IMG/VR virus record: IMGVR_UViG_3300047335_000079
Location: 6,980 to 70,979 of that record
Strand: one strand, 5' to 3'
Length of the DNA stretch: 64,000 nucleotides
From: a virus
Shown: positions 1-64,000 of the stretch, piece after piece
Numbering within the stretch: position 1 is the stretch's first letter
Layout of the letters: every line of letters starts with the position of its first letter
Translations under genes and position numbers: made by a program
Notes under the pieces: generated by a model
The model's input: the letters and a program-made list of their open reading frames with translations, nothing else
What the model was told of the DNA's origin: nothing
Databases searched by the model: none

Positions 1-370
1 GGAGCCACGCGAACACAGGGATGTGCAGAGCGAGTGCGGCACCGAGTTCCGTGCTTGCTCCTAAGCGCACGGGGCCAACGATGAAGAATACATCGGCCTT
101 TTGCACCGCGTTGATTTCAAGACCCGCGATGCGCTGGCGAGTGGCTTCGGTCCCACCCATCGCCGACTTTTCTTCCTCCTCCCACCACTTGAACGTACAG
201 GTCAGTTCGGGGTGGAGGGTTTCAAGTAGGCGCGAGATCGTCGCGATGTTGGCGCGATTGTTAAATGCGCCTGCCAGATAGTATTTGACGGGCTTCGGAG
301 TCTTAGACTGGGCGGGCTTTTGGAGTGCTTTGATGGTGTGAGTGCCTGGGGGCCAAATCTCTTGGCGCAT
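1..370 (-). CDS. Nucleoside 2-deoxyribosyltransferase-like protein (3' end runs off the window)
   Basis: Hand translation, not in ORF track: MRQEIW...KYYLAGAF...EINAVQKADVFF...GASTELGAALALHIPVF. YLAG, AV-x-AD and E-x-G-x-A-x-A...PV match the NDT/Rcl-like pattern. Confidence 0.7.
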   Translation of the reverse strand, partial: MRQEIWPPGTHTIKALQKPAQSKTPKPVKYYLAGAFNNRANIATISRLLETLHPELTCTFKWWEEEEKSAMGGTEATRQRIAGLEINAVQKADVFFIVGPVRLGASTELGAALALHIPVFAWL

Positions 371-410
371 GGTTTGGTGTGCGGGTTCGAGTACAGCGAG
401 CATGGTTGTC

Positions 411-779
411 CTATCCGGCTTCTAATGCGCCTTTAATTTGGTCGATGGCTTGGCTTGCCTCTGACTTGGTTATTGTACCACGCTTTTGCAGTTCTAGCAC
501 AGGCGTTAGCGCTTTTGACAAAAGATCACCGCGCTCGGTGCCCAGGGCATTCATGATGGCGTCCTCGGCCTGGCCAATAAGTTTGTTAAGGAACCACAGC
601 TGCTTGGACGACGCTACGTCGTTGGGGTCGGTGAGCAGGGTCTCTGATTCAACAAACCCGTGATAGACCCGGCCTGTGAGGCACAGTGCTCCCAGATGAT
701 GAAGCCCCTTTTCAATCTCTTGCTTAACGTGCTCGTGGGGCTCGTCCGTGGTTTCAAGCACAAAGACGTAGCGACTCAT
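411..779 (-). CDS. Hypothetical phage protein
   Basis: 122 aa ORF, coupled by an ATGA overlap to the upstream gene. Confidence 0.7.
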   Translation of the reverse strand: MSRYVFVLETTDEPHEHVKQEIEKGLHHLGALCLTGRVYHGFVESETLLTDPNDVASSKQLWFLNKLIGQAEDAIMNALGTERGDLLSKALTPVLELQKRGTITKSEASQAIDQIKGALEAG

Positions 780-976
780 CGAATCAGATGCCGCTTGCGG
801 GCTAGTGCCAACACTTCAGTAATAAAGGCGCGCTTGTTGTCCGTGAGAGTGCTCCCGCCGTAGGTGACAGCCCGTGCGTAATTCACCAGGATACCTGAGA
901 GTTGCATGAGTTGAGTAGCCAAGGGGTTACTCTCAAGTTCCGAATCGGGCGGCTCTTGCGGCACGGTAAGCTCCAT
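776..976 (-). CDS. Hypothetical protein
   Basis: 66 aa ORF within the minus-strand operon. Confidence 0.6.
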   Translation of the reverse strand: MELTVPQEPPDSELESNPLATQLMQLSGILVNYARAVTYGGSTLTDNKRAFITEVLALARKRHLIR

Positions 977-1466
977 CTAAGATAGCAGATTGGTAGGGGT
1001 AATGACACGAGCACCCCTCGAAAAACTCTTCGGTCACAAGTTTGATTCCGACCTTCGAGCACGTACTGCAATGATACCACGTATACAACCCAGTCATCGA
1101 GCCGTCTGGCGTGAGTTTAATCATCACGGGCGTTGCAAAACTTGCATAGCCGGAAGAGAAATTTCCAAAAGCGATAAGGCAACTCCGGCGCGTGAGAGCA
1201 GCCAACTCGCGTGCCTTTGCAATCTCTTCGGCATCGGGGGCATCACCCTTTACCTCAAACCACACGGGACCGCGATCGGGGTCCGGGCGCAGGATGAAGT
1301 CGGGGAGATAGGCCCCCCCGATGAGAAGCCGCACGCCTTCGGGCTCGTACTCGAATGGGATTTTGAGCATATCAAAGAACACCGCCCAACGCGCTTCGAT
1401 GCGCGAGCGGAAACGATGACCCCTGTACTCCGTTTGGAGTGGTGTATACTCAAATTTATCGGGCAT
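933..1466 (-). CDS. PD-(D/E)XK nuclease-like protein
   Basis: YRGHRFRSRIEARWAVFFD...YEPEG...YLPDF...WFEVKG gives a PD...ExK catalytic motif. Confidence 0.75.
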   Translation of the reverse strand: MPDKFEYTPLQTEYRGHRFRSRIEARWAVFFDMLKIPFEYEPEGVRLLIGGAYLPDFILRPDPDRGPVWFEVKGDAPDAEEIAKARELAALTRRSCLIAFGNFSSGYASFATPVMIKLTPDGSMTGLYTWYHCSTCSKVGIKLVTEEFFEGCSCHYPYQSAILDGAYRAARAARFGT

Positions 1467-1546
1467 TACTTACCAGGATAGCCAGCACAAACCCCAGCGA
1501 TGTAAAGCAAAACAAACACGCTCAAGACTCCGATAACGGCGATCAT
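1466..1546 (-). CDS. 26 aa single-TM micro-protein
   Basis: MIAVIGVLSVFVLLYIAGVCAGYPGK*; ATGA overlap upstream and TAATG overlap downstream; fills the gap exactly. Confidence 0.6.
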   Translation of the reverse strand: MIAVIGVLSVFVLLYIAGVCAGYPGK

Positions 1547-1938
1547 ACCACTACCACTTTCTCTGCGTCTGGGTTTTCAACCCCCATGTGATTGCCGATT
1601 TTGCACATAGCGCATGGAGTGTCCTCGGCGTCAGCGGTGTTCATGCACTGCGAGTCACACGCTTCACAGAAGCAGTTGTACGCAAACTGCGGCTCCTCTG
1701 GCTCGTTGAGGTTGGCGCGGCAGAGGAAGTCGAACCACAGGTTTTTCAAGGCGTGCGCGTAGCCCTTCTTGTAGATCATCGCACGCCAAACCGGCTGGTC
1801 CTTGCGGTAGTACAGCGTAATGTCAATCTCTGCCTCATCGCGCTTGATGCCCAGGGCCGTGTTGACCATGTTCTCAAACTGCGTGCGCGTCATTTCAGGC
1901 GTGTTAGCGATGCCAAGTTTTTTGCGGTTACTCATCAT
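1543..1938 (-). CDS. Hypothetical Cys-rich protein
   Basis: 131 aa with a C-terminal CFCEAC...C...CAMC...H cluster. Confidence 0.65.
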   Translation of the reverse strand: MMSNRKKLGIANTPEMTRTQFENMVNTALGIKRDEAEIDITLYYRKDQPVWRAMIYKKGYAHALKNLWFDFLCRANLNEPEEPQFAYNCFCEACDSQCMNTADAEDTPCAMCKIGNHMGVENPDAEKVVVV

Positions 1939-1947
1939 TTTAGCCCG

Positions 1948-2127
1948 TTACAAGCGGAAAAAAGGTGTGTGAGACAGCAGGGGAACACACGGGCACCGAG
2001 TTGCCCACGGCGCGTTCCCACCCCCGCATGTAGGGCAACGCCAGCCCGTAGCTCCAAGCGGAGGTGCCGTGTTTGGTGTGTTGATCGTGGGCGTCGCGGG
2101 TACGGTGTTGTTAGGCGTGGACTGCAT
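1948..2127 (-). CDS. Small Zn-ribbon protein (59 aa)
   Basis: Hand translation MQSTPNN...GWRCPTCGGGNAPWATRCPC...; GW-x-CP-x-C...P...CPC pattern; below the ORF-track cut-off. Confidence 0.65.
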   Translation of the reverse strand: MQSTPNNTVPATPTINTPNTAPPLGATGWRCPTCGGGNAPWATRCPCVPLLSHTPFFRL

Positions 2128-4174
2128 CGTAGTTGTATTTCTCCCCCCAATGGGTGCCGTGCGGTGAGACGGATACTTCCGCTTTGAGCGGGACTTTAAT
2201 CTGCGGGAAATTCGTCATGTGCTTTACCACTGCATTCGCTACCGACTCGACAAACTCATCTTCTACGTCAAAGATCAACTCGTCATGAACGGTGCCGATG
2301 AACTTAACCGCCGCGTCAGGCTGATTGTAACTTGGTCCGAAGCGGTCGTCAAGGTCTGCGTCAATGGCGATCATGGCCTCTTTGAGCAGGTCCGCCGCGC
2401 AGGACTGAATGAGTGCGTTAACGGCGACATAGGACTTGCCGGGGCTGATGATGGAGCGACGACCAAAGAGGTTGTCAACGTAGCCCACACCCTCTTCGCG
2501 CTGGCGCTTCTCGACGAGTTGGCTTGCGCGCTTGGTGAACTGACGCACCGATGGGAACGCTCGTTTGTACGTTGCGATGAGTGTGGCCGCGAGGTCCGTG
2601 AGCACATCACCCTCAGGGCGCACACCGGGCTTGAGAGTAGCCAGCGCCTCCAGGGCTTGCGCGGTCGTCATGGGCTCACCCCCAGAGTCACCTGCGCGAA
2701 GTGAATCTGCCACCCGGTCGACACCACCGCCGTAGAGGATGGTAAACGACAGCAGTTTACCAAACGACCGCTGTTGTTTCATTTCTGGCGTCAACTCACC
2801 ACGAAACGCCGCTTCTAACTGCGCGGGCGTCCACGAAAACATCATCGCCGCGACAACAGAGTGAGGGTCTTGGTCTTTTTCAAAGGCTTCGAGAAGCACG
2901 GGGTCGCGTGCGTACTCTGCGAACAGGCGCATTTCAATAGCGCTCAAGTCAACGAACACAAGCGTTCGACCGGGCTCTGCTTCAACGAGCGAGCGAGCGT
3001 GGGTCCACGGCTGGTCGGGGACAAAGCGTGAGAGGTTCTGCAACTGCGGGGCTTCCGAGGAGAAGCGGCCCGTGCGCGCGGCGGATTGGTTATAGGTTGA
3101 ATGCACGCGGTTTGACGCCGTAAGCGCAGCTTCAAACTCGTTGCACTTATCCAGACACTTGACCCAGCGCCGAATGTTGAGCAAAGGCTCACGCACGGTT
3201 TCATCGGGAATATCGCGCAGCGCAGATTCGTCCGTGGACGGGGCTCCAGACGGTGTGGTATGGGTGCCAATCGGAAAGCCTCGTTGGGTATAGAGGTACT
3301 CACCGAGTTGCTGTGAGGAGCCTGGGTTGACTCCGGGGGCAATGTCCATGAACAGCGAAGTGTTTTCACCGATTTCAAACTGGGCTTGGGCTTTGAGGCG
3401 CGCGAGCGTGGTGACATTGACCGGCCACCCCATGCGCTCCATTTCAAGTACGACCGCGCAGAGCTTGTGCTCACGCTCGGCGGTGCGCTTGAGCCCTTCG
3501 GATGCTTCGATAAGTGGCACCAGCGCCTCGCGGGCATAGGCCGTAAGCACGGTGTCTTGCGCGGCATACGGCACCATGATTTCAGGTGGAACGTGCGAGT
3601 AGTTGGGCTCGAACGTAATGACGTACTTGCCGCCAACGCGCTCGCGCTCACGGTGCGAGGACAGCCAGGCCTTCACCGCGCGCTCCGGTCCCACCACGTC
3701 GATGCGTGACTCTTCGGGAATGTACTGTTGCGAGGCAATTTTGAGTCGCGCTGACTGATGGGGCGTGGCGATGCGCTGAAGGAGCATGGCGTCGGTGAAC
3801 TTGAGGTTGGACCACAAGGGGTCAAAGGCAAATCCTTCGCGGGCCATCGCGGCGTCAAACTTGAGGTTCCAACAGGTAATGTCGATGCTGTTGTTTGCGA
3901 GTTCAGCGAGCGTTCGACCCGCAAGGTCAGGTTCACCATAAGTGAAGAACGCACACTGCGTGTTGGGTGAGAACGTCGCCATGAATGGGCGGTCACCCGT
4001 TGACCAACGAAGCCCCGTCGTTTCGGTGTCAAAGCAACAGTAGCCCGATTCGCGCGCGAGGTTAAGCAACTCAACGATTTGGTCCAGCCCCGTAATCTCG
4101 ACAATCGGAAAAGGTGACGAGAAGAGTTGGACGTTACTTGACACTCGCCGGCCACCCCGTGCCGTAGTCGGCAT
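2111..4174 (-). CDS. Family A DNA polymerase with 3'-5' exonuclease (start possibly GTG at 4144)
   Basis: ExoI DTETTG, ExoII WNLKFD, ExoIII YAAQD; TGRFSS; motif A DLSAIEMR, motif B RSFGKLLSFTILYG, motif C VHDEL. Confidence 0.96.
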   Translation of the reverse strand: MPTTARGGRRVSSNVQLFSSPFPIVEITGLDQIVELLNLARESGYCCFDTETTGLRWSTGDRPFMATFSPNTQCAFFTYGEPDLAGRTLAELANNSIDITCWNLKFDAAMAREGFAFDPLWSNLKFTDAMLLQRIATPHQSARLKIASQQYIPEESRIDVVGPERAVKAWLSSHRERERVGGKYVITFEPNYSHVPPEIMVPYAAQDTVLTAYAREALVPLIEASEGLKRTAEREHKLCAVVLEMERMGWPVNVTTLARLKAQAQFEIGENTSLFMDIAPGVNPGSSQQLGEYLYTQRGFPIGTHTTPSGAPSTDESALRDIPDETVREPLLNIRRWVKCLDKCNEFEAALTASNRVHSTYNQSAARTGRFSSEAPQLQNLSRFVPDQPWTHARSLVEAEPGRTLVFVDLSAIEMRLFAEYARDPVLLEAFEKDQDPHSVVAAMMFSWTPAQLEAAFRGELTPEMKQQRSFGKLLSFTILYGGGVDRVADSLRAGDSGGEPMTTAQALEALATLKPGVRPEGDVLTDLAATLIATYKRAFPSVRQFTKRASQLVEKRQREEGVGYVDNLFGRRSIISPGKSYVAVNALIQSCAADLLKEAMIAIDADLDDRFGPSYNQPDAAVKFIGTVHDELIFDVEDEFVESVANAVVKHMTNFPQIKVPLKAEVSVSPHGTHWGEKYNYDAVHA

Positions 4175-4799
4175 AATACAGTTCGTTTACAACCGCAGGT
4201 GCGTGGTTGCGGTCACCCCGGATAGCCGCATAGACGGGCCGAAGTCCCGCGATGGAGTAGTCGCCTACAAGACCACCGCCGAAGAGCTCTTTTGCGGCAA
4301 GTTTGAAGTCAATCGGCATCGGTGATTCCAGAGATTTCACACCCGCATCATAGCACACAAAGTTCAGCGCCGCTTTGTGGTTCTCGGGCTTGAGGTACAC
4401 CTCACCAATTTGCAAGACGAGCGCGTCAAAATACACCTTGTGCGAGCCTGCATAAATAGCCGCGCGGTAGGAGTAGCGTTGCATTTCTTCAACGAAGTTG
4501 GACCATCCGTCACAGTAGTCGAGTTGAACGACCGACGCGAGCTTATCCCCATGCTCAAAGAAATGCTGGTGCGGTGATGGCAACTCTAAAGCATCTTTGA
4601 AACCTTGCACGTAGTTCACGGGGCGGTTGCGCGAGGCGACGAGGTTGTACTGCGGCTCTTTGATGATGAGTTGCAGGCCAACGATTTCGGAATAGTTCGG
4701 AGAGCCAATAGTGCGGTACTGTGGCTCCAGAAGCGTTCGGATAAGGGAGTAGTAGGCTAGACCGCAGGTGCGGCCATAAAGTTCAGCGCCGACATTCAT
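4134..4799 (-). CDS. Degenerate thymidylate synthase/hydroxymethylase-like protein
   Basis: N-terminus (AYYSLIRTLL...SEIVGLQLIIKEP...SRNRPVN) and YAGSHKVY resemble TS segments, but the catalytic PC and RS-x-D motifs are not visible; sits beside the dNMP kinase. Confidence 0.4.
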   Translation of the reverse strand: MNVGAELYGRTCGLAYYSLIRTLLEPQYRTIGSPNYSEIVGLQLIIKEPQYNLVASRNRPVNYVQGFKDALELPSPHQHFFEHGDKLASVVQLDYCDGWSNFVEEMQRYSYRAAIYAGSHKVYFDALVLQIGEVYLKPENHKAALNFVCYDAGVKSLESPMPIDFKLAAKELFGGGLVGDYSIAGLRPVYAAIRGDRNHAPAVVNELYYADYGTGWPASVK

Positions 4800-5431
4800 C
4801 GAGGAAGTATCACATCGACGTAGACGGGAATCTCTTTTTCCGTCGCAACTTTGGTAGCCACTTCTTTTTCAACTTCTCTCATTGTACGTGGCACTTTGGG
4901 ATACGAAATCGCCGCGAGGAGATCATCGCAGTGTGCATCTAAGAAATGCTCGGGCGTACAGCGCGAGGAGTCATATGTCAGCACCCGCGCGGCGTTGGCG
5001 TCACGAATGGCATCAAAGAAGCGACGGTACCGCCGCGCGGTGTCAATAAGCGTGGTCGGGTTGATTTGCTCTGCCTCATCACCATTGGCTGCGTAGCGAG
5101 CTAAGATAACGTCGTCAGGCGCATCCGCGTGGATGAGAACGGAGTCGGTGTGGCGCAGATACGCCATGAAGGTGAGAAGGTTGAGAAACGTGTTGGGCTT
5201 TTGACTCGGCCAGATGGGTGCATACGCATAGTTGGAAATAACGAGCCTGTCAAAGACGAGATCGTTGCGGTGCTCAAATTCGGACAATATGCGTGTGGCC
5301 TGTGCCCAATCCCCGCGTTCGTCAGGAGCACTCATATGAACGTAAGGCACGGCAAAACGACGCGACAGGTACTCTGCCAACGTCGTTTTCCCTGTGAGAT
5401 CACAGCCCTCTAATACGATCACTCTTCCCAA
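4796..5431 (-). CDS. Thymidylate/dNMP kinase
   Basis: IVLEGCDLTGKTT P-loop; VFDRLVISNYAY (DR motif). Confidence 0.85.
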   Translation of the reverse strand: MGRVIVLEGCDLTGKTTLAEYLSRRFAVPYVHMSAPDERGDWAQATRILSEFEHRNDLVFDRLVISNYAYAPIWPSQKPNTFLNLLTFMAYLRHTDSVLIHADAPDDVILARYAANGDEAEQINPTTLIDTARRYRRFFDAIRDANAARVLTYDSSRCTPEHFLDAHCDDLLAAISYPKVPRTMREVEKEVATKVATEKEIPVYVDVILPR

Positions 5432-5631
5432 ACCTCTTCGAGTCTGTTAAGGGCATCCCGCAGTGAACTTGCGTAGACCCCCACGGGGGGTGCTCCTGGA
5501 ATGCTAAGACGAACCCAGTTTCGATTCCGAAACCCCGCCGTAGCGGTTAGCGTGACCCCCCCACAAGAAGAGATATGGACGATGCGCTCGTCAGTGACTT
5601 TGACGATAGGTTCTTCTGCGTAAACCGGCAT
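5419..5631 (-). CDS. Hypothetical protein
   Basis: 70 aa; TAATG coupling to the upstream gene. Confidence 0.6.
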   Translation of the reverse strand: MPVYAEEPIVKVTDERIVHISSCGGVTLTATAGFRNRNWVRLSIPGAPPVGVYASSLRDALNRLEEVWEE

Positions 5632-6461
5632 TAGAAGCCCGGTGCGTCGAGGTCGTCGTGCTTGTGGAACGACGACTCAAAAGCGTCCTCGTCGGGGATG
5701 CCCTGGAGTTTGTCCTGGACGGCTTTCATATCCGTGTACATCTTGCGAAGGTACGAGAACGAAGCCGCGTCGGGCACCATGCCGTGACGGGAGAACTTCG
5801 GCACAAAGTACGTGCCCTTCTCCGATGCAATCCGGTTGGACTCCATCTTGTACACCGATGCAAACAGCGGGGCTGGCTTGCCACCGATACGAAGCATCGA
5901 CGCCATCGTGACCAACTCTTGCGCGGCGGGCGTGGCCGTGCGCTTGGCGGAGTACAGCACGGGCGAGGTGTTCAGCAGCTCTTCCGCGATGTTGGTGGGG
6001 TCTTTGATGGGCATGAGCAGGATGTTCATGAACAGCGTGCACAGCGGCGGAACGCCATCCACCCATTTGGCCAGCGGACACGCCGCGCAGTTGCCGCCCG
6101 CGTGACGTGCGTCTTTGTTGGAGCCATGGATGCCGTCCGAGGACCGACACTCAATGGGGGCTGAGATATCGGACTTCGCGGCCCACTGTGTGCGCGAGCG
6201 CCAATAGAACAGACCCGCGAAGTACAGGCTTCGACCGTAGTTTTCTTTGGTCGTTGCGTTGACGATGTTGCCCGACTGATAGCCCTCTTCGTTAGAGAGC
6301 GGTGAGGTCGGCTGGAGCAGGGTGAGGCGCGGGATGACGAGTTCGTCAGCACCGACGTTTTCAAGACCCTCGGCACCAATGCCTCCGATGAGGGCTTCGA
6401 GTTCGGCGTCGAGTGCGAGGGGGTTCTCCGCAATGACTGCGGGCGACTTGGTGGTTGCCAA
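5631..6461 (-). CDS. Putative phage ssDNA-binding protein
   Basis: GLENVGADELVIPRLTLLQPTSP N-terminus, internal CRSSDG...CAACP...C Zn site, acidic tail ending in F; replication module; TTG start after GGAG. Confidence 0.6.
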   Translation of the reverse strand: MATTKSPAVIAENPLALDAELEALIGGIGAEGLENVGADELVIPRLTLLQPTSPLSNEEGYQSGNIVNATTKENYGRSLYFAGLFYWRSRTQWAAKSDISAPIECRSSDGIHGSNKDARHAGGNCAACPLAKWVDGVPPLCTLFMNILLMPIKDPTNIAEELLNTSPVLYSAKRTATPAAQELVTMASMLRIGGKPAPLFASVYKMESNRIASEKGTYFVPKFSRHGMVPDAASFSYLRKMYTDMKAVQDKLQGIPDEDAFESSFHKHDDLDAPGF

Positions 6462-6505
6462 TTTAGTTCTCCAAGATTGAGGTTGGGAAGTTAGTATATC
6501 ACAGA

Positions 6506-7249
6506 CTAGAGGTCGATGACAATGGGTTTGTTGAGCGGAACATATGAATTGGTGTTCAGGGCGGCGTTGACGAACGTGGTAGGCTCACCGCCATGACCGT
6601 CGAGAGGTAGGTCGATGTTGCCGTAGCCCGCGTGCAGATGCCCAAAGACGTGCAGGCGGAGTTGTTTTAAGTCCTCGATGCGCGTCCGCAAAAGGTAGTC
6701 ACCAGCGCGGTTGTCGCCCTGGTGCCTGTGTTCAAAGTCAACAATGTCAAGGATGCCCCACGGCGGGGTGTGGGTGACGAGGATATTGGTGTCAAGGGGA
6801 ATGGTCGCCCATCGCATTTTGGCTTCCTGGCGACCTTTTTCACTGTCACTGAACTGAAATGCCCAATCCCCGAATGCTGGTTGCCACGGTGAGCCATGCA
6901 CTTTGTACTTACCGACCATCGTTGAGCGGTCGATGAGCACGTCAATGTCAGGAAACTCTGCCAGCAACTCTTGCACCGAAATTGGGCGGTCAATTCGCCA
7001 ACTACGAAAAATATGACCGTCCTTAAAGCGTTCGTCAAAGAAGAAATCGTGGTTACCCGGCACCACGATCTTACGACGATGTGGCAAAGCAGAGATTGCT
7101 TTCAACTCCGCGCGCACTTCTTTGAGAACCCCCGTGAACGTGAGATCGCCCGCATGAATGAGAACGTCGCCGTCAGGAACAACAATCGGAACGCCGTCCT
7201 GGGGTTTTGACAGCATCGTGTGGCTGTCACTGATGGCGACAATTTTCAT
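6506..7249 (-). CDS. Calcineurin-like metallophosphoesterase
   Basis: SDSH, HAGDLT, PGNHD, THTPP and FGHLH motifs. Confidence 0.92.
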   Translation of the reverse strand: MKIVAISDSHTMLSKPQDGVPIVVPDGDVLIHAGDLTFTGVLKEVRAELKAISALPHRRKIVVPGNHDFFFDERFKDGHIFRSWRIDRPISVQELLAEFPDIDVLIDRSTMVGKYKVHGSPWQPAFGDWAFQFSDSEKGRQEAKMRWATIPLDTNILVTHTPPWGILDIVDFEHRHQGDNRAGDYLLRTRIEDLKQLRLHVFGHLHAGYGNIDLPLDGHGGEPTTFVNAALNTNSYVPLNKPIVIDL

Positions 7250-7729
7250 TTATGCTCTCCGTAGGTTGACGGACTTGTCGTAGTAGATGGACACGACAGA
7301 TTCGTCGGGGATGGGCTCACCCGTTTCCAAGCGCTCTTTGATGAAGCTCTTGAGCGTCTGCGGATGGACGCCAACTTTCACGATCTCCGGCGCAAACTCG
7401 CGCGCCCATTCCAGCAGGGCATCGGGGTCTTTGACGGACGGGTACAAGGACGTGTGCTGGTATGCCAGGCCAATGCCTTCGACGCGGATGTTCTGGATGC
7501 CCGAGGCCTCCATGAGTTCAAGCGCGATCTTGGTGTAGTGCTCGATTTGCTTGTTGACTGATTTCAACTCTGCTTCGAGCGTGGCCTTTTTGTCTTTCTC
7601 GGCACGCAGTTGCCCAATGACCTCTTTGATTCCAGGCAACTCCGTTGCGTCAACGGTCAGTTCGGCTTCGCCCAACGCCTCGGTGGTCTCGGCGATGAGG
7701 GCTTCGAGTTCTAAGGAGGTGTCAGCCAT
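7250..7729 (-). CDS. Conserved phage replication-module protein with N-terminal coiled coil
   Basis: MADTSLE...VHPQTLKSFIKERLETGEPIP; ATG 7729 preferred over the extended track call. Confidence 0.65.
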   Translation of the reverse strand: MADTSLELEALIAETTEALGEAELTVDATELPGIKEVIGQLRAEKDKKATLEAELKSVNKQIEHYTKIALELMEASGIQNIRVEGIGLAYQHTSLYPSVKDPDALLEWAREFAPEIVKVGVHPQTLKSFIKERLETGEPIPDESVVSIYYDKSVNLRRA

Positions 7730-7925
7730 GAAAGGCAGCTTTCCACGAAAAGACGGCCTTACCCGAACTATCATGAGCGATGTGCCAGGCATCATGGGTG
7801 GCGGGTTCAAGCGTGCAGATAAAAGTTTTGAGGTTTGGGGTCGTGTGCAAGTGGCCGCACGCCCGACCATCTTCTCGGACAAGCTCAGCAATTTCGGCTG
7901 GCTTAAGTGTGTTCTTTGTACTCAT
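7722..7925 (-). CDS. Small Cys/His protein
   Basis: CG...FICTLEPATHDAWH resembles the C-x-n-CT-x4-H-x3-H repeat of the 29.1-31.4 kb amidoligase. Confidence 0.55.
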   Translation of the reverse strand: MSTKNTLKPAEIAELVREDGRACGHLHTTPNLKTFICTLEPATHDAWHIAHDSSGKAVFSWKAAFHG

Positions 7926-7932
7926 GGCGTCA

Positions 7933-8649
7933 TTATACCACGCCGAGCTTCACGTAGTCAAGATAGAAATTGTAAACACTCATACCGTACCCAAAATCAC
8001 CCTTGGTGGCATCGGTTGCGCGTTCCAAAGCGCCGGTTTGGCCAGAGTTATAGGCCTGGAAGCCTAGCACCGTGGCCGATGGGTAGAGCACCTTGGTGCC
8101 TGCGGCTTTGAACTTTGCGTCCTGCTCGGACGCCCATTTCAAGTTATTGGCCACAAACTGTGCCATCGCAGGCACAGCCCAGTTGGGGTCTTGGCCCTTT
8201 TCGACCATTTGGTCCACGCTTAGACCTTGAAACTCAGGTCGCGCGGCGAGGCCCGCGCCGGAGAACTGGGCGATGCCAATATCGGTGTGCTTGAAAATCT
8301 CAAGCGGAGTTTCACCTGCGGGGTAGTGGTTTTCGTTGTTGGGGTCGGTAGCGAGCGGGTCGAAGCGGCTCTCTTGGCGCATTTGGGCTGCGAGCATGCG
8401 AACGTCCAGACCGTAGTCTTTCGCCGCTTGGCGCATCAGTGGAGCGATCACTGCGGCTTGCGCGGCGGTGACTTTGTGAATAGTGCCGCCCGAGCCTTTG
8501 AAGGGGCCTTCGTTGACGGACTCTTGGACGATGAGCGTTTCGAGGGTTGTTCCGGTCGGGTCTGTAACCACTTCAATCTCCGATTTAGCAAGCCCGAAGG
8601 CGGTGACGAGCCAGCCGATGGCTCCGAGAACTACTTGACCGAGTTTCAC
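7933..8649 (-). CDS. Lytic transglycosylase (SLT) with hydrophobic N-terminus
   Basis: QESRFDP-A catalytic Glu, GIAQF and AYNSG motifs; N-terminal signal/anchor MKLGQVVLGAIGWLVTAFGLA. Confidence 0.85.
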   Translation of the reverse strand: MKLGQVVLGAIGWLVTAFGLAKSEIEVVTDPTGTTLETLIVQESVNEGPFKGSGGTIHKVTAAQAAVIAPLMRQAAKDYGLDVRMLAAQMRQESRFDPLATDPNNENHYPAGETPLEIFKHTDIGIAQFSGAGLAARPEFQGLSVDQMVEKGQDPNWAVPAMAQFVANNLKWASEQDAKFKAAGTKVLYPSATVLGFQAYNSGQTGALERATDATKGDFGYGMSVYNFYLDYVKLGVV

Positions 8650-8999
8650 GCTGGTGCCTCTTCGCGGTAGAACTGCTCGACGTAGCCGTCGAGGCGGCGC
8701 GCGATGTACTTGTTGATGCCCGCATGGAAAAGAAGCACGTTAATCGACTCTAACCCATAGGTCTCTTTGAGCACACACAGCGCGATGCCGGTGAGCACGG
8801 GCGAGCCTGACAAAAGCAAGTAGTCGTACTCGGGATGGAAGTTTTGAAGTTTTTCGGCAAACTCCGCTGTTATCTGAGAGGTGTCGAAGATATTGACTCG
8901 TCCCTCTGACAGATGCACCATTGGATGTGGGGAGAACTCATGGGCGGCATCGTAGGAGTGCCCTGCGGCGTTGACGACATAGATGGTTGGCTTGTGCAT
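8646..8999 (-). CDS. Hypothetical phage protein
   Basis: 117 aa; DYLLLSGSP; GTGA overlap with the next gene. Confidence 0.7.
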   Translation of the reverse strand: MHKPTIYVVNAAGHSYDAAHEFSPHPMVHLSEGRVNIFDTSQITAEFAEKLQNFHPEYDYLLLSGSPVLTGIALCVLKETYGLESINVLLFHAGINKYIARRLDGYVEQFYREEAPA

Positions 9000-9007
9000 T
9001 TCTTTCC

Positions 9008-10534
9008 TTAGAGGGTGGCGACGAATTCTCGTAATTCGTCCAGAGTTGAAACAGCGATGTTTTCTTTTTCGCTGACCTTGAAACGGATTTGGTTGTCCAC
9101 GGGTGCCGCGAGCAGATCATAGTAGCGCACGGGGCGCGTCTGACCGATGCGGTGGATGCGCTTGAGTGCCTGTACCCGCAAATCGTAGCGGTGTGAGTGG
9201 GAGAAAAAGGTCGCCGTGTCAGCGGCAGTCATTGTGAACCCTGCACCAGCGACAGCGACATTACCCACTAACAACCGCACGCGGGGGTCGGTTTGCAGTT
9301 GGGCGACAATATCTTCAGCGGACTTTGACGTTGAGCCGTCAAGTCGGACCGCCCCGATATCCAACTTTTCGGCAAGTTCCATGATCGACTCTACGTCGTG
9401 AATAAACGTGCAGAAGATGACGTGCTTGTGATCTCCGTCTGGCTCGGTGAGCATGGGAAGGTTATCGGCGAGCCATTCGTGCTTGATGCTTGGGATGGAT
9501 ACAAGCGCGCCAGTTTCCGTCTTAACGAAGCCCGATGTAATCTGCTGAAGGCGTAGCAAAAGGGTAGTAGCCAAGGTACTGGCAACGGTAAAATCATCCT
9601 CCGTGAGTTTGAGTGGGCGAATGCCATAGGTGGACAGGATACCACGAGTCACGTCGTCTGCGGCTTCGTGGGAAAGGGTGGCCACCATATCCTTTTTGAG
9701 TGCATTGTAGAGTCGCTTTTGTTCTGCGCCCATTTCAAGTGAGATCGGAACGAACGACTGTTTTGGTAGCTCGGGAAGCACGTCTTGAGAGCGAATGACA
9801 ACGGTGTAGGGGGCCATGCGCTCGATGACTTTGGAGACTTCGCTTGGAATGAACGTGTGAATGGGTGCCCGCATACCGTAGCGTGGGTGCGGGATGACGC
9901 GACTCACGGCCCGCTCGTAAGCTCGGAAAGACCCAAAACCAAGGGGGTGCTCGGATGGGCGACTTCCTGGATAGAGAACGTCGGACTGACTCCAAAGATC
10001 AAGCACGTTTTTAGTGATCGGGGTGCCTGACATAATGGCGCGTCGGCCTTTAAGGATTCGCGTGGCCTCGGCAATTTTTCGTACCGCCCTTGTCTGCTGG
10101 CTTGTGCGATGCTTGATGTTCTGGCTCTCGTCGATGATGAGCATTTGGGGGCGCTCACGCACGATGTTTGCCCACAGCCCGCGCACAGCTTCGTAGTTAA
10201 TAATGAGCACGTCCCAATCGCCTGCTTCAATCTCGGCGATGCGCTTGGGGCGAGAACCTGGTTGGAGTGCGTGGACACGAAGCGGGGAATTCCACTTCGC
10301 AAACTCCCGCGCCATCGTGCCACGAAGCGCGTTGGGGCACACGTAAATAGCCTTGCGAAGGCCCACCGAGTACCAAAACTCGATAAGAGAAATGGCCATG
10401 ACAGACTTGCCCGTCCCCATATCAGCAAAAACAGCGCAGCCAGGTTTGTCTTTTACGTATTCGAGCGCCTTGACTTGGTAGTCGTGGAGATCGGGTCGCC
10501 AGAGGCTAGGCAGAGGTAGCGTATTTACGCTCAA
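9008..10534 (-). CDS. SNF2-family (SF2) helicase
   Basis: LHDYQ, DMGTGKS, IIDESQ, SGTP and QALKRIHRIGQ motifs. Confidence 0.93.
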   Translation of the reverse strand: MSVNTLPLPSLWRPDLHDYQVKALEYVKDKPGCAVFADMGTGKSVMAISLIEFWYSVGLRKAIYVCPNALRGTMAREFAKWNSPLRVHALQPGSRPKRIAEIEAGDWDVLIINYEAVRGLWANIVRERPQMLIIDESQNIKHRTSQQTRAVRKIAEATRILKGRRAIMSGTPITKNVLDLWSQSDVLYPGSRPSEHPLGFGSFRAYERAVSRVIPHPRYGMRAPIHTFIPSEVSKVIERMAPYTVVIRSQDVLPELPKQSFVPISLEMGAEQKRLYNALKKDMVATLSHEAADDVTRGILSTYGIRPLKLTEDDFTVASTLATTLLLRLQQITSGFVKTETGALVSIPSIKHEWLADNLPMLTEPDGDHKHVIFCTFIHDVESIMELAEKLDIGAVRLDGSTSKSAEDIVAQLQTDPRVRLLVGNVAVAGAGFTMTAADTATFFSHSHRYDLRVQALKRIHRIGQTRPVRYYDLLAAPVDNQIRFKVSEKENIAVSTLDELREFVATL

Positions 10535-10766
10535 TGTCTTGTACTTTCACTTCGTAGTCACTATACAACTTCTCGACGGCCCTGTCAAATGCCTCGTCGT
10601 TGTGCTTGGTAAGGAAGGCATAGAGGCCGTCCAAAGATACAATGGGTGCGATTCGCATATCGTCGATCATGGCTTGAGCCCTGCGGTGGCCGCAAATCCA
10701 GCGATCTTCAAGTTCTTCAAAAGTAGCGGCGGTTTGCTTTGTGAGTGCTTCGAGTTCGTCGAGCAT
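10506..10766 (-). CDS. Hypothetical protein
   Basis: 86 aa with AAAGGA RBS. Confidence 0.6.
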   Translation of the reverse strand: MLDELEALTKQTAATFEELEDRWICGHRRAQAMIDDMRIAPIVSLDGLYAFLTKHNDEAFDRAVEKLYSDYEVKVQDIERKYATSA

Positions 10767-10775
10767 CGGTGTCCT

Positions 10776-11168
10776 TTACGGTGGATAGGCGAGTGAGATA
10801 ATCTTGCGGGCTTTTTCGAGGGCTTCGAGGTACAATACCTCCCGGACAAGGGGACGATTGAGTTGGCTTGCGGATGCGTACATGGACAGAAACCACAGTG
10901 CATACTCTTCCAGCGCGGGCCCCATAACAAACCCGTTCTCGGGGTCGTAGAGGTTTTCAAGTCGGTACTTGCGGATAAGGTCACCGAGGTACTGAGCGAT
11001 GACGGTGAGTTTATCGTAGCCCCGCGCTTGGCTGTGGCTACGAATCTTGTGAGGAACTAACCACTCGATTGCATCGAGGACCTCCTCGGGAGTAAGTTTA
11101 GCAAGGTGGGCGCGCAGGCGCTCTTTGGCTCCGGGTGGGACGCCGGTGCTACGTTTCGAGTTCGACAG
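10776..11168 (-). CDS. Hypothetical protein (~130 aa) with no canonical start near its 5' end (CTG?)
   Basis: Open frame LSNSKRSTGVPPGAKERLRAHLAKLTPEEVLDAIEWL...KIISLAYPP* fills the gap between coupled genes; first in-frame ATG only about 80 codons in. Confidence 0.5.
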   Translation of the reverse strand: MSNSKRSTGVPPGAKERLRAHLAKLTPEEVLDAIEWLVPHKIRSHSQARGYDKLTVIAQYLGDLIRKYRLENLYDPENGFVMGPALEEYALWFLSMYASASQLNRPLVREVLYLEALEKARKIISLAYPP

Positions 11169-11412
11169 TTTGGGCCCACTTACGATAGGTGGCTACTTGT
11201 TCGGAGATCAGAAGATAGTCCGGGTCTTTGTTCGAGAGGATGAAGTCTTGTTCGAGCATGGCACGTAGCCACTTGCACCCCTCATATACCCCGAACGCCG
11301 TTGCCCAGGTGCCCGTGCCGTCGTCCTTCTCTTCAACGAGGAGCTTGGATAGCATCGCCTCATGACGTTCAAAGTCATAGACGGTGCCGGGGAGTGCGAG
11401 TTGGTCAGTCAC
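11149..11412 (-). CDS. Hypothetical protein
   Basis: 87 aa ORF abutting the upstream stop codon. Confidence 0.6.
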   Translation of the reverse strand: MTDQLALPGTVYDFERHEAMLSKLLVEEKDDGTGTWATAFGVYEGCKWLRAMLEQDFILSNKDPDYLLISEQVATYRKWAQTVELET

Positions 11413-12129
11413 TTACAGACGCGGAACGTTGGTGAACTCACGTTCGAGCTTAGCCAACTTGAAACGCTCGTGAGCGTCCTCGATGGCTTCGTTCGCGCAC
11501 GTCCAGAAGGCGTCACGCACCTCTTTGGGTGGGTGCATGTTGGAGAGGTGAGCATCGCGCAACTGCTTAAAGAAGTCAATCGGCGAAAGTTGGATGACGC
11601 CATCTTTTTTGGTTACGTTAACGCTGAGTTGATTGGAGTGAATGGCGTGAATCATGACGTGGATGAGTTCGTCTGCTTCGCCCAGCACATCGAGAGTGGC
11701 CTGGTCAATCGGAGCGGCTTCAGTCGCCGCTTCAAGTTTAGCCGCGATACGGTCGTGGGTGAACTGCACGATGCGAACAGCGTCTGCAAACGTGGACGCA
11801 AGGGCGACCGCATACGGGACAGCGGCTTGAGAGTCCTTGCCTACTGCGACGGGTTGGGGCGGCGCATTCTGTGCTTCAACCGCCTCCTCTTGACAGGCAC
11901 CACAGTCGCACTCGTCAAGTTCACCCTCGACTTCGGTGAGAGCACCAAAAACCTCACCGAGCTTTGCGCGGACTTTGCGCTCCTCTTTTGCGAGCATGTA
12001 TCGTCCCAAGGCCAGCACGGCCAAAAACGTAGTGGGAACCGCCAGGACAACACCCAGACCAAAGGCAAAAGCAGGCTTCATTGTGAAATCTCCATATCGT
12101 GGTCCCCTGTAGAATTGGCCATCGGGCAA
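11413..12129 (-). CDS. Membrane-anchored hypothetical protein
   Basis: N-terminal TM (AFAFGLGVVLAVPTTFLAVLAL), CDCGAC, helical C-terminus. Confidence 0.65.
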   Translation of the reverse strand: MPDGQFYRGPRYGDFTMKPAFAFGLGVVLAVPTTFLAVLALGRYMLAKEERKVRAKLGEVFGALTEVEGELDECDCGACQEEAVEAQNAPPQPVAVGKDSQAAVPYAVALASTFADAVRIVQFTHDRIAAKLEAATEAAPIDQATLDVLGEADELIHVMIHAIHSNQLSVNVTKKDGVIQLSPIDFFKQLRDAHLSNMHPPKEVRDAFWTCANEAIEDAHERFKLAKLEREFTNVPRL

Positions 12130-12243
12130 TTGTTTCCTTTGCGGGAGGTGGGTCCGCCTTCACGGGGAAGTCAGTACGTGTTATACTTGGCGCTCTGAAT
12201 AGGGCGCTTCCCCATTCTACCATAAAACTAAGGGCTAGACAAC

Positions 12244-14835
12244 TTGCTTATTGAGGAACTTGAGGGGGTCGAGCTTACCGACGCCCACATTGCCCGTCTA
12301 ACGAAGGCGAGTGGCATTGCGCCAGAAGTCATCCGGGCCCGTGGCTACCGTTCCGCCGCCGTGGCGGATGCTGAATACTACAAAGAGAACCATTGGGACA
12401 ACCTCGCCAAAGCGCTGCCGGGATTAGAAATCCCGCTGTGGGGCGTGAACGGCAAATCGTCCAAGATTCAACTCCGTCCCGACGCCCCGCCGTCCGTCAA
12501 GGGCCCTGATGGCAAAATCCGCACGCAGAAGTACCTCTATCCAGCGGGCGAGGTTATGTCCATTGACGTTAACCCGCTTATCGCCGAGAGGGTGCGCGGG
12601 ATAGAGCCCCTGTGGATTACCGAGGGCATTCTCAAGGCGGACTCAGCCATCAGCCACGGCCTGGTCTGCATTGCCCTGCTGGGTGTGTGGAATTGGCGCG
12701 GTCTCAATGAGTCAGGCGGCTCGACGGCGCTTGGGGATTGGGATGAGATTGCGCTCTCGGGGCGCGATGTGTACATCGTCTTTGATTCGGACCTCAAAAC
12801 CAATCGTGGTGTTCAGACCGCGCTCGGTCGGCTCGCGAGTTTCCTCACGCATCGTGGTGCGCGCGTGTCGGCGACTCTTTTGCCCGAAGCATCTGATGGT
12901 ACGAAAGTTGGCCTTGATGATTGGTTCGTCGCCGGTCACACTGTCCCGGACCTTATGGCCTGTGCACGCAAGGACTTCTTTGAAGATGAAGAGGACCTTG
13001 GCATTTTCACCGAACAAGCGCCGGTCATCTACGGTGCGGACTCGGTGCTGTGGCGTCAGATCACGAAAAATAACGAGCCCGTTGGCGAGCGCCAAAACCT
13101 TGGCACCTTTTATGCTCAAGTGGACCAGCAGATAACGCTTGATGACGGTGTGGCTCCGCCGAGTGTGAGTTTTAGAGTCTCGGGTCGCACGCTCGCGGGT
13201 GCTCCACTGCAAAGCACGGAGATTGGCTCGCTCACGGAAGTGGTTTCAACTCTCATCGACGGTAAAAACCCCGTGTGGTCTCGACCCGGCGTTGCGATCA
13301 ACAACAGCATTCGCTCAGTTGAAAAAGAAGTCGCCAACTGCCTGCGCGTCCAGATGGAACAGCGCGGCGTTGAAGAGATCAACAAATTCACCCACTCGGG
13401 CTGGCGCGAGATTGACGGTGTGCCCGTGTACCTCACGACCGCAGGAGCAATTACGCCCGAAGGCATCGACCCCGCGATCATCGTTGACTTAGAAGAAGCG
13501 CAACTTGAAATCAACGTCCGCGAAATCGGCGAGGCGTCAGACGTGCGTCATTCGCTGGATATCATCAAAGCTGGTGACGGGCGCGTGTTGGGGACGCTGT
13601 TGGCGGGAGTGTACGCGGCACCTTTACGCGAGGTGCTGGACGTTGGGTTCTCGCTTCATCTGTACGGACATACGGGCACGTTCAAAACTGAAATCTCGCG
13701 CATTATGGCATCGCACTTTGGGCGCGTCGTTGCCCAGCGCGTCGGTCATGGCCTGGGGAGTTGGACGAGCACGCAGAACGCGATCACCAAGATGGCTTCA
13801 GCGGCCAAAGACGCGCTCTACGTCATCGACGACCTTGTGCCGGACTCCATGAATTCATACGAACTGCGCGCCAAGACCGATACGGTGTTTCGCGCGGCGG
13901 GTAACGCTTCGGGCCGAGCGCGTATGAACCGCGACTCGACCATGCGGATGACCTATGTGCCTCGGTGCTTGATTCTTTCCACGGGTGAGGACTTGCCTCC
14001 GGGTGAGTCGGTCATCGCGCGCCTGGTCGCCGTTGAAGTCGATGAGGGTTGGCTTTCGTCAGCGGAGCTTTTGCAGATGCAACAACACGCCGAGCGAGGT
14101 GTGTACGAGCGCGCGATGGGTGCGTACTTGAAGTGGCTGGCGCAGAACTACACGAACTTGAAAAGCCTTGTCGCCGAAATGATATCAGTTGAAACCAAGC
14201 TCGGCGCGATTGGCGCGGGTGGTCATGCGCGGCTTGTCTATAACAACCGTGCGCTGCTCATTGGGGCGGGGATGTTCTTGCTCTTTGCACAAAGCACGGG
14301 GGTCATTACGACAGAGGAAGCACGCGAGTACATGGACCTTTTTCGCACGGCGTTAGCCAAGAACTCACTTTCAAGTGAGGAGTCCGTGGAGTCAGCATCG
14401 ACGGTTAACCGCGTGTCCGATGTGATCTCGTCCACCATTGCGCGTCAAGAGGCGCACTTTGCGTCCATTAAAAGTGACGGGTTTGAGCCGGGGCTGGAAG
14501 CCCTGGGCTGGTCGCTGGTGGGTGATGACTATCGACCGCACGGGCCGCGCCTTGGCTTCTTTGATAAAGCCAAGGACGTGGTGCTCATTCAAGTCGGGGT
14601 GCTGGTGACTGAGCTTGCCAAGAACCGCGTGACGATGACGAAAAAGCAACTCCTCAAAGAGTTGGTGTCGGCTGGGTTCGTTGACACAAAGTACGTGGAG
14701 GGTGCCAAAGAGTCCAACACTCACAACGTCTACATCAACAAGACCCAGCAGCGGGTCACGGCGATTAAACTTTCCAAGCTCATGCCGTACCTGGCGTTCG
14801 CCGCTGATACGAGCGCGGCTGGACCTGAGTTCTAA
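12244..14835 (+). CDS. Toprim primase (DUF3854-like) fused to P-loop helicase (DUF927-like)
   Basis: ITEGILKADS, VYIVFDSD, KVGLDDW; Walker A GHTGTFKT and Walker B YVIDD; only large plus-strand gene in the left arm. Confidence 0.88.
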   Translation: MLIEELEGVELTDAHIARLTKASGIAPEVIRARGYRSAAVADAEYYKENHWDNLAKALPGLEIPLWGVNGKSSKIQLRPDAPPSVKGPDGKIRTQKYLYPAGEVMSIDVNPLIAERVRGIEPLWITEGILKADSAISHGLVCIALLGVWNWRGLNESGGSTALGDWDEIALSGRDVYIVFDSDLKTNRGVQTALGRLASFLTHRGARVSATLLPEASDGTKVGLDDWFVAGHTVPDLMACARKDFFEDEEDLGIFTEQAPVIYGADSVLWRQITKNNEPVGERQNLGTFYAQVDQQITLDDGVAPPSVSFRVSGRTLAGAPLQSTEIGSLTEVVSTLIDGKNPVWSRPGVAINNSIRSVEKEVANCLRVQMEQRGVEEINKFTHSGWREIDGVPVYLTTAGAITPEGIDPAIIVDLEEAQLEINVREIGEASDVRHSLDIIKAGDGRVLGTLLAGVYAAPLREVLDVGFSLHLYGHTGTFKTEISRIMASHFGRVVAQRVGHGLGSWTSTQNAITKMASAAKDALYVIDDLVPDSMNSYELRAKTDTVFRAAGNASGRARMNRDSTMRMTYVPRCLILSTGEDLPPGESVIARLVAVEVDEGWLSSAELLQMQQHAERGVYERAMGAYLKWLAQNYTNLKSLVAEMISVETKLGAIGAGGHARLVYNNRALLIGAGMFLLFAQSTGVITTEEAREYMDLFRTALAKNSLSSEESVESASTVNRVSDVISSTIARQEAHFASIKSDGFEPGLEALGWSLVGDDYRPHGPRLGFFDKAKDVVLIQVGVLVTELAKNRVTMTKKQLLKELVSAGFVDTKYVEGAKESNTHNVYINKTQQRVTAIKLSKLMPYLAFAADTSAAGPEF

Positions 14836-15014
14836 AGCCCAAACAGGCCGTGGGTGTAGGACTCGTAGAGCCCGACCGCCGCGACGATCACGATGAGGAT
14901 GAGTTCAATCACCCCTGGTGTGGTGCGGGGGTTGGCTGAGAAGGCGCGGAACAGCGCCTGGATAAGCCAGATGACAAGGACAGCGGCAAAGAGGATGGCG
15001 ACAGCGGTGTTCAT
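14832..15014 (-). CDS. Small two-TM membrane protein
   Basis: MNTAVAILFAAVLVIWLIQ...GVIELILIVIVAAVGLY. Confidence 0.6.
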   Translation of the reverse strand: MNTAVAILFAAVLVIWLIQALFRAFSANPRTTPGVIELILIVIVAAVGLYESYTHGLFGL

Positions 15015-15057
15015 TGTCACCTTGTACCCCCAAAAAAGCAAAAGCCCCAAAAAGGGG

Positions 15058-15261
15058 CTAAGCTTGTAGTTCGCCTGGCGAGTAAATCTTCTCGAACATG
15101 TACGTCGCTGTGCCTTCGGACTCGTTGTATCGCTCTAGTGTGTACTGAGCGATCTGTCGGCGGTCGCCGCCGCGTACGGGGGCTGACCACTCTTGTGGAA
15201 GGCGTCCCGACCAAAAAGTTTGGCCATCGTGTGGGCCCCCCACAAGCTCAATTTGGGCCAT
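15058..15261 (-). CDS. Small phage protein
   Basis: ELVGGPHDGQ motif; followed by a GC hairpin plus T-run at ~15030-15060. Confidence 0.65.
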   Translation of the reverse strand: MAQIELVGGPHDGQTFWSGRLPQEWSAPVRGGDRRQIAQYTLERYNESEGTATYMFEKIYSPGELQA

Positions 15262-16060
15262 TAAACCGCTACACTGTCCTCATAGAGGGTCGGGGGCTCG
15301 GAGTCCATGACCTCTAAGAGTTGTTCCGTGAAGCGGGGATAGCCAAGTGTGTTGACGTAGTGCAAAAGTCCATCCTTGGTGAGCGACCATTCGGTGTGCT
15401 TGCGGAAAAGTTCACCGATGTTGGCGAGCATATCATGACAACCCCGGTCGGGTGCCAGACGTTGCGCCTGTGCTAGGGCCTCACGGCCCTCTGGGAAGGT
15501 TTGATTTGCCTCTATGAGGTTGGTGTCCCGGAGGACCTCCACAACCTCACAGGGCCCGTGCAAGCGCTCGATTTCAGCGGGCGCAAACACGAAAGCGAGA
15601 AAATCAAGTCCCAGAAATAGCGATTGGCGTTCTTGGCGTGACAACTGCGGCGGGGTAGAACTCCCGCTCGTGGGGTTCATCCTTTGGTGTCGGGGCACAG
15701 TAGTAGTATTCCCCACTCCAACGTTCGTCCTCCACCGAGGAAGCAGAAACGCTCGGCGGGCAAAATTGTGCATCGGGAATGTCAGCATCTTTCTTGGTGA
15801 GGGTTTCGACCATACCGTCAAAGCGGTCTACGTCTTGGAGAAGGAAGTCAACGTCAACGAGAATGCCTTGAAGGAGACTACGAACTTTGTCTGGGTAGGC
15901 ATCACAGCGACCTTCGAGGTCCTCTAATGAATCTCTCACAAAGTTGAGATCGGCCCAGAAGCTGTCCGCATCTTCTTTTTCAGCGGCGTCGATGAATTCT
16001 GTGGTTGCGGTGGTCATAAGTGATATCATACTACTTTCTTGATGGTTTGTCAAGTGATTC

Positions 16061-17809
16061 TTAGAACGGCCCCGTTTCTGGCTGTTGGTCGTCTTTGGCC
16101 GCGATGAGCGCCGCCGCCAGCGCTGATGCCGAGAGCCCACTTAACTCAACCGACGAGAGGATGGTGTAGGGGACAAAGGCAGTCTCATTGGGAGCCACCA
16201 CCCATTGACCGGCGTACCCAACGTAGATAGAGTACCCAGAGCGCGCACCAGTGCCGTTGGCCGCAACATAGGCATTAGCGGCGGACGTGCATCCAGCGTT
16301 AAGGATTTCGACGCGAGTGGCGTTGACGAACGGTGGGAGAGCGACCACTTGGGCTGAGTCACTAGGGGTGACGGCGGTGTCGGTGGATGTTTCATTCCAA
16401 GTAATACTCGCTCCGGTTGCGGCACGGTAGTCAGTCGCAAACTCACCAGCCGAAAGCGCACGCTGGTAGCCTGCGACTTTAGAGATATTGCCGGTGAAGT
16501 AGTTGTTGGGGGAGTCGGTTTGGTCAACGGCGATGCTGGTTTGTGAGGCATTGCCGCCGTTGTTAAAGTTGCCAGCCCCGCCGCCTGCGGGTGCACCAAG
16601 CTGCTGGCCGTTAATGTACACACGCACCGTTCCGCCGTTTTCAGCGGCGGTGTAGGAGATACCGATGTGAGTTGGATTGTACCACAACGACTCCGCTGGT
16701 GCACCAAAGACGACCCCGAAGTTATCAGCTAGAATACTGATATTTGTGCCGTCGTAAATCAGAAAGGCCACGTCGCCAGGGTTGATGGGGTTGATGTACT
16801 GGTTGAGGATGATCGGAATAGGCCCGCCCGACCCATAGTTGAATTCAACCATGAAGTGAGTTGACCAATCTTGAGTGAGATCGGGGATAATTTGGCTCGA
16901 CGTAATGTAGGAGGCATTGCCATCAAAATAGGCAGACGTTTCGCCATCGGAGGTGAGCGAAGTTGAACCAAGTGTCGGCGGGTCGTTGCTCGACGGTGCG
17001 ACTGACACAATGCGTGTGCCGTCTTTAGCGTCAACGGGCGTACCCGAGGCTTCATTAAAGGGGATGAAACTCGTGCAGTTTGCGCGGTTAAGCACCTGCT
17101 CGTCATAGGCCGAGAGGGTCGGTCCTGTTGCTTGACTCGCGGCGTAGTCAGCGGCAAACTCTGGCCCTGAGAGAATACGCTGGTAGCCTGCAACTTTGGA
17201 AATGTTGCCCGTCATGTAGTCGGGCGTATCGGCACTTGAAACACCGATAGACGACGAGCCAGTGTTGTAGAGGTTGCCAAGGTAATTGGGGTAACTACCG
17301 AGCAAAACCCCATTCACATAGGCCGTAATCGTACCGTTGTTCGTTGCAGGGTCGTAGGTGATGCCAATGTGGGTTGGGTTGTAGTAGAGATTTGAGGTGC
17401 CACCAAGCACTTGGTCCCAGGTGTTTGCATAAAAACGAAGCCCACTGCCGTTGTAGTACAAAAAGGCGAGGCGGGCGGGGTCGGTGGGGTTAGGGAACTC
17501 GTTGAGCATGAGCGGGATGGGGTTAGAGGAGCCGTAGTTGAACTCCACCATGAAAATCAACGACCATGCCGCTGTGAGGTCGGGGATGATTTGCGTTGAA
17601 GTTTTGAAAACGTCCGTGCCTGAAAAGTACGCGCTGGTCTCACCGTCGGCGGTGAGCGAGGTCGAGCCCATCGTGGGCGTGCCCTCGGAAATAGAGATTG
17701 TCCGCGTGCCATCAAACTGGTCCACGGGGAGTACCCCAGCGGGTTCCAGAAGCGGGATGTAGCTCGTCAGCCCAGAGCGGGCAAGGACTTGAGCGTCATA
17801 GGCGGACAT
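16061..17809 (-). CDS. Protein with two tandem LamG/ConA-like lectin domains
   Basis: Two ~230 aa repeats (SAYD-x-QVL...PT-x-GSTSLT-x-DGETSAYF...THIGI-x-Y...Y-x-NG...TGNISKVAGYQR-x-LS). Confidence 0.8.
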   Translation of the reverse strand: MSAYDAQVLARSGLTSYIPLLEPAGVLPVDQFDGTRTISISEGTPTMGSTSLTADGETSAYFSGTDVFKTSTQIIPDLTAAWSLIFMVEFNYGSSNPIPLMLNEFPNPTDPARLAFLYYNGSGLRFYANTWDQVLGGTSNLYYNPTHIGITYDPATNNGTITAYVNGVLLGSYPNYLGNLYNTGSSSIGVSSADTPDYMTGNISKVAGYQRILSGPEFAADYAASQATGPTLSAYDEQVLNRANCTSFIPFNEASGTPVDAKDGTRIVSVAPSSNDPPTLGSTSLTSDGETSAYFDGNASYITSSQIIPDLTQDWSTHFMVEFNYGSGGPIPIILNQYINPINPGDVAFLIYDGTNISILADNFGVVFGAPAESLWYNPTHIGISYTAAENGGTVRVYINGQQLGAPAGGGAGNFNNGGNASQTSIAVDQTDSPNNYFTGNISKVAGYQRALSAGEFATDYRAATGASITWNETSTDTAVTPSDSAQVVALPPFVNATRVEILNAGCTSAANAYVAANGTGARSGYSIYVGYAGQWVVAPNETAFVPYTILSSVELSGLSASALAAALIAAKDDQQPETGPF

Positions 17810-17854
17810 AGAGTTTGGACTTCGAGGCCCAACCCCCCAAACCTAGAGGGTACA

Positions 17855-17893
17855 AAAAGAGAGCGCCCTCGAACAGAATCACGCTCTCATCTT
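17855..17893 (-). terminator. Probable intrinsic terminator after amidoligase 1
   Basis: Minus strand GAGAGCG...CGCTCTC followed by a T-run. Confidence 0.55.
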
Positions 17894-17922
17894 GCATCCG
17901 ACCACCATAGCACGGAATAGCC

Positions 17923-19542
17923 CTATTCTACCACAGCCTCGTACTCTGCGTGAGTGGGCCCGCCGTGGTCGGGGTTGTTCGGGTTGAGGAAACTCCCTGC
18001 AAGCCCACTGGGGAATGGGGTGGTGTCGTATGTTGATCTCGCGATGATCTCCTCGGAGGTTTCTAGCGGGCTTGGGTCGGGCTCTCGGTTGGTCAGGAGA
18101 CGATCGAGGACTTCGGACGCGAGGACTTCGGACGCGAATGAGTGGGCGTTTTCCCAATCCCTCAAGTATGCCAGGTATGTAATAAACCGCACCGGCGCGG
18201 ACCCACGAAATTGGGTAAATCGGCGGGTTGCGAGTCGTCGTGCAAGTGCAGGCCAGGTTGAGCAAGAGTTGACAAAGTTGACAAAGTTGTCAAACGAAAT
18301 TGCCATTTCGGTCGCCGAGAATTCGATGAGTGCGTCGATGAACTCCACATTGGTCCGCAGAGTTGAAGGTTCGGTCGAAGAGGCAAAAATACGGAATTCA
18401 ACGGTGGGATGGCGGCGCGAAAAGTGCACGGCCTGATGATGGTCGTTGCTTCTCACGTTGTCTCCGTTGGAGAACAGCCACGCCCACTCGGCAAGCAGAA
18501 TTGGTGATGCGAGCCGCTGGCAGTAATGGTTGGCTTGACGACGAGCCAACGTGTCGATAAACTCGCGCATAGCGGGGTCGTAGATGAACGCGAGCATCCG
18601 AAGCACCTCGGTCGCAGAGGGGCGCGCGGATTGACCTTGCGCATTGCGCATGAGCCCTGCGTGAACGTGCATGCCACATGCGCGCGTCGAACGAGCGTGG
18701 GAGAGGCGAGCGAGGCCATCGGAGAAAAAGCCCTGCAACTCACTCAAGAGTAAGGGTGCCGTGACGATCTCCGAGCCGTCGTTAGGGATAGAGCCATCGT
18801 ACTTACAGATAAAGATAGGGTGCTCTTGGAAAACTTCAAACAACTCCGAGCGGAACTGATTTCTCGTTGAAGTGCGCCGGGGAGCGAGTTCAAGTTCGAC
18901 CCCATAACGAAGCCCCGCTGCGGGCGGGTTGATGCGCGAGTAATTGGTCAGCGTGAAGTCAGACACGTTGGTGGAGTAGTCCAGGTTCTCCTCCATGCCG
19001 TAGCGCTGGTAGAACGGGCTGGCCCGCGAAACGAGGACGTGGTAGCGCGTGCTCGTCGGAAACGGCTGGGGCTCACGGTGGGGTGGTTCGCTCGGCGCGC
19101 CTGCGACGGGGGAGTCGTCGAGGCGGCGCGCAAGGCGAGTTCGAGGGGCCGAGAGGTCTTGAGGATAGAAGTTGTACTCTTCACGAAGGAATTCACTCGC
19201 GTTGATATCACGATCAGCGAGGAACGAGTAAAACGACGGCATGAGAAACGCCGCTCCGTCGCCACATTCAACGAGATAGTCAACAAGCGATTCGAGAATC
19301 TGCTGGCGCACCGCCGCCGAGCGCGTCAGCCGCCGAAAAACACGATTGACGTGAAGAACCAGCCGCACGGCGGGAAGCAGTGGGGTGTGATTCGTCGTCG
19401 TGTTTTCCGCAAGCACGCCGGAAAGCCACGACGTAAAGATTGCCGAACGCATGGCGCGCGGAAAGTGGCGGGGCTCATTCCAGAGCGCCGTGGTGAGGAG
19501 TTCTTCGTTGAGTTCAGGTGGGACTTCAGGTCTTACGGGCAT
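17923..19542 (-). CDS. Putative amidoligase (COOH-NH2 ligase) 1
   Basis: YGVELEL, CKYDGSI, SEIVTAP, CGMHVH and TVEFRIF motifs. Confidence 0.82.
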   Translation of the reverse strand: MPVRPEVPPELNEELLTTALWNEPRHFPRAMRSAIFTSWLSGVLAENTTTNHTPLLPAVRLVLHVNRVFRRLTRSAAVRQQILESLVDYLVECGDGAAFLMPSFYSFLADRDINASEFLREEYNFYPQDLSAPRTRLARRLDDSPVAGAPSEPPHREPQPFPTSTRYHVLVSRASPFYQRYGMEENLDYSTNVSDFTLTNYSRINPPAAGLRYGVELELAPRRTSTRNQFRSELFEVFQEHPIFICKYDGSIPNDGSEIVTAPLLLSELQGFFSDGLARLSHARSTRACGMHVHAGLMRNAQGQSARPSATEVLRMLAFIYDPAMREFIDTLARRQANHYCQRLASPILLAEWAWLFSNGDNVRSNDHHQAVHFSRRHPTVEFRIFASSTEPSTLRTNVEFIDALIEFSATEMAISFDNFVNFVNSCSTWPALARRLATRRFTQFRGSAPVRFITYLAYLRDWENAHSFASEVLASEVLDRLLTNREPDPSPLETSEEIIARSTYDTTPFPSGLAGSFLNPNNPDHGGPTHAEYEAVVE

Positions 19543-19561
19543 CTAGCATTTACTCCTTGAG

Positions 19562-19634
19562 ACAACCTTGTTTAGTTTATTTGGTATTATCGGAATATGG
19601 CTCCGATAAGTCGCCATAAGCTAAGCAAGGTTGT
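19562..19634. repeat. Long imperfect inverted repeat (hairpin)
   Basis: ACAACCTTGTTTAGTTTAT...TTATCGGA-loop-TCCGATAA...ATAAGCTAAGCAAGGTTGT. Confidence 0.8.
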
Positions 19635-19757
19635 ATCGAGCCTTGAGTGCGTTTAAATTGCGAAGCTGGTCTTTGTAAATAAGATTGAGGTAGTTATCGT
19701 GAAACGCCGTACTCATAATCATCGTCCTCGTGCAAGTGCTCACACGCACGGACAATT

Positions 19758-19937
19758 TCAGCGGCGGTCAAGGTACACCCAAGGTTGCCGAAGTGCTACA
19801 TCCTCAAACTTAAAAGACACGGGGTAGTACGAAGGCTGGTTATTCGCCCAATGCTTGCGGGCGCGCTGACTTTGCGAGACAGCGATGCACTCTTTGTGAG
19901 TTTGAATGCCCAAGAGGCGACGAATGAGCTTAACCAC
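19758..19937 (-). CDS. Hypothetical 59 aa protein
   Basis: Hand translation MVKLIRRLLGIQTHKEC...WVYLDRR*; overlaps the upstream stop. Confidence 0.5.
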   Translation of the reverse strand: MVKLIRRLLGIQTHKECIAVSQSQRARKHWANNQPSYYPVSFKFEDVALRQPWVYLDRR

Positions 19938-20355
19938 AGGCGCGGTGTATACGATCTAACTCATCGAAGTCGTCGTCGAGTCGGTCGTACATTTCTTCAA
20001 GCTCTTTGAGTTCGTACAGAGCCCGCAAGAGAAGCTGCGTCAGTTTTTTGACTTGAAAGCCAGCCTCTTTCCAAACGGCGAGTTCAGACTCATTGAGGTT
20101 GAAGTTTGGGGGTTCCGTAGTTGTCGGCGAATCGGTTGATTTTGTCATACACACTCTTTTTCAGCCTTGAGTCGTTTGGCCGGCGCTCGAATTCTTGGTT
20201 GGGGAGATCGTCGTCGGTGGGTGAGAGGTCAGAGCTTTGAATAGGGTAGTGCTCCCACTCCCCAAAGCGCACGAACCACCCAAACGGGCCTTTGCGATGG
20301 ATTGTACCACGCGCACCCGTCTTTGTCAAGATGACCTCATCACCAACTTGAAAAC

Positions 20356-20526
20356 TCATCGCTCCACCCATGCTAAGCAGTCACAGTGAGTCTTTTCTTT
20401 TGTAAAGTCATCAACGCGGTTGGGGTTGCAGGGGCCTGGCTTTGTTGAAACGCCAAGGCCTCTGCGTCTAAACTCCGCATGCCAGTTTTTAGGGTGACCA
20501 CAAACGCCGCAACGCTTTGATTTCAT
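20356..20526 (-). CDS. Small CxxCGH...H...C...CxC Zn-binding protein
   Basis: MKSKRCGVCGHPKNWH...GPC...HCDC; ATGA overlaps at both ends. Confidence 0.65.
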   Translation of the reverse strand: MKSKRCGVCGHPKNWHAEFRRRGLGVSTKPGPCNPNRVDDFTKEKTHCDCLAWVER

Positions 20527-21548
20527 GACTTCTCCAGCAGGGCGAGAACGATGCCAAACGCCGTTTCTTGGCCGTGAAGAAACGAACCAGCCTGCGCTAA
20601 GGGATTTTTCTCGGCCTCGTCGCGCAACGCTTCGATCTTCTCTCGGAGCGACGACCGTTGGGCTTCCAACCCGGCAGCACGCTTGCGGAGGTGGTCGTTG
20701 TCACGCACCAGCATCGCGCAAGTGATTTCAGAGCGAAGCGGATTGTCGCACCGCTCAGCCTCGGCTTCGTCGGCGAGCGCAATCTGAATCTCGACGACGG
20801 CCGCGCGCATACCGCCGCGACGGACCGGGTTCGTCGCTTCATTGGCGTCGGCAAGAACATCGTCAACGGCATCTGTCACGCGCGCAATCTTGGCGTTCGC
20901 TTCGGCGAGAGCGTCCCGTAAGTCGCGGATGAGGCGCATATCGGCCTCGCCGCCCTCCGGGTAGCCGTCCTCCGATACGATGTACTCGCCGCGCAATATG
21001 CGCTCCGCTCTCGCGATGAGCCCTGGTGTCTGCTCGCGCAACAGGCGCAGTTGTTCGAGCTCTTCTCGATTTTCTTCGACTGCTCTCGCGCGGGCTTCCT
21101 CGACACCCTTGGCTCCGCCAGGAATCGCGGCGATAAGAGCATCAGTCCGTGCGATTTCTTTTTTTAGCCAGGATGGAGCCGCCTCGTTGGAGCCTCGGGC
21201 GGCGAGCGATGTTGTGGAATCCACAAGGCCCTTGTTAGAGCCCTCCAACGGTTGATGCGCCAGCCATCCGCCACTCATCTGGGAAAGGCACTCCACGTTG
21301 CCCTCGCTATCGACGGCATGTGTGCCGCCGCACCAACCTTCGTGAACCGCCATCTTCACACAGCAACGGGCGTTCGCTTCGGCGAGAGCGCGCTTGGCAA
21401 AGATGAGCGCACCTTCGGACAGTACGAGCGCGTCCCGTAAGTCGCAGACCATTCGGCGCGCGAACTCTTGGTCGATACGGTTGCCGTAGCCTATCAGCCC
21501 GACGAAGTGGTCCGCTCTCGCGATGAGGTCGGCGTGGTCTTTGCTCAT
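20523..21548 (-). CDS. Mosaic coiled-coil early protein with an internal duplication
   Basis: LIARA...DLRDAL...AEANA occurs twice with DNA-level identity; start MSKDHAD overlaps the GNAT stop. Confidence 0.6.
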   Translation of the reverse strand: MSKDHADLIARADHFVGLIGYGNRIDQEFARRMVCDLRDALVLSEGALIFAKRALAEANARCCVKMAVHEGWCGGTHAVDSEGNVECLSQMSGGWLAHQPLEGSNKGLVDSTTSLAARGSNEAAPSWLKKEIARTDALIAAIPGGAKGVEEARARAVEENREELEQLRLLREQTPGLIARAERILRGEYIVSEDGYPEGGEADMRLIRDLRDALAEANAKIARVTDAVDDVLADANEATNPVRRGGMRAAVVEIQIALADEAEAERCDNPLRSEITCAMLVRDNDHLRKRAAGLEAQRSSLREKIEALRDEAEKNPLAQAGSFLHGQETAFGIVLALLEKS

Positions 21549-22000
21549 TCTAAGTTCGTTTCTTTGAAGAGAGTGGCCGTGAATTCCCCCGAGCGCCGGG
21601 TGCGCGTGAGTGTCTGCACCGGTTTTAAGTTGTTCTTCACGCAGATGCGCTGAGAGGGGGCGTTGTCGTCGGCGACGATGGCCTCGTACTCTTGGCCCAT
21701 GCGGGCGAGGCACGAAATCTTGAAGTTAAGCACGTCTGTGCCATAGCCCTTATTTCGGTGATCGCGCGAGGTGACGGTAATGGAGTGTTCAACTTTAAAG
21801 TCTTTGCCAGTGATCTTCGCCAGCGAAAGAGCGAGCGGTGCTCCGTGGTCCACCTCGCGCACAACAGCGATGTACGAAGCATCGGGGTGTGCATAGAAGT
21901 CAAACGCACTCTGCGTGATGCGACGATCACCGTTGGCGCGAAGGAAATCCAAATAGCCCTGCGGCAGAGGGGTGTCCCAGATGTACACAGCTAGACTCAT
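21545..22000 (-). CDS. GNAT acetyltransferase
   Basis: VTSRDHRNKGYGT (motif A) and DNAPSQRI (motif B). Confidence 0.85.
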   Translation of the reverse strand: MSLAVYIWDTPLPQGYLDFLRANGDRRITQSAFDFYAHPDASYIAVVREVDHGAPLALSLAKITGKDFKVEHSITVTSRDHRNKGYGTDVLNFKISCLARMGQEYEAIVADDNAPSQRICVKNNLKPVQTLTRTRRSGEFTATLFKETNLE

Positions 22001-22323
22001 GCGAGCATCCTTGCAACGATGTTGTCGTAGGGCTCGTTGTCGATGCCGTCCTCTGCGTCCATCATCGCCTCCAAGTTACGCCGCTGTTGAACTTTTGCGC
22101 GCATCTGAGCACGCACTTTAATGCCTCGCGCGACGGCCTCTTTTGCTACCTGCTGGCGGCGCGTGAGAATAGTCACACAGGCCACACACGCGGACTCAAA
22201 AAGCACGGGGTCACCGACTGGACCTAAGGGCTTGCAGGAGGGGAGGCGGCACACGGGGCACTGACGCCAAGTGCGTCCAAAGAGCACGGTGTCGGGCTTG
22301 GTGGGTTTGGTGGCAAAGGGCAT
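21997..22323 (-). CDS. Hypothetical Zn-ribbon protein
   Basis: CPVC...CVAC. Confidence 0.55.
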   Translation of the reverse strand: MPFATKPTKPDTVLFGRTWRQCPVCRLPSCKPLGPVGDPVLFESACVACVTILTRRQQVAKEAVARGIKVRAQMRAKVQQRRNLEAMMDAEDGIDNEPYDNIVARMLA

Positions 22324-23141
22324 TTCTTTTATTGTACCGTATCCTGGGCCATGAGGTCAAGGCCCTTGATTTCAAATTTGAGTGCTTGAAGTGCGAACTT
22401 TTTCGAGCGCGCGGCTTGGTGCCGGGCTTGGTGCTCGACGAGATTGGTGGGGTCGAACGCGATCGCTCGAACGGCGTCGCGCTCGCTTGCCTCATAGCGA
22501 GCAATTTCGCGGTCAATGATGTGCACCACGTCGGCGTACTCGATCATCAGAAGCACACCGAGCAAGAGCAGTGGGTATTGAGCCCGCCCGACGCGAGTGC
22601 GCCTGATCGACAGTAGCGGCTCCCGTAGTGGCTGGGGCCGAAGGTGACCGTGCCTGCGGCCATTTCCTGGCATGACAAGCACGCGGCGGGGGACAGGCAT
22701 TTGACCGTGCCGTCCATGAGCCGCTGGGTGGGGGAGGAGTGGGCCGCACAGTACATATTGTTAGCGATGAAGTTACAGGGGCCTGGGGTGTCATCGACAC
22801 CAAGAAGGTCAAACATACTTTAATCCTCGTGTGGGGTGAAAATGGAGTTGGGTTGGTGCTCGAATTGGTCGATGAGGTAGCGAATCTCCTCGATGCGACC
22901 CGCAAGCAGGCCTGCGCGATACTCGTCGAATTGCTCTTGCTCGCGCCCGCACTCTGTGTGGTTGAACGCCGCGCGCTCGTTGAGTAGCTCACGCTTGCGA
23001 TCGGCGAGGTAGTGGCGCAGGCGTGTGCGAAAGTTGGAAAACGCCGGGCGGTTTACCAAATGGTTGATCGTTTGGTCGGGGGCTCGCACGACTTGGAATG
23101 GTGCGCGTGGTCGGTCGTTCATGGTTTGTCTTTCTCTGAAA

Positions 23142-23218
23142 TGGTATACCCTCAGGGATTTGAACCCTGAACCTCTTGGTCCCAAACCAAGCGCGCTACC
23201 AAATTGCGCCAAGGGTAT
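23142..23218 (-). tRNA. tRNA-Pro(TGG)
   Basis: ATACCCT-TG-GCGC..GCGC-G-CTTGG-TT TGG GA-CCAAG...CAGGG-TTCAAAT-CCCTG-AGGGTAT-A-CCA. Confidence 0.9.
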
Positions 23219-23332
23219 TTATGATGGGGCTTTTCGCGGCCCAGACGCCCCAGCCTGGTTTGCTACTCGTCATACAACAACTTGCGGTAGCCGCGATAAG
23301 GGATGGCAGCCCGTGTCATAGGTGCACAATGA

Positions 23333-23362
23333 TCTTAGCACATTGGACGCGCGGGTGTCAAG
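23333..23362 (-). promoter_or_regulatory. sigma70-type promoter upstream of the tRNA-Pro unit
   Basis: TTGACA-18-TAAGAT with TGTG extension. Confidence 0.7.
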
Positions 23363-23661
23363 CCCCTTTTTTGCGTTCTCTGATACCAGTCAAGCAGGTC
23401 GGCGCGGCCATTAGTGCAGTCGCAGGGCCTTGAACTGTGGCGGGTGACGCCGCCCTTGGTGGTTTCGGTGATCGGTATGCGCTCCATGCAGTAAGAAATT
23501 TTGAGAGTGCTGCCGAGGACCTGGTGGGAGAGCCAAAAGTGGTTGCAGTCGGGGCAGGTAATATCAAGTTTTTGGTAACTTGCGGGCCAGCCGGCGGCAT
23601 TGGTGAACAAGGCCTCGCCGATGACCTCTTTGAGGCCTTGGAAAAAGGACTTGAAGATCAT
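23335..23661 (-). CDS. Zn-binding hypothetical protein
   Basis: CPDCNH...H...C...PCDC. Confidence 0.55.
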   Translation of the reverse strand: MIFKSFFQGLKEVIGEALFTNAAGWPASYQKLDITCPDCNHFWLSHQVLGSTLKISYCMERIPITETTKGGVTRHSSRPCDCTNGRADLLDWYQRTQKRGLTPARPMC

Positions 23662-24103
23662 TGGAAGATGCGTTCGTAGTTGTGGATGAAGTCACCGAGC
23701 ACCATGCACGATGCAACGATGGCCTCGAAAATGAACACGCCCCACATGAGCCGATAGGCAAAGCGGTGGAAGTCCTCAGGTGTGCCCCAGAGGTCCTCAT
23801 CGTCACCTGGCCCGGTCACAGGTATTTTACCGCAAGCACAGCTAAGACGACCGCGATGATCGCGACGACTATGAGTTCAAAGAAGATTTCGCCTTCGTCA
23901 TCAGGTTCCATTACACACCGTGCAGTCGTCGTCGATGTTCCTACCGTGACAGCCGCAATCTGCCTGCGGGCAGTGCACCACGAGAGGGCCGTCCAAGTGA
24001 GGGTCGTCCCAGTCGAGGCAGTCGTCGTCATCAGTCACTTCGAGTACTCCGTGGCGCATGCCAGCGTGGGACAAGTCATAGTTTTCAACTTTCTGGGTAG
24101 AAG

Positions 24104-24445
24104 ATGGGTATGGAACACTTAGCCACCATTGAGGTCATTTTCCAAGCCAAGGACGCAGGCTCTGGGGCTGCTGTCGCCAAGAATATCGCGAAACTCGCTG
24201 TAAACAATGCGGGCACCAATGCGAGACTTGGGAAGGTTGAGGTTCGTGACTACGGTGACGCTCTCCTACCTGAACACCGCACGAAGGTCGGTGGTCCAGA
24301 CGACGCTCCTCGCTTGAGCGATGAGACCCTCGATGCCACCAAGGTTGAAAACACTCCGTCTTGGGACCCCCACCCCCCAGCGGTCGGTGGGGTGGGTTCA
24401 CTGCCTACGGGCCAAGGCCCTGCGGAATCGGGACGACCCGTCTAA
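24104..24445 (+). CDS. Hypothetical protein on the opposite strand to its neighbours
   Basis: 113 aa ORF with protein-like composition, convergent with 24442-24666. Confidence 0.55.
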   Translation: MGMEHLATIEVIFQAKDAGSGAAVAKNIAKLAVNNAGTNARLGKVEVRDYGDALLPEHRTKVGGPDDAPRLSDETLDATKVENTPSWDPHPPAVGGVGSLPTGQGPAESGRPV

Positions 24446-24666
24446 GCCCGATTAGCCAATAGTTCTATCTTATTTATCACACTATCAAGAACTACTTCCA
24501 TTGGTGGCTTCTCACATCCACAATCATGCTCATATCGAATACCACGGGGATCATGAACCCATATATTACATCCAATATGCTCATCTGATCTCTTAGTCTT
24601 TGCAATATGTAAATCAGCCCTATGGCCACAACCACAAACTATATTCTCATACTTACCTAGATTCAC
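24442..24666 (-). CDS. AT-rich CxCGH...H...C...CxC protein
   Basis: CGCGHRADLH...GC...DCGC; visibly lower GC than the flanks. Confidence 0.65.
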   Translation of the reverse strand: MNLGKYENIVCGCGHRADLHIAKTKRSDEHIGCNIWVHDPRGIRYEHDCGCEKPPMEVVLDSVINKIELLANRA

Positions 24667-25030
24667 TTTGAATTACCTACCTTCTCGGTTCCCGCGTTGC
24701 GAACGAGGCTTAAAAGCCAGCGGCGACGGCGGCCCAATCCCGCTGCACAACCAATCGCCGTACACGCCTGGAAAGTCGGCGTGCCATTCATGCGGCATGT
24801 GGTCCATGGGCCATGTGCAGCGTAACTCGGTGGGCTCCTTGCCCGGAGGCTTCTCCGGCCCGCACAGCGCCGCAACCTCTAGCGCCAGCCAGCGCATGGC
24901 CAACGTCATCATAGGGCTGGTCACGGCTATCCCCTGCGCGCACGGATATGCGCCGCTCGGCAAGAGTAGCACCAAATGCCGTCCATGTAACGTGGGCGGC
25001 GTTTGCATTTTGTGCAGTTGAGTTCGTCTT

Positions 25031-25207
25031 TCACTTGGAATACTCCGAGTCGCCACACGCGAGCGTGGGGCAGTAGTGCGTTGCACCATGCGGCAAGGGC
25101 GCACAGTCCGCACCTAGTATAGCAATCACTGCAGACATGCCCAAGGTGATGCCGATCAATGTGCCCATGATGCCTGGTGAGATTCTCACGGGGTATAGTT
25201 TTGACAT
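25031..25207 (-). CDS. 58 aa TM protein ending CPTLACGDSEYSK
   Basis: GGAG RBS; hydrophobic GIMGTLIGITLGMSAVIAILG. Confidence 0.55.
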   Translation of the reverse strand: MSKLYPVRISPGIMGTLIGITLGMSAVIAILGADCAPLPHGATHYCPTLACGDSEYSK

Positions 25208-25251
25208 GGCTCCGTCATTATTTGAGCTTATGCTATTGATTGTGGCAATAC

Positions 25252-25668
25252 TCAGCCATAAATCCGTGGTTGTTTCCTCTTTTCAAGATACGCGGCGGTG
25301 GCCACGTCGAGCTTGTCTTGGTCGAGGATGATTTCGGCAATCTCCTCAAACGGCGTCGGTGGGAAGGCGTCGTTGAGCGCGGCGAGCGCCAACTGCTGGT
25401 CGGTGGTTAGCCCAAGGTAGTCGAGGGCTTCGTCGTTGAGAAAGGCGTCGCCGGCGCTCTGCCAGGGATGAGTAGGGGAGGCGTCGGGCTCGCCGATGTA
25501 GTGCGCGGGGCGAAACTCCCAGCCATCGGGCCTGAAAACGTCACATGCGACACCAAGGCAACAGAACGCGCCATCGCCTGAGCGAAGATAGCCCGAGCCT
25601 TGGGTATAGCGGCGCGAAAGCAGGGCCTGTGCCCAAGCCTCGCGGCGGAGTTGAATTTCGTGCGTCAT
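25252..25668 (-). CDS. Conserved phage hypothetical protein
   Basis: W..AL.S..Y.QG.G.L....FCCLGVACD...LND...FEEIA..I pattern. Confidence 0.75.
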   Translation of the reverse strand: MTHEIQLRREAWAQALLSRRYTQGSGYLRSGDGAFCCLGVACDVFRPDGWEFRPAHYIGEPDASPTHPWQSAGDAFLNDEALDYLGLTTDQQLALAALNDAFPPTPFEEIAEIILDQDKLDVATAAYLEKRKQPRIYG

Positions 25669-26126
25669 TCCTGATTCCTCGCGGCGCGCTCGGGCTGTTC
25701 GTAGTGACCAAAGTCAATCATGCGACTTTCAACTGTGAGCGGGCTATTGTGAACGGCGGTCTTGATGAGACACGCCGCAGGCACACGGAGCAGTCCGACG
25801 CGCGTTGAGCCTAACGGCGCGAGATCGAGGCGAATGGTGACGTTGGTGCGTCCGAACTTGATAACGACGCCAGTCTGTCCGTGGTAGCGGCTATCGGAGC
25901 GGGGTCCAAGGTTGACGCGAACGCGATCACCGATCTGCAACGCCGCCATAGCGAGAGTTGAATCGGCGGCTCGCTTGTCTTTGATGGTTCGCACAACGTC
26001 GCGGTTGAGTCGAACAAGATGGTCCAGACTCATATTGTGAAGCAGTGCGGCGGCTTGAATGTAGGTTGAGACTGAACTCCGGCTCGCTTCGGTGGTTGTA
26101 GCTTGGCGAGTTTCGGTGGGTGGCAT
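25665..26126 (-). CDS. KOW/SH3-like small protein
   Basis: LQIGDRVRVN...YHGQTGVVIK. Confidence 0.55.
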   Translation of the reverse strand: MPPTETRQATTTEASRSSVSTYIQAAALLHNMSLDHLVRLNRDVVRTIKDKRAADSTLAMAALQIGDRVRVNLGPRSDSRYHGQTGVVIKFGRTNVTIRLDLAPLGSTRVGLLRVPAACLIKTAVHNSPLTVESRMIDFGHYEQPERAARNQE

Positions 26127-27965
26127 TTCTTTAGTCCTCAATTTGGGGTTTGTAGCCATCGGGTGGGATGACGTAGGCGATAGCGGAAAATGGAATGAGC
26201 ACTTGCTCGCGGTCTTGGTAGCCGTACTTGAAAAGCACGCAGTCGTCAGCGAGTTCTTCAACTTTGCCGTAGAACTGCGTGTGTCCGACGTTGATTACGA
26301 AGCCATTGTTGGCAAGGTCGCGGGTTTTGTAGTCCCAGAGGCGACGATGAAGATCATACGGGCGGGGCATCTTTTAGTCCTCAGTTTCAGGTTTGTAGCA
26401 GTTGGGGTTGGTTTGGACCATTTTTACTCGTGCCGCGTTTACTCGTGCCGCGCTCGTTGCTCGTTTGATATCGAACGCGGCTTGGCACCGTGTATCATAT
26501 TCGTCCGTGCCTCGACGCGGGTCGAAGTCGCAGGCACACTTGGAATTGCCCTCGGGCACCCCGTAGTGCCAATCACAGAGCCACAGGTCGGCGGCGTCCG
26601 CGAGCGAAACACCAGGGTAGGTGGTTTGGATGAAACTCACCGAGAGTTCTTTTGGGGTCATGGTGTACTCGGTCATGAGGCGCGCCTGGGTTTCGGGTCC
26701 CACGCGCCGTGGTCGATTTCGTACTGCGGGTCGAGGGGATAGCCGCAGCCCTCACAGGTGATGTACTCCCCTTCTTGGAAGTTGTGAATATCCGCTTGCG
26801 TCCGAGGGGTGGCAAACGACTCGGAATAATACGCGGCGTAACACGCCGGGCAGGCCATTTCGCCTATAAACTCGTTGTCACTCTCGAACTCGTAGGCAAC
26901 GATGGTTGCTTCAGTAATCATAAATCTTCTCCGGTAAGTGCGTCATGCACGGTGCATCGCACGTTTTGTGCGAGAGTTGGGAACTGTGCACACTGATAGA
27001 TAGCGGGCACCAGCCGGTCGGCGACTTGAATCCCAAGTTCGAGAAAGGCGAGTGCGAGGACGAGGATTTTTAAGTTTCGCATTAGTCGGGGTGCCCCGCG
27101 TTCATGCGGGCTTCGATTTCTTCGAGGATCAGGTCTTGGAAGGTTGCACTTAATGTGCACTCTTGGAGGTAGAGTTCAATAAGGTCACTGTTGGAGATAT
27201 TCTTGACGTAGCGCAAGAGCATTACTTCGGCTGGGTGCATTTATCCTCCGTCATTTTACGAATCTGATCTTTAAGTTCTTTAAGTTCTTTGAGTGCCAGC
27301 CGATGCTCTACAATGAGTTTATCAAGGGCCATCCGATGCTCTACAATGAGTTTATCAAGGGCCCTGTCTGTCTCATCTGAAGCCGTATAGTGGTACTCGC
27401 CACGGGCTACAAGGCCACGCTCTTTGGTGAGGGCATGGCGGACTTTATCACCGCCGAGTTGGTGGCGGAATTCGGTGATGGTCATTTAGGCCTCCGTCGT
27501 TTTGGTGAGTACGACGCCGCGCTCGAAAGGCTGTTCAATGACCACAACGTCAACGAGCGGGTACAGCCATTCGGTGTTAGCGACGACGACTGCATCCTCG
27601 GGACTGCTAGCGATCACCGCCTGTTGTACATAGTCCCGCCCGATCGGGGTGCGGGCTTCGATGAAATAGAGTGTCATTTAGTCGTATACTTCCACTTCCA
27701 CGTTGAAGGTGTTTTTGGCGGGGTTATAAATGAGCCCCGCGACGTGTACAGCGCGCGGACAATGACCGTCGTAAATTTTAACGAGGAGCTCGGTGTTGTC
27801 CGGGTCGTCAATTTGAGCGAGTTGGTGGCGGAATTCGGTGACGGTCATTTTACTTTGCACCTTGTTCGTAGACGACGTATTCGCCATAGGCGGTGAGTTT
27901 ACCACACGCCAGGCAAGAGATTACTTTGGGCGCGATCACGACGAGACCGCAGTGAGTGCATCGGG

Positions 27966-28166
27966 TCATTTGAGTTCCTCTTCTTTGATGCCGCGAATAC
28001 GCGCGGCGTGTTTGTAGTCAGCCTCGATCATTTCGACGATCAGACTTGAAATGGAGTCGCCAGAGACTTTAGATATGAAGGCGAGCTTGGCAAAGAGCGC
28101 GGAATCCAGCCGGAGCGGGAAGTCCTTGCGCTCGATGCCTTGCGCCTTGAACTCAGATCGTGCCAT
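27966..28166 (-). CDS. Arc/MetJ-like ribbon-helix-helix DNA-binding protein
   Basis: KDFPLRLDSALFAKL...SISSLIVEMIE. Confidence 0.75.
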   Translation of the reverse strand: MARSEFKAQGIERKDFPLRLDSALFAKLAFISKVSGDSISSLIVEMIEADYKHAARIRGIKEEELK

Positions 28167-29074
28167 TAGTCGTCATGCCCAAAGGGCAGTGAGTTAATTG
28201 CATCAACTTGAGCGTCGATGGGTAAGCCGGATTTGTACATGATTTCATGTACTGCGTCCATGAGCCGGGCGTTGGACGGGCGTTCGTCGCGCAAGCGTCC
28301 GGCCTGCGAGCGGGCTCCCAGGGGAGTCAGCCGCCCGTAGGTCTTGGCTTTTTGTGCGTGACGCTGGCGACGCCGGGCCCAACGATCACACTTCTTGCAG
28401 AAGCGGTCGTTTGCGATGCCGTGGTCACACGAGGTCAGGAACTTATTGGTTCGCGCCTGCCATTGTGCGAAGGTTTCAAGTGTGCCCGCTTGCGCGGTCA
28501 ACTTAGACCCACCCGCCCAATACAGGGGCTCGAACGCGGAGTGGTTGGAGTACCAATTGCCGTCGCGCTTTACGCCCGCCTTATCGTTGAAGATGATCGT
28601 TGTGCCGTCTACGTCCATGATGACGAACTTGGATGCCTCTTTCTTGGCATAGGCATCGACGTGCGCGATGAACTCTTCGTTTTGGAGGATGCCGGGTGCG
28701 GCTTCGAGCAGTGGTTCAAGTGAGCGAGCGTAGTGCCAAGTGTCACTCATCGAGGAGTCAATGTCACACTTGACCTCGCGCAGGATGCCGTTATGAAACA
28801 GCAGTGTGCCGGGCCTGACCGTAAACGGGTGGGTGTTTTTCAAGTTGATACTACCCGCCGTTGCGATTCGTGCGTGGAACACGATTTCAGTCGCACCTTG
28901 GGTTTTGTAGTGCGCCATTTCAGAGAGCAGCTTGTCCGTGGAGAAGCCCCGGGAGACTGCAATCCCGCCGTTGACACGCGCGGCTAGGCCCCACCCATGC
29001 GGGTTGGAGGAATTAGCGCGGCGGAGTTGATCGTCGGGGATGTTGGCGGTCGGGGATACGATGATGATGCAGAT
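28166..29074 (-). CDS. Class II (Ntn) glutamine amidotransferase, ATC start
   Basis: AGGAG-9nt-ATC TGC ATC ATC ATC gives (M)CIII...NPHGGG...FHARIATAG...NTHPF...FHNG...SDT; in frame with the track ORF 28166-28918. Confidence 0.85.
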   Translation of the reverse strand: MCIIIVSPTANIPDDQLRRANSSNPHGWGLAARVNGGIAVSRGFSTDKLLSEMAHYKTQGATEIVFHARIATAGSINLKNTHPFTVRPGTLLFHNGILREVKCDIDSSMSDTWHYARSLEPLLEAAPGILQNEEFIAHVDAYAKKEASKFVIMDVDGTTIIFNDKAGVKRDGNWYSNHSAFEPLYWAGGSKLTAQAGTLETFAQWQARTNKFLTSCDHGIANDRFCKKCDRWARRRQRHAQKAKTYGRLTPLGARSQAGRLRDERPSNARLMDAVHEIMYKSGLPIDAQVDAINSLPFGHDD

Positions 29075-29106
29075 TGTACTATGCTCCTGGGTTGGTTAGT
29101 GTGTCC

Positions 29107-29135
29107 ATGATATCACAGAACGAGGTGAGTGTCAA
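29107..29135 (-). promoter_or_regulatory. Promoter for the GATase, overlapping the amidoligase 2 stop codon
   Basis: TTGACA-17-TATCAT with TGTG extension. Confidence 0.7.
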
Positions 29136-31420
29136 GCGGGCCACCGCACGAACCGGGCGGTGCGTCGTTCAACTTCTTGCGCGTTCTCGTTCTCGTAGCC
29201 GTAGTGCGGTCCGCTGTGCCCGATGGGCAGGGAGCAAGTCCACCAGGGACTCCCAGGCCAAGTGCCCTGAGCGGTGCCATCCAGGATGGCGGACCCCACA
29301 CCTTGCGAGCATCGTGCCAGGCCTCGGTCGGCGTTGGGTCCTTCGTTGTAGCCGATTGGAAAATCGGGGGTGGGTTCAGGTTCAGGTTCAGTACTGGAAT
29401 CGTTGGGCCAGGTGCGCCAGCCAAGTTCGCCTCTTTCAAGTGCCACTTCGCGAGAGTCGAACATGTAGCCGTAGTGCGGCCCGGAGTGATAGGCAGGGAG
29501 CGAGCAGTGCCAAGCCTCAGGGCCGCTTCGGTCATTACAGAGGTTGGCTTCGGTTTGGCTTTCAAGTGGTAACTGCGGGGCGGGCGTGGTTTCAAGAACC
29601 TCACGCCCACACTCGTTACCGCTGCCGTAGTGCCCGATGTGCGGCACACTTGAATCGTGGCGCGCTCGGGTGCATATGTAGATCATGCGGTTTTGACTCA
29701 CGAAGTCCGCGCCGCACCGATTGGAGAGGTCCGGTTCAAATTGCTCGCTTGGGTTCGTTTGTTGCTCCTGCGCCCAGGTGTGAGCGGGTGTTGCGTCCGG
29801 GTCAGTGTGAGCGTGGTGGTCGCCGTCGTGGCCTCGGGTGCGGGTGCAGGCCCAGCGCCCATGGTCGCTCTCGCTGCACTGATTGGTGTGGCTGAAAGTT
29901 GAAATCGTGGGCGGTGTCGCCTGCGCCCAGGTGTGAAAGGGCGGTGCGTTCGGATTGGTGAGAGCCTGGTGGTCGCCTGGATGCCCTGGGATGCGGGTGC
30001 AGGTGAACCCACGGTCGCTCTCTCCGCATAGAGGGTCGTCAGTTGAGCCAGGCGGCGGCGTTGGCGGAGTTGGAACAGGTGCGGTCCGAACCTCGAAGGT
30101 ATACGCCCGTGACCAGGGCTGGGCGTTGCGCACAAAGCCTGCGTGTTGCAGGACTTGGTTTGCGTGGTACACCGCGTGTTCGTTGAGCCGATCGCCGGTT
30201 CGCACGACGCCACGGTCCGAGCGATGCTGGCCGTTGCAGTAGGAGGAGTACCAGCGATGCAGTGCGTGACGGTCAAACGTCCAGCAGTTGGGCCGCACGG
30301 TGCTGCTGTTGTTCACTATCCACAGTGCTACTTCACGATTGGTGGGTCCGTTGCCGTTTGCGTGCGATGCGCGATGCACGCGCTCGGGAATGAGTCGAGC
30401 GGTGAGCGGCTCGCCGTCTGCGCCTGGCATGACGGGGGCAACGCGGTTGGCGCGATTGCGCCGCCCGTAGGTGCGCGTCGGCCCGCCCCACCCTATGCCA
30501 TAGGGGGTCGAAGTTGGACTTTGTGCGATGCGCGGCCGTGCAGGTGCGTCCTCGGATTGGTCACGGCGCAGGTGCGTCGGGTAGCGGTTGGCAATCACCT
30601 TTTTCAAGTTGGAGAATTGCTCGCCGCGACTCTCGATGAAGGCTTGAAATTCTGCGAACGTGCGGGGTTGAACGGGCGCACCCGAATCGGTGAGCATCGT
30701 GCCATAGGCAATGATGGCATCGACGAACTCGATGTAGCCTCGAAGCCGGGTCCGATGCAAGGTCGAGGAGAACATACGGAACTCCAACGTCCCATGATGC
30801 TCGGAGATTGAGATCGCGTGGCCGTGGGAGGTGCGGATGGGTTGGTATTGGCCCCAGGTGCACTCCGCGCGTCCTGCGATGTTCTCGAATTCGGGTTTGT
30901 TGGGCGCATGGGCGATGAGAGAGGACATATGCTTTTCGATGCGCGAGAGGGGTTGGGGGCGGGGGTAGTAGCCGAAGCGGTCGGGCGTGAGTTCAGATGG
31001 GCTGATGGGTTCGGGCACGCCTGGGCGCGTCGTGTGGATGTGCGTCCCGCAACTTGAATGGGACGATGCGAAGCGGCGCAAGATTGGCGCGACTTCTGTG
31101 ACGTATCGCAGGGCTTCGTGACGGGGGAGCGGCGCGTGCACCATCTCGAACCCGGGCGCGCCCGTGGAAACGTCGGACTTGCAGATGAAGATCGGGTGCT
31201 CGGCGAAAGTTGAAAGAATGTCGCCAGCGGCGGATTCGACGCCACCGTGCGCCTGCAATTCAAGCTCGATGCCAAAGAGGCGCATGGTCGGGTCATACGG
31301 GTTGTTGACGCCGGGGCTTGCGTCCGTGAGCATTTCTAAGATGTTCTCGGAGTAGGCGCGCAGGGTTCGGTATCTCGTGAGCGGGCCCAGATCGGGCCGG
31401 ACCTCGTTTAAGTAGGGCAT
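29132..31420 (-). CDS. Putative amidoligase 2 with five C-terminal Cys/His repeats
   Basis: FGIELEL, CKSDVS, GFEMVHAP, CGTHIH and TLEFRMF motifs; repeats of the form C...CTR..GH.GDH or CSLP..HSGPH. Confidence 0.82.
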   Translation of the reverse strand: MPYLNEVRPDLGPLTRYRTLRAYSENILEMLTDASPGVNNPYDPTMRLFGIELELQAHGGVESAAGDILSTFAEHPIFICKSDVSTGAPGFEMVHAPLPRHEALRYVTEVAPILRRFASSHSSCGTHIHTTRPGVPEPISPSELTPDRFGYYPRPQPLSRIEKHMSSLIAHAPNKPEFENIAGRAECTWGQYQPIRTSHGHAISISEHHGTLEFRMFSSTLHRTRLRGYIEFVDAIIAYGTMLTDSGAPVQPRTFAEFQAFIESRGEQFSNLKKVIANRYPTHLRRDQSEDAPARPRIAQSPTSTPYGIGWGGPTRTYGRRNRANRVAPVMPGADGEPLTARLIPERVHRASHANGNGPTNREVALWIVNNSSTVRPNCWTFDRHALHRWYSSYCNGQHRSDRGVVRTGDRLNEHAVYHANQVLQHAGFVRNAQPWSRAYTFEVRTAPVPTPPTPPPGSTDDPLCGESDRGFTCTRIPGHPGDHQALTNPNAPPFHTWAQATPPTISTFSHTNQCSESDHGRWACTRTRGHDGDHHAHTDPDATPAHTWAQEQQTNPSEQFEPDLSNRCGADFVSQNRMIYICTRARHDSSVPHIGHYGSGNECGREVLETTPAPQLPLESQTEANLCNDRSGPEAWHCSLPAYHSGPHYGYMFDSREVALERGELGWRTWPNDSSTEPEPEPTPDFPIGYNEGPNADRGLARCSQGVGSAILDGTAQGTWPGSPWWTCSLPIGHSGPHYGYENENAQEVERRTARFVRWPA

Positions 31421-31456
31421 TGTACCTCGTACTTTGGAGATTTGTGGTGTTTTCCA

Positions 31457-31485
31457 AGTTTAGCGTACTTGGGTGGGGTTGTCAA
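31457..31485 (-). promoter_or_regulatory. Promoter for amidoligase 2
   Basis: TTGACA-17-TAAACT. Confidence 0.6.
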
Positions 31486-31493
31486 CCCTAGGT

Positions 31494-31865
31494 TCAGGTC
31501 ACGGACTTCAACTTCGGCGATTGCTCGTTCAGGAACTCCATGAGCTTCTGCTTTGCTTCACCGGCACCCGCACTATCGCGTACGAACTCGTCGTCGAACC
31601 CAAAGCCACCGTTGGCGGCGCGATGACGCAGCGCCGCCAGCGTCGTTTCTTCAGGCTCCCATTGACCTTCGAGCCCGAAGCACGAGCAGTGGCTGCCGTT
31701 GACTTCGTACAGTTGCTCGCCGATTCTATAGAGCACGAACGAGTTACCGCAGTACGAGCCGTAGCCGTACCATGCGATGAGAATTTCGACATCATCGGCG
31801 AGCTTGACGCCGTACTCTTGTTCGATCGACGCGCGGCTGGAGAATTCTTCGAGATAGCAACTCAT
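31494..31865 (-). CDS. Conserved phage hypothetical protein
   Basis: ILIAWYGYGSYCG...LYEVNGSHCSCFGLEGQWEPEET. Confidence 0.75.
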   Translation of the reverse strand: MSCYLEEFSSRASIEQEYGVKLADDVEILIAWYGYGSYCGNSFVLYRIGEQLYEVNGSHCSCFGLEGQWEPEETTLAALRHRAANGGFGFDDEFVRDSAGAGEAKQKLMEFLNEQSPKLKSVT

Positions 31866-31982
31866 GGTTTAACCTCTTCAACCTCGTTGAGGTAGTACCG
31901 CTGTGCGCGGTTGAACAGTTCGTCGAAGTCGAGTGTGTAACACAATATGTTACTGCACGCTTGCCTTGCCCTCCAGGCAACT

Positions 31983-32379
31983 CTACACCATTTTTAAATC
32001 CTTACACCATTTTCGGGCGTTTTTAAGATGGTGTAAGAAGATTGTGTAGGAACCGAAAACCGCGTGGTTACGCGGTTTTTTGAGCAAGGCAAGCGTGGTT
32101 TCTACACTATTACACCATTTCTAGAGTAGGTGCGGCGTTTTGCATAGGTAGGGGCTCTAATGTAACGTTAATGAGTGATTTCCTCGCGTTATGCGATCAC
32201 CCTTATATAATAGTGTAATAGTGTAGGAAACACCTATCTATCTATCTATATATAGGGACTTTCACCCATTTTCCCTCGTGAAACACGGTTGCTCTGCCCA
32301 CCGGACCAAGCCTTACACAATGTTTTAAAATCGTGTAGGAACAGCCCCAGATGGTGCAAGAGCCCGTCAGATCGTGTAA
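31983..32379. repeat. Iteron cluster (YTACACNAT, 11 copies plus 1 degenerate), putative replication origin
   Basis: Direct copies at 31983, 32002, 32102, 32110, 32313; inverted copies at 32028, 32041, 32210, 32218, 32330, 32371 (32351 degenerate); AT-rich, no convincing ORF. Confidence 0.8.
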
Positions 32380-33889
32380 GAACTCTGCGTTGCAAAGTTC
32401 AACGTGCAAAGCACAAAGTACCCATGCACAAAGAGCCTCGCAAGCGCGTCCAAGGTACCAGAACACCCTGGCCCACCCTATCGCCCGTCTGGAGACAATC
32501 TAGACCACTTTACGGCCTATTCGGGACAATGGGTGCTACGAACCGTGCGGGATTAGTAACCGCCGACCGGACGAAGTTGCATCGCCCCCGGTTCGTAGCA
32601 CACCTATTTCGCTTATTCTGGGCAATCGCGTTGTGCCTTGCGTTTGGACTCCGCGTGCAAAGCACAAAGATATTGTGACCCACCCGTGGGGAGATCGACC
32701 TCCGTGATTGCGCGGTTAGGACAGTCGAACTCATAGCACGGATGCCGCTTGGCCTCCGCCACCCGTGCAAAGAGGCGCTGCTCGAAGGTCCGATAATCAA
32801 CGGGCTTGGAATTGGGCCTTCGCCCCGCGCGCGCCCTACCCAACTTGAATCAACTTTGGGCGACGCACAACGTAGCAAGGTGCCACGTCGAAAGTTAAAA
32901 GTTTGCGGCGTTCTTCGCGCGTCATTTCAGACACTCCGCACACCCATGCGGGGCGATGCGGGGCTTCCCTGGGCAAGCGGAGCACTCACCCATCGAAAGC
33001 TGGAAATAGAACGCAGCGACCGCAGTAGCGGTGCGCGCCATTTCAAGTTTTCGCTCGGCCTGGACTTCGGCCTCGAAGGCCGCAAGGTAGGCCTCGCGCG
33101 CTTGTGTTTTGGTCATACACCCTCCCAAGGGGGTAGGTCGGTCGCGTCGTTGAGCGCGACGAGATCAGCGTTGAGCGACTTTAAACGGATGCCGAATAGG
33201 GCGAACCCTATGGCGATCGCGCGTAAAACTTGAATTAAGGGTCGGTCGATCATGGATTACCCCATTCGCGCACGACAACGCCCCCGAAAAGGCGTGCGTA
33301 ACGCTCGGCGTCCGAGCGAGAGTTAAATCTCCGTGCTTTGTACTTTGCACCTAGCACGCGGTAGCTGCCGGGTGCCACCTAGGGCTCCGAGAGGGCGAGG
33401 ATGTGCTCCGCCTCGGTGATCGCGCGTTCGAGGTGCGCTGCAACCTTGTCCCCGTAGGGGAGTGATTGCATGGCGTTGGCGATGCGGCACAGCGTGTGGA
33501 TATCGTGCCCGAGAATTTGTCGCTGGGCCTCGGGTATTTCAAGCCCGGTCGGCGTTGCGAGAACGTCGCAGAGGCGGCACATCTAGGCGGTCTCCTCAAG
33601 AAAGTAGGCGACCAGGCGCGTCCAATACGCGATCGCAAAGGCCTCGTCGTAGGTGCGCGTGTACCCGCGTTTCCGCAGGTCGGCTAGGAATTCGTCGCGC
33701 GTTTGGCCCATCCCGAAGGCGGCGCACGCGCGTTTGGCGATTACACTTTTTGCCGTGCTTTGATTCATTATCGCAGGGCCTCCAACTCGTTCGAGAGCTT
33801 CGCTGCGGAGATCAAGTCCCCGCGTTCGAGAGCGGCGCAGATCAGGGCGCGGAGATCACGCGCACGGATGCGGATTGCTTGCCGGTCCA

Positions 33890-34171
33890 CTAGCGCATCC
33901 CCTCGGCGATCTTGAAACGTTTGGCATCGCCGTTACGGCGCGCAAAATTGTGAGACGCGTTCGCGACATTGGCGGCTTGGGCAAGGCTATGGCAGGTTGC
34001 GATTCTCTTCCAGCGACCAAGTTCATTGTCAACGCAAACGATCAGATTTCGCTTGCGGTTGATGAGGCCTCGCGGGCCACGCTCGGTGCGGTCGAGGATG
34101 GGGTACACGCTGTCCTGGCCCGTGATTTCAAGTTCCAGGACGTGGTACACGCGTTGCTTTGCTTTTGGCAT
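33890..34171 (-). CDS. Early hypothetical protein
   Basis: GGAG RBS; 93 aa. Confidence 0.6.
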   Translation of the reverse strand: MPKAKQRVYHVLELEITGQDSVYPILDRTERGPRGLINRKRNLIVCVDNELGRWKRIATCHSLAQAANVANASHNFARRNGDAKRFKIAEGMR

Positions 34172-34203
34172 GATCGACTCCGTTTCTGTGCCGAGTGAAG
34201 TTT

Positions 34204-34431
34204 TTAGGCGTCCAATCCCAGAACGTTTGAAGTGTCGAATTTTGCGTCCAGGGTGTTCGACCGCACGACCGCATAAACGTTGAACGTTCCTGCATTTTTC
34301 GTCATGGTAGCCGCGAAGCGTTCGGCCTGTTTTTTCGTGTTGAACGTTGCCGAAACGGAGTAGCCAGCATTGCCTCCGCCGTTTAGCGTCCAGGTGACGG
34401 AATCAAAGGAGGTAACAGCATACTTTTTCAT
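34204..34431 (-). CDS. First leftward early gene, hypothetical
   Basis: GGAG RBS; FNTKKQAERFA. Confidence 0.65.
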   Translation of the reverse strand: MKKYAVTSFDSVTWTLNGGGNAGYSVSATFNTKKQAERFAATMTKNAGTFNVYAVVRSNTLDAKFDTSNVLGLDA

Positions 34432-34459
34432 AGATCAACTCCGTTTCTTTGTGCTATGT

Positions 34460-34897
34460 ACGAAGCACGGGGGCCTTGCGACCCCCCGTGCTCGGTTAAA
34501 GTGTAACGATCATTTGTCTTCCCTACTGCACCCTGACCCCTCGTCCGCGTTATCCCCGCTTGCAGGCGACCGCATTGTAAGAGCGTACCTGCGCCGATTC
34601 GGTTGGTGCTTGGCTTCGGTTGCTAACCTTCGCATCGTGCGTTGGCGAGTCCCTTATCCCTGTCGAGGCACCTGTCGGTGTTCCCCCCTGCGTTAAGGCG
34701 TCAGCCCGTTGCAGTTCCTGACCGTCCCCCCTCCCCACAGATCGTGGGCTCTCTCAGGTCGGTCCATGAAGTGGCACCTTGCGTTTGCGACTGCTTCGCC
34801 CCGCCCGCTACTGTCCACCGCACGAGAAAACTTCAGACTTAGATCGTTGACTGTCGTCCTGGTCTTGCTGAACCGTTCGTTCAGTGACCGTTTCCAT
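34460..34897 (-). ncRNA. Candidate large structured RNA or leader of the early operon
   Basis: No convincing long ORF; nested stems (ACTGCA/TGCAGT, CTGAC/GTCAG, GACCG/CGGTC, CCCAC/GTGGG, CTGAAC/GTTCAG) and a terminal GCAA-tetraloop hairpin. Confidence 0.55.
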
Positions 34898-35010
34898 GTC
34901 CTTAGTATGACAGGTCCAGATTCGACTTTCCATTAAAAAGAGAGGGTCTATACCCCTTTTTGAGGCGGCCGGCTCTCCACTCCGCACCCTTAGAGAATTT
35001 TCAAAAAGGG

Positions 35011-35024
35011 TTGTGATATCACAA
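35011..35024. promoter_or_regulatory. Perfect 14 bp palindrome between the divergent arms
   Basis: TTGTGATATCACAA. Confidence 0.6.
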
Positions 35025-36299
35025 GAAAAATTGGCCTAAATCCCATTGCCAAAAATCAAAAAGGGTGGTACAATGGGTCCCATGAGCTTACCGACCAAAG
35101 CCGAAGTGCTCGCCTACTACGATGGCCAGCCGCACAAACACAAAACAAGTAAGGGCTTTGAGAGGGGGTCAGTCGCTCGCGCGGTCTATATCGACTGGTT
35201 TGTCAACCAAATCCCCGATGGCTTCACCTCACCGCGCGGCCATGCGCGCACGAGCCGCCAAGATAAGCGCTTTGCGGCCCTTTACACCCTCGAAAGGGCC
35301 CTCTACGACCGCGCACGAGGCAAAATCTAGTGGTAAACCTTGATCTCATCGAGCAAATGGTCAAAAAGGGCGCGAAAGTCGTGCTTTTTTACCCCGAGAA
35401 CCGCCACGACGGTGCTCTGGAGCCCTATTTGTCGTATTCTGCGGTCATTTTGGGGCCCCACTCGACCGATACCACCCAACTTTCGACCACAGCCAAGATC
35501 GCCGAGGCTGCTTTTAAGGGCCAACGCGACCTCGCTCGCGCCCAGCGGGAGTCCTCAATTAACCGCCTCGGTCAACTCGTCACCCAGGAGATTTACGGTG
35601 TCACTCACAACTAGCGAGCGCAAAGAAAAACGCAAACTCCTCGCCGAGTCCCTCGATGACCTTCTCAACTCCATCGAGCAAGAGGGCAAAAAAGGCTTCA
35701 TTGCGCCCACCACGACCGCGCTCATCGGCATTGGGGCCGAGACTGCGATTCTCGAACTTCTCTACCACCAAAACGAGCGCATCATTGAGTTGCTTGAAAA
35801 AATCTCCGAGCAAGGCGGGTTGAGTAGCTAATGGAATTTGGTCTCTACTTTCACCTCTTTGTCGCGCTACTCGCATTTGGCGTCAACCTCACAGTCGCCA
35901 TTCGGAACTATGAGTATCCCGCGCGGTTCTGGGCCTGCTTTTTCTTTGCGGCTTTTTCGGCTACCTACGCAGTGGGCATTACTTTGCACCTTGTACGTGA
36001 GGTCGTGTTTCACTAATGCCCTTTAGTCTCGACGAATTCTCCCTTGACGAGCACCAACTCAAAGTTCTCGGAGACCTCAACTTGCGCCCCGGACAGCGCG
36101 ATACCCTCAAGCGCGCAGGGGCCCTGTTCACCGAAGCCATTTCGTACTTCCACCAACTCGGGGACGCCGCAGTTGGGGACGAAAAAACCAAACTTCTCTA
36201 CAACCGCAACAACGCCTACGAGCGCGCTCGGCTGTGCTTCCAACTCGCGGGGGAGCCGGAGCTTGACGAAGGGCTCGCGGCTTTCTGGAGGGCGTTGGA

Positions 36300-37430
36300 G
36301 TGAAAGTAATCGACCTTTTCGCAGGTATGGGCGGCTGGGACCTAGCCGCGCGTGAACTCGGGTTACGACCCCACTCCATCGAGTGGGACCCCATTATCAC
36401 CGCGACCAATAACGCCGCTGGCGGCGACTGCATAACCGCTGACGTATCGAGTGTTCCCCTTGAAGGGCTGAAGTGTGATCTGCTCATCGCAAGCCCACCG
36501 TGTCAGTCATTCTCTATGGCAGGCAAGCGCGCGGGACTCTCGGACCCACGGGGCCAACTCGTGTGGGAGCCGCTGCGGTGGATTAAAGCGCTTCGCCCCG
36601 ACTATGTAGCACTCGAACAGGTACCACCCGTGCTCCCCATTTGGCGCGAATATGGGGCTATTCTGCAAGAGCTAGGCTATTGCAGTTGGGCGGGCATCTT
36701 GCAGGCGGAAGCCTATGGCGTCCCCCAAACACGCAAGCGCGCTATTTTCATGGCACGCCGTGATAAAAACGGCGTGTTTCCACCTGCCCCTACGCACTCT
36801 AAATACTACTCCCACAACCCGACTAAACTCGATGAGGGCGTCTTACCTTGGATTAGTATGGCCGAGGCTCTGGGGTGGGTGGGAGCCGAGCACCCCGCAC
36901 CAACACTTGCGCTCTCCGGCTCCACATCACCCATTGGTGGCTCGGGCAGTCGCGCGGCATGGGAGGTGCGGACTCGTGGGGCGAGTGAGCGGCCCAACGA
37001 TATCTTCTCTGCTGACGCCCCCGCGCGCACGGTCACGCACTCGGTGGACTATTGGGAGACTCGCCCTGCATCCACTATCGTAACGACGCGGCGCTCAAAA
37101 GACGGCATCATCGTGGGGCGTCAACTTCCCGAGGGTGAGCAGTCCAACCCCGAGCGTGGGTGGACCGCACGTCGGCCAAGCACCACGATTGTAGGCTCGT
37201 TCTCACCCGATATCGTCGCGCCACCCACCTACCGCAAGGCAGGCGATGGCCCGCGCCAGAATCAAAAGGGTGGTGTGAAGATCACACTTCAACAGGCACT
37301 AATCTTGCAGGGCTTCCCACCCGACTACCCCGTGATGGGCAAAAAGACCAAGCAGTTCTTGCAAGTCGGCAACGCTATCCCACCACCCTTGGCTTTGGCC
37401 ATTCTCAAGGCACTGATAGTGAAAAAATGA
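36300..37430 (+). CDS. C5-cytosine DNA methyltransferase
   Basis: DLFAGMGG, SPPCQSFS, LEQV, YGVPQTRKR and QVGNAIPP motifs. Confidence 0.93.
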   Translation: MKVIDLFAGMGGWDLAARELGLRPHSIEWDPIITATNNAAGGDCITADVSSVPLEGLKCDLLIASPPCQSFSMAGKRAGLSDPRGQLVWEPLRWIKALRPDYVALEQVPPVLPIWREYGAILQELGYCSWAGILQAEAYGVPQTRKRAIFMARRDKNGVFPPAPTHSKYYSHNPTKLDEGVLPWISMAEALGWVGAEHPAPTLALSGSTSPIGGSGSRAAWEVRTRGASERPNDIFSADAPARTVTHSVDYWETRPASTIVTTRRSKDGIIVGRQLPEGEQSNPERGWTARRPSTTIVGSFSPDIVAPPTYRKAGDGPRQNQKGGVKITLQQALILQGFPPDYPVMGKKTKQFLQVGNAIPPPLALAILKALIVKK

Positions 37431-37853
37431 GCCTCTTTGCCGAAACAACCAACGACCCACTCGTGCGCACACGCGAGGAGTTGGCCTGGGCCAACGAACG
37501 CTATATTGCGTACAAAGTACATACGGAACAGTACATCAAAGAGCTGCGCGCGGAGTTGGCTGAACTCTCTCTGAAAACCTTTGAACTCCAAGCCGAAGTC
37601 GAACGCCACCGCGAAACGCTGGGCATTGTGAGGGGCTCGTAATGGGCATCGCACTAGGAGTCATCGCCACTTTGCTCGTAGTCGCTGGCCTGTGGCTCAT
37701 CTTCCGCGCCATCGTAGTGTGGCTGTTTCGGATTGAGTAGATGACTCTCGACCCCGTAACGCTCATCTTCATTGGTGGCGGATGTGTTATCCTTGGATGG
37801 CTTATCGCTTGTGCGTTGAACTGGGCTATTGACCGCATCTTTGAGGAGAACTA

Positions 37854-38654
37854 ATGCCGCCTGCCCCACGTAAGCCCTTTGTCGAACGCTACCGCGCTAC
37901 CCCCAAATACGGTCTGCGCCCCGGACCCGACCCCATGCGCGAGCATTATCCAAAGTTCAAAGCTTCCAATGTGACCAAGGTCAAGACCTTCTTCACGCCT
38001 AGCGTGAGCTACGACTACCTCTTTGGTCCGGTCTTTGACCAAGGCCAAGAGGGCTCGTGTGTGTCCAATGGGTCCGCCGCGCTGATGCTCGCCTATCGCT
38101 CCAAGCGCCAGCACGAAATCCTCATGCCGTCGCGCCGAGCGATCTACACCCAGGCCCTTCTCAACAACGACGAGCCTCTCGAAGATAGTGGCCTCAATGT
38201 GTCCGATGGGCTCACGGTGTGCGAAGCGGGCTATATCCCCGAAGCCCTTTGGCCGTATACGGGCATTGGGACGCCGACTTTCTTTGACACCCCACCCGCG
38301 AGCCTGTGGCGTAGCGACTTCCATTTGACCAACTATGCCACCGTTGCACCTGACGTTCTCTCGATGCAACGGGCGCTCGTCGCGCATGGCCCAATCATCA
38401 TCGGCATCGCCTTTGCCAATGAGTGGATGAACACGGGCGAGGACGGCATCCTCATTGGTGACCCGACGCAGTTGACCGTCGATGGCGGGCATTGCATGGT
38501 CATCACCGGATATAAGTCAATCGGCGGTGTCGTGCACTTTCGGGTGCGTAACTCCTGGGGCGCGGCCTGGGCCGACAACGGGTACTGCTGGCTCCCCGCA
38601 ACCCTTGCTGGGTCGCAGTTCTGGCCTACGGACTTGTTCGTTGTTCAAGCCTGA
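37854..38654 (+). CDS. Papain-family (C1) cysteine peptidase
   Basis: DQGQEGSC (Gln/Cys), GGHCMVITGY (His), RNSWG...W...GY (Asn). Confidence 0.9.
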   Translation: MPPAPRKPFVERYRATPKYGLRPGPDPMREHYPKFKASNVTKVKTFFTPSVSYDYLFGPVFDQGQEGSCVSNGSAALMLAYRSKRQHEILMPSRRAIYTQALLNNDEPLEDSGLNVSDGLTVCEAGYIPEALWPYTGIGTPTFFDTPPASLWRSDFHLTNYATVAPDVLSMQRALVAHGPIIIGIAFANEWMNTGEDGILIGDPTQLTVDGGHCMVITGYKSIGGVVHFRVRNSWGAAWADNGYCWLPATLAGSQFWPTDLFVVQA

Positions 38655-39222
38655 ACAAGGTGAGGACCTGCTCCGCACCTATATCAACGCCTATGATAAA
38701 CCCTGCGATCACCTCGCCACGCGCGCGTGCATCCAATGTCGCTACGAGCGACTTGAAAGTTACGCAGATGTGGCTGACGTGTTTATCGCCGAAACGCTCG
38801 CCCACCACGGGCCAGGGAAGTGTGTTGAACGATGAAATACGTCTGCCCCTGGGGCCACGTCACCGAGCTTCGTCTGCCGGTGGTCCTGTACTTAGAGGAC
38901 TACGCGGTGCCTGCTCCCTACGTCCCCTGCACTCATTTTGTTGATCTCATCGACGGTGAGTGGCGCTTCAAGTGTGACCAGCGAGCTATCCCCGAGCACC
39001 ACAATACGCCCCAGCGGGTGTGGGACTAATGGGCAACCCCGTAAGCCTCACGGTCTCTTATAGTCTGGGCGGAGCAGGCAAGCCCTGCTGGACCGTCGAT
39101 GCGGGATTCGATTCGCATCTTGCGGCGTTTGATGTTATACTAACAGACGCAGATGGCAAATACACCGTCGTCCCATCCTGCAATCTCCACGTTGAACAAC
39201 TCTTCGATAAGGAAAAAAACTC

Positions 39223-39498
39223 GTGAGCTTGAAACCTACTGCTATTTCTGCCCTGAAACTTCGCAAGCAACGCAAAGTGTTCGCCGAAACTGCAGGGGCC
39301 GTCGTGCTCGTTGCGATGGTGGTGGCATTTATCGGCGCAGTGTATCTGGGCCTCCTGTTCGCCGTGTTTCACGCGATCAAATTCGTGTGGGCGACCTACC
39401 CCCTGAACTACTGGCAGACCGTCGTTGGGGTCTTTCTCATCGCCTTTGTCGCCAACCTCGTGGCCGCGCCATTTCGACGGAAAAGCGAGCCGGAGTAG
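39223..39498 (+). CDS. Two-TM membrane protein
   Basis: Two long hydrophobic segments. Confidence 0.6.
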   Translation: MSLKPTAISALKLRKQRKVFAETAGAVVLVAMVVAFIGAVYLGLLFAVFHAIKFVWATYPLNYWQTVVGVFLIAFVANLVAAPFRRKSEPE

Positions 39499-39619
39499 GG
39501 CTGTGTCTCGAATTTTTTGGCGTCGTGTGTGGCGCTCTCTTTGGCATGGCCCTATCGCTGCTACTGCGTAGGTGTGATATAGTAGACCCTAATCACCTCT
39601 TTGATAAAGGAGAACAACC

Positions 39620-39817
39620 TTGAAAACGACCATCGCTTCCAAAGCTCGCGCGGCAATCACCCGCAAACGCGGTATTACCTCGCACGAATTCACCAAAGTT
39701 GCTAAGACGAGTCGAGGCACGGCATCGAGCGCCCTTGCGCGCATCCGCCACGCCAAAGTCGGTGGCTTCCGCCAGAACCCACGCACCGGGCGGTTCAACA
39801 TCGTCTACGTCGCGTAA
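39620..39817 (+). CDS. Small, very basic putative nucleic-acid-binding protein
   Basis: AAAGGAG RBS, TTG start; K/R-rich 65 aa; own extended -10 (TGTGATATAGT ~39573). Confidence 0.65.
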   Translation: MKTTIASKARAAITRKRGITSHEFTKVAKTSRGTASSALARIRHAKVGGFRQNPRTGRFNIVYVA

Positions 39818-39822
39818 GGCCC

Positions 39823-39852
39823 TTGACAACAGGCCCCGGCCTGTGGTACAAT
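39823..39852 (+). promoter_or_regulatory. Consensus-like sigma70 promoter
   Basis: TTGACA-18-TACAAT with TGTG; spacer holds the palindrome ACAGGCC-CC-GGCCTGT. Confidence 0.8.
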
Positions 39853-39857
39853 GCCCA

Positions 39858-40105
39858 AGCGAGGTTGAGGCTCGGCGACCCTGCGGCTCTGAACCGCTAA
39901 AGGGCACGCCACAAGAAATGCCGGATATTCCCCGGCAGACGGTACTCCGAGGCCGTTACCACCAAACATCGTGAAGGCCCCGCCCTCGGGTAGTAGTTAG
40001 GCACGCAGCTAACAGAGGGCACAATTTCTTTCCACTCTAAAACTGTTCGCTGACAGGGGAGCAACAAAAACACCGCTTGACTAATCGTCGGCGGTGTTTT
40101 TGTTT
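39858..40105 (+). ncRNA. Candidate ~250 nt stand-alone structured ncRNA
   Basis: Lies between the promoter and a terminator; nested stems GGCG/CCCT/GCGG, AAGAAAT/ATTTCTT closing TGCCGG, GACGGT and GCCCTC hairpins; no RBS-led ORF. Confidence 0.65.
40063..40105. terminator. Bidirectional intrinsic terminator
   Basis: AACAAAAACACCGC...GCGGTGTTTTTGTT. Confidence 0.8.
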
Positions 40106-40251
40106 AGATGGGCCTTGATTTGAGATCGCTTTTCTCGGCGCTTGTCAGAAAAGAAGCCTGCTTTTCTGAAACGGGACCACGCCACGCCTAGTCGGCCTGT
40201 CAATAACCTAACGGGTTGTTGAGTTTTTGGCTTAGACACCGCAGTACCCCA

Positions 40252-41751
40252 CTACTTAAACGAGGTCATTCTGTTCAAGCGCTGTCTGAGTGCAACGGCT
40301 CGCTCGAACTCAATTTGGTAGCCCAGCGCGTCGGAAACGTGAGTGCGCTCGGGGTCGGACTTTTTGTCGAGGTCGTTGGTGCCCTCGACGTACTTGACCA
40401 TTTCAACGTCCTTGATGGTTTCGACACAGCGTGGGTGGAACCACATGCCGTAGCGGCCATCTGCTGCTTTCAAGTGAGCGTTGAACGCGCCGATGCGGTC
40501 TCCTACGCTCGATGACTTCATTCGGATACGTGGCTCAAACCTAATACCGGCAAGGCGAAGTCTCTCGAAGATGACACCCCAGTTGGAACGGTTAGCTGAT
40601 TGGGAGGAAATCTGCTGGCTTCGAGCCCCGCCTGCCGGGTCTCCGTAGATCACCACACCTTTCTTACGGGCTTGCTCACCGAACCTACGGATGAATTCAT
40701 CAGCCACATCCGGGGCTCCTGCATCGTGCATGATGATCTCGTCGATGACATAGGTGATTTGCTCTTGGGCCGCAGGCACGGTCCAGTTGCGGAATTTCCG
40801 CATTTCTTCAATCGTCGAGCCCGCGACTTTGTGATAGTCCATGCCGCGACGGTCAATGGTGTGCGGTGCAACGAACGTCTGAGAGATCGTGCTGGCCATG
40901 TAGCCCACGTTAAAGTCCAGCGCCCATTGGAGTGGCAGGCCGTCGATGTACTCAATAGGCGGCAACCCCGCAAGTGGTTCGAGGTGGATGCGCCGGTCAA
41001 AGGCCTTGTAGACACGGCCCCGCACGGCATAGCCCCATTGCCCATCCACGAGAACATGTGCTTCGTCCTCGCTCATTGAGCGAAGCAGCATCGGTAGGTA
41101 CTCGGGGTCAGCGTCGAGCAAGAACACGTTGTCTCGCACACTGACCTGCTGGTAGGTGCAAAAGTGCTGTTCTTCAAGAAGTTCGTAGAGCCAATGCGCG
41201 ATCGTCTCAGGCGGGTTCGTTGAGAAGCGCAGTTGGGGTGAAAGATCGTCGTACTTTGCAGCTTTGCCTTCGGGTGAAGGACGCAAACGCGGGGTAAGGT
41301 ACTTAACGAAGGCCTCGTTTGTTGGGCCCCAATCTGAGATTTCGTCGGCGTAGATGGAGTCCGCTTCCAAGGAGCGAAATGACTCGAAGTTTTCAGCCGT
41401 CAGTGGAAACAGCCGCGCATCCACCCCAGGGACCACAATGGTATTATCGGAGCGGTTATGAACGGCCTTGATGTTGCGCCGCGCGAACTCCGCCATAATC
41501 GACGGAATGGTGCCGCGCTTCAACTGTGGGGTGTCGCGACCTGCAAAGCAGTGCTTGGCGTGGGGGAACTTCATCACCCGGTCGATCAGCCACGAACAGC
41601 ACACCTGCGTTTTGCCAGAGCCCAGGCCCCCAATGACGCCGTGAATACGGTTCTGATTGCCCAGGAACTCGGCCTGCCAGGGCAATACCTGGAGGCGATG
41701 TTCAACTACGTTTGGCATTTTGTTAAAAGGTTCCGCAGTCCCTTCTCGCAA
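40252..41751 (-). CDS. terL: Terminase large subunit
   Basis: Walker A GGLGSGKT, Walker B IYADE, STNP; nuclease motifs LDFNV, YGDPAG, HVSDALGY. Confidence 0.93.
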   Translation of the reverse strand: MREGTAEPFNKMPNVVEHRLQVLPWQAEFLGNQNRIHGVIGGLGSGKTQVCCSWLIDRVMKFPHAKHCFAGRDTPQLKRGTIPSIMAEFARRNIKAVHNRSDNTIVVPGVDARLFPLTAENFESFRSLEADSIYADEISDWGPTNEAFVKYLTPRLRPSPEGKAAKYDDLSPQLRFSTNPPETIAHWLYELLEEQHFCTYQQVSVRDNVFLLDADPEYLPMLLRSMSEDEAHVLVDGQWGYAVRGRVYKAFDRRIHLEPLAGLPPIEYIDGLPLQWALDFNVGYMASTISQTFVAPHTIDRRGMDYHKVAGSTIEEMRKFRNWTVPAAQEQITYVIDEIIMHDAGAPDVADEFIRRFGEQARKKGVVIYGDPAGGARSQQISSQSANRSNWGVIFERLRLAGIRFEPRIRMKSSSVGDRIGAFNAHLKAADGRYGMWFHPRCVETIKDVEMVKYVEGTNDLDKKSDPERTHVSDALGYQIEFERAVALRQRLNRMTSFK

Positions 41752-41841
41752 CCTTTAGGGTTGTGATAAAATGAAATTCGGACCTTTTCGAGAATTAACA
41801 GTACGCTTACGAACAATTTGGTCGCGAGGACACAACCCCAC

Positions 41842-41985
41842 ATGAACCTGCCTGTGCCTCCAACCGAGGCCGAAAACATCATTTCCGACACGAATGCCGC
41901 GCTGGGCAACGCCATGAGTAAGTCTATCCTCGCTGGGGTATCGTTTCTGGGACTCGTTGTGCTGGTTGCCTGCCTTGCCCCGTAA
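41842..41985 (+). CDS. 47 aa protein with a C-terminal TM
   Basis: GAGGA RBS; ...SILAGVSFLGLVVLVACLAP*. Confidence 0.5.
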   Translation: MNLPVPPTEAENIISDTNAALGNAMSKSILAGVSFLGLVVLVACLAP

Positions 41986-42100
41986 ACCGTCTTGGACGTG
42001 CCCGTATTGCTCCGCCGCTGGTACAGCGGACGATCAACGAACCGCTGATGCTTCTCGAAAGTGGCACGTAGATCAGTACCACGCCAAGAAGAAGCGTTAA
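41975..42100 (+). CDS. 41 aa C2H2-type zinc-finger micro-protein
   Basis: MPRKPSWTCPYC...WHVDQYHAKKKR*; TAATG coupling to the next gene. Confidence 0.55.
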   Translation: MPRKPSWTCPYCSAAGTADDQRTADASRKWHVDQYHAKKKR

Positions 42101-42570
42101 TGTCTTTCATTACCAGGACCATTCAAGGCGTCGTCGAATCGAGTGAGCGAAAGTTCATCATCGACAACTTCGTCCCTTACACCAACTCCCAAGGAGTCAC
42201 CGTCTTGCCACCCTTCCTCAAAGAGATTCTCGCGCTGCTCGGCGGCGAAGTTGTCGCTTATCTCAACAGCCATGAGGCTGAGTTCATTGCCGCCGCGCAG
42301 GCCGCAGGGACGACTGGCGCTTCTGCGCTCAAGGCCTACATCAACAAGATCGTCGCTGGTGATGCGCTGCTCGCCCCGTTTGCTTCGCTCATCGACGCGG
42401 CGATTGACGCGGCGCTGCCCAAACTCCTCGCGGCTGCTGGCGGCGACGAGAAACTGCTCTACGCCGCAGTCCTGGCCTATGTGAGCAAAGAGCTTGGCTA
42501 CTTGAGTGCCCCAAACCCAGCCTCGGCTATCCCTGGGCTGGTCGGCGCGCGCCCAATCGGAGCGGACTAA
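42100..42570 (+). CDS. Ala-rich hypothetical protein (possibly membrane or lysis related)
   Basis: MSFITRTIQG...; amphipathic, Ala-rich. Confidence 0.6.
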   Translation: MSFITRTIQGVVESSERKFIIDNFVPYTNSQGVTVLPPFLKEILALLGGEVVAYLNSHEAEFIAAAQAAGTTGASALKAYINKIVAGDALLAPFASLIDAAIDAALPKLLAAAGGDEKLLYAAVLAYVSKELGYLSAPNPASAIPGLVGARPIGAD

Positions 42571-42712
42571 GCTTCTAGCGCCTACACCTTCCGGGGAAAC
42601 TTCTGGCAAAAAACGGGTAAAGCCGCTTCACTGGGCCAGCGGGAAAGAACCGATTGGGGTTTGACGACTAACGAGGAGTGGCGTTAGGGGCGCTAGAATA
42701 CCACTCCATCAA

Positions 42713-42784
42713 GCCGCTAGTGCAAGGACACAGACGGGTCTCCAAAACCAGTCGAGCTTCGGGCAGTACGAAGGGGCGGTGCCA
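42713..42784 (+). tRNA. Degenerate tRNA-like gene, anticodon CCA (Trp)
   Basis: GCCGCT...GGT-CTCCAAA-ACC...CTTCG-GGCAGTA-CGAAG-GGGCGGT-G-CCA; non-canonical T-loop and D-arm. Confidence 0.5.
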
Positions 42785-42858
42785 TGCGGGGAGAAGCGGC
42801 TCTTCACCAGTGTCTCATAAGCACTCGGGATTAGGTTCAACTCCTGGCCCCGCATCCA
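42785..42858 (+). tRNA. tRNA with CAT anticodon (Met/fMet/Ile2), aberrant D-arm
   Basis: TGCGGGG...AGTGT-CTCATAA-GCACT...TTAGG-TTCAACT-CCTGG-CCCCGCA-T-CCA. Confidence 0.7.
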
Positions 42859-42905
42859 AAAGACCCCTTGCCCCAGACCAACTTTGGGGATGTAGGGGTC
42901 TTTTT
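42858..42905. terminator. Hairpin with flanking A/T tracts inside the tRNA cluster
   Basis: AAAAGACCCCT...AGGGGTCTTTT. Confidence 0.55.
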
Positions 42906-42906
42906 A

Positions 42907-42984
42907 TGAGAGGTAGCTCAGTTGGTATAGAGCACCCGCCTGTTAAGTGGGTTGTCGCTGGTTCGAGCCCAGCCCTCTCAGCCA
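42907..42984 (+). tRNA. tRNA-Asn(GTT)
   Basis: Canonical cloverleaf TGAGAGG...CCCGC-CTGTTAA-GTGGG...GCTGG-TTCGAGC-CCAGC-CCTCTCA-G-CCA. Confidence 0.93.
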
Positions 42985-43073
42985 CTGCCCCAGTGTAGCC
43001 TCTGCTTTACGACACGTTCCTGGGGTTTTTCTTTTTCCTAAAGGCTTGAGCACTCGTGCGGCTAACTTAAAAG

Positions 43074-43628
43074 TTGCCTATGTCATCGTATCATTGGGAG
43101 GAGCTAGACAAACTCTATCCCAAGCAGGCAGACAAATTCAGTCGTGCTCGCTCCCGCGTAATCTCAAACGGGACTCCGTTGGAGACTCTCGCGGCGATGC
43201 TTGACCTCCCACTTGAAATGCTGCGTGCTCGGTCCTCGGATGAGGGGTGGGAATCGCTTCGCTTTGAGCACCTCAAAAGTTCGTCGGTTGAAGCCGCCGA
43301 AGCCATACTTGCAGCCACGCAAGCCACCCTCGCCTCTTCCCCCGACAACGACCTCGAACGCCACATCACCTCGGCTGACGCGGCTGTCCGAATGGGTGAA
43401 AACCTCATCCTCGCGCTCGCCAACTCCGAGACCAACGAGCGAGACTTGAAAATCATCCGTGCAAAGATCGAGGCATTTCGTTCGCTGGCCGAAGGCCTGG
43501 AGTCCGTCATCAAAACTTCGCGCTCTGTTCGTGGTATCAAAAACGACCAACCCTCTAAAGTGGTCGAGAAGGAATCCACCAAAGTCATCTACGAGACCGT
43601 CATTGTGCCTGCGAGACAGACGGCATAA
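43074..43628 (+). CDS. Probable terminase small subunit
   Basis: N-terminal HTH-like segment (LETLAAMLDLP...RSSDEGW), helical body, coupled to the portal gene. Confidence 0.55.
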   Translation: MPMSSYHWEELDKLYPKQADKFSRARSRVISNGTPLETLAAMLDLPLEMLRARSSDEGWESLRFEHLKSSSVEAAEAILAATQATLASSPDNDLERHITSADAAVRMGENLILALANSETNERDLKIIRAKIEAFRSLAEGLESVIKTSRSVRGIKNDQPSKVVEKESTKVIYETVIVPARQTA

Positions 43629-45286
43629 TGGGCTTCAAAGAGATCAAGCGCGCCTGGTCAAACAAGTACCCCAAGGGCACGCCACCGCGCGTGAAGGACC
43701 TCGACGCCTACGACAAGATGCTCGCAGGCGACTTCTACGATATTCTCCCGCACCCGTTTGAAAAAGAGAAGAACGGCGACCAGGAGATTCCGCTCTACGA
43801 GCGCCGCCCTAACGTCCAGTACAACATGTGCGAAATGCTCACCCACCAGCAGGCGTCCCTGCTTTTTGGTGACAAGCATCGCCCATCCATTCGCGTGTAC
43901 GACCCAAAGCAGCCCGACGCCCCGCCCGATGACCTCAAGCAGTCGCAAATCGTCATCGACGCACTGCACGATCAACTCGACCTAGATGAAGTTCTCTTAG
44001 AGGCCGTCATCAAAGGCCAATCGGGCTCGGTCGCGCTTATCGTGTCGATGGTAGCAGATGAGCTGCCGTTTATCGACGTGGTTGAAGGCAAGAAATGCCA
44101 ACCGAAGTTCAACCCCGCTAACCCCCGCGAACTCATTGCACTGGTGCGTGAGTACACCACGCTGGGCGCTGAGCTTTCGACTTTAGGCTACGATATCCCA
44201 GATGAAAACTTGCAAAAGACGTACTGGGTACGCATGGTTCTCGACGCAGCCCGAGACACATGGTACATCCCCATGCTCAATGAAAAACACGAACGGTTAG
44301 GCGAGAAAGACCTCTCCGAGCCGGGCGGCGTCATTGCATGGCGCGAGGACCTCGAACGCTCGCGCAACCACCCATTCAAAGTCGTTCCGTGCGTGTGGAT
44401 TCGTAACTTGAACGAGCGCCGCAAGATCGACGGCAAGTGCACGTTCCAGTCCATCGTGGACATTCAAGTCGCGCTGGACTACCTTGCTTCGCAGATCACG
44501 CGCGGCTTCCACTACACCGCAGACCCCTTTCTTGCCGTTCAACGCGGTGAGCTGGACTCGATGATTCCTATCGGTGGTTCCGCGCTTGACCCGCTTACAG
44601 AGATGGATGCGCCAGTCAACATTGACGTAAAGGGCACCCCTGCGCGTACAATGTCCATCCCTCATGGTGCAAAAGCCGAACTGCTCGAAATCGAGGGCGG
44701 TGGGCTGGCCGGGGCCAAGGACTGGTTCATTACGCTGCGGGAAGCCGCACTTGAAATCATGAGTGGCTCCAAGGCCATGCAAGAGCGCACCAGCGGCAAC
44801 CCGCACTCAGGCAAAGCGCTAGAGATTCTCCAACAGGCGCTCGTGTGGCTCATTGAGCGCCAGCGCCTTGCCTATGGCGAGCACGGGCTCATTCCACTGC
44901 TCCGCCTGCTCATGACGGCGTATCAGAGTGATCTCTACGACCTCGATGGCATTTCGGGCGGCTTGAAAAACCCCAACGTGCCACTCAAACTCATTTGGCC
45001 GTCGTGGATGACCCCGACCGGAGATGAGTTGCTCTCGACGGTTACGGCCCTGCAACTCGCGGCTGGTGGCTCGGTCCGCGAGCCGCGTCAAATCGCCCCG
45101 ATGGACGTGGTGATTCGCCAGGCCCTCATGGCCCTGGGCTACCCCGACCCCTCACCCGCCATCAACCAGGCGCTGGAAGAGAGTCGTGAGTTCTTGGAGG
45201 ATAAAGCCGAGCATGAGCTTGCGGTCGAGGCTATCGGACCGAAGATCGCCGCGAGCGCCCCGGCAAGCAAGCCCGCCTCCAAATAG
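43628..45286 (+). CDS. Portal protein
   Basis: 552 aa; YNMC...LFG, HPFKVVPCVWIRN, SGKAL; position after TerS. Confidence 0.8.
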   Translation: MGFKEIKRAWSNKYPKGTPPRVKDLDAYDKMLAGDFYDILPHPFEKEKNGDQEIPLYERRPNVQYNMCEMLTHQQASLLFGDKHRPSIRVYDPKQPDAPPDDLKQSQIVIDALHDQLDLDEVLLEAVIKGQSGSVALIVSMVADELPFIDVVEGKKCQPKFNPANPRELIALVREYTTLGAELSTLGYDIPDENLQKTYWVRMVLDAARDTWYIPMLNEKHERLGEKDLSEPGGVIAWREDLERSRNHPFKVVPCVWIRNLNERRKIDGKCTFQSIVDIQVALDYLASQITRGFHYTADPFLAVQRGELDSMIPIGGSALDPLTEMDAPVNIDVKGTPARTMSIPHGAKAELLEIEGGGLAGAKDWFITLREAALEIMSGSKAMQERTSGNPHSGKALEILQQALVWLIERQRLAYGEHGLIPLLRLLMTAYQSDLYDLDGISGGLKNPNVPLKLIWPSWMTPTGDELLSTVTALQLAAGGSVREPRQIAPMDVVIRQALMALGYPDPSPAINQALEESREFLEDKAEHELAVEAIGPKIAASAPASKPASK

Positions 45287-45362
45287 CTTTCAAGTGTGCT
45301 AGACTCTAGCCACTGAGACACACGCCCTAGTGTTTAGGGCATCTTACCTCAGGAGAACCCCT

Positions 45363-46031
45363 ATGGCTGACCAAACGGACACTACGGTGTCAGCGGATGG
45401 CACCTCAGTAACCCCCGACCCCAAAGACCAGCAAGTTCAAGCCACTGACAAGACCCAGCACGACGCGGGCGACGGTGGTGGTGAAGATACCCCCAAGACC
45501 TTCAAAAAGGAGTACGTTGACCGACTCCGCTCTAGCGCCGATAACGCGCAGAAAGAGGCGAAGGAGCTTCGTGCAAAGTTAGAGGCCATCGAGAAGGCCA
45601 AGCTCGAAGAGACTGGTCAATTCAAAGACCTCTACGAAAAAGAGAAGGCCAAGGCCGCAGAGATCGAGGCCGCTCGTCAAGCGGACCTTTCTCAAGCCGA
45701 CCAGCGCTACATCCGGGCCGAGGTCAAAGCCGCAGCCGCCGCTGCTGGCATCCAGGACCCCTCGGACGTTGCACTTTTGGACTTCTCGAAGTTCAAGATC
45801 AACGCCGATGGCGATGTTGAGGGTGTCACCGAGGCGATCACCGCGCTCAAGGCCTCCAAGCCATATCTCTTCAAAGGCACCCGCCAAGCCGCCGCTGTCG
45901 ATGTGGCGGGCAAACCCATCCCACCAGTTGGTGGTGGCGAGGGTGAGAAGAAGAACGCGATGGATATGACCCCGGAAGAGTGGCGCAAAGCCTGGGCCAA
46001 TGTCTCGAAGCCCAAGCGGGTTCCAGCCTAA
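45363..46031 (+). CDS. Capsid scaffolding protein
   Basis: KTFKKEYVDRLR coiled coil, LKASKPYLF, MTPEEW; AGGAG RBS before ATG 45363. Confidence 0.8.
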   Translation: MADQTDTTVSADGTSVTPDPKDQQVQATDKTQHDAGDGGGEDTPKTFKKEYVDRLRSSADNAQKEAKELRAKLEAIEKAKLEETGQFKDLYEKEKAKAAEIEAARQADLSQADQRYIRAEVKAAAAAAGIQDPSDVALLDFSKFKINADGDVEGVTEAITALKASKPYLFKGTRQAAAVDVAGKPIPPVGGGEGEKKNAMDMTPEEWRKAWANVSKPKRVPA

Positions 46032-46033
46032 CC

Positions 46034-46080
46034 TTGACAGGCACCCCCGTGGTGTGCTATAATATCCACGGGGGTGTTTG
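46034..46080 (+). promoter_or_regulatory. Promoter embedded in an inverted repeat
   Basis: TTGACA-18-TATAAT; the -10 lies between the arms CAGGCACCCCCGTGG and CCACGGGGGTGTTTG. Confidence 0.75.
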
Positions 46081-46106
46081 CCTCCCACTTTTACCATGGC
46101 CTTTGA

Positions 46107-47009
46107 GTGAAATCTAGCACAGCCGCAGTTTCTCGATTGCGCTTACGACGACTAACCTCGGGCCTTTGTCAGCTTTGCGGCAGGCGTCCGTGCCTGCCTG
46201 AACTAAAGTCATGTGGTGCCTGCTCACTGCGCAACCAGGAAAAAACCAAGGCTGATTGGGTTAAAACGAAATCACAAGAGAGCGAGACCGCTAAGTCAGC
46301 GCGCCGAGCGCAAAGCCGTGAGGCTACCCGCAAACTTCGCGAGGCGCGGCTTGCTAATAATAAGTGTGTTCTGTGCGGCGACTACCCCCCACGCCCAGGG
46401 TTTACGCAATGCGAAGCATGCGCTCAACTCCGCCGCGACCGCGCGCGGGAGTACGAGGCTAAGAGGCGCGCAAATGGAGAGTGTCGTCGATGCCGGAACC
46501 CAATTCGCCCTGGAACTCAGCAGTGTGAGGCTCACTTAGCACTCGATGCAGAGCGCCAGCAAAACCGAATGCCAACCCTACGGTCCCAGCAGCGCGCGGC
46601 GGGTATTTGTATTTATTGTGGCACCCAGCCCGCTCGCGAGGGTCGCGTGGGGTGTGCTATTTGTGCTACAAAAAATAAGGTTTCTTACGACAAGCGGGGT
46701 CGGCGGTGGGCACTAAACGTCCTTTCGCGAAGCCGATGGTCCGCGACTCAGCATGGGGGCAAGCCCCTACTAGTCACCCCCGAATGGCTGGTGGAGTCTC
46801 GCTTACAGGCAAATGATACGTGTGAAGGATGCCTTAAAGTTACTGAAAAACTCCGGCCAGACCACAGCCATCTCGACGGAACCTTCCGAGCATGGTTGTG
46901 TGGAACGTGCAACAGCGCGCTTGGAATGGTTAAGGATAATGACAAAACCCTAGAGCGCTTAGCCCAGATCGTAAAAAGACACGCGGCGGGCACTAGCGAA
47001 GAGGCTTAA
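46107..47009 (+). CDS. Endonuclease VII-like (HNH-fold) endonuclease with four N-terminal Zn-finger repeats, probable homing endonuclease
   Basis: CEGC...PDHSHLDGTFRAWLCGTCNSALG; repeats C..CG..P...G...C..C. Confidence 0.8.
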   Translation: MKSSTAAVSRLRLRRLTSGLCQLCGRRPCLPELKSCGACSLRNQEKTKADWVKTKSQESETAKSARRAQSREATRKLREARLANNKCVLCGDYPPRPGFTQCEACAQLRRDRAREYEAKRRANGECRRCRNPIRPGTQQCEAHLALDAERQQNRMPTLRSQQRAAGICIYCGTQPAREGRVGCAICATKNKVSYDKRGRRWALNVLSRSRWSATQHGGKPLLVTPEWLVESRLQANDTCEGCLKVTEKLRPDHSHLDGTFRAWLCGTCNSALGMVKDNDKTLERLAQIVKRHAAGTSEEA

Positions 47010-47010
47010 A

Positions 47011-47301
47011 ATGGCCAAGCCTACACCCGCCTTGCTCAAGCGCCTCAAACCCTGGCAGGTGCTCGTGGTGACCTGGAAAGACTTTCACTCCATGCAAGGC
47101 TCGTTTCGAGGCTCGCAGTTTTTTGATGAGTCGTTCTCGCCGTGTATCCGAAAGACCGTTGGCTTTTACGTCGGTCAGAACGACGAGTGGCTTACCGTCG
47201 CGTCCACTGACGACCGTAATGCGGGCACTGGTGTGAACGATATCGAGGACCTCACCGTGTTCATCATTGCGGGTATTGTTGATATTCAAGTTCTTGAATG
47301 A
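47011..47301 (+). CDS. Conserved small phage protein
   Basis: VVTWKD...C..TVGF......LTVAS pattern. Confidence 0.65.
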   Translation: MAKPTPALLKRLKPWQVLVVTWKDFHSMQGSFRGSQFFDESFSPCIRKTVGFYVGQNDEWLTVASTDDRNAGTGVNDIEDLTVFIIAGIVDIQVLE

Positions 47302-47464
47302 AAACTTAAAAGGTTAGCAATACAAAAAGTATAAACAACAATCAAGACTCCAAGCCATGCTCCTACGCTCTGGTTAAGCCAGCCGGGAGGGATGAGGGTC
47401 GCAAAAACTCGTTTGCATTCTCTCTTCCGTCTTTAGTGCACAGCACTAGGAGCTTTCAACCTCA

Positions 47465-48934
47465 ATGTCTTTTGAGAACATGCCCTCGGCGCTTCTGGAT
47501 ATCTTCCAGCAAAACATGCTGGACCGCGCATTCCAGGAGTCCCTTGAAGCCATCAACGTCTTTCGGCGCACCACGTATAAGCTTCCGCTCCCCGTTCGCT
47601 CGGGCGAGCAGATGATCTATACCCGCGCTGGCAAAATCTCGCCAGTGTTCGAGGACCTCGCGCCTTCGGTCAACGTCCCGCTGGACAACGGCCTTACGCA
47701 AGGTGGCGTTGGCACGGCCAACCCTGCCCCGTACCCCTTCGAGCAGTTCTCGGTCACCATCGGCATGCTGCCGGGGTCGCCGATTGACCTGAACCTCGTG
47801 CAGAACCAAGAGACCATCGCGTCGTTGTTCGCTCAGAACATGATCGAACTCGGCGAGAACGCGGCTCTCTCGATGGACCTGCGCGCAATTCGCGTTGCTC
47901 TGCAAGCCTATGAGGGTGGCAACACTTTCGCGACGGCTGCGAGCGCGGGCACGGGCCCAACGACCGTTACGGTTGACAACGCCATTGGCTTCGCCACGGC
48001 GTTCGCGACTGCGACGTTCCAGAACGGCGCGACCTTCCCCTATGGCCTGCCAGCGCTGGTGTCGAGCGGCAACCCGCTCGCGGCGGTGCTCAACCATGCG
48101 GGTACCAAGACCAATATCTCGGTTATCGGTGTGGCGTATGACAACGCCTCGGTCGGTGCCAACGGACTGCCCACAAACGTCACGGGCGCGAACAACTCCT
48201 CGATGGCGGCTAACGGCCTCAACGCGGGTTGGAGCGGCACGCTGACGATTTCGGGCGCGGTCACGATTGACGAAGGTGACAGCATCAGTGCTGTTGACGG
48301 CTCGGCCATTCTGCGCCCGAACGGCAAGCTCACGCGCTATGCGATGGATGCCTCTGACACCATCGGTGCTCAGTTGGTCATCAACGCGGTCGCGGCGCTT
48401 CGTCGGAACGGCGTCAAACCTCCGCTGTCGGACGGCACGTATCCGTGCTATATCGACCCGGTTGTGGACGCTCAGTTCTTCACTGACCCGCAGTACCAGA
48501 TCATGAGCCAAGGGCAAGTCGCTTCGGCGGACTTCCACAACGCTCGGGTCTCGCGGAACTTTGGTGTGACGTTCATCCCGACGACCAACCTCCCGGCCTA
48601 CACCCTCACCAACCACGCAGCCGTGTCGCTCACGACCCGCCGCGCGCTGGTCTGCGGTGAGAAATGGCTCCAGGAGTCGCCGTTCGCGGGCGTGGGCCCT
48701 GCGATTGCCTCGCTCCCCGATATGGGTGTGGCGGACTACCGTGTGGTCGATGACATTGTGTTCGTCAACCGCATGCCGCTGGACCGTGCCGGTCAGATTC
48801 TCTCGGCCATGTGGTACTGGATTGGCGGGTTCGTCGTCCCGACGTTCGCGACCATCACTCCAGCCGTCATCCCGACAGCGACTGCCGCGCGGTACAAATC
48901 CGCCGTCATCATCGAAGTCGCGAGCGCGAGCTAA
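47465..48934 (+). CDS. Major capsid protein
   Basis: 489 aa after the scaffold; AGGAG RBS; strongly biased codon usage; YPCYIDP...QFFTDP. Confidence 0.8.
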   Translation: MSFENMPSALLDIFQQNMLDRAFQESLEAINVFRRTTYKLPLPVRSGEQMIYTRAGKISPVFEDLAPSVNVPLDNGLTQGGVGTANPAPYPFEQFSVTIGMLPGSPIDLNLVQNQETIASLFAQNMIELGENAALSMDLRAIRVALQAYEGGNTFATAASAGTGPTTVTVDNAIGFATAFATATFQNGATFPYGLPALVSSGNPLAAVLNHAGTKTNISVIGVAYDNASVGANGLPTNVTGANNSSMAANGLNAGWSGTLTISGAVTIDEGDSISAVDGSAILRPNGKLTRYAMDASDTIGAQLVINAVAALRRNGVKPPLSDGTYPCYIDPVVDAQFFTDPQYQIMSQGQVASADFHNARVSRNFGVTFIPTTNLPAYTLTNHAAVSLTTRRALVCGEKWLQESPFAGVGPAIASLPDMGVADYRVVDDIVFVNRMPLDRAGQILSAMWYWIGGFVVPTFATITPAVIPTATAARYKSAVIIEVASAS

Positions 48935-48937
48935 CTA

Positions 48938-48985
48938 GGAGTTGGGTCACCACTGATGTAGAAGTCAGTGGTGACCTAGTTCTTG
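48938..48985 (+). terminator. ~20 bp hairpin downstream of the capsid gene
   Basis: AGGAGTTGGGTCACCACTGAT-GTAGAA-GTCAGTGGTGACCTAGTTCTT. Confidence 0.65.
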
Positions 48986-48996
48986 GAGACAACTAA

Positions 48997-49239
48997 ATGG
49001 CTTTAGACGCATCCGCCCACCCTGGGACCCCCGCGTTCAACCCAGAATACACTGCCACGACCCTCGCGGGTACGGGGCCTGCTGACATTGCGGGGCTCAC
49101 GGACACCAACTTGGTGACCCCACTTTCTTCGTTTGGCTACGTCTACGGTGGCCAAGCCCTCTCGTTTCAGAAAAGCATGCCTCGCATCGTTGACCCTGCG
49201 CTGAAAGCGGAGCTTCTGGCTGCTGGATTGGTGGACTAA
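48997..49239 (+). CDS. Small virion-associated protein
   Basis: GGAG RBS, directly after the capsid gene. Confidence 0.6.
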   Translation: MALDASAHPGTPAFNPEYTATTLAGTGPADIAGLTDTNLVTPLSSFGYVYGGQALSFQKSMPRIVDPALKAELLAAGLVD

Positions 49240-49529
49240 TGCCTGGAGAGTCAATGGGTGCAGACGGGGCGTTTATGGAAACGCTTCTTCGTAGCCAGCA
49301 AATGCGCGAGTACGTCGAGCGCGGGCACATGGGCGAAGCCACCGACCTTGAAATCAAGCCGCCTAAGAAAGGCACCAAGCACGTCGCCTGGATTCTTGTT
49401 CGCGACTGCACGGCTGTGTCTGATGGCTCGGGTCCGATTCGCTTTAAGGCTGGATATCGCGTCACCGATCTCGCGGTGAAAAAGATGCTCGAAGGCGCGG
49501 GAGCCAAACTCAAACCAACGGCGGCGTAA
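49239..49529 (+). CDS. Hypothetical protein
   Basis: TAATG coupling. Confidence 0.6.
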   Translation: MPGESMGADGAFMETLLRSQQMREYVERGHMGEATDLEIKPPKKGTKHVAWILVRDCTAVSDGSGPIRFKAGYRVTDLAVKKMLEGAGAKLKPTAA

Positions 49530-49532
49530 GCC

Positions 49533-50363
49533 ATGCTGTTGGAAATGGACAAAGCTGCAATTCGCCGCCATCTTGGCATCGCGTTTGCGGGCATCGGGGG
49601 CTTTCAGGACACTATTGGGATTCGCACGGTCACACGTGCGGGCCAATTAGAGTGGTACATGAACGCACTCCAGCCGCCCGAGGAGTCCATTTTACTTGGT
49701 GCTCCGTTTGGTCAGGCACTGCTCTTTGGGCCAGTTGTCTTGAACCAAGTGCTGGGCTTCACCATCACGACCAACCTCACGGCAGTGTCCCCGTATTCAC
49801 CGACCGTGTGGCCGACGATCTTTTACACCGTCACGCAAGACGACTTGAATTCGCAGTACCCATTGGCCCAAGTTGCAGCGAACGCAGCACTCGCAATCAA
49901 CCAGGCGGGCACGGGCGTCATCTGTGCGACGGGCAAAATCTCAACTGCCGACGCCAACATTGGCGGCTATCCGGGCTTTGCTGAAATGTACTTCATGGCT
50001 GCGAACCGCCAGACGTTTCAACTCGTTACCACGGGCCCGCTGCAACTGGGTGCTGATGGTACGGTGCTCCCGTATCCGCAGTTGTCCGTTGAGTCAGAGA
50101 CTTCGGCGACCAACACCGTGTACAGCGGGATGCTCCCTCTGTGCAACTACCTTGAATCTTCGATGTACGGTGTCGATGCGCGGCTTGCCTTCTGGCAGGC
50201 TGGTGCCAGTTCAACTGGTCAGGTGAACTTCAATCGCATGGAGCTTCGCCAGCGCCAGGCGCTGTATCGCTATACCGTTCGCCAAATGGCCGTCTTGCTT
50301 GGATTCACCCTCGGGGAGCACCAAGGCGTCGGGCCTCAGGCCTACGGTATTCCTGGTACGTAA
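49533..50363 (+). CDS. Head-tail adaptor (head completion) protein
   Basis: DKAAIRRHLG...ELRQRQALYR...LG; synteny. Confidence 0.6.
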   Translation: MLLEMDKAAIRRHLGIAFAGIGGFQDTIGIRTVTRAGQLEWYMNALQPPEESILLGAPFGQALLFGPVVLNQVLGFTITTNLTAVSPYSPTVWPTIFYTVTQDDLNSQYPLAQVAANAALAINQAGTGVICATGKISTADANIGGYPGFAEMYFMAANRQTFQLVTTGPLQLGADGTVLPYPQLSVESETSATNTVYSGMLPLCNYLESSMYGVDARLAFWQAGASSTGQVNFNRMELRQRQALYRYTVRQMAVLLGFTLGEHQGVGPQAYGIPGT

Positions 50364-51115
50364 TGTCCGTCAAGGTTGTAGACAACGCCCTGCGCCAAGC
50401 GCTGGGCCAGGGCGTGCCTGTCATTGCAGAAACGTACCAAGTCTATCGGCTCTCATCTACTTCAACTGGCCAGTACATGGCACCAGAGAATCTGGTCATT
50501 CCGTATTTTCAAGCCCGTATTGTGTTCAAGCCACCCTCTGTCCTTGCTGAGCAAATCATGCTCTACAAGATGTACTATTCAGGTATGTGCGACACAAGAA
50601 GCTTGCAAATCGGCGATGTGTTAGTTCAAACGGGCCCGCAGTTAACGGGCATTCCCGATGGCCGCATCTTTGTGCTTGCAGATGTTCAGCCCCTGCTTGC
50701 ACCCTTATTCATTCGTACCGAAGTGCCTGGCTCGATCTCACGCCCTCACTCGCCCTCGCAAGAAGCAGAACCCCTCTTGGGTGACGGCGGTGAGGCTCGC
50801 GTGACCAAAGAGACTGAGTGGCTGCTCACGCTCAACAACGGGCTGTTTGACTTCACCCCTACGGGACCCGCTTGCACGGTACCACTGGGTATTGCCCTGC
50901 GTGAACGTGGTGGCTCGGCGCAAGAGTTGAAATACCCAACCGCTGCTCCACGCGGCGAATACGATTGCTTCATTCCTGAGTTGCCTGGTTACCAAGCCCA
51001 GGTGAACGATATGCTCTCTGACGCGCACGGCAATCGCTTTCGCATTACCGTCGTCGTGCTCTATGATGTTGGTGTGCGTGGCTGGCAGTGCCGTGCGGAG
51101 ACCATGTTTATCTAA
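50363..51115 (+). CDS. Head closure / neck protein
   Basis: LQIGDVL...D.HGNRF.I; synteny. Confidence 0.55.
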   Translation: MSVKVVDNALRQALGQGVPVIAETYQVYRLSSTSTGQYMAPENLVIPYFQARIVFKPPSVLAEQIMLYKMYYSGMCDTRSLQIGDVLVQTGPQLTGIPDGRIFVLADVQPLLAPLFIRTEVPGSISRPHSPSQEAEPLLGDGGEARVTKETEWLLTLNNGLFDFTPTGPACTVPLGIALRERGGSAQELKYPTAAPRGEYDCFIPELPGYQAQVNDMLSDAHGNRFRITVVVLYDVGVRGWQCRAETMFI

Positions 51116-51477
51116 TGATTACCGCAATCATCGCAGACGACGCCAAGCTCATGCGTGATCGCTGTATTCAAGTCTGCCGCAACACCAGAGTCGTTGAAGT
51201 TATTGGTGAGGCTGAGACCGGCCAAGAAGCCTATGACTTAGTGCATAAATTGAAGCCGGAGTTGCTGCTCACCGACGTGCAAATGCTCCAGATGACGGGG
51301 CTTGAAGTGGCGCGCAAACTCGCCGCCGAGGGCAGCGAAACCAAGATTATCCTCGTCACTTCAATGGCCCAGAAGGGCTCGGGCGGGGACGAGTTCTTGC
51401 GGCTCATCAAACCGTTCCATGCCTTGCAAATGCAGGCGCTCTTGTGGCAGTTGTTCGGCGAGCGGGCGCGTGCCTAG
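51115..51477 (+). CDS. Stand-alone CheY-like response regulator receiver
   Basis: IIADD, GEAETGQEA, KPELLLTDVQM (phospho-Asp), MTGLEV, IILVTS, IKPF; TAATG coupling. Confidence 0.9.
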   Translation: MITAIIADDAKLMRDRCIQVCRNTRVVEVIGEAETGQEAYDLVHKLKPELLLTDVQMLQMTGLEVARKLAAEGSETKIILVTSMAQKGSGGDEFLRLIKPFHALQMQALLWQLFGERARA

Positions 51478-52294
51478 TTTAGACACCATCCTGACGGATT
51501 TGAAAAACGATCTCGTTCAGGCGCTCCAACCCTATCAGCCAAACCTGCCGCCGCTGTATCCCAACGCGGACCCGCGCGCGGGCGCTATTCCGCCTACGCT
51601 CATTACGATTGGCGAGGTCAACCAGTACCCAACGCTTGAAAGATTAGAGAATCATTACGCGCAGGTCACCATGTACTTTCAGCATGGTCGCTCCTCGCCG
51701 ATGCCCTACATCAACAATACGGCGACGTTCCAGACTCCTCTCCTTGGCTCGCCGTCGAGTGGCATTCGCTACATGCCGTTTGCGCGCATGACAAAGCAGG
51801 TCTACATTGAGGTGTGGAGTTACGACTCCCCCACCCGTGACGCCATTGCCCTGCTTATCCACCAGCACTTGGGCGACTACTATCGCATCATCAACAGCGT
51901 AGATAAAACGGTTGAACTTTTCGTTTTTGAAGCTCGGGACGATGAGGATATGGAGCAGTTGGACTCGGTGTATGTCGCTGAGTTCACCTATCGCTGTGAC
52001 TTCATGCAAACCGTCGAGGACGATATCACCGTCGTCGAACAGGTCGAGGAGCGCCTTACCACCCCGGCTGAAGAGATCATTTCAACCCTGCCGAAGGATA
52101 CGCTCAACATCATCGCCGGTGAAACCGCCGTGGCCGGTGGCGACGAGGTGGTCACCCCCGTTACCCGGCCTATTGAAGAGACCGATACGGCGTCGAATTG
52201 GCAAGAGGCGTCTGCTCTTTTGCGGGGCATTGCCGACTCGTCCATCAACATCACTGAAACGGCTACCACGCCAGGAGACACCCCGACTCTATGA
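51470..52294 (+). CDS. Tail terminator/completion-like protein
   Basis: GTG start overlapping the receiver gene; IEVWS..SP.RDAI; precedes the sheath. Confidence 0.55.
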   Translation: MPSLDTILTDLKNDLVQALQPYQPNLPPLYPNADPRAGAIPPTLITIGEVNQYPTLERLENHYAQVTMYFQHGRSSPMPYINNTATFQTPLLGSPSSGIRYMPFARMTKQVYIEVWSYDSPTRDAIALLIHQHLGDYYRIINSVDKTVELFVFEARDDEDMEQLDSVYVAEFTYRCDFMQTVEDDITVVEQVEERLTTPAEEIISTLPKDTLNIIAGETAVAGGDEVVTPVTRPIEETDTASNWQEASALLRGIADSSINITETATTPGDTPTL

Positions 52295-52509
52295 AATACC
52301 TCGTCCGCCACGGCTTCCTAAAACACAAGCCAGGAGACCTCCTGGACAAGGACCCCGGTCGCCATTGGCGGGACCGGAACTTTGTCATGGCCGTGGATAT
52401 GGAAGAAACGGTAAAACTTGAGAGTAAAACCGAGCCCGAAGTCAAACCAAACAGAGACCGCGTTCGCACCTTCCGTGAGCGCAATCCAGTGCCGGAGCAG
52501 ACCGACTAA
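52291..52509 (+). CDS. Small pre-sheath protein
   Basis: YLVRHGF...PGDL; coupled on both sides. Confidence 0.55.
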   Translation: MKYLVRHGFLKHKPGDLLDKDPGRHWRDRNFVMAVDMEETVKLESKTEPEVKPNRDRVRTFRERNPVPEQTD

Positions 52510-54395
52510 TGGCCCAAGTTATCTATGGTAATGTGAACCCTTCTGGGCTCATCTTAGACGACGTTTATATTGCCGTCCTGGCTCCGGGCGCTGTCTCGGG
52601 CAACAACAACGAGAACTACAACGGCGGCTGCGTCGGCGCGGCTGGCTGGGGCCCTAAAAACTCCCCACAATTTTGCTATACACCACAGGACCTAGTAGCG
52701 ACTTACGGCGTCCCGATTAACTCGGGCTTTGACGTTGTACAAGAAGGCGCGCTTTTCCTCGCTCAGGCCCCCATTGGTGGTGTGTATGCTGTTCGAGTCA
52801 CCGATAACACGGATACAGCGGCTACGGGCTTTCTGCCTGACTCCTCTGCCGCTCACGGTGTGAACCTCACGGGTAAGTACACGGGCTCGTATGGCAACAC
52901 GATTCGCGTCGTGCTGACCCCCGGCACCAACTCCACGAGCGGCACGCCGACGTGGAAAGTTGTCGTTCAACTCGGCTCCAACCAGCCTGAAACTTTTGAC
53001 CGCATTCCCCAGGGCACTGGCGGTGCGGTTTGGGCGAACATTGCTGCGGCGATTAATAACACGATCACCGGCTCGCAGTACATCATCGCCGCTCTCCCCG
53101 GCACCCCCTCGACGCTTAACCCTGGTGCCGCTGGCGCTTCGGTGACGCTCTCGGGCGGCACTGACGGTGCGGCGCTGGACGATGCAAATGTCCCGCCCGT
53201 TGCTGCGACGGGCACGTTTACCTTTGCAACGTATGACGCGGGCCAAGTGCTCGAAGTCTTTGTCGGCGGCATCCCCTACTCGTACACGCAAGCCACGGAC
53301 CTGCCGACCAGCGTTGCTGGTCTTGCGGGTGTCATTGGTTCGAGCGGAGTGACTACGGCCACGGCGAGCGGCGACGTTCTGACCTTGACTGCAAATACGC
53401 CAGGCGCGGCGGGCAACTCGATTTCAATCGACTGTGCGACGCCTCAGGGCACCACGACTGTCGTCAAGTCGGGCGCGTTTCTCACGGGCGGCGTTGACGC
53501 GATTCCGAACGTGCTCATCGGTCAAGACGGCAACGCTGGGGACCGCACGGGCATGTACACGCTTCGTGGCCTGCCAGGCCTCGATGTTGTGTGGCTGTGC
53601 GGCTTCCACGACTCGGAAAACTGGGCCACCATTGGTGAGTTCGCGCAGAGCGAACAGGCGACGGGCTTTGCGTCCTTTGCCCCCAACCAGACCGTCGCAC
53701 AGGTCGTATCGGCCAAACTTGAAGCGGAGCTTGACAGCCCGTATCTGGTCATGCTCAAAGATTGGGTCACGTATGCTGACTCGTTCTTGAACTTGAATGT
53801 CTCGGTTCCGCCTGCCTGCGTGGCGGCTGGTATCTCGGCGAGCCTTTCGCCGGAACAAAGCCCTGGCAACAAGGCGGTCAACGGCATCATCGGAACGGAC
53901 GCGACTCTGGGTGCGAACCCACAGCCGTACTCCAATTCGGACCTCTCGGTCCTGCAAGCCAACGGCATCAACCTCATCTGCAACCCCATCCCGCTGGGTC
54001 AGGTGTTCGGCCTGCGTCACGGGCTCAACACGTCGTCCAACTCCGGCACCAACGAGATTTCTTACTCGCGTAAGACCAACTCGATTATCCGTGACCTGTC
54101 CACTTTGCTGGGTCAGTTCGTGGATATGGTTCAGGGCACCTCGCCTCAGGACCCCGTGCGTCTGGCGGTCAACTCGACGCTGACGGGCTACTTCCAGCCG
54201 CAGGTCAAAGCGTTTGAGATCGACGCCTACACGGTCAAGTGCGACCTGACCAACAACTCGGTGGCCAACATCAAACGTGGCCTTCTGGTGGCGGACATTG
54301 CTGTTGCCTACATGAACGTGATCTCGAAGTTCATCGTGAACCTGACCGCTGGTCAGACGGTTACGATCTCCACTTCCTCGGTCACGAGTTCTTAA
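52509..54395 (+). CDS. Contractile tail sheath protein
   Basis: DVYI...VGAAGWGP.N.P, VRVTD.TD.AA, LSPEQSP.NK, L.ANGIN.I, CD.TNN. Confidence 0.9.
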   Translation: MAQVIYGNVNPSGLILDDVYIAVLAPGAVSGNNNENYNGGCVGAAGWGPKNSPQFCYTPQDLVATYGVPINSGFDVVQEGALFLAQAPIGGVYAVRVTDNTDTAATGFLPDSSAAHGVNLTGKYTGSYGNTIRVVLTPGTNSTSGTPTWKVVVQLGSNQPETFDRIPQGTGGAVWANIAAAINNTITGSQYIIAALPGTPSTLNPGAAGASVTLSGGTDGAALDDANVPPVAATGTFTFATYDAGQVLEVFVGGIPYSYTQATDLPTSVAGLAGVIGSSGVTTATASGDVLTLTANTPGAAGNSISIDCATPQGTTTVVKSGAFLTGGVDAIPNVLIGQDGNAGDRTGMYTLRGLPGLDVVWLCGFHDSENWATIGEFAQSEQATGFASFAPNQTVAQVVSAKLEAELDSPYLVMLKDWVTYADSFLNLNVSVPPACVAAGISASLSPEQSPGNKAVNGIIGTDATLGANPQPYSNSDLSVLQANGINLICNPIPLGQVFGLRHGLNTSSNSGTNEISYSRKTNSIIRDLSTLLGQFVDMVQGTSPQDPVRLAVNSTLTGYFQPQVKAFEIDAYTVKCDLTNNSVANIKRGLLVADIAVAYMNVISKFIVNLTAGQTVTISTSSVTSS

Positions 54396-54419
54396 GAGGG
54401 GAACGTCTAAGAGACTATC

Positions 54420-54899
54420 ATGGCACAACAGAACGTAGGCCGCGACCTCACAATCTCGTTTAGCATCGGTGGCGTTTCCGTTGCGGACTTCGGTCTGTAC
54501 ACCGACACGCACTTCCAGCCCCAGTGGACGGAAGTTCGCACGCGCCCGACGAACAACAACGGCATCCCGGAAGCCCGTTCGGTGTTTGGCGGCTACGATG
54601 TGACCATCGCGTTTGACCGTGTGAACGGTATCGCGGAATCGCTCATTCAGTTCTTCGAGGACAACTGGATTGCGGGTAACCCCGACGTGGCCGTTAACCT
54701 CTACGTCACCATCCGCAACTCGGACGGCACGACCGATCAAATCGTCTACTCCGAAGGCATCATGTACCCCACGGACGGTGGGTCGTACAAGGGCACGGAT
54801 GTGGTCCCGATGACGTTCAAATGCTTCTTCAAGAGCCGCACGACCCTCTCGGCGGCTGCGGCGTCCTTCTCGGGAGCAGCACTCACCTTCGCGAGCTAA
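54420..54899 (+). CDS. Tail tube protein
   Basis: 159 aa directly after the sheath; NVGRD...FDR. Confidence 0.8.
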   Translation: MAQQNVGRDLTISFSIGGVSVADFGLYTDTHFQPQWTEVRTRPTNNNGIPEARSVFGGYDVTIAFDRVNGIAESLIQFFEDNWIAGNPDVAVNLYVTIRNSDGTTDQIVYSEGIMYPTDGGSYKGTDVVPMTFKCFFKSRTTLSAAAASFSGAALTFAS

Positions 54900-54978
54900 G
54901 TCCCTTAGAAAGTTTCGTTAGGGAGTGGTATAATGAGTCTGATGTAAAGTCAGGCTCATTTGCCTTTTAGGAGAGAAC

Positions 54979-55452
54979 TTGCCCGCTACCGTCAAAGTGA
55001 AGCCCGTCGCAGCCCCTGAGGCCGATGCGGCTCCCGAGAACCCAACGTCGTTCACCATCCAACTGTCCAACGGCTCGATGGTGACCTGCCACAAACCCAC
55101 GACGGTCCTCAAACTGCGCCTGCGGCGCATACTCTCGAAAGAAGAGTTAGAGGACAACGAGCTTCGTGAGATCGCAAAGGCGCTGCTTTGCATCACGGAC
55201 TTCGATGGTATTAAACCGCCACTTCGCACGCCAGCGGAGTTCGAGATTTTCCTCTCGCGCTTCTCCACCGATGACGACGTGGACCGCTTCATGAGTGAGT
55301 GGCAGAAGCTCAACTACCCCGACGTGTATGACGCCCTCACGGCGGCGGTCAGCGAGGGCACGGAGCAGGGGCTCTATGGAACGGAGCTTGAGTCCTTTGT
55401 CGCGGCCAAGATTCAAACCTTGGCTCGGGAGCGCGCTGAGCAGGTAAAATAG
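54979..55452 (+). CDS. Tail assembly chaperone (G)
   Basis: Between tube and tape measure; ends ...CAG GTA AAA TAG. Confidence 0.7.
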   Translation: MPATVKVKPVAAPEADAAPENPTSFTIQLSNGSMVTCHKPTTVLKLRLRRILSKEELEDNELREIAKALLCITDFDGIKPPLRTPAEFEIFLSRFSTDDDVDRFMSEWQKLNYPDVYDALTAAVSEGTEQGLYGTELESFVAAKIQTLARERAEQVK

Positions 55453-55673
55453 TAGCGCTCGACCCGGAGTTCTCGTCCATTGCGTCGTTGGCGACCCCGA
55501 CGCTGGCCGAGGTGCGAGCGATGGACCCTATCGAACGGGACGCCTTTAACATCGTCAAGGGACAGATGCAGGGCGATGAGTACCTTTGGGACGCCGTGTG
55601 GTACACCCCAGAGGGCGAGCAGGTCATCGGGGGCTGGAAGTCTCAGATTGAGAAACACGGAAACTCTGCCTAG
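55446..55673 (+). CDS. Tail assembly chaperone -1 frame extension (T)
   Basis: The -1 frame is open from the slip site: KIVALDPEFSSIASL...MDPIERDAFNIVKGQMQG...W. Confidence 0.6.
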   Translation, partial: KIVALDPEFSSIASLATPTLAEVRAMDPIERDAFNIVKGQMQGDEYLWDAVWYTPEGEQVIGGWKSQIEKHGNSA

Positions 55674-55707
55674 AAGATTGGGTGGCCCCACCCTGAAGTC
55701 CTAGACA

Positions 55708-56424
55708 ATGTACACCACTATGTCGATGGACCAGTTCGTCGATAAAGTCATGACGATGAAGGGCACGTTCTCCGACCCCAACTTGCTCAAGAACGCCGCT
55801 CGCGCGGCTCTTGTTGAGGTCAAAGACGAGCTTCGGCATCGCTTTGGTGTATACCCCGCCATCGTCCCGGCTGGCTTTGAGCCCTGGCAGCAACTGCGCT
55901 ACAAGACCAAGTGGAATCGCCGTAAACTTGGATTCCCCGCCAACCAGCCTTTGCTGCGTACTGGTGCACTCAAGAACTCGTACCAAATCACCGAGATTGA
56001 CGGCAACCCCGCTCTCGGCTCAAACTCTGACTACGCCCAAATACAAGAAGAAGGCTCGGGCTCTATTGCTCGTCGCCTTCGTGGCATCAAGGCCGTGGGC
56101 GGCGGTGCCGCTATTGGTGCAAAGCACGCCGCAAACCAAGTCGCGTCGATGGGCATCCCGCCCCGTTCGACCATCGGTATTGCCTTTGCCAAGCGAGAGA
56201 GCCGTGCATTCGATAAGGCGCTGAAGTACATTCAGAAAAAGGGCGAGCTTCGCAACATCGACCTTGGCCTTGCCTTTGTCGAGAAGGGCGCAAGCATCGA
56301 CGCTAAGCGCTTTGCACGCGACCCCAACTATCGCCTCCTCGGCGACAAAAAGGCACCAGGAGAGGGCAAGTCGTTCAAGACGAACGACGCGGCACCTATT
56401 GGTAAAAAGGTCTACGGACGCTAA
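55708..56424 (+). CDS. Virion morphogenesis protein (neck/tail completion type)
   Basis: PLLRTGALKNS...GSNSDYAQIQEEG...IPPRS. Confidence 0.7.
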   Translation: MYTTMSMDQFVDKVMTMKGTFSDPNLLKNAARAALVEVKDELRHRFGVYPAIVPAGFEPWQQLRYKTKWNRRKLGFPANQPLLRTGALKNSYQITEIDGNPALGSNSDYAQIQEEGSGSIARRLRGIKAVGGGAAIGAKHAANQVASMGIPPRSTIGIAFAKRESRAFDKALKYIQKKGELRNIDLGLAFVEKGASIDAKRFARDPNYRLLGDKKAPGEGKSFKTNDAAPIGKKVYGR

Positions 56425-56428
56425 GTAG

Positions 56429-58834
56429 ATGACCGGCGGCTGGAAGATCAGTCTTGCGTTTGTAGCGCAAAACTTAACGTCGCGAGCGTTCTCGCAAATG
56501 TCCTACGATGCACTCTCGTCGCGCAAGCACGTTGATGAGTTGCAACGCTCGGTCAACTCCCTGCGCCTTGTCGGTGTGGCCGCACTGGGTGGCTTTGGCG
56601 CTGCCGCTACGAACGTCTTTGTCCAGGTTGGTAAGTCCGCTGCCAACTACCAAGATCAAATGCTCACGCTCCAGCAAATTCTGGGTGCAACAAAAGAGCA
56701 AATGGTTGGGCTTGACAAGGCTATCACGGGCGTCACCATCGGTGACAACGCCACAATTTTCAACCAAGTGCAAGCCTCGGGCATCGCTCGCGCCCTTGCT
56801 TCGCGCGGTTTCAACATCAACCAAATTGAGAGCTTGATGCCGATTGCCGCTAACGCGGCGGAAGTCATTACTCACCGTAATCCAGGTCTGTCGCCGGAAG
56901 ATTCAACTCGCTCGATGTTCGGCGCGCTCCGAGCATTTGGCTACACGGATGGCTCAAAGAAAACTCAAGACGCCGTAGACACTGCCATCAAGGCAATGTC
57001 GATCACCCACCTGAGCCCTGCTGGCATGCAGCAGGTCGAGCAGTATTCGGGTGTTATCAGCCGTGTTATGAATTGGTCGTTGCAAGACGTGCTTCGTGCA
57101 ACGGTTCTTGGAACGCAGAACGGCTTGACCCCGCAAAAAGTCGGTACGTCGATGCGTAACATGTTCCTGGGTCTCATCCCAAAAGGAGACCTTGATAAGC
57201 CAACGGGGCACGATGCCGCAATGGCGGCGCTGGGTCTGCTTGCGCCTGCCGACTTAAAACGCGCGCGCGCGCTTTTTTCGCAGTACAACAACGAACTTGC
57301 ATCGCACGGTATTCCCGGCGTAGATTACGCCAACATGACCGTTGCCAAGCGTGCCTCTCTTGCTGAAGGCTACGTTGAGCGCACGATGGGCAACAACGCA
57401 CCTAACCTTGATACGCTTGTTTCTCATCTTCACGCAGCGTATCTCGCTGCTGCTGCTCCAGGGGGCATTGGCCAGGCAGCCTTCTTAGCCCAGATTACCA
57501 AGTTTGGTCAGAAGTGGGGCACGCCATACATCGCTGAGTTGGCGCGCGAAGGCCCAGACAAACTCAAGGGCATTGACGCACAGATTCTCAAGCAACAGGA
57601 TGCAAAGAGCGTTGCCGCTGACTACCGCAACCGCGATCTGTTAACGCAGTGGATTATGGTCGGCAAGCAGCGCGACACCCTCATGACGCGCCTTGGCGGT
57701 GCTCAGGGCACAGAGTTCATTACGGGAAGCCCTGCGTGGATTATGCAGCAGGGCACTAAACTGCTAATCGCGTTCTTGCACCAACTTGGTAACCTCACCA
57801 ACGCCTTCCCCCGGCTTACGGCGTGGCTTGGCACGACCATTGGTCTCTTAGGGCTCGCTGGTCTGGCCGGCGCGGGTCTGTACACCATTATGACCTTGCG
57901 CCAACTCACGGCGGCAATTTGGCAGATGGGCGCGGCGGCTGGGCTGAGCAAAGGCGGCTTTGTTCAGACCGTGCTCGGGTTCCGTGGTCTCCCAGGAGCT
58001 ATGAGCGCAGAGCGCGAGTTGGCAAACGGCTACGTCGCGGTCGAGGGTGCGGGGTCGCTGGAATTCCAGCGTGCAATGGCCATGTTCCGTGGTGGTGAAG
58101 CCGTTGAGGGCGGAGCCGTTGTTGCCTCAAAGGCTGGATTTGGCGCACAAGTTGGCATGCGCTTTGCTCGCATGGGTGAACAGTTCATGGGCGTCATGGG
58201 CAAAATCGCAACGCCCTTGATGTTCCTCATGAACCCACTAGGCAAAGTGGGTGGCCTGTTCTCCAAACTTGCACCTGTGCTAGAGACAGTCGGGATGTGG
58301 GCGGCGCGTTTGCTCTTGGGCATGATCTCGTGGCCCGTAGCGATTGCGGCTATTGTAGCGACTATCTTGACGATGCTGTGGAAAATGCCTGACAAAGTTG
58401 GCTATATTATGGGCTGGCTCGTTGGCGCAGTTGTTCACTTTGCAGTTGTGGCGGGTCAGGCATTTATGTCGCTGATGACAAACATTCTGAGCACTATTGG
58501 AAACGCCGCGCACTATGTTATTACGCACCCAGAGTTCCTTGTGAACCCAGTTGGCGCGGCGGCTGATATGGCGGCTTACCTCCAAAAGAGCGGTGTCAAG
58601 GGCCCCGATTGGGCTAAGGAGTTCTCTACAAAAACCACCCAGTTCTCCAAGTCCTTTGGTGCGGGCTACGCTTCGTGGAACCCAACGACCAATGTGACAG
58701 TGAACGTCGATGGCAAGAAAGCTTTGGCTGTGCAAGTCAAGAAGAATGCTCGCAAGGCAGCGCTGGGCAACGGCGGGGCGTCGGTGTCGGTCGGGCACAC
58801 CTACGCTGATGCCGCTCACGCACCGTCATGGTAG
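56429..58834 (+). CDS. Tape measure protein
   Basis: 801 aa, Ala/Gly-rich, GTSMRNMF, hydrophobic C-terminal region. Confidence 0.85.
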   Translation: MTGGWKISLAFVAQNLTSRAFSQMSYDALSSRKHVDELQRSVNSLRLVGVAALGGFGAAATNVFVQVGKSAANYQDQMLTLQQILGATKEQMVGLDKAITGVTIGDNATIFNQVQASGIARALASRGFNINQIESLMPIAANAAEVITHRNPGLSPEDSTRSMFGALRAFGYTDGSKKTQDAVDTAIKAMSITHLSPAGMQQVEQYSGVISRVMNWSLQDVLRATVLGTQNGLTPQKVGTSMRNMFLGLIPKGDLDKPTGHDAAMAALGLLAPADLKRARALFSQYNNELASHGIPGVDYANMTVAKRASLAEGYVERTMGNNAPNLDTLVSHLHAAYLAAAAPGGIGQAAFLAQITKFGQKWGTPYIAELAREGPDKLKGIDAQILKQQDAKSVAADYRNRDLLTQWIMVGKQRDTLMTRLGGAQGTEFITGSPAWIMQQGTKLLIAFLHQLGNLTNAFPRLTAWLGTTIGLLGLAGLAGAGLYTIMTLRQLTAAIWQMGAAAGLSKGGFVQTVLGFRGLPGAMSAERELANGYVAVEGAGSLEFQRAMAMFRGGEAVEGGAVVASKAGFGAQVGMRFARMGEQFMGVMGKIATPLMFLMNPLGKVGGLFSKLAPVLETVGMWAARLLLGMISWPVAIAAIVATILTMLWKMPDKVGYIMGWLVGAVVHFAVVAGQAFMSLMTNILSTIGNAAHYVITHPEFLVNPVGAAADMAAYLQKSGVKGPDWAKEFSTKTTQFSKSFGAGYASWNPTTNVTVNVDGKKALAVQVKKNARKAALGNGGASVSVGHTYADAAHAPSW

Positions 58835-58841
58835 GTAGGTA

Positions 58842-59468
58842 ATGGTTCAAGCAATCACAGGTAGCACGAATCCCGTAGGCTCGGCGCTAGGAGCAAACTA
58901 TTCCAAGCCCTGGGAGTTTTCGCTCACCCAAGGCGCGACCAAGATCAAACTTGAAAAGTTTGAGGTACCAGAGACTTTTGACCTCGGGCACGAAGTCGCA
59001 CTCCAGACGCACAAGTACATCAACGCCCAGGGCCAGCCCATCGTCCGCACCCACTTTCAAGGCGCGTATCCGTTCCCGACTTCGTGGAAGGGCACGTTCA
59101 CGACCGCCGTTGCACTCCTTCACGCGCGCACGATTGACTCAATGTCGCTCTCGGGTCAGCCCGTTAAGTTCACCTACGGCACGCTGTCGTACATGGTGCA
59201 AATCAAATCGTTCAAGTACATGCCCCACTACCAGACGGAAGTGGAGTACGAAATTGAACTCATCGTTCTCCAAGACCTCAACGGGCAAGATGCAACGGGC
59301 CTCCCTGAAACCTTCGATGCACAAAGTCAAGCGCTCTACGCAAACGGGGTTGCTCAGTTCCTTATTCTTTACGGTTACGACTCTGCGATTCAAAACTCGA
59401 TTGCCAAGTTGGCCGCGACGACTGGGGTTTCTATTCCGCTTGGCGCGGCTACGTCTGGCGGCGGCTAA
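58842..59468 (+). CDS. Tail tube initiator / baseplate protein
   Basis: FEVPE...WKG.F...SGQPV.FTYG; position after the tape measure. Confidence 0.6.
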   Translation: MVQAITGSTNPVGSALGANYSKPWEFSLTQGATKIKLEKFEVPETFDLGHEVALQTHKYINAQGQPIVRTHFQGAYPFPTSWKGTFTTAVALLHARTIDSMSLSGQPVKFTYGTLSYMVQIKSFKYMPHYQTEVEYEIELIVLQDLNGQDATGLPETFDAQSQALYANGVAQFLILYGYDSAIQNSIAKLAATTGVSIPLGAATSGGG

Positions 59469-59953
59469 TGGCTATCCCAACGACCTTGCAATCTGCGGCG
59501 GTCGGCACGGCGTACTACAATCTTGTCATCGCCATCCAAGCTGCTAACCCCATTCAGTCGCAGTCGTACTCGACGATCTTCAACTTAGTCAACCTGACCG
59601 CTGGTCTTATTTCTGCGCTCGATGCCTATATCGCGCCGCTGGCGGACGCGGCGATTACGACGGATGACCTGGGCACTCTTGTCGCTGCCCAAAACACCCG
59701 CGCTACGTTTTACCAGTTTCAACTCGCGCTCCAGTCGCTATTGGGCTCGGGCTACAATACCCCCATCCTTACCAACTCGGCGGTCAATTTGTACCAAGTT
59801 GCTTCACAATACTACCCGCAGTACGATGTGGTCGAAGCGGCTGTGGCCATTTGCCAAGCAAACAAACTCAAGAGCATGTTTGTTGAAGCGGGGTCCGAGC
59901 TTGTGTTGCCGACCATCTTTGGCACGGATGTGTACGGAACCAACACGGACTAA
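59468..59953 (+). CDS. Baseplate protein with LysM/gpX-like C-terminus
   Basis: NLYQVASQYY...ICQANKL...L.LP. Confidence 0.6.
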   Translation: MAIPTTLQSAAVGTAYYNLVIAIQAANPIQSQSYSTIFNLVNLTAGLISALDAYIAPLADAAITTDDLGTLVAAQNTRATFYQFQLALQSLLGSGYNTPILTNSAVNLYQVASQYYPQYDVVEAAVAICQANKLKSMFVEAGSELVLPTIFGTDVYGTNTD

Positions 59954-61171
59954 ATGACCGTCCCAGCACTCGCCCAGACCAACTGGGCACCGCGCCTCGC
60001 CGCGATCATCGAAGGCGTCGAGATTCCATCCACGTCCATTGAAGTCAAGCTCTCGGCCTATGGCACGGCTGATGAGGTAACGATTCACACCTTTGCCACG
60101 GGGCTCTCGACGTACCTGGGGTTTTCACTCATTCGCACGAGCCAAGTCTTTGCATCCAAGAACACCCCGATGCAAGTCAAGGTCGTTCTTCACTCTAATG
60201 GCACGGGCACGGGCACAACGACGCCGGTGTTCTTAGGCTTTTTGGATATCATCAACATTGACTACGAGAACGACACCTGCGAAATCACGGGCCGGGGAGT
60301 TTTAAGTCTGCTGCTCGACCAGAAGATTACCACCAGAGTTAACAACAACCAGCCAGTCGAGCAAGCCATTTCTCAAGTCGTATCACGCTATGGCCTCACG
60401 CCCATTATCACCGCGACTTCGGGCGAGACCGTTGGCAAGATCATGCGTGATCTTCAAGTATCTACCGCCCGCAATCTCTCGGCCTTTGGCTATGTGCAGT
60501 CGCTGTGCAATGGCATTGGGTGGGACTTGAAAGTGCGTGGCACGTCGGTTGTCATTGGGCCACCGCCAACGGCGTCAAATGTTGTCGTCATCCCCAAGCA
60601 ATGGGACGCCAACTCCGGTGGCTCGTCGCTGACGGTGCAGCACGCAGCGTATCACAGCCACGACATCAAAGTTCGCGTGGTGTCGTACTTGGCACGCAAG
60701 AAGTCGAAAGTGGCCGTTCAATCACCAGCACTCGCGGCGTTTGAGGCGTCTATTGGCATGCCTCCAATTAGCCCATCGGCGGGCTCGAAGGCTAGGAGCA
60801 CGGGGGGCAGTCAGGTGGGCTTTGCAAACGTCCCCCGCACGCCCAGCACGCGCGATGAAATGTATGTGTACCACGTCCCTGGCATTGACAAAGCTAAGGC
60901 GTTGGTCATGGCCCAGCAGATTCAAGCCGCGCTGTCGCGCCAAGAGATTCTCATCACGCTCCAATGGGGGCCCGACCTCGCCGAAGCCGTGAAGTTTGCG
61001 GGTGCCGGGTGCGAATTCAACTTACTTCTCTCTGGTGTTGAAGAGTCAGTCATCAACAATTACTACTGGCCCAAAGAGATTACGTGGTCGTGGTCGGTGG
61101 AGGACGGCATCAAGCTGTCGTCTGACTTAGCCAACCACCCACTTCCTGAGGACAATCAAGGGACGGTCTAA
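59954..61171 (+). CDS. Baseplate hub protein
   Basis: F.G.LD.I...ITGR...LLD; synteny. Confidence 0.7.
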   Translation: MTVPALAQTNWAPRLAAIIEGVEIPSTSIEVKLSAYGTADEVTIHTFATGLSTYLGFSLIRTSQVFASKNTPMQVKVVLHSNGTGTGTTTPVFLGFLDIINIDYENDTCEITGRGVLSLLLDQKITTRVNNNQPVEQAISQVVSRYGLTPIITATSGETVGKIMRDLQVSTARNLSAFGYVQSLCNGIGWDLKVRGTSVVIGPPPTASNVVVIPKQWDANSGGSSLTVQHAAYHSHDIKVRVVSYLARKKSKVAVQSPALAAFEASIGMPPISPSAGSKARSTGGSQVGFANVPRTPSTRDEMYVYHVPGIDKAKALVMAQQIQAALSRQEILITLQWGPDLAEAVKFAGAGCEFNLLLSGVEESVINNYYWPKEITWSWSVEDGIKLSSDLANHPLPEDNQGTV

Positions 61172-61989
61172 TGGATTCAAGTTTTTATCGTGCAATGGCG
61201 ATGGGTGCGGGCGCACCCCCAAAGTCGCTGTCGGTCACCTATGGTGAACTCGAAGCCTACTACCCCGACGTGCATGAAGCCACGTTCAGCTTGCCGTTGC
61301 ACCCTGATGATGTGACAGGTGAGCCTGTGACCATTGGCCCGATTCCTATTGGCACGTTCCACACGGGCGTCGGCGGCGGCTACGGGGCGCAGTTCCCACC
61401 ACCCGTGGGCGCGCAAGCCATGATTATCTTCCTTGACCAAACGCACGAGTTGCCGTTCTGCGCGGTCATGACGTTCAACGAAGTGGACACCCCACCGTGG
61501 CCTGATGGCCGAACGGGTGGCTTCAAGGACGCCCAGGGCTCGTCTATCGCAACGAGCCAAGATGCTAAGACTCCGGGCGATGGGCAGGCTTCGGCGAAGG
61601 TGTTCGGAGCGTCCTATGCTTCCCAAGCCACCACTTCGGGCCATACGGTTGCGCTCGACGACGAACTCAAGCGGATTTCAACTTTGTCGGCGGGGGGCCT
61701 GGAGACTGTTCACGACGACCTAACCACGGAGATCGCTCACCTCGCCCCGAATATTGGGCTAGGCGCTCGTATTTCCCAAATGGCGTCCTCTAACGCAGCC
61801 CTCAATCAGAGCCACCTCACGGCCTTTGAATCAAGTCTTTTCACCCAGCGCCTCAACGACCTCAAGGCCCTGGCCACCGCCGCTATTGAAGCAGGCACGC
61901 CGGGGGCGAGCGCGTGGATTGGCCTGCTGGCCACCTTGACCCATGTGCAGATTCCCAACGGCTCCTCTATCGTGAAGATTGCATCGTAA
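61171..61989 (+). CDS. Baseplate central spike (gpV-like)
   Basis: OB-fold-like N-terminus (G...PPPVGAQ), beta-repeat segment, C-terminal LTH. Confidence 0.65.
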   Translation: MDSSFYRAMAMGAGAPPKSLSVTYGELEAYYPDVHEATFSLPLHPDDVTGEPVTIGPIPIGTFHTGVGGGYGAQFPPPVGAQAMIIFLDQTHELPFCAVMTFNEVDTPPWPDGRTGGFKDAQGSSIATSQDAKTPGDGQASAKVFGASYASQATTSGHTVALDDELKRISTLSAGGLETVHDDLTTEIAHLAPNIGLGARISQMASSNAALNQSHLTAFESSLFTQRLNDLKALATAAIEAGTPGASAWIGLLATLTHVQIPNGSSIVKIAS

Positions 61990-62007
61990 GGCGGCGAAGG
62001 GCTAAGT

Positions 62008-62433
62008 ATGGCTGATCTGTTGCTGGAGTGGGCGGATGACCTACAAATCGACGAGACTGGCGATTTCGCCACCGTGTCTGGGTCTGACGAACTCATCGAG
62101 CGGATTATTCGGCGTTGGCTCACCAACTCCCAATCGCTGGTGCTCTCAACGGGCACGGTCTCTTTAATACCGGACAATGTATTCGAGCCCACTTACGGCG
62201 GTAACGCGCGCGCCTATGTGGACGCCGCGATCACGCCCGAACTTGCTGGAGCCATTCAGAACCTGCTGTCGAGCCAACTCGCCAAAGAGCCGCTGGTCGA
62301 TACGATCAACTCCGTGGTCACGGTGAACTACACGGTTGGGCAGAACGCACTCTATGTCACAGCCGTGGTTTTCTTAAATACGGGTGTTCAAATCCAACTC
62401 CCCGCACTTGAAATCTCGTCGAGCACTACCTAA
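62008..62433 (+). CDS. Baseplate wedge protein (gp25/gp46-like)
   Basis: DL...GD...V.G...RII.R.LT...P.YG. Confidence 0.7.
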   Translation: MADLLLEWADDLQIDETGDFATVSGSDELIERIIRRWLTNSQSLVLSTGTVSLIPDNVFEPTYGGNARAYVDAAITPELAGAIQNLLSSQLAKEPLVDTINSVVTVNYTVGQNALYVTAVVFLNTGVQIQLPALEISSSTT

Positions 62434-63614
62434 TGCCGCTGACTCCGATTACTTTCAACTCCCTTGTGTCCCAGATGGGCACGTCCCTGACCTCGAATAC
62501 ACCGAAGGTCACTAATCTCACGCCGGGGTCAGTTGCGCTTGCGATCATCAAGTCGGTCGCTGGCGTCATCATTTCCGTCCAGCAGCTTATCACCTATGTG
62601 TACTCGGTGTGCCGTTTGGCCACATCCACGGGCCCAGACGTTGACTCGTTCATCAACGACTACGGCATGGAGCGCCTGCCCGCCGTCCCGTCGTCTGGCT
62701 CGCTGACGCTCACGCGCAATTCAACTTCTGGTGTTCTCATTGTCACCGTGGGCTCAACGGCCCAGACGGTCATCAACAACACTCAGTTCGCCGTCATCGC
62801 TGATACGGGCCAGCCCGCGTGGGACCCCGTTGATGGGTACTATAAGTTCAACGATGGCCAAGGCACAATCGACGTTACTGTCCAAGCGGTTGTACCGGGC
62901 GCGGCGTCTAACGTGTCGGCTAATACGATTACGACGATGGTCTCGGGCTTTACGGGCGTTAACTCGATTACCAACCAAGCGGCGTTCGCCAACGGCGAGG
63001 ATGCCGAGAGTGACGCCGCTGTAAAAATACGCTTCCCACTCTATCTCGCATCGCTCAAGACCGCCTCCATCCCAGCGGTTGAGGGTGCGATTTTGAGCGT
63101 GCAAGCAGGGCTGACTTATCAGATATCCGAGTACCTGCACTTCGACGGCATCACGGCTTTCCCAGGTGGCTTTACGGTCATTGTGGACGATGGCTCAGGT
63201 GCACCGGACTCTGCGTTTCTGGCGGCTGTCGCGGCGGCTGTTGAAGCCGTCCATGCCGCAGGAGTTGAATTTGGGGTGTACGCCCCAGTCGTCGTGCCGA
63301 TTAACGTGTCGGTGTACATCGCACCGTCAAATGTCAGTCAGGCAGTTGCCAACGCGGCTGTTACCCAAGCCATTGCAGTTTACATCCACTCACTAGGCGT
63401 GGGGGTGTCATGCTCGCTCGTTGGGGTGGCCAACGCTATCCAGAGCGTGCCCCAGGTGTACGCCTATGCCAATCTGACCCTCAACGGCTCCGAAGCCGAT
63501 GTGCCGATTGCCATTAACCAACTCGCCCAAATCGGGACTGTCACTTTTGTGGCTTTGCCCCCCGATGTGACCCCCACCCCCACGCGCCGCCCGCCAGTTG
63601 ATGGTGGGGGCTAA
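62433..63614 (+). CDS. Baseplate J-like protein
   Basis: PGSV...TSTG.D.D, V.V.A..PG...NV, G.DAESD. Confidence 0.9.
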   Translation: MPLTPITFNSLVSQMGTSLTSNTPKVTNLTPGSVALAIIKSVAGVIISVQQLITYVYSVCRLATSTGPDVDSFINDYGMERLPAVPSSGSLTLTRNSTSGVLIVTVGSTAQTVINNTQFAVIADTGQPAWDPVDGYYKFNDGQGTIDVTVQAVVPGAASNVSANTITTMVSGFTGVNSITNQAAFANGEDAESDAAVKIRFPLYLASLKTASIPAVEGAILSVQAGLTYQISEYLHFDGITAFPGGFTVIVDDGSGAPDSAFLAAVAAAVEAVHAAGVEFGVYAPVVVPINVSVYIAPSNVSQAVANAAVTQAIAVYIHSLGVGVSCSLVGVANAIQSVPQVYAYANLTLNGSEADVPIAINQLAQIGTVTFVALPPDVTPTPTRRPPVDGGG

Positions 63615-63651
63615 AAAGGTTTGCGCCCAACGCGCTGAAAGGCTATCTACC

Positions 63652-64000
63652 ATGCGTTTGAAATTTCTGGCTCTCTCGGTTGCGCTCGCGCTGGGCCTCA
63701 CGGCCCTGCCTGCCTTTGCTCAGGTGGAGAAGGCTCCTCCGGTCAAAGACACCCCGACGATCACCATCGTGCACAAAAAGCATGCGGTCATGGACCCGCT
63801 CAAAAGCCCCACTGAAATCGGAGTCTGGAAGCCGCTCAACACCGTTGTGCTTACGGTTGTTCCCAAGGGCTGTTACGATGCCCTTTGTTCAGATTTGCGT
63901 GTTTCGCACAACTCACGAGTGGACGCGGGGGCTGCGGCCATTGCGGGGAACATCGCCTCTTCGCAGGTAGCCATTTTCAACTACGTCGCTCTTTCGACGG
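63652..64000 (+). CDS. Signal-peptide-bearing protein after baseplate J (partial)
   Basis: Hand translation MRLKFLALSVALALGLTALPAFA-QVEK...HNSRVDAG...FNYVALST, open to the window end. Confidence 0.65.
   Translation, partial: MRLKFLALSVALALGLTALPAFAQVEKAPPVKDTPTITIVHKKHAVMDPLKSPTEIGVWKPLNTVVLTVVPKGCYDALCSDLRVSHNSRVDAGAAAIAGNIASSQVAIFNYVALST

What the first reader, a model, noticed from the sequence alone, without database searches (positions are those of the whole stretch)
39573..40105. Independently transcribed ~250 nt multibranch ncRNA directly behind a small basic protein
Seen: a near-consensus promoter (TTGACA-18-TACAAT, palindromic spacer) and a strong terminator bracket a region with no RBS-led ORF. 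It holds a nested GGCG/CCCT/GCGG hairpin, an AAGAAAT/ATTTCTT stem closing three hairpins, and a CTGT/ACAG hairpin. Immediately upstream is a 65 aa K/R-rich ORF with its own promoter, and the unit converges on terL. Inference: a new phage RNA, possibly an RNP with the basic protein, acting as decoy, antitoxin mimic or packaging-associated RNA. This is the clearest candidate for an undescribed system in the window.
Basis: partly seen in the sequence, partly recalled or inferred. Interest (0 to 1): 0.75.

Follow-up and report, generated by a model that had tools for sequence, protein, structure and literature searches.

The report
Orphan phage promoter-to-terminator non-coding unit
A strong promoter and a strong terminator in an uncultivated phage bracket about 245 bases that encode no protein, so a short RNA is probably made, but its body folds no better than scrambled sequence and no relative was found, so it stays an ordinary, unverified small-RNA candidate.

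Summary
The transcription signals are real. There is a promoter TTGACA-18-TGgTACAAT at 39823-39852. The window has 7 such near-consensus sites against 0.3 in shuffles. A perfect 14-bp-arm bidirectional terminator lies at 40063-40104. The roughly 245 nt between them are non-coding in all six frames. They match no Rfam family.

The claimed multibranch structure is not supported. Without the terminator, the 204-nt body folds exactly like its shuffles (z 0.01; 104 of 200 shuffles as good).

I found no homologue of the RNA in 240 fetched loci, 5 related viral records or 401 Acidobacteriota genomes. The 65-aa basic protein has no true relative either. Covariation could therefore not be tested.

Nothing supports an RNP, decoy, antitoxin or packaging role.

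Best reading: a discrete, loosely structured phage small RNA that shares the terminator of the rightward operon.

Main rival: a lambda-PR'/AlpA-like terminator-gated leader controlled by the adjacent small basic protein. Low-to-moderate interest.

The parts
39575..39583 (+). Extended -10-like element TGATATAGT ahead of the basic ORF. It has no recognisable -35.
   Evidence: Read by eye. Not listed by the promoter scan, which needs at least 4 of 6 in the -35.
39620..39817 (+). 65-aa very basic ORFan protein (15 K+R, 1 acidic). TTG start with AAGGAG 8 nt upstream. Predicted helix-helix-helix-strand-strand.
   Evidence: Coding-like LLR 0.13 and GC3 0.70. No Pfam, PHROG or NCBIfam match. No true homologue. 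AF2 pLDDT 78.
39823..39852 (+). Sigma-70-type promoter TTGACA-18-TACAAT with TG extension. It starts 6 nt after the stop codon of the basic ORF.
   Evidence: 11 of 12, TG. One of 7 sites with 11 or more of 12 in the window, against 0.3 in shuffles.
39829..39844 (.). 7-2-7 palindrome ACAGGCC-CC-GGCCTGT inside the promoter spacer. Possible operator or binding element.
   Evidence: one exact copy in the window. (I10). One natural variant, 39835 C>T.
39859..40062 (+). Body of the predicted transcript. Non-coding and not more structured than shuffled sequence.
   Evidence: TSS inferred 7 nt after the -10. (non-coding). (z 0.01 and -0.65). (no Rfam family).
40063..40104 (.). Bidirectional intrinsic terminator T1: 14-bp perfect stem, A-run before and T-run after. 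It ends the RNA, the rightward operon and terL.
   Evidence: I1. (z -5.89). (found on both strands).
40200..40232 (+). Second, weaker plus-strand terminator-like hairpin T2 (10 pairs plus GTTTTTGG), 20 nt before the terL stop codon.
40252..41751 (-). Large terminase subunit gene, convergent with the unit. The database's own call for this gene product is 488 aa, so the start probably lies at 41718.
   Evidence: PF03237, 1.1e-06. (phrog_2, 2.2e-26)..

Best explanation
This is a discrete non-coding transcription unit of an uncultivated tailed phage.

Inferred from sequence signals:
- Host sigma-70 RNA polymerase starts at about 39859 from a near-consensus extended -10 promoter.
- It stops at the strong terminator T1, with the RNA 3' end at about 40100-40107. 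The weaker T2 acts as a backstop so that no transcription runs antisense into terL.
- The product is an untranslated RNA of about 245 nt.
- The same sequence is also the 3' tail of any read-through from the rightward operon that ends with the 65-aa basic ORF.

Inferred and weak:
- The body is no more stable than scrambled sequence. The RNA therefore more likely acts, if it acts at all, as a loosely structured base-pairing regulator of host or phage transcripts than as a folded scaffold or ribonucleoprotein.

The target is unknown.
For: - Promoter of 11 of 12 with TG.
- The phage clearly uses such promoters. There are 7 sites with 11 or more of 12 against 0.3 in shuffles, and 14 with 10 or more against 3.8.
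- Most of these sites sit 0-40 nt before coding-like ORFs. Examples are 31485, 10588, 6522, 54906, 22360 and 7961. By my reading, the 12-of-12 site at 46034 lies 73 nt before ORF 46107-47009.
- Terminator z is -5.89, with 0 of 200 shuffles as good.
- Of 14 promoter-like sites, only this one has a terminator within 450 nt downstream, so the short unit is singular and not a by-product of signal density.
- All six frames look non-coding: LLR -0.19 to -0.44, against coding 0.22 +/- 0.11 and non-coding -0.34 +/- 0.21, with 1-4 stops in each frame.
- No SD-led small ORF.
- A tandem plus-strand terminator-like hairpin, T2, lies before terL.
- Another run's contig spans 39743-40124 with one change, in the promoter spacer. 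This only shows that the unit is stable among near-identical strains.
Against: - There is no evidence of transcription.
- The body has no structural signal (z 0.01).
- No homologue was found in any searched set, so there is no conservation and no covariation.
- No significant complementarity to the phage's own genes. The longest complementary run is 13 nt, and 28 of 100 shuffles reach 13 or more. For duplex energy, 85 % of 60 shuffles do as well.
- The only notable outside match is probably chance. It is 26 of 28 nt of the RNA 5' end, antisense to a large surface-protein gene in 1 of 401 Acidobacteriota genomes, at E 1.7e-4 per genome.
- A strong promoter with a terminator could also exist for reasons other than the RNA product.
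Confidence: 0.4

Rival explanations
1. This is a terminator-gated leader of a processive-antitermination switch, built like lambda Q-PR'-6S RNA-tR' or Pseudomonas AlpA-PalpB-tB.
- It then loads onto RNA polymerase and lets it bypass T1 and T2.
- The ~245-nt RNA is the default terminated by-product, as StxS is in Shiga-toxin phages.
For: Architecture:
- The regulator-sized gene ends 6 nt before the -35.
- A unique palindrome lies in the spacer.
- There is a long untranslated leader.
- A strong terminator is followed by a second one.

Protein: predicted three helices plus a beta-hairpin, and winged-helix look-alikes as leads only.

Literature:
- AlpA paper, passages read (PMC7969949). It describes a small protein predicted to have a winged helix, a binding element between the -10 and -35, intrinsic terminators downstream of the promoter, and no sequence homology to Q.
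- StxS (PMC7547250). I saw only the search listing and the start of the abstract.

Context: no site with 10 or more of 12 consensus positions precedes the plus-strand genes between 41843 and 46031.
Against: - No plus-strand gene follows the terminators for 1.74 kb. The next DNA is terL on the opposite strand, so read-through would be antisense to an essential late gene.
- The protein matches no Q, AlpA or other family.
- AlpA's motif GGGACG-N5-GGTA is not present in register, by eye.
- No -10-like pause element is apparent in the first 25 transcribed bases, by eye.
- An extended -10-like TGATAAAAT at 41764-41772 (by eye) could serve the downstream plus-strand genes.
- No other promoter in the window has a leader terminator.
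Confidence: 0.2
2. The RNA has no function of its own. Either the promoter-terminator pair is a relic of a rearrangement that inverted terL, or it acts as a transcriptional buffer at the convergent junction between the rightward operon and terL.
For: - In 13 of 16 related loci examined, terL is followed on the same strand by a large (523-579 aa) ORF, read by me as portal. Here terL is inverted relative to the virion genes. A rearrangement at exactly this junction is therefore plausible.
- The body has no structure signal, no homologues and no detectable target.
- 7-nt inverted matches, AAGGCCC and GGGCCTT, flank the unit (I2, 75 % over 16 nt). They are weak.
Against: - An 11-of-12 promoter with a TG extension is costly to keep if useless.
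- The unit is intact in near-identical strains from other samples.
- Phage genomes are compact, and 245 nt of idle DNA behind one of the seven strongest promoter-like sites in the window is unusual.
Confidence: 0.2
3. One reading: a folded multibranch RNA that forms a ribonucleoprotein with the basic protein. It would act as a decoy, an antitoxin mimic or a packaging RNA.
For: - The protein is extremely basic (15 K+R of 65) and adjacent to the unit.
- The named hairpins exist in the sequence.
- The unit lies next to terL.
Against: - The body folds like shuffled sequence.
- No Rfam match, which includes the pRNA, 6S, C4 and Y-RNA-like models that release 15 holds.
- No tandem repeats as in ToxI.
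- No toxin gene nearby.
- The terminase is of the classical T4-like type, which needs no pRNA (that it needs none is recalled).
- The protein's predicted topology looks like a DNA-binding winged helix (leads only).
Confidence: 0.07
4. The unit is a small protein gene, for example the 18-codon ORF at 39918-39974 or one of the minus-strand ORFs of 54 and 58 codons.
For: The open frames exist.
Against: - No SD-like motif precedes any plus-strand small ORF, whereas neighbouring genes have AAGGAG or AAGGAA.
- Codon LLR is -0.18 (18 codons), -0.21 (58 codons) and -0.12 (54 codons), against coding 0.22 +/- 0.11.
- The minus-strand ORFs start inside the terminator or have no promoter.
Confidence: 0.03

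Closest known systems
Lambda PR'-6S RNA-tR' leader and its derivative sRNA StxS in Shiga-toxin phages
   Same: - A strong, constitutively built promoter.
- A short untranslated transcript ended by a strong intrinsic terminator. For lambda 6S RNA, the length of about 200 nt is recalled.
- A small regulator gene directly upstream.
- The terminated RNA can itself be a regulator. For StxS (PMC7547250) I saw only the listing and the start of the abstract.
   Different: - Here no late genes follow on the same strand, because terL converges on the unit.
- No Q-family protein is present.
- No pause element was seen.
- Antitermination is untested.
AlpA antiterminator system of Pseudomonas aeruginosa (PMC7969949, passages read)
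   Same: - A small protein with a predicted winged helix.
- A candidate binding element between the -35 and -10.
- Intrinsic terminator(s) in the leader.
   Different: - No sequence match to any family, so none to the Pfam AlpA family (E up to 1).
- The binding motif differs.
- There is no regulated operon behind the terminators.
Stand-alone and 3'-UTR-type bacterial or phage small RNAs with their own promoter and a shared operon terminator (general class, recalled)
   Same: - Own sigma-70 promoter just after a stop codon.
- Shares the intrinsic terminator of the upstream operon.
- Non-coding.
   Different: - No homologues, no known seed or target, and no chaperone evidence.
- The A-run pairs with the U-tail in the bidirectional terminator.
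phi29 packaging RNA (pRNA), recalled
   Same: A phage RNA made from a strong promoter. Here the unit lies next to the packaging gene.
   Different: - No Rfam match.
- This phage has a classical large terminase.
- The body shows no structure signal.

Membership tests
Any Rfam 15 family (including pRNA, 6S, C4, tmRNA, ribozymes, Y-RNA-like) | Score at or above the family's gathering threshold | tested here: not met
   - the only 2 matches in the window are tRNAs elsewhere.
- the best match in 39500-40300 is 19.1 bits against a gathering score of 60 (E 2.1), and it lies on the terminator hairpin.
tRNA / tmRNA | Cloverleaf or tmRNA architecture detected by ARAGORN | tested here: not met
   3 tRNAs, at 23142, 42785 and 42907. 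None lies in 39573-40105.
Structured ncRNA (generic) | Folding energy below that of dinucleotide shuffles | tested here: not met
   - z 0.01, and 104 of 200 shuffles fold as well.
- z -0.65 against a genome background of -0.66 +/- 1.19.
Structured ncRNA (generic) | Covariation in homologues | not testable with these tools
   - No homologue found.
Q / AlpA-type antitermination leader | Intrinsic terminator between the promoter and the first gene | tested here: met
   T1 at 40063-40104. T2 at 40200-40222.
Q / AlpA-type antitermination leader | Regulator binding element between the -35 and -10 | tested here: inconclusive
   A unique 7-2-7 palindrome lies in the spacer. Binding is untested, and the AlpA motif is not matched (by eye).
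Q / AlpA-type antitermination leader | Regulated genes downstream on the same strand | tested here: not met
   The next 1.74 kb is terL on the opposite strand. The plus-strand ORFs there are antisense frames of terL.
Q / AlpA-type antitermination leader | Adjacent protein belongs to a known antiterminator family | tested here: not met
   - No Pfam, PHROG or NCBIfam match for the 65-aa protein.
- The fold searches are inconclusive: Foldseek has 0 matches at E up to 0.001, and the best VIA Z is 4.1.
Type III toxin-antitoxin RNA (ToxI-like) | Tandem direct repeats followed by a toxin gene | tested here: not met
   - there is no tandem repeat family in 39400-40300, only scattered 2-copy matches.
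- No gene follows on the same strand.
Winged-helix DNA-binding proteins (for the 65-aa ORF) | Three-helix bundle plus beta-hairpin wing, confirmed by a structural match | tested here: inconclusive
   - The secondary-structure order H-H-H-E-E fits (pLDDT 78, single sequence; the other four models 50-60).
- Atlas look-alikes are winged-helix families, at 0.85-0.89.
- There is no significant structural match.

The most novel reading that the evidence does not exclude
The 65-aa ORFan protein and the promoter-leader-terminator unit form a minimal, previously unseen processive-antitermination switch.
- The protein binds the palindrome in the promoter spacer and makes RNA polymerase ignore T1 and T2.
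- Transcription then runs antisense across the inverted terL and on into the rightward tRNA and virion genes.
- This would tie the timing or dosage of terminase to late transcription.
- The terminated ~245-nt RNA would be the off-state product.
Probability: 0.1. Interest if true: 0.6.

Novelty: new member of a known kind. Interest (0 to 1): 0.28.

Why it matters
If the RNA is made, it adds one more orphan small RNA to the poorly charted non-coding repertoire of environmental phages. This one comes from moss-associated metagenomes. The host may be Acidobacteriota, judged only from distant TerL relatives.

On present evidence it opens no new question. The unit has no family, no structure signal and no target.

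The more interesting possibility is that the adjacent ORFan basic protein and the palindrome-bearing promoter form a tiny Q/AlpA-like switch at a convergent junction with terL. That could be tested cheaply with a reporter.

Tried and rejected
**Homology route**
- Nucleotide search of 39550-40250 against 50,697 phage records found no match.
- The own genome holds only the unit itself, plus the terminator arms matching each other.
- TerL, the basic protein, P0003 and P0004 as single queries in viral contigs found no relative.
- The TerL alignment A1 gave 80 loci each from viral contigs (best 45 %), metagenome contigs (best 40 %) and genome contigs (best 31 %).
- nhmmer with the RNA found nothing at E up to 1 in 240 loci. 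Earlier, on 160 loci, it gave only three hits at E 3.1-5.5 on the terminator part.
- tblastn with five neighbouring proteins found nothing at E up to 0.01.
- A single-sequence covariance model, R1, found only itself in 40 sources (380,017 bases). The next best hit had E 4.8.
- I checked the loci where terL is followed by convergent genes. In L003 a promoter-like site drives a real 112-aa gene with a good RBS. L012 has no signals. There is no analogue.

**Host-mimic idea**
- 5 Acidobacteriota genomes gave only chance-level hits, best E 0.049.
- Of 401 genomes, 1 had a hit at E up to 0.001. It lies inside a large surface-protein gene. I judged it probably chance.

**Target prediction inside the phage**
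- Not above shuffles. The duplexfold method is crude.

**Basic protein**
- phmmer against PDB sequences gave only E 1.7 and above.
- The two HMMER hits P0053 and P0054 are repeat or low-complexity proteins that match one short motif. I rejected them as relatives.

**Sequencing runs**
- No RNA holder was listed, so expression could not be tested.
- Logan contigs of four other moss-metagenome runs carry near-identical DNA. One contig spans 39743-40124 with a single change. This is too little variation for covariation. Parts without cover say nothing.

**Searches not spent**
- The third homologous-protein search and the three remaining viral-contig scans. I saw no query likely to reach the close relatives.

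**Papers**
- Supplements were not consulted (closed). Supplementary Figs 5-6 of PMC7969949, on AlpA's fold and motif, may bear on the AlpA comparison.

Full report
**Context**

The window is bases 6980-70979 of a 70,979-nt IMG/VR phage contig rated 97 % complete. It has 57 % G+C.

Genes run leftward up to about 31.4 kb and rightward from about 35 kb. The exception is the large terminase gene (40252-41751, minus strand; PF03237 1.1e-06, phrog_2 2.2e-26). It is a lone minus-strand gene between rightward blocks.

**Observation**

- The promoter is as described: TTGACA (39823-39828), 18 nt, TACAAT (39847-39852). This is 11 of 12 consensus positions, preceded by TG.
- It is not an isolated lucky match. 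The window has 7 sites with 11 or more of 12 positions against 0.3 in shuffles, and 14 with 10 or more against 3.8.
- Most of these sites lie 0-40 nt ahead of coding-like ORFs. The phage therefore uses this promoter type.
- The terminator has perfect 14-nt arms (40063-40076 and 40091-40104) with an A-run before and a T-run after. Its z is -5.89, and 0 of 200 shuffles fold as well.
- It reads as a terminator on both strands. It therefore also ends terL.
- A second, weaker plus-strand terminator-like hairpin follows at 40200-40222.
- Of the 14 promoter-like sites, only this one has a terminator within 450 nt downstream.

**Coding potential**

- With a codon log-odds model trained on 21 long ORFs, all six frames of 39859-40066 score -0.19 to -0.44. 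Coding windows score 0.22 +/- 0.11 and non-coding frames -0.34 +/- 0.21. Each frame has 1-4 stops.
- The 18-codon ORF (39918-39974) scores -0.18 and has no SD-like motif. Neither do the three other small plus-strand ORFs.
- The 65-aa ORF upstream scores as coding (0.13, GC3 0.70) and has AAGGAG 8 nt before its start.

**Structure**

- The full 245 nt gives z -2.99. That comes from the terminator.
- The 204-nt body (39859-40062) has MFE -66.6 against a shuffle mean of -66.67, z 0.01, and 104 of 200 shuffles fold as well.
- My own run on 208 nt gave z -0.65. The mean for 80 windows tiled over the same genome is -0.66 +/- 1.19.
- The AAGAAAT/ATTTCTT closing stem is not in the MFE or centroid fold.

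**Known families**

- Rfam at gathering thresholds finds only two tRNAs elsewhere in the window.
- At E up to 10, the best match in 39500-40300 is 19.1 bits against a threshold of 60, on the terminator hairpin.
- ARAGORN finds nothing here.

**Relatives**

- TerL has relatives at 72 %, 73 % and 65 % identity (P0002-P0004). They are also not in viral contigs.
- The 240 loci I could fetch carry TerL at 45 % identity or less.
- None of them has a sequence match to the RNA, a match to a single-sequence covariance model (40 sources), or a homologue of the five neighbouring proteins.
- In 13 of 16 of the closer loci examined, terL is followed on the same strand by a 523-579-aa ORF, read by me as portal. 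The inverted terL, and hence this junction, is peculiar to this lineage.
- The two loci with convergent genes after terL show no analogous unit.
- Five whole related viral records also lack the RNA.

**The basic protein**

- No Pfam, PHROG or NCBIfam family matches.
- The word-index search finds only the protein itself.
- A full HMMER scan of 1.84 billion representatives adds two hits. Both are repeat proteins that match one short motif.
- AlphaFold on the single sequence gives helix 5-17, helix 21-30, helix 35-44, strand 46-52 and strand 59-64. Mean pLDDT is 78, and the other four models score 50-60.
- Language-model look-alikes are small winged-helix families at 0.85-0.89, which are leads only.
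- Foldseek and VIA-align give nothing significant.
- A DNA-binding winged helix is the leaning, unproven reading. Nothing argues for RNA binding beyond the charge.

**Mechanism**

The best-supported reading is a discrete, untranslated ~245-nt transcript that shares the operon's terminator. It is loosely structured, so it is more likely a base-pairing regulator than a scaffold. I could not find a target:
- Complementarity to the phage's own genome is at shuffle level.
- The one notable outside hit is probably chance. It is 26 of 28 nt of the RNA 5' end, antisense to a large surface-protein gene, in 1 of 401 Acidobacteriota genomes.

The main rival comes from the architecture. A small gene ends 6 nt before a strong promoter whose spacer holds a unique palindrome. 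A long leader and tandem terminators follow.
- This is the layout of lambda Q-PR'-tR' (recalled) and of AlpA-PalpB-tB. In the AlpA system a small predicted winged-helix protein binds between the -10 and -35 and lets polymerase bypass leader terminators (PMC7969949, passages). The terminated RNA can become a regulator, as with StxS (PMC7547250; search listing and start of the abstract only).
- Against it: nothing on the same strand follows the terminators for 1.74 kb, and terL converges. The protein matches no antiterminator family. No other promoter of this phage has a leader terminator.

A third reading is that the unit is a relic or buffer at the inversion junction.

**Verdict**

The transcription signals are real and the unit is non-coding. 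The structure claim fails, and the RNP, decoy and packaging ideas are unsupported. No family membership and no conservation could be shown. It is a plausible orphan phage small-RNA gene, ordinary in kind, with a modest chance of being part of a small antitermination switch.

Noticed in passing
window 40252-41751 against loci L004-L015, L084-L086: terL is a lone minus-strand gene between rightward blocks. In 13 of 16 related loci examined, terL is followed on the same strand by a 523-579-aa ORF, probably portal. This lineage therefore seems to have inverted terL.
   Followed up: partly
window, whole: There are seven near-consensus sigma-70 promoter-like sites (11 or more of 12), against 0.3 expected. 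Five are on the minus strand below 31.5 kb and two on the plus strand above 39.8 kb, matching the divergent gene arms. The site at 23361 (minus strand, 10 of 12) lies about 110 nt ahead of tRNA-Pro.
   Followed up: partly
window 41764-41772 and 39575-39583: Two extended -10-like elements without a -35 (TGATAAAAT and TGATATAGT, read by eye). They lie ahead of the plus-strand genes after terL and ahead of the basic ORF. They may be a second promoter class.
   Followed up: no
L251 1501-1528 (G093:C30:109126-109153): 26 of 28 nt of the RNA's 5' end equal the antisense strand of a 557-aa repeat-rich surface-type protein gene in one Acidobacteriota genome (E 1.7e-4 per genome; 1 of 401 searched). 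Probably chance.
   Followed up: partly
loci L163-L242: By record title, most of the 80 distant TerL relatives (27-31 % identity) in genome contigs lie in Acidobacteriota MAGs (Bryobacteraceae, Solibacteraceae, Terriglobia). This is a weak hint at the host phylum of this moss-metagenome phage.
   Followed up: no
window 39831-39848 and 39975-39992: The promoter-spacer sequence has a 15-of-18 direct copy inside the transcript body (D2). This is about what the number of comparisons allows by chance, and it is unexplained.
   Followed up: no
window 40132-40189: One other run's contig differs at 4 listed places within this 58-nt stretch of the terL 3' spacer. The contigs over 39743-40124 and 39748-39898 differ at one place each. 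The spacer may be freer to vary than the unit, but depth is very low.
   Followed up: no
window 41706-42122 minus strand: The 138-aa ORF upstream of terL, which could be taken for a small terminase, scores as non-coding (LLR -0.07) and has no NCBIfam match. Plus-strand ORFs overlap it.
   Followed up: partly
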